Positions 1 to 13,023 are shown, numbered from the stretch's first letter. The stretch: 13,023 nt of DNA from an uncultured Fibrobacterota bacterium (GCA_963753345.1 CAVWBU010000053.1:1-13023); one strand, 5' to 3'. The notes: a model not told the origin generated them from the letters alone. Numbers and translations: made by a program.

Positions 1-6
1 CCCCAC

Positions 7-2564
7 TCACCATGCCTCTCCCTGGCCCTCCGCATATTCCTGCTCTATTGCCGGATCTTCCTGCGCCAGGTTGCGCGCGCGGTTGACATGGAGCATATAC
101 GCGCTGCGATTACGACGCAGTTTGCCACCCGCGCCAATCCCAGCTCCGCATGCGCGTGCCGCGGATTTACCTTGAGGGTACGCTGGTAGAACAGCTCCGC
201 CCAGTATGGCTGGCCGTTTTCGAGGTGGGTTTCGGCCCGTTCGAACAGAGCCTCCGGGCAGCAGGGGGCGATTGCGCCTATTTCCTTGTACACGTCGATT
301 GCGGGCAGATATTTCTGCTGCGCCCGTAAAACCCTGCATAGAAGCATGAGTCCCGGTACATAGTCGGGCCGGGTCGCGCGCAGATCCTCAAGCGCATTCT
401 GGGCCTCCCGCGAATTTCTTGTTCTCGAAAAGCAAGCTGGCATACTCGGTAAGGGTGACGGTGTCGCGCCTCAGATCGAGCATCTTCTTATATTCGCTCA
501 AAAGAGTGTCGGTGCGGCCGGTCCTGCGAAGCAGCTCGACGAGCCGCTCGCGTACCGCAATGTCCTTGGGCGCGCCGGCCTCAGCGCGCTGGAGCACCGC
601 AATCGCGGAGTCGGGTTTTCCCGTTGCGGCGTACCCTGCGCAAGCGCCTTGAGCACGGCAGGATCGGCCGAGGCTGCCTTGCCGGCCGCTTCAAGCTTTT
701 CGATTGCCTCGCCGGTATTGCCCTTTCGCAACATGAGCTCACCGATGCGCGCAGTGGCCTGCGCATCCTGCGGATTCGAGGAGATGCACACCTGCAGGGC
801 GGCGAGTTCGTCGTCGGGCCTTGCGAGCTTTCCGTATACCGCGGCAAGCGCCTTCCAGACCTCGGGCACCGTATCGGCGAGCGCCGCGGCTTTCTTCAAC
901 AGCTCCAGTGCGCGGCCTTGCGTTCCGCCGTCCGCCGAAAGCAGGGTCCCGCTGCGCAGGTAACTGCGAAAGTCTCCGGGATATTTCTTTATGCACTGGT
1001 CGTACAGCGCCAGCGCGGCTTTTGTCGAAGTCTTCTCTTTAAGCAAGGCACGGAAATAGGCAACCGCGGCTGCCTGGCGCCGGGGCGATTGCGCGTATCG
1101 TTCCACCCAGTAACGCATTTTTGCATAATCGTTGGTCCATGAAAGCGAATTCAGCAGCATTTCCACCAGCGCAGTCCACTGAGGCGAACGTGGAGCATTC
1201 GCGGCAGCGCGGGCGAGCAGGGGTGCGGCTTTCGCATACCCCTTGAGCCGGTACTCAGATTCTCCAAGCATCCACAGGTACTCCGGCTTTTCCTTTGTTT
1301 TTCCCGTAACCCTGAGAAGACAGGTCCTTGCGTCTTTGAAATCTCCGCGCAGAAACTTGAGACGGCCGTCAAGAAACGCAGTTGCCGGGTTCTTGCCGCC
1401 TTTGCTGAAAAACAAATCATACGATGCAATTGCCTTTGCAGTGTCTTTTTGCCTGAGGTACACGTCGCCTGCCATCCGGTAAAGCCCTACCGAATCCGGC
1501 AAAAGCCTGATGGCGTTTTCGTAGGCTGCGGCGGCGCCGCTCAAATCTCCGGACTTGAACTTGACCGCCCCAAGCCCGGTAAAAACCGACGGGGTGGTAT
1601 TGGCCATGGCAAGCGCCTTGTTGTACATCTGCTGAGCTTCAGCGTTGCGGTTCGCGGCCGCCAATAGACCGGCCAGAGCCTGGCAGTCCTGGCCGTCTGC
1701 CTGGCCTGATTTGTCGAGCCGCAGAAGAGCGGTCATTGCCTCTTTGCCGCCTTCCAGTTCGAGGGCGAGCCCGGCATACCTTTTGTAAAGATCGACCGTG
1801 GTCGAATCAACGGCGAGCGCGGACCGGTAAAGCGAAAGCGCGCCTTTGCGATTTCCGTTGTCGAAGAATATATCCCCCAACTGACGCTGGGCGCCTGCAT
1901 TGCTGCGGGCCGCGACATACAGCAGTCCGCCGGAATCAACGGCTATGGTTGCCACGGGCTTTACTGATGCGCTGTCGAACAACGCGTACGAGCCCGGCAG
2001 CATTCGGGCGGTGAGCGTGTGCTTGCTCACGTCCTCTTTTTTGCGTCGGTCACCCACGACAAGCGCGGCCGGGTCTCCAAAAGCGGAAGGCGGGGAAACG
2101 ATCATGACCGCGGCCCAGTCTGAGGAGTCCGGCACCGCATCGATTGATGGATGGCTTTTGATGATCTTCTTAAGCGCGCCCTGGTCCGCAGCGTGACTGC
2201 GCAGTGCGGCAAGCAACAGCTGTCCCGCCTCGTCATTGTCCTTAACCAGATACAGCGTCTTTCCGGCCTCAACCGGTATCACGGCTTCGGGTTTGCCGGC
2301 ATTCACCGAGTACACATCGTAATCTCCCGCCTTGACATCTGCCGCAAACACGGCAGGGCCGGTTGCGTATTTCCTGTCTTTTCCGTCAATCGACAGCACC
2401 GCCTGTGCCCCGCCGAACACCGATGGCGGCCGCACAATCACGATGCTGCCGTACAAATCGCCGGTTTTCTCCGGAGTATCTTTTGTTGCGGGAGAGGCGT
2501 GCAATGATGCAACCAGGAAAAATGGCGCAACAGACGATGGAATTATGCAGAGCGGAAGCCGCAT
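7..2564 (-). CDS. Secreted multi-TPR protein with two N-terminal beta-rich repeats; ~852 aa after correcting three single-base indels
   Basis: Signal-peptide-like start (MRLPLCIIPSSVAPFFLVASLHA) and many TPR-like units (e.g. VFTGLGAVKFKSGDLSGAAAAYENAIRLLPD). TPR-like sequence continues through ORFs 388..597, 45..443 and 7..339 if one base is added at CCC 634-636, one removed at CCC 407-409 and one added at TTT 121-123. The exact 3' end is uncertain. Confidence 0.8.
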
Positions 2565-2787
2565 GGCAAGACGTCCCCGTGAAGTGGTGTTTTCAGTAAG
2601 ATACGCCGCGGAGGATGCATCCGCCAGAATTTTTCGAAGGTTCCTCGATAACCGCGAAATTGTGGCAATCCTCGCCGTACGCTTCCTACGGCAGTGATAT
2701 TCGCGCGGTTGTCTATGGCCTTAACTCAAAGCCGGAAACGCCGTATTTCCGGATTTGACAAACCGCGAGCAAATGGAGATGGGTTGG

Positions 2788-2820
2788 AAAAGGGCGTCCC
2801 GGCGGGACGCCCTTGTTTTT
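2788..2820. terminator. Intrinsic terminator, probably bidirectional, directly after the helicase stop
   Basis: Perfect 11-bp stem AAGGGCGTCCC (2790-2800) / GGGACGCCCTT (2804-2814) with a 3-nt loop. T runs follow on both strands (TTTT on minus, TTGTTTTT on plus). Confidence 0.8.
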
Positions 2821-4043
2821 CAGGCAAAACGAGGTGTGCGGTAATACTGTCGTTTTCTTAGGAGCACCGGCGCGCTCTGCGCGACCGGTTCCGGTTCAAC
2901 GCGGCCCGGACAGGTAAAACCGGGATACCGCTTCACCTCGAGACGCTTGCCGGTGAGGTGTTCGATTTTTCGCAGATAGCTCTGTTCTTCGCCCGAAACA
3001 AACGTCACCGCGGTTCCCTTTGCCTCGGCGCGGCCTGTCCTGCCGATGCGATGGATGTAATCTTCGGGAAATGCGGGCGTGTCGTAGTTGACCACATGCG
3101 AAATACCGTCCACGTCGATGCCGCGGGCCGCGAGATCGGTGGCCACCAGCACCTTGAATTCCCTGCGCTTGAACCCATCGAGCGCGCGCTTGCGCTGGCT
3201 CTGCGATCGGTTCGAATGGATGGCCGTCGATCTGATGCCGTTCCGCTCCAGTCGCCGCGAAATCTTGTCTGCCCCGTGCTTCGTGCGCGAAAACACAAGC
3301 ATGGGCCCGATGTTCTCGTTTGCAAGGATATGCATAAGAAGATCCATTTTTGTCGGCTGTGGCACCGAATAGAAAAGCTGTTCCACGGTATCAACGGGCG
3401 TGCAGGGGTCTCCGACCTCGACGTAGTGCGGATTGACAAGGATCTCCGAAACGAGCCGCCGGATATCGTGGGACATTGTCGCGGAAAAGAGCAGTGTCTG
3501 CCGCTGGCGCGGGACCTTGGCGATAATGGTCCGCACCGCCTGGATAAACCCCATGTCGTACATTCTGTCCGCTTCGTCAAGAACAAGGATTTCGATATGG
3601 GTGAGGTCGATGGTCCGGCGTTCGCAATGGTCAAGCAGGCGGCCGGGCGTCGCGACAACAATGTCCGCGCCCTGGCGCAGGCCCCTAAACTGGCGCTCGA
3701 TGTCGACGCCGCCGTAGATGGAGACCGGAAAAAGATTCGAGAACCTGCCATAGGTGCGGATTGAATCCTCAATCTGCTGGCAGAGCTCGCGTGTGGGCGT
3801 CAAAATAAGCGCCCTTGGAAAATGGCCCGTGCGTCCTGAACGGTGTGGCTGGACAAGCCGCTGGAGAATGGGAAGCACGAATGCCGCTGTCTTGCCTGTG
3901 CCTGTGGGCGCACATCCGATGATGTCCCTTCCGTCAAGCGCGAGGGGGATCGCTTTCTTCTGGATTTCGGTGGGCGAAGAGTACCCGGCCGCAGAGACGC
4001 TCCGCAGCATTGTATCGGATAGACCGATAGCTGAAAAACTCAT
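2820..4043 (-). CDS. rhlE: DEAD-box ATP-dependent RNA helicase, RhlE-like
   Basis: Q motif (GYSSPTEIQ), APTGTGKT, PTREL, GG, TPGRL, DEAD, SAT, ARGID and HRIGRTGR are all present. Short C-terminus without a DbpA domain. SD-like AAGGAAGG just upstream. Family assignment is firm; the subfamily is by recalled similarity. Confidence 0.93.
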   Translation of the reverse strand: MSFSAIGLSDTMLRSVSAAGYSSPTEIQKKAIPLALDGRDIIGCAPTGTGKTAAFVLPILQRLVQPHRSGRTGHFPRALILTPTRELCQQIEDSIRTYGRFSNLFPVSIYGGVDIERQFRGLRQGADIVVATPGRLLDHCERRTIDLTHIEILVLDEADRMYDMGFIQAVRTIIAKVPRQRQTLLFSATMSHDIRRLVSEILVNPHYVEVGDPCTPVDTVEQLFYSVPQPTKMDLLMHILANENIGPMLVFSRTKHGADKISRRLERNGIRSTAIHSNRSQSQRKRALDGFKRREFKVLVATDLAARGIDVDGISHVVNYDTPAFPEDYIHRIGRTGRAEAKGTAVTFVSGEEQSYLRKIEHLTGKRLEVKRYPGFTCPGRVEPEPVAQSAPVLLRKRQYYRTPRFA

Positions 4044-4174
4044 AACCTTCCTTTGTGGGGAATATGATGTGGTGACACGCTATTTCTGATGGAGACGAGC
4101 AGGAGGTAGAGAAGAGAGGAGCAGTATCTCGAAAAAACCTTCGCCGGAAATCATCGGAGTGCGAGTCTGGTTTA

Positions 4175-4220
4175 CCGTTCCCCTTTGTTAAGAAAGGGGA
4201 ACGGGTTCTGCATTCGCAGA
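4175..4220 (-). promoter_or_regulatory. Two tandem hairpins at the predicted 5' end of the helicase leader
   Basis: 12-bp perfect stem CCGTTCCCCTTT (4175-4186) / AAAGGGGAACGG (4193-4204), and 5-bp stem TCTGC (4207-4211) / GCAGA (4216-4220). No U-tract follows. Confidence 0.55.
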
Positions 4221-4225
4221 CGTTT

Positions 4226-4254
4226 AATATATCATGTGCCGTTGCGTTTGTATA
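4226..4254 (-). promoter_or_regulatory. Putative sigma70-type promoter of the helicase
   Basis: Minus strand reads TATACA-17 nt-TATATT, with TG one base before the -10 (TGaTATATT, extended -10). Confidence 0.5.
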
Positions 4255-4295
4255 GGAATTAATAAAAAGATTTGTCGGGCACCCGCATATGTTAA

Positions 4296-5110
4296 TTACT
4301 GGTTCCCGATTTTCTCCAACAGAATGCCATGATACTGCATTGATGAAATCCTTTTCCCGTTCACGTTGTAATAAATTCCGTTTCTTCTCATCTGTTTACC
4401 GTCAAGGATGATCACCGCATGCCGGATTGACGCGGTGGGTCGCGCCGCGGGTTTGCTGACAAAAGGCTTGGCCGCGACGGAGATGTTCTGGTTGTTGAAG
4501 GAAATTAAATTTACTTGAGTACGATAGTCGGAATTACTTCCTTCCTCTGAATAAAGAGAGTATAGGCCGATATTCTGGTAGTAGTAATCCCAAAAAGCAC
4601 CACCAGCACCTGCCTGGCCATAGCAAAAGATGGAGTCATTATCCAGCAGGACTTTTTTTAGGCTGTCCTGAGTGATCACATGAGTGTTGTAGAACGGGAA
4701 AATAGGGCAGCGGTAAGGCATATGCTCCACTATGGAATCACCCGATGCAACCGCGGTATCGGTGTAATTCCAGGTAGCGGTCGTGTCTGTGTGTATTCCA
4801 AAGCCGCCAGCATCGTAAACTTTTCTTCCTCGCTCGGAAACGCCGAGGAGAATTGCCGTATCATTTCCTTGCAGGGATTTTGAGGACACTGTTATTGATA
4901 TTGTCAGGGAATCCATTATGGTGGAAAGATATGAGATCCAGTGGAGTAATAATAATATCCGTGGAGTAATAATAATAATTGTAAACCCATTTCGCTCCCA
5001 CCGTCTGTCGGCGCGAAATCGCCGATCATTGCGCAAAACGCGGTGGAGGTAAGCAGCATGATTCCGAAGGTTACGGCCACCATCGTGTTTGATTTGAATG
5101 TCGATGTCAT
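4296..5110 (-). pseudogene. Secreted hypothetical protein with a basic C-terminal tail, frameshifted near 4920-5005 (pseudogene or sequence error)
   Basis: AAGGAG lies 6 nt before ATG 5110. The signal peptide (MTSTFKSNTMVAVTFGIMLLTSTAFCA) is in a frame that stops at 4916, while the body (DSLTISITV...YNVNGKRISSMQYHGILLEK) is in the 4296..5036 frame. Visibly AT-richer than its neighbours. Confidence 0.65.
4941..4977. repeat. 17-bp direct repeat with 20-bp period, containing (AAT)n
   Basis: GTGGAGTAATAATAATA occurs at 4941-4957 and 4961-4977. Confidence 0.95.
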
Positions 5111-5220
5111 AGGCGGCTCCTTTGATTTCGCCATTACACTATTAATATAGAATACGGGGAATGTGAAAGAAGTGTCGCGCAAAGAAAGTGGTTTCTGGCA
5201 GAAAACGCTTACCCTATCAG

Positions 5221-5814
5221 TTACTCCAGCGCCTTCCCCCACATCCCCCCGAACACAAACTCCTTCTGCGGTCTTCTGACCCTTGGCGCGGCTTCCCTCT
5301 CGGCAAGAACGGGAGGCAGCAGCGACGCGTCGCCGGCATATCCCATCGCGATTGCCGTGAGCGGAACAACACCGTCAGGAATGGAGAGCTCCGCAATTGC
5401 TTTCTGCGCATCGAATCCCGCCATCTGATGGACCGAAACCCCTTCGGCGGCAGCCTGAAACGTAAGGTGGGCGGCAGACTGGCCGCAGTCGTAGGCATGC
5501 CATTTGTTGGGCTTTGTGCCGCCCGTAAAGCTAGTGCGGCCGCACACGATCATCAGCACGGCCGCCTGCGAGGCCCACGTCTGGTTGTTGGGAGTGAGAG
5601 TGGAACAAATCCTGCTGAAATCCGGACCCTGGTTTCTGATTCCCGCGATGTAAAACCATTCCTGGTCGTTGTTGCACGACGGCGCCCAGCGGGCCGCTTC
5701 AAAAATCCTCTTGAGAGCGACAGGGTCTATCTGCTTGTCAAGAAACGCGCGCGGACTGTAGCGGTTTGCAAGAAGGGGATGAATGGCGAAATCGGTTTTT
5801 GCGGGATTTTGCAT
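5221..5814 (-). CDS. Nitroreductase family flavoprotein (197 aa)
   Basis: IHPLLANRYSPRAF, FEAARWAPSCNNDQEW, YDCGQSAAHL and HQMAGFD motifs. ATG 5814 has AGGGGAAG upstream. The longer start at 5988 overlaps the upstream gene and is rejected. Confidence 0.9.
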   Translation of the reverse strand: MQNPAKTDFAIHPLLANRYSPRAFLDKQIDPVALKRIFEAARWAPSCNNDQEWFYIAGIRNQGPDFSRICSTLTPNNQTWASQAAVLMIVCGRTSFTGGTKPNKWHAYDCGQSAAHLTFQAAAEGVSVHQMAGFDAQKAIAELSIPDGVVPLTAIAMGYAGDASLLPPVLAEREAAPRVRRPQKEFVFGGMWGKALE

Positions 5815-5869
5815 GATCGGCTTCCCCTGCGGGCGTTGCGGCGGATTGTTTCGAAAACCTATAAGCCAA

Positions 5870-6742
5870 TCATGCCACGATCTTCTTAATGTACTCGGGC
5901 AGCAGAAACGCGCCGCGGTGAATGTCGGGATTGTAATACTGGCACTTTTTGGCGACCGACGCAAACCGCTTCTCGTTGAATTTGTCAAGGTCCGGCCCGT
6001 CCTTGGCGCAGATCACGAAGCTGCACATGCCTTCGGGAAACGACGGCATGGTGCAGGTGTACAGCCGGAATGCCTTGAACAGCGAGGAAATGGTCGCCAC
6101 GGTGGACCGCAGGTACTCGCCGCGGATGGTGGGAGAATCGGTCTGGAACACGGCGATGCCGCCCTTGTCAAGACGTTCGAAGACGAGCCGGTAGAAATCG
6201 GCGGTCTCGAGCGACTGGACCGGCCCGCCCGGATCGTACGAGTCAACGAGTATCACGTCGAACGTCTCCTTGGATTTCTTGAGGTACGAACACCCTTCGG
6301 CGAACTCCGCGCGGCTCCGTTTGTCCGAAAACGATTTGGCTAGGGCCGGGAAATGGGCGGCGACGGCCTCGCGCACCATTTTGTCGATCTCGACCACGAG
6401 CGCGGTCTCGACGTCCTTGTACTTGAGCACCTCCCTGAGTACGCCGCCGTCGCCGCCGCCGATGATGCACACGCGGCGCGGGTCTGCGTGCATGTTCATG
6501 GCGGGGTGGGTGATCGATTCGTGGTAGATGTACTCGTCCCGCTCGGTGAGCACGATGTTGTCCCCGAGCACGAGCACCTTGCCGAACGCGTAGGTGTGAA
6601 ATATCTCGATCTTCTGGAACGGGCTGGCGCCGTAGTACAATGCATGCTTGGCGCGCAGCGTGAATCCCGAAAGCCCGTTCACCAGGTTTTCGAGCCACAG
6701 GGAAGCGTTGCTGCCGGTTTCGTAACGGGGAGTGTTTTCCAT
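5870..6742 (-). CDS. speE: Polyamine aminopropyltransferase (spermidine synthase family), paralog 2
   Basis: SPFQ, TERDEYIYHE, IIGGGDGGVLRE, VEID and ILVDSYDP motifs. SD AAGGA overlaps the upstream stop codon. Substrate specificity is not established. Confidence 0.92.
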   Translation of the reverse strand: MENTPRYETGSNASLWLENLVNGLSGFTLRAKHALYYGASPFQKIEIFHTYAFGKVLVLGDNIVLTERDEYIYHESITHPAMNMHADPRRVCIIGGGDGGVLREVLKYKDVETALVVEIDKMVREAVAAHFPALAKSFSDKRSRAEFAEGCSYLKKSKETFDVILVDSYDPGGPVQSLETADFYRLVFERLDKGGIAVFQTDSPTIRGEYLRSTVATISSLFKAFRLYTCTMPSFPEGMCSFVICAKDGPDLDKFNEKRFASVAKKCQYYNPDIHRGAFLLPEYIKKIVA

Positions 6743-6753
6743 GGTATTATCCT

Positions 6754-7854
6754 TTAGTCAATAACAACGATCTTCGCCTTTGGAAATCCGTTGAACGTGG
6801 TGGCGCTCGCCGTGGTGTATGCGCCCATGGAATCGAACAGGATGACGTCGCCGATCTCGAGCTGCGGCAGCGCGATGTTTTCGTACAGCACGTCGAACGA
6901 GTCGCAGGTTGGGCCCGCGATCACCGAATTGAACGTCTCGCCCGAGCGCGGCACGAACAGCGGATAGTCGGCATGGTCGAACACCTTGCCCGAAAACGAG
7001 CCGTACACCCCTTCGTCAAGATAATACCACCACACGCCGCCGCGCAAGGACTTGCCCATCACCCTCGCGGCGAGCACCATGCACGGCCCCGACAGCACCC
7101 TGCCCGGCTCGGCGATGATGCGGTAATTGGTGAAATAGCGTTCCAGGTATTCGTTGATGGGCTGGCAGAATCGCTGGATGGGCAGCACGGGATTCAGGTA
7201 ATTGATGGGAAAGCCGCCGCCGATGTCGATGACGCTCAGCACAATGCCGCTTAGCGCGGCCTTGCGGCAGATGTCGCGGCAGAAATCGAGCGCCTCAATG
7301 TACTTGAGCGGGTTTTCGTTCTGCGAGCCGGCATGAAAGCTGATGCCCGCAATCGAAAGTCCCATGTCGTGCGCCTTCTGAATAAGCGAAAACGTCTGGG
7401 TGGGCGCGCACCCGAATTTGTGTGACAGATTTACCATGCACGACGGGTTCTGGACGCTCATTCTGACAAGGATCTTCGCACGCTCTTTGTAGGGCAGGAA
7501 TTTTGACAGCTCGAATTCGTTGTCCACCACAAACAGGGACACGCCGAAATCGAGCGCATAGCTGATGTCCGAATCCCGCTTGATGGGATGCGTGTGCATG
7601 CACTTGTCGGCCGTGACCCCGCAGTTCCTTACGATGTCGATTTCGCCGTTAGTGCAGATGTCGAAGGAACTGCCCTCCTGCCTGAGAATGTCGATGATCT
7701 CGGTCTGGGCGTTGGACTTGACAGCGTAAAACAGCTCCACGCCCGGCAGGGACAGGGCGAGGGCGCGAAAACTCTCGCGGAGCCTGCCTTGCGAAAGGAA
7801 AAGGGCGGGCGTGCCGTGCGCCGCAACAAGGCCGGAAAGTCTTGCAAAATCCAT
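6754..7854 (-). CDS. PLP-dependent fold-type III (alanine-racemase fold) ornithine/lysine decarboxylase
   Basis: FYAVKSN (PLP lysine), KFG, FHAGSQ, DIGGGFP, EPGR, GPTCDSFD and GAYT motifs. The 366-aa size and the Asp in VFDH fit the ODC or Lys/Orn decarboxylase type rather than LysA or SpeA. Confidence 0.92.
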   Translation of the reverse strand: MDFARLSGLVAAHGTPALFLSQGRLRESFRALALSLPGVELFYAVKSNAQTEIIDILRQEGSSFDICTNGEIDIVRNCGVTADKCMHTHPIKRDSDISYALDFGVSLFVVDNEFELSKFLPYKERAKILVRMSVQNPSCMVNLSHKFGCAPTQTFSLIQKAHDMGLSIAGISFHAGSQNENPLKYIEALDFCRDICRKAALSGIVLSVIDIGGGFPINYLNPVLPIQRFCQPINEYLERYFTNYRIIAEPGRVLSGPCMVLAARVMGKSLRGGVWWYYLDEGVYGSFSGKVFDHADYPLFVPRSGETFNSVIAGPTCDSFDVLYENIALPQLEIGDVILFDSMGAYTTASATTFNGFPKAKIVVID

Positions 7855-7907
7855 AGGGCGGTCTGCCGCCGGAGGCCTTTCTGAAAAAGGGGACGTAAAA
7901 AGGATAT

Positions 7908-7915
7908 CAAATATA
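7908..7915 (-). promoter_or_regulatory. Possible internal promoter element upstream of the decarboxylase
   Basis: TATATTTG in the 108-bp intergenic gap. The same TATATT core lies upstream of two other genes. No good -35 seen. Confidence 0.3.
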
Positions 7916-7962
7916 CGTTACGTGGGAGCAGCCGTACATGTATTCATTGCCAGCGCAACCGT

Positions 7963-8904
7963 TCACTCGTGGGCGATTTCGTCGGGAATGTCCGGGCGGC
8001 GGTCGGTGAGGATGCGTGCGCGTTTGTCAAGTAGTTGTTCCAGGACCGGCCACGATGCCTGCGCGGCCTCGTGGATGCGCCCGGTGTAGTACCGGAGGCC
8101 CTTGATGCCGTAGCGGGAGAGTTTTTTGTCAACCTGGATGCGGGACACCGCCGTCATGTCCGAACGGTCCGACGAAACGGTCACCGACCACAGCGTCGCG
8201 TACATGTGGATGTAGCAGTACAGCGGGCACACGTGCGGAAACACGGAGCGGAGCGTTCGCTGGATGCAGGCGAACGTGCGCGGCCTGGTCACGGGCGATT
8301 CGGTGTGCATTACGAATACGCCGCGCCGGTCCACAAACGACCGCTTTACGGAGAGGAAAAAATCGCGCGTGTACAGAAACCGCGCAGGGCCGAAGGGGTC
8401 GGTCATGTCCATGATCACCATGTCGAAACTCTTCGGGTGCTTTTCCACGAAATCGCGGCCGTCGTAAATGTGGATGCGGACGCGGGGATCGTCGAAGGCG
8501 CCCTGGTGCACCGAGGGCAGGTACTTTCGGGAAAACTCGATAACGCCTTCGTCGAGCTCCGCGAGGTCAAGCGATTTTACGCACGGATACTTGAGCACCT
8601 CGCGGATGATGCCGCCGTCGCCCGCGCCGATCACGAGGACGCGCTCGGGGCGCGGGTGCGTGCACATGGCGGGATGCACCATGGGTTCGTGGTAGTAGCA
8701 TTCGCCCTTCTGGGCCGCCTGGGTGATGCCGTCGAGGATGAGCACGCGGCCGAATTCGCTTGTGTCAACAAGCTCGAGGGTCTGGTACTTGGTCGCGCCG
8801 AACCGCAAGCGTCGCTTGATGGCGTAGAAGAACCCCATGTTGTTGTTGAGCCACTCGGTGTGCTGGGTGGCGCGGCGGGAACGGTGGAAAAAGCCGGTGT
8901 TCAT
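7963..8904 (-). CDS. speE: Polyamine aminopropyltransferase (spermidine synthase family), paralog 1
   Basis: TKYQ, ILDGITQ, YYHE, VIGAGDGGIIRE, AELD, DG and IMDMTDP motifs. ATG lies 1 nt after the speD stop (TGAcATG). Substrate specificity is not established. Confidence 0.92.
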   Translation of the reverse strand: MNTGFFHRSRRATQHTEWLNNNMGFFYAIKRRLRFGATKYQTLELVDTSEFGRVLILDGITQAAQKGECYYHEPMVHPAMCTHPRPERVLVIGAGDGGIIREVLKYPCVKSLDLAELDEGVIEFSRKYLPSVHQGAFDDPRVRIHIYDGRDFVEKHPKSFDMVIMDMTDPFGPARFLYTRDFFLSVKRSFVDRRGVFVMHTESPVTRPRTFACIQRTLRSVFPHVCPLYCYIHMYATLWSVTVSSDRSDMTAVSRIQVDKKLSRYGIKGLRYYTGRIHEAAQASWPVLEQLLDKRARILTDRRPDIPDEIAHE

Positions 8905-8905
8905 G

Positions 8906-9688
8906 TCACACGTCGTACGGGTAGATGTTCTTGCACTGGTAAATCTCGAGGATCTCGTTGCGGAGAAGGGTGGATATCTTCGACCGGGCCGAAGGGGTGA
9001 GCGACTGGTTTTCCGGGCCGAACAGGTAGTTGTCGAGCTTGAACTTGCCCAGCATCATCTTGGTGTGGAAGATGTTGTCCGAGACGATGTTGATGTCGTA
9101 GGCGGTGTAGATGTCGAGGATTTCGTCGGAGATGTAGTCCTGGATCGAGGTGATGTCGTGGTCCATGTAGACCTTGCGGCCGTGGACGTCACGCGTGAAT
9201 CCCCGCACCTTGTAGTCCATGAGCACGATGTCGGAGTCGAAGCTGTTGATGAGGAAATCGAGGGCGTTGAGCGGCGAGATCGTGCCGCAGGTGGTGACGT
9301 TGATGTCCACGCGGAACGTGCTGATGCCGGTGACGGGATTGGTCTCGGGGTACGTGTGCGCCGAAATATGGCTTTTGTCAAGATGCGCGACGGTTCCCTG
9401 CGGCACCGACAGGTGCCCTTCGTTGATGAGCACGGTCACCGACGCGCCGCGCGGCTCGTAATCCTGGCTCGACATGTTGATGATGTTGGCTTCGATGATC
9501 CTGGTCACTTCCTCAAGAATGCTGCGGATCTTCTTGGAATTGTACACCTCGTCGATGTAGTCGAGGTAGTCGTACTGGGAGGCCTTGGAGCGGGCGTAGC
9601 ATATATCGTAGATGTTGAAGCTGAGCGACTTGGTGAGGCTGTTGAAGCCCTGCAGCTTGATCTTCCTGCCGCGGCATCGGTTGATCAT
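8906..9688 (-). CDS. speD: S-adenosylmethionine decarboxylase proenzyme, E. coli-type (class 1A)
   Basis: KLQGFNSLTKSLSFNIYDICY N-terminus, pyruvoyl cleavage motif HLDK/SHISAHTYPE, TCGTISPL and DYKVRGFTRD. 260 aa, with AGGGGG upstream. Confidence 0.96.
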   Translation of the reverse strand: MINRCRGRKIKLQGFNSLTKSLSFNIYDICYARSKASQYDYLDYIDEVYNSKKIRSILEEVTRIIEANIINMSSQDYEPRGASVTVLINEGHLSVPQGTVAHLDKSHISAHTYPETNPVTGISTFRVDINVTTCGTISPLNALDFLINSFDSDIVLMDYKVRGFTRDVHGRKVYMDHDITSIQDYISDEILDIYTAYDINIVSDNIFHTKMMLGKFKLDNYLFGPENQSLTPSARSKISTLLRNEILEIYQCKNIYPYDV

Positions 9689-9715
9689 CGAGTCAACCCC
9701 CTTTACAAGCAGAAA

Positions 9716-9800
9716 TCACCACGGTGGCACAGAGGTCACAGAGAGGAAAGGAAGAATTACTATTGGTTTTATCTCGGTGTTCTCTGCGCCTCTGTGGTGA
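9716..9800. repeat. Imperfect long inverted repeat (REP/MITE-like) built from 9-bp CACAGAGNN-type units
   Basis: Left arm TCACCACGGTGGCACAGAGGTCACAGAGA (9716-9744) matches the reverse complement of 9772-9800 (TCACCACAGAGGCGCAGAGAACACCGAGA) at 23/29 positions. The spacer is 27 nt and AT-rich. Confidence 0.85.
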
Positions 9801-9808
9801 GGCTTTTC

Positions 9809-10705
9809 TTACAGTTCGTTGATGTACAGCGGCTTGTACCCGCGGTACTTGTGGGAAAAATAATTGATGAGGATAACTTCGGTCCTTTTTTTCGGGGCGA
9901 TGTTGACGATCATCCGGTCGGAGAACAGCCTGCTCATGTGCAGCCCCCTGCCCGAAACGTCAAGCGCACCTTCGCCCGACAACTGGCGCTCGATCTTGTA
10001 AAGTACGGTTTCGCGTGTGAGCCTGCCGGCATCGTCGACCACGGATATGCCGTATTTTTCCGCATCGCAGGCGCATTCGAGATGAACGAATTCGCCGGGA
10101 GCAAGCGTAACCTCGGAATATGCCTCGTATTTCTGCGTGCCGTCGGGAAAGGCGGGGGCATGGTACACCGCGTTGGTGACGATTTCGTCGAGGGTGAGGC
10201 GCATGTCGCCCGCGGCGCCGAGCTTCTCGGTGAACAGCGCCACCGCCGCCTCACGGACATCCGTCGCCTCGCGCGACGAGCGGATTTCGAAGCCGCCGAG
10301 GCGCGTGTGCGAGGGAAGCATGTAGCGCGAAAGGCCAAAGATGTCGCCGGTGAGAAGGCCGTCTATCACCGCGTCAAGCTCGTCGAAGTTGAACGGCAGC
10401 GTCTTGGGGATGATGGTGGAGACGCCGCTCGTCCGCGCAATGCGCACGTAGTCGTCGATGTTACAGGCCGTGATGAGGACCGTGCGGGCCGCCGGGTGGA
10501 GCCGCTTGATTTCCGCAAGGAGCTGCGGTCCCTTCATGCCCGGCATGTTGATGTCCGAAATCACCATGTCAAATGATTGCTTTTCGCACAACGCAAGCGC
10601 CTCGCCGGCGTTCGCGGCCGTTGCCGTGTCGTACCTGCCGTCGAAATAGTCGAGCAGCATGCTGCAGATCGATGGGTCGTCGTCGACAAGGAGAATACTG
10701 TGCAT
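9809..10705 (-). CDS. Receiver domain fused to an RsbW/SpoIIAB-like HATPase_c domain
   Basis: REC: ILLVDDD, ISDINMPGMKG (phospho-Asp), LITA, IPK. C-terminal part: LDEIVTNAVYH (N box), VVDDAG, SGRGLHM. No DNA-binding domain or H-box seen. An alternative start lies at 10726. Confidence 0.85.
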   Translation of the reverse strand: MHSILLVDDDPSICSMLLDYFDGRYDTATAANAGEALALCEKQSFDMVISDINMPGMKGPQLLAEIKRLHPAARTVLITACNIDDYVRIARTSGVSTIIPKTLPFNFDELDAVIDGLLTGDIFGLSRYMLPSHTRLGGFEIRSSREATDVREAAVALFTEKLGAAGDMRLTLDEIVTNAVYHAPAFPDGTQKYEAYSEVTLAPGEFVHLECACDAEKYGISVVDDAGRLTRETVLYKIERQLSGEGALDVSGRGLHMSRLFSDRMIVNIAPKKRTEVILINYFSHKYRGYKPLYINEL

Positions 10706-10735
10706 CAGATCGGGTTCCCCGTGCATAAAAGCAGG

Positions 10736-13023
10736 TCAGTGAACGGTCCCGGTCGTAAATTTCCAGAGCTGGCTTGACGTTTGCGACTTCCAGTCGCGCG
10801 CGACCACGCGCCAGTAGTAGGTCTGGTTGGAGACGAGGTCCTGCACGACCGCTCCCGAAACCGCGGTGGTCGCAAGCAGGGAAAGGGCGGCCGGGTCGGT
10901 GCCGAAGTAGACGTCGTAGGTGAGCGAATCGCCGTCCGGATCATGCCCTGAAAATGCGAGTGCCAGACTTGACGAAGCGACAAGCCCTGTGTCGAGCGGG
11001 GAGACGACTGCGGGCGTGTCGGGCGGCGATCCGAAATACAGTCGCACCCGGATCGAGTCGGAGCTGGCTTCGTCGTTCACGGTTGCCACAATGGTATCGT
11101 ATCCGGTGTACATCGCCGGGTCCACCGTGTAAACGAAGGTGTCCACCACCGCCGAATCGAAGCTGTTAAAGCTGTGCGTCGCGGACTCGTACAAGGTGAA
11201 TTGATGGCGGGCCACCAGAGGATTGTTCGGATCGTACACTTTGAATACCAGGGTGAACGGCAGCTTTGCGTCGGCAAGACGCAGCGCACCGTTCGCAAGC
11301 GTGTCGGCCGAATAGGAAACCGAGAGTGAACACGGCCTGTTCGGCGGCACAACCAGAATGCCGGGATACAGGGTGTCGGAAGTCCAGAGCTGATCGCTCA
11401 CGATCGAAATGATCTGCCAATACCCGGTGTCCGACGCGGTCGGCGCCCACGAGATCATGCTGCCGGTGCTGGTCGCCGCAAGACCATTCTTGCCGATGAT
11501 TCGCGTCCAATAGTTAAAAGGAGGGAGACCGGTTCCCGCGGCAACCTGCAGAACCATGTGCAGCGAATCTCTGCCGGCAACCAGGTATCGCGGGAAGTCT
11601 TGGGCCTGGGTTTCAAAGGCAACGGGCGACGTCAGAGGCTGCCCCGGCTTTAGCACGTTGAGAAAGTAGTAATCGTATACAAATTGATATCCGTCAAAAA
11701 TGCTTATATAAATGGTATGCAAACCCGTATCGGCCAGAGACGGCAACCATTGTATCGCTCCATGCCGGTCCACCGTCGTTTCCAAGGGACCGGTGACCTT
11801 ATCAAAGGAAAGGCTGTCGTTGTCAGGATCAAACGCGACGATCGTGTCCCTGTAGAGAGTGCCGGCATAGATGCATGACGTGCGCGGGTATCGTTGGATG
11901 ATCGGCAGATTGTTTCGAAAGATTACCGCCGCCGCCCGACCCACATTGCCTTTCTTGTCCGTGGCCTTCACGGCCACAAGATTCCCTATTGTGGTGTGTT
12001 GAAGGGGTATTGTGTCGTAGTACCAGGGCCCGCCGCCGGAAAGCATCTTCCCGTTGACTGATAGAGTGTCTATGGGCGACACGTCGTCGACGGCTTCCAC
12101 GGCGAGCGCGGCGCTGGCCGCGCTGGTGTACAGGCCCTGCGCGGGCGAGCCGTTAGCTTCTATGTCCAGAATCCGCGGCGAAGAAGTGTCCGGAGAGGTC
12201 GAGCTGTAGAACAGCATCACATCCTTTTCGTCAAGCGTTACTCCGCTCTCGTTGTCAACCGCAACGATTCTAACCGGGTTTGGGCCCAGGTTGAGGGAGA
12301 CGGACCATTGCCACAGCGTGCTGCTGTCCGCAATGCGCCAAGCGTGGGGGTTTTCGCTTCCGTCAACATACAGAAGGACCGAACAATTGAGCGCGCTCGC
12401 CGAGTTGTTGATTATGGCACCCGAAATGACATAGGGCGAGACGGCCACTATCGATGTATCCGAGCGCGGCGACACCACCGAAATGGATACTTTTGGAGAC
12501 GGCGGGATGGCGGATGAAAATACAAGCCAGTAGGTCTTGCGCGCTGCCGTGCCGTTCACGAACCGATCGAGCGCAAAAATGTTGAACGCGAGGGTGGAGG
12601 AAGCGGAGTACTGGTAAGTCTTGCTGAAGAGTTTGTAGTAAACCGAGCCGCTGTGGCCATCGAACGGCCCGCCATTGACCGATGCCGAGTCTACGCCCAA
12701 GCCGAGGTTATCGGTAATGCGGACCCTGAGATTGAAGACGGAATCGCCGGTGAAGATCGTATCGTTGCGGATGAGGCCGTTGTTCACGCAAAGTATTGCC
12801 GGCGGCACCGTGTCCCGAACAGAGAAGAAGAAACTGTCGACCGGCGACAAGAATTTCCCGTCCCACACCCACAGGCTTCCGGTTCCGAACATGGTTGCCA
12901 CCGGGAAAATCACCTTCATGGAGCATACCGGTGAAACAAAGTTGATGCCGGGCCCAAAACTCCAATAATAGGCGACGTTCTCGATTCGACACGGGGCGGG
13001 TGCGCAGCAGTATCGAGTCGTGT
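10736..13023 (-). CDS. Large beta-rich surface/secreted protein with Ig-, cadherin- and Fn3-like modules, 5' truncated by the window edge
   Basis: The frame has no stop between 12919 and the window end. Cadherin-like/putative Ig motifs (AFDPDNDSLSF...IQWLPSLADTG; ISWAPTASDTG) and a terminal Fn3-like module (DPDGDSLTYDVYFGT...TYYWRVVARD). Ser/Thr/Val rich. Confidence 0.8.
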   Translation of the reverse strand, partial: TTRYCCAPAPCRIENVAYYWSFGPGINFVSPVCSMKVIFPVATMFGTGSLWVWDGKFLSPVDSFFFSVRDTVPPAILCVNNGLIRNDTIFTGDSVFNLRVRITDNLGLGVDSASVNGGPFDGHSGSVYYKLFSKTYQYSASSTLAFNIFALDRFVNGTAARKTYWLVFSSAIPPSPKVSISVVSPRSDTSIVAVSPYVISGAIINNSASALNCSVLLYVDGSENPHAWRIADSSTLWQWSVSLNLGPNPVRIVAVDNESGVTLDEKDVMLFYSSTSPDTSSPRILDIEANGSPAQGLYTSAASAALAVEAVDDVSPIDTLSVNGKMLSGGGPWYYDTIPLQHTTIGNLVAVKATDKKGNVGRAAAVIFRNNLPIIQRYPRTSCIYAGTLYRDTIVAFDPDNDSLSFDKVTGPLETTVDRHGAIQWLPSLADTGLHTIYISIFDGYQFVYDYYFLNVLKPGQPLTSPVAFETQAQDFPRYLVAGRDSLHMVLQVAAGTGLPPFNYWTRIIGKNGLAATSTGSMISWAPTASDTGYWQIISIVSDQLWTSDTLYPGILVVPPNRPCSLSVSYSADTLANGALRLADAKLPFTLVFKVYDPNNPLVARHQFTLYESATHSFNSFDSAVVDTFVYTVDPAMYTGYDTIVATVNDEASSDSIRVRLYFGSPPDTPAVVSPLDTGLVASSSLALAFSGHDPDGDSLTYDVYFGTDPAALSLLATTAVSGAVVQDLVSNQTYYWRVVARDWKSQTSSQLWKFTTGTVH

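Follow-up and report, generated by a model that had tools for sequence, protein, structure and literature searches.

A conserved operon of Chitinivibrionales-type Fibrobacterota pairs two aminopropyltransferases and may direct the synthesis of spermidine and a tetraamine

A polyamine gene cluster of an uncultured Fibrobacterota bacterium encodes two aminopropyltransferases, which raises the question of what each of them makes. The cluster lies in a 13,023-nucleotide stretch of DNA (GCA_963753345.1, CAVWBU010000053.1:1-13023) that was analysed whole and is referred to here as the window. The relevant features are listed below in the order in which they would be transcribed.

9809-10726, minus strand: REC plus HATPase_c_2 protein, RsbW/SpoIIAB-type kinase-like (305 aa; Pfam)
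8906-9688, minus strand: speD (260-aa ORF; Pfam AdoMet_dc)
7963-8904, minus strand: aminopropyltransferase APT1 (313-aa ORF; Pfam Spermine_synth and Spermine_synt_N, E = 1.7e-49)
7855-7962, minus strand: spacer between APT1 and the decarboxylase gene (108 nt)
6754-7854, minus strand: PLP decarboxylase of the ornithine or lysine-ornithine type (366 aa; Pfam Orn_Arg_deC_N and Orn_DAP_Arg_deC)
5870-6742, minus strand: aminopropyltransferase APT2 (290-aa ORF; Pfam Spermine_synth and Spermine_synt_N, E = 4.4e-48)

An earlier, sequence-only reading of this DNA had described two coupled decarboxylase-transferase modules on one strand that form a self-contained pathway. This description held, both in the minus-strand ORFs with their Pfam and NCBIfam assignments and in the junctions, which were read directly. 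The TGA of speD is followed by 1 base and then the ATG of APT1, and the TAA of the decarboxylase gene is followed by 11 nt, including AGGA, and then the ATG of APT2. The intergenic gaps in the order speD-APT1-decarboxylase-APT2 are 1, 108, and 11 nt; by naive ORF calls, the APT1-decarboxylase spacer is about 8 to 40 nt in most more distant relatives. No Rfam family reached its gathering score in the whole window, the 108-nt spacer included, and no riboswitch was detected there. Promoter and terminator scans gave nothing beyond shuffle expectation, with no minus-strand match in the spacer, and no notable repeats were found in the window. The ORFs at 4296-5036 and 5188-5889 had no match in Pfam (E up to 1) or PADLOC, and for a 727-aa protein PADLOC gave nothing, with Pfam yielding only matches below threshold (best, Big_9, E = 0.012).

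The arrangement was then compared across 80 loci from other genomes, 55 of them Fibrobacterota. The four-gene order was intact in 45 of the 80 loci and present with a split decarboxylase gene in 2 more, giving 47 of the 55 Fibrobacterota loci. This recurrence demonstrates that the arrangement is not due to chance, and it settles the matter of conserved gene order that the sequence-only reading had referred to relatives. The same reading would have been refuted if relatives usually carried just one of the two enzymes. Instead, an APT2-type match was present in 54 of the 57 APT1-bearing genomes of the Fibrobacterota phylum sample. APT1 occurred without APT2 in three Fibrobacterota genomes, and no APT2-type gene was seen without APT1 in the genomes surveyed. 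Among public metagenome runs, near-identical DNA turned up in samples of peat, freshwater sediment, and soil; no RNA runs were listed among the public runs with such DNA.

SpeD scored 355.9 bits against TIGR03331, the model of E. coli-type AdoMetDC (cut-off, 255.8), which places it in class 1a. It shares 50% identity with SpeD of E. coli K-12 and keeps the LDKSH stretch, at whose Lys-Ser it presumably cleaves itself. By these similarities SpeD is a proenzyme of the E. coli type, predicted to supply decarboxylated SAM. speD is the sole AdoMetDC gene found in the genome, a duplicate contig aside; the second copy of the cluster was attributed to strain redundancy in the assembly, and genuine duplication, whether tandem or dispersed, was rejected. 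The product of the REC-HATPase_c_2 gene matched Pfam Response_reg (E = 5.3e-20) and HATPase_c_2 (E = 3.1e-07). In 47 of the 80 loci, every one of them from Fibrobacterota, such a gene directly precedes speD in the same orientation. This conserved neighbor is a possible candidate regulator. Its family comprises several paralogs in each genome and extends to genomes without APT1, and the role of a dedicated polyamine regulator was not established given these paralogs and the 49 to 55%-identical members in APT1-less Fibrobacterota genomes.

The decarboxylase scored 168.4 bits against PF02784 and 72.6 bits against PF00278. Its best solved relative was 2plj (363.6 bits, E = 1.1e-107, residues 9 to 365 aligned), the bifunctional lysine/ornithine decarboxylase (L/ODC) of Vibrio vulnificus (PMC7857480), followed by a Selenomonas enzyme. 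Scores in the PDB were 363.6 and 251.3 bits for L/ODCs, about 204 for eukaryotic ornithine decarboxylases (ODCs), and no more than 93 for DAP decarboxylases, while no NCBIfam equivalog exceeded its cut-off (lysA, 173.1 versus 297.9). With both Pfam domains, and with characterised ODCs or L/ODCs closer to it than DAP, arginine, or carboxyspermidine decarboxylases, the protein belongs with the alanine-racemase-fold ODCs or L/ODCs. At 366 aa it has about 40 N-terminal residues fewer than 2plj, a 419-residue chain. Its predicted product is putrescine, possibly with cadaverine as well.

Both transferases are members of the SpeE family. APT1 scored 168.3 bits against PF01564, 35.5 against PF17284, and 304.1 against NF002010 (cut-off, 260); the corresponding scores of APT2 were 163.7, 41.8, and 278.4. 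The Asp of GxGDG, which the sequence-only reading had noted in both enzymes, was confirmed: the dcAdoMet motif is GAGDGG in APT1, or G(A/G)GDGG across its family, and GGGDGG in APT2, with Asp in all 70 APT1 and all 58 APT2 sequences. In the APT1 family D96, E116, D166, and D169 were present in 70 of 70 sequences and G98 in 66; in the APT2 family D98 and D167 were present in 58 of 58, and D170 in 50, with Glu in the remaining 8. Two gate-loop Asp residues (DxxDP) deprotonate and hold the amine, roles assigned in work on AtSPDS (PMC6514230). Since both enzymes keep the GxGDG Asp and the gate-loop Asp, both appear catalytically whole.

Despite this shared chemistry, APT1 and APT2 are only 35% identical and fell into separate clades (SH-like support, 100 and 98) in a FastTree of 139 rows. 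E. coli SpeE, the sole characterised anchor of this tree, joined nearer APT2, and 10 distant cluster representatives that were looked up included no characterised accession; PDB profile scores and Foldseek ranks were therefore used in addition. APT2 alone exceeded the cut-off of the spermidine synthase equivalog TIGR00417 speE (264.2 bits versus 249.55), APT1 falling under it at 235.8. The APT2 family profile scored 244.5 bits against 1inl (Thermotoga maritima), 227 against 2o05 (human), 185 against 1uir (Thermus), 169 against 7xif (Pyrobaculum), and 165 against 6bq2 (the thermospermine synthase MtTSPS), thus ranking spermidine synthases first and the thermospermine synthase last. These data place APT2, as judged by sequence, in the canonical spermidine-synthase clade.

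The APT1 family profile gave a different order, with 6bq2 at rank 2 (212 bits), followed by 7xif (206), 1uir (204), 1inl (185.5), and 2o05 (175). When an APT1 model (pLDDT 82) was searched with Foldseek, the top ranks were 7xif, 1uir/3anx, 1iy9, and 6bq2, in a ranking whose E-values span only about 5 orders of magnitude. The closest solved folds were the Thermus thermophilus triamine/agmatine aminopropyltransferase (1uir, 3anx) and Pyrobaculum calidifontis SpeE (7xif), with E-values of 4.9e-30 to 1.8e-28, TM scores of 0.77 to 0.85, and 33 to 36% identity. Family profile and predicted fold therefore both suggest that the APT1 clade is closest to the broad-specificity enzymes of Thermus and Pyrobaculum and to plant thermospermine synthase. 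Like the Thermus and Pyrobaculum enzymes, APT1 has an LYT stretch following the gate loop, and their C-terminal tail aligns to its conserved TD. However, those enzymes have GGGEGA and a motif-3 Asp, whereas APT1 has G(A/G)GDGG and Glu. They also belong to agmatine-using thermophiles, whereas the metagenome runs with DNA nearly identical to that analysed here are peat, sediment, and soil samples, and searches of this genome detected neither an arginine decarboxylase nor a ureohydrolase. In the APT1 clade, a body resembling the Thermus enzyme and thermospermine synthase thus carries a dcAdoMet motif of the spermine-synthase kind, and members are habitually linked to an AdoMetDC, either as neighboring genes or as a fusion. 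An APT1-type enzyme was the only short aminopropyltransferase in five of five Spirochaete genomes, none of which had a carboxy(nor)spermidine decarboxylase (CASDC) above cut-off, and APT1 can therefore probably make spermidine unaided.

The motifs of the two enzymes do not settle their products. GGGEGA, the usual thermospermine-synthase motif with Glu for the GxGDG Asp, was absent from both families. Validated thermospermine synthases of Fimbriimonas and Thermodesulfobacterium also lack GGGEGA as known exceptions (Li et al. 2024, J Biol Chem 300:107281, PMC11107197), so that its absence lowers the chance of a thermospermine synthase without excluding one. The pattern of Asp plus motif-3 Glu seen in APT1 is shared by only two of the thermospermine synthases tested in that study. 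Both APT1 and APT2 (G100 in 56 of 58 sequences; motif-3 E118 in 49 of 58) match the spermine-synthase motif described there, hhhhGGGD(G/C)G with Glu at motif 3. That motif does not set apart spermidine synthases (PMC11107197), and the same Asp and Glu are found in the spermidine synthases 1inl and 2b2c. The pattern alone is therefore insufficient and decides nothing.

More can be drawn from known enzyme pairs. Li et al. described 13 bacterial aminopropyltransferase pairs, 4 of them from mesophiles picked solely for having two such enzymes, and in each pair one member makes spermine or thermospermine (PMC11107197). Those pairs, for example in Thermodesulfovibrio yellowstonii and Desulfarculus baarsii, likewise comprise two SpeE-family genes from two deep clades; there, spermidine is the product of one enzyme, and spermine or thermospermine that of its partner. 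Fibrobacterota lie outside the lineages sampled in that work. Unlike those pairs, the two genes here share one operon with SpeD and a diamine-forming decarboxylase; the terms "operon," "gene cluster," and "adjacent" do not occur in the main text of PMC11107197. Pseudomonas aeruginosa speD2-speE2 (PA4774, a thermospermine synthase) has an AdoMetDC gene immediately upstream, as APT1 does, in a genome that also has a separate canonical spermidine synthase, as here (PMC11107197). However, the Pseudomonas AdoMetDC is of the small class 1b and the modules are unlinked, while all genes here are contiguous with a class 1a SpeD. The E. coli speE-speD operon has a single transferase, 35% identical to APT2 and 32% to APT1, with speE before speD and no decarboxylase among the 6 features of the 3.5-kb speED stretch.

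The analysis establishes what the genes are, that their catalytic residues are intact, that their order is conserved, and that the two transferases have separate clade affinities; all substrates and products are inferred, as follows. The decarboxylase would convert ornithine to putrescine and perhaps some lysine to cadaverine, and SpeD would provide decarboxylated SAM. APT2 would act as a canonical spermidine synthase, and APT1, itself probably competent for spermidine, would most likely attach one more aminopropyl group, yielding a tetraamine, either thermospermine or spermine. Because 13 of 13 tested pairs contain a tetraamine maker, spermidine plus a tetraamine is the likeliest reading. The odds lean somewhat toward some tetraamine being made; the assignment of that step to APT1 is tentative, at a little under even chances. 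For the whole, a conserved polyamine operon of Chitinivibrionales-type Fibrobacterota in which APT2 makes spermidine and APT1 a tetraamine, we put the chances at about even. The part of the sequence-only reading that had the second enzyme yield a tetraamine is thus plausible, while its "long-chain or unusual" polyamines gained no specific support.

It is unlikely that the two enzymes are isoenzymes that both make spermidine only and are kept for dosage, kinetics, or regulation, with no tetraamine made. Sequence motifs cannot tell spermidine from tetraamine synthases (PMC11107197), both enzymes exceed the general aminopropyltransferase cut-off of NF002010, and the spermidine synthase 1iy9 is the best PDB match of both families. 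However, so divergent a pair has been kept side by side across lineages whose orthologs are only 50 to 60% identical, and every tested bacterial pair has a tetraamine-making member. In addition, this genus already keeps a further triamine route independent of dcAdoMet, a carboxy(nor)spermidine dehydrogenase (CASDH)/CASDC pair encoded elsewhere in the genome.

Rather unlikely as well is a reversal of roles, in which the SpeD-coupled APT1 is the general spermidine synthase and the decarboxylase-coupled APT2, though it arose inside the spermidine-synthase clade, is a spermine synthase. Such an origin has precedent, since spermine synthases are interspersed among spermidine synthases, in a clade without thermospermine synthases, and D. 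baarsii has two aminopropyltransferases in different clades, one of them a spermine synthase (PMC11107197). The APT2 family also has invariants of its own, SFPEGxCSF with F235 and C240 and LET with E179, at sites where the spermidine synthases 1iy9, 1inl, and 2b2c have (T)YPSG and LF. APT1 is the only short aminopropyltransferase in the five Spirochaete and three Fibrobacterota genomes and the APT2 type occurred alone in none of the genomes surveyed, and APT2 as the accessory enzyme therefore fits equally well. The GGGDGG motif and motif-3 Glu of APT2 would suit a spermine synthase but are common to spermidine synthases, and both the equivalog score and the profile ranking of APT2 favor a plain spermidine synthase.

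That one enzyme uses another acceptor, turning cadaverine into aminopropylcadaverine, or norspermidine or 1,3-diaminopropane into norspermine or norspermidine, is improbable. The affinity of the decarboxylase to the V. vulnificus L/ODC and then the Selenomonas enzyme would fit cadaverine, thermospermine synthases also convert norspermidine to norspermine (PMC11107197), and the CASDC of this genome scored 423.9 against the carboxynorspermidine decarboxylase model (cut-off, 409.05). However, of 81 genomes surveyed in the order, where the transferase pair is general, only 17 were found to carry CASDC, so the pair cannot depend on CASDC. It would be similarly surprising if the APT1 clade were an uncharacterised specificity class, the operon, through APT1 together with APT2 and a bifunctional L/ODC, made an unexpected polyamine in mesophilic anaerobic Fibrobacterota, and the REC-HATPase_c_2 protein tied its synthesis to a two-component signal; if true, candidate products would be thermospermine, an aminopropylcadaverine-derived tetraamine, and norspermine. 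An N1-aminopropylagmatine route was rejected because no arginase-fold ureohydrolase, above-cut-off SpeA-type arginine decarboxylase, AAT-fold decarboxylase, or pyruvoyl arginine decarboxylase was found in this genome, although at 94% completeness the absence of an agmatine route is not proven.

Tetraamines were long considered characteristic of eukaryotes and thermophiles. To our knowledge, spermine and thermospermine synthases in mesophilic bacteria were shown only in 2024. Since bacterial aminopropyltransferase pairs were described in that year, the idea of a pair is no longer new as a kind, and the Fibrobacterota operon would be an addition to known biology rather than a surprise. It is a likely further case of tetraamine synthesis, one that extends across an entire order of uncultured Fibrobacterota. 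Because the genes for all steps, those of the two transferases among them, form a single unit that could be cloned and assayed together, the operon is a convenient system for studying how work is divided between two deep transferase clades.

The window makes up the whole of contig C53 (13,023 bases) of a 4.5-Mb metagenome-assembled genome (completeness, 94.26%; contamination, 4.79%), and its nearest named records are Chitinivibrionales and Fibrobacterota MAGs. The sequence-only reading had described two coupled decarboxylase-transferase pairs on one strand, and every detail of that description was right: the successive gaps between the four genes listed here are 1, 108, and 11 nt.

Polyamine genes of the window (nucleotides, strand, product)
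9688-8906, minus strand: speD, 260 aa; TIGR03331 (E. coli-type AdoMetDC) at 355.9 bits, cut-off 255.8
8904-7963, minus strand: APT1, 313 aa; Spermine_synth and tetramerisation domains; above the NF002010 cut-off
7854-6754, minus strand: decarboxylase, 366 aa; alanine-racemase fold
6742-5870, minus strand: APT2, 290 aa; Spermine_synth and tetramerisation domains; above the NF002010 cut-off

SpeD shares 50% identity with its E. coli K-12 counterpart, LDKSH stretch included; Li et al. 2024 name this type of AdoMetDC class 1a (PMC11107197). The best solved relative of the decarboxylase was 2plj (363.6 bits), which passages of PMC7857480 describe as the bifunctional lysine/ornithine decarboxylase of Vibrio vulnificus. 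APT2 scored above the speE equivalog cut-off of 249.55 bits (264.2 bits), whereas APT1 scored below it (235.8 bits).

An alignment of APT1 relatives was searched against one genome per species, the best 80 of 201 confirmed stretches were taken with 6 kb of flank each, and relatives of the four proteins were located within these loci by tblastn.

Gene orders in the best 80 of 201 confirmed stretches
speD-APT1-decarboxylase-APT2: 45 loci
speD-APT1-decarboxylase-APT2, decarboxylase in two pieces: 2 loci
APT1-decarboxylase-APT2: 12 loci
speD-APT1: 16 loci
speD-APT1-decarboxylase: 2 loci
APT1 alone: 2 loci
APT1-decarboxylase: 1 locus

Conservation of the four-gene order, proposed earlier as a check, was borne out among these 80 loci, grouped by record title: the full order was present in 47 of 55 Fibrobacterota loci, one was cut upstream, two were without APT2, and five carried speD-APT1 only (one of these sequences ends 32 nt past APT1 and another about 1.3 kb past it). 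The 12 Spirochaete loci had speD-APT1 only, with one cut upstream, and 12 Planctomycetota loci plus one unclassified locus had APT1-decarboxylase-APT2 without this speD, with two cut downstream. Among 151 genomes sampled evenly across the phylum, 57 had an APT1-type match (identity of at least 49%), all within the window's taxonomic order. A second match at 31 to 39% identity, usually on the same contig and about 2 kb away, was found in 54 of these 57; the 3 genomes without a partner belong to one genus. No APT2-type match without APT1 was found among the 151 genomes (one genome, G015, has a single 37% match, left unclassified), and no match of any kind was found in one family, represented by 55 genomes. 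Relatives therefore normally carry both enzymes, not just one, which the sequence-only reading had named as a refutation. Split decarboxylases or stop codons in the APT2-type frame were seen at loci L037 and L052 and in genomes G096 and G128, possibly reflecting decay or assembly errors.

A gene for a protein with receiver and RsbW/SpoIIAB-type HATPase_c_2 domains (REC-HATPase_c_2; 9809-10726, minus strand) lies immediately upstream of speD in 47 of the 80 loci. Of the 49 Fibrobacterota loci whose sequence extends more than about 1 kb upstream of speD, 47 have it; it is absent from this position in all Spirochaete and Planctomycete loci among the 80. The family has several paralogs in each genome. 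On the other side, a 233-aa open reading frame (5188-5889, plus strand) is convergent with APT2, the two genes sharing the final 20 nt of APT2; the frame had no family match and is kept only in the close relatives L010, L011, and L013 (76%, 45%, and 30% identity). A 246-aa frame (4296-5036, minus strand) lies in a low-GC stretch (0.45 versus about 0.58) and had no counterpart in Pfam, NCBIfam, or PADLOC, nor by tblastn in the 80 related loci. A second copy of the region (window 2704-11379) stands at the end of contig G000:C48 (L009 6139-16636), and the 246-aa frame falls within a segment (4283-5222) that differs between the two, on either side of which the two copies match along 6.2 kb (96.7% identity) and 1.6 kb (98.5% identity). 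With a contamination of 4.79%, this looks like two co-binned strains rather than a true duplication.

The two TRANSFERASES (APT1, APT2) are different kinds, judging from their sequences. They share 35% identity and are 32% (APT1) and 35% (APT2) identical to E. coli SpeE. A FastTree phylogeny of 139 rows was built from the window's APT1 and APT2, E. coli SpeE, 79 of 80 APT1 open reading frames, and 57 of 59 APT2 open reading frames; one APT1 frame above 470 aa and two truncated APT2 frames were excluded, and over-long naive frames were cut to their last 330 residues. SH-like support was 100 for the APT1 clade and 98 for the APT2 clade, into which the Planctomycetota copies fall; E. coli SpeE joined closer to APT2. 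Twelve Spirochaete APT1 genes (L036, L051, L054, L065-L067, L070, L071, L078, L081, L083, and L087) were nested among those of Fibrobacterota, which suggests horizontal transfer of speD-APT1 as a two-gene module. When all PDB sequences were scored with the family profiles, APT1 and APT2 contrasted clearly, with 1iy9, a Bacillus subtilis enzyme, as the top match for both.

Scores of family profiles against PDB sequences (bits; APT1 family, APT2 family)
6bq2, M. truncatula thermospermine synthase: 212, 165 (last of 25)
7xif, P. calidifontis SpeE: 206, 169
1uir, T. thermophilus enzyme: 204, 185
1inl, T. maritima spermidine synthase: 185.5, 244.5
2o05, human spermidine synthase: 175, 227
6o64, A. 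thaliana SPDS2: 163, 233.5
1iy9, spermidine synthase: 221, 254

With an AlphaFold model of APT1 (mean pLDDT, 82.1), Foldseek ranked 7xif, 1uir/3anx, 1iy9, and 6bq2 above the T. maritima, human, and E. coli enzymes, within E-values covering only 4.9e-30 to about 4e-25.

Residues were counted in the APT1 family (n = 70; the window and 69 loci, frames of 295 to 345 aa) and the APT2 family (n = 58). The Asp of GxGDG, reported earlier for both enzymes, is present in each.

Catalytic positions (APT1 family; APT2 family)
GxGDG Asp: D96, 70/70; D98, 58/58
Position +2: G98, 66/70; G100, 56/58
Motif 3: E116, 70/70; E118, 49/58, Asp in 9
Gate-loop Asp 1: D166, 70/70; D167, 58/58
Gate-loop Asp 2: D169, 70/70; D170, 50/58

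The LYT stretch is without variation in the APT1 family. The APT2 family has invariant SFPEGxCSF and LET where 1iy9, 1inl, and 2b2c have (T)YPSG and LF; in the former, a Phe occupies the site of one of the two Tyr residues that hold putrescine in AtSPDS, as described in passages of PMC6514230. Passages of Li et al. assign hhhhGGGD(G/C)G with a motif-3 Glu to spermine synthases and hhhhGGGEGA to thermospermine synthases, with two exceptions named, and state that the spermine-synthase motif fails to set spermidine synthases apart (PMC11107197). Both APT1 and APT2 have the former pattern, which mildly argues against a typical thermospermine synthase and settles nothing further, since two spermidine synthases in the alignments, that of T. 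maritima and 2b2c, have it too.

In the window's own genome (94.26% complete), no arginase-fold ureohydrolase, AAT-fold decarboxylase, or pyruvoyl arginine decarboxylase was found, nor a SpeA-type arginine decarboxylase above cut-off, nor any AdoMetDC beyond the cluster and its duplicate copy. Just two further alanine-racemase-fold decarboxylases were found, one a lysA-like frame of 414 aa and the other a carboxynorspermidine decarboxylase (423.9 bits, cut-off 409.05; G000:C41:135762-138224 = L090 4762-7224, minus strand). The latter adjoins a carboxynorspermidine-synthase-like gene (482.6 bits, under the model cut-off of 800), so the genus is predicted to have a second triamine route, independent of decarboxylated SAM. 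By coordinates, two relatives have a carboxynorspermidine decarboxylase within a few kb of the APT operon on one contig (G056:C16:19351-24575 and G074:C57:6442-15982), in G056 between the REC-HATPase_c_2 gene and APT1. Four more Spermine_synth matches of 59 to 72 bits (G000:C41:175967-176428, C41:267453-267836, C14:12710-13204, and C16:23079-23528) sit in frames of 783 to 1057 aa, which probably encode membrane-fused SpeE-like proteins. In 5 of 5 Spirochaete genomes carrying speD-APT1, APT1 was the sole short transferase and no carboxyspermidine decarboxylase exceeded its cut-off; we therefore infer that APT1-type enzymes can produce spermidine unaided.

HMMER searches of 1.84 billion cluster representatives gave only about ten clusters of at least 45% identity to APT1, above a broad field at 31 to 43%. 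Among the best 150 representatives, 24 were 390 to 456 aa long with the transferase domain beginning past residue 100. Seven of these were scanned: in five, an AdoMet_dc domain at the N terminus exceeded the Pfam cut-off, in one such a domain was weak, and in one the domain was unrelated; AdoMetDC-transferase fusions thus occur among more distant APT1 relatives. Passages of PMC11107197 and PMC12803844 describe characterized fusions of this architecture from other lineages, which are either spermine synthases or synthases of mixed spermine/thermospermine type. Two other distant relatives, P0158 (1108 aa; pyruvate:ferredoxin-oxidoreductase domains, a partial AdoMet_dc, then Spermine_synth) and P0140 (588 aa; tandem Spermine_synth domains), could be true fusions or gene-call artefacts.

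In the pathway that we propose, the decarboxylase would act on ornithine, and perhaps lysine, and SpeD would provide decarboxylated SAM; both transferases would probably aminopropylate putrescine, and one probably also spermidine. By analogy the precedent is strong: passages of Li et al. report spermine or thermospermine synthesis by one member of every bacterial pair tested, 13 of 13, including four mesophiles picked solely for having two homologs (PMC11107197). We lean toward some tetraamine being produced, with APT1 as a tentative candidate for the enzyme. That APT1 and APT2 make spermidine only is unlikely; the motif shared with spermidine synthases would fit this, and the 13 pairs would not. 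Quite unlikely is extension of spermidine by APT2, which shares the motif pattern and scores above the speE equivalog cut-off. Use of cadaverine or norspermidine as acceptor is improbable, although a decarboxylase acting on lysine would be compatible with the former.

Among described systems, the bacterial transferase pairs of Li et al. 2024 come nearest (PMC11107197); what is new here is the lineage, together with a single conserved operon that unites both transferases with SpeD and the decarboxylase. In that paper Fibrobacteres are named solely in a reference title (PMC11107197). Full-text literature searches found no publication for Fibrobacterota with spermidine synthase, and for 'Chitinispirill' with spermidine only a metagenome study, unrelated by its title and abstract. 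Hosoya et al. 2006, cited by Li et al., reportedly analyzed Fibrobacteres polyamines and may bear on the content of the phylum. This is a genuine, well-conserved cluster whose polyamine meaning is plausible. The carboxy(nor)spermidine dehydrogenase/decarboxylase (CASDH/CASDC) route is patchy within the order, where just 17 of the 81 genomes were found to have it, and thus the operon is the sole recognizable spermidine route in most relatives.
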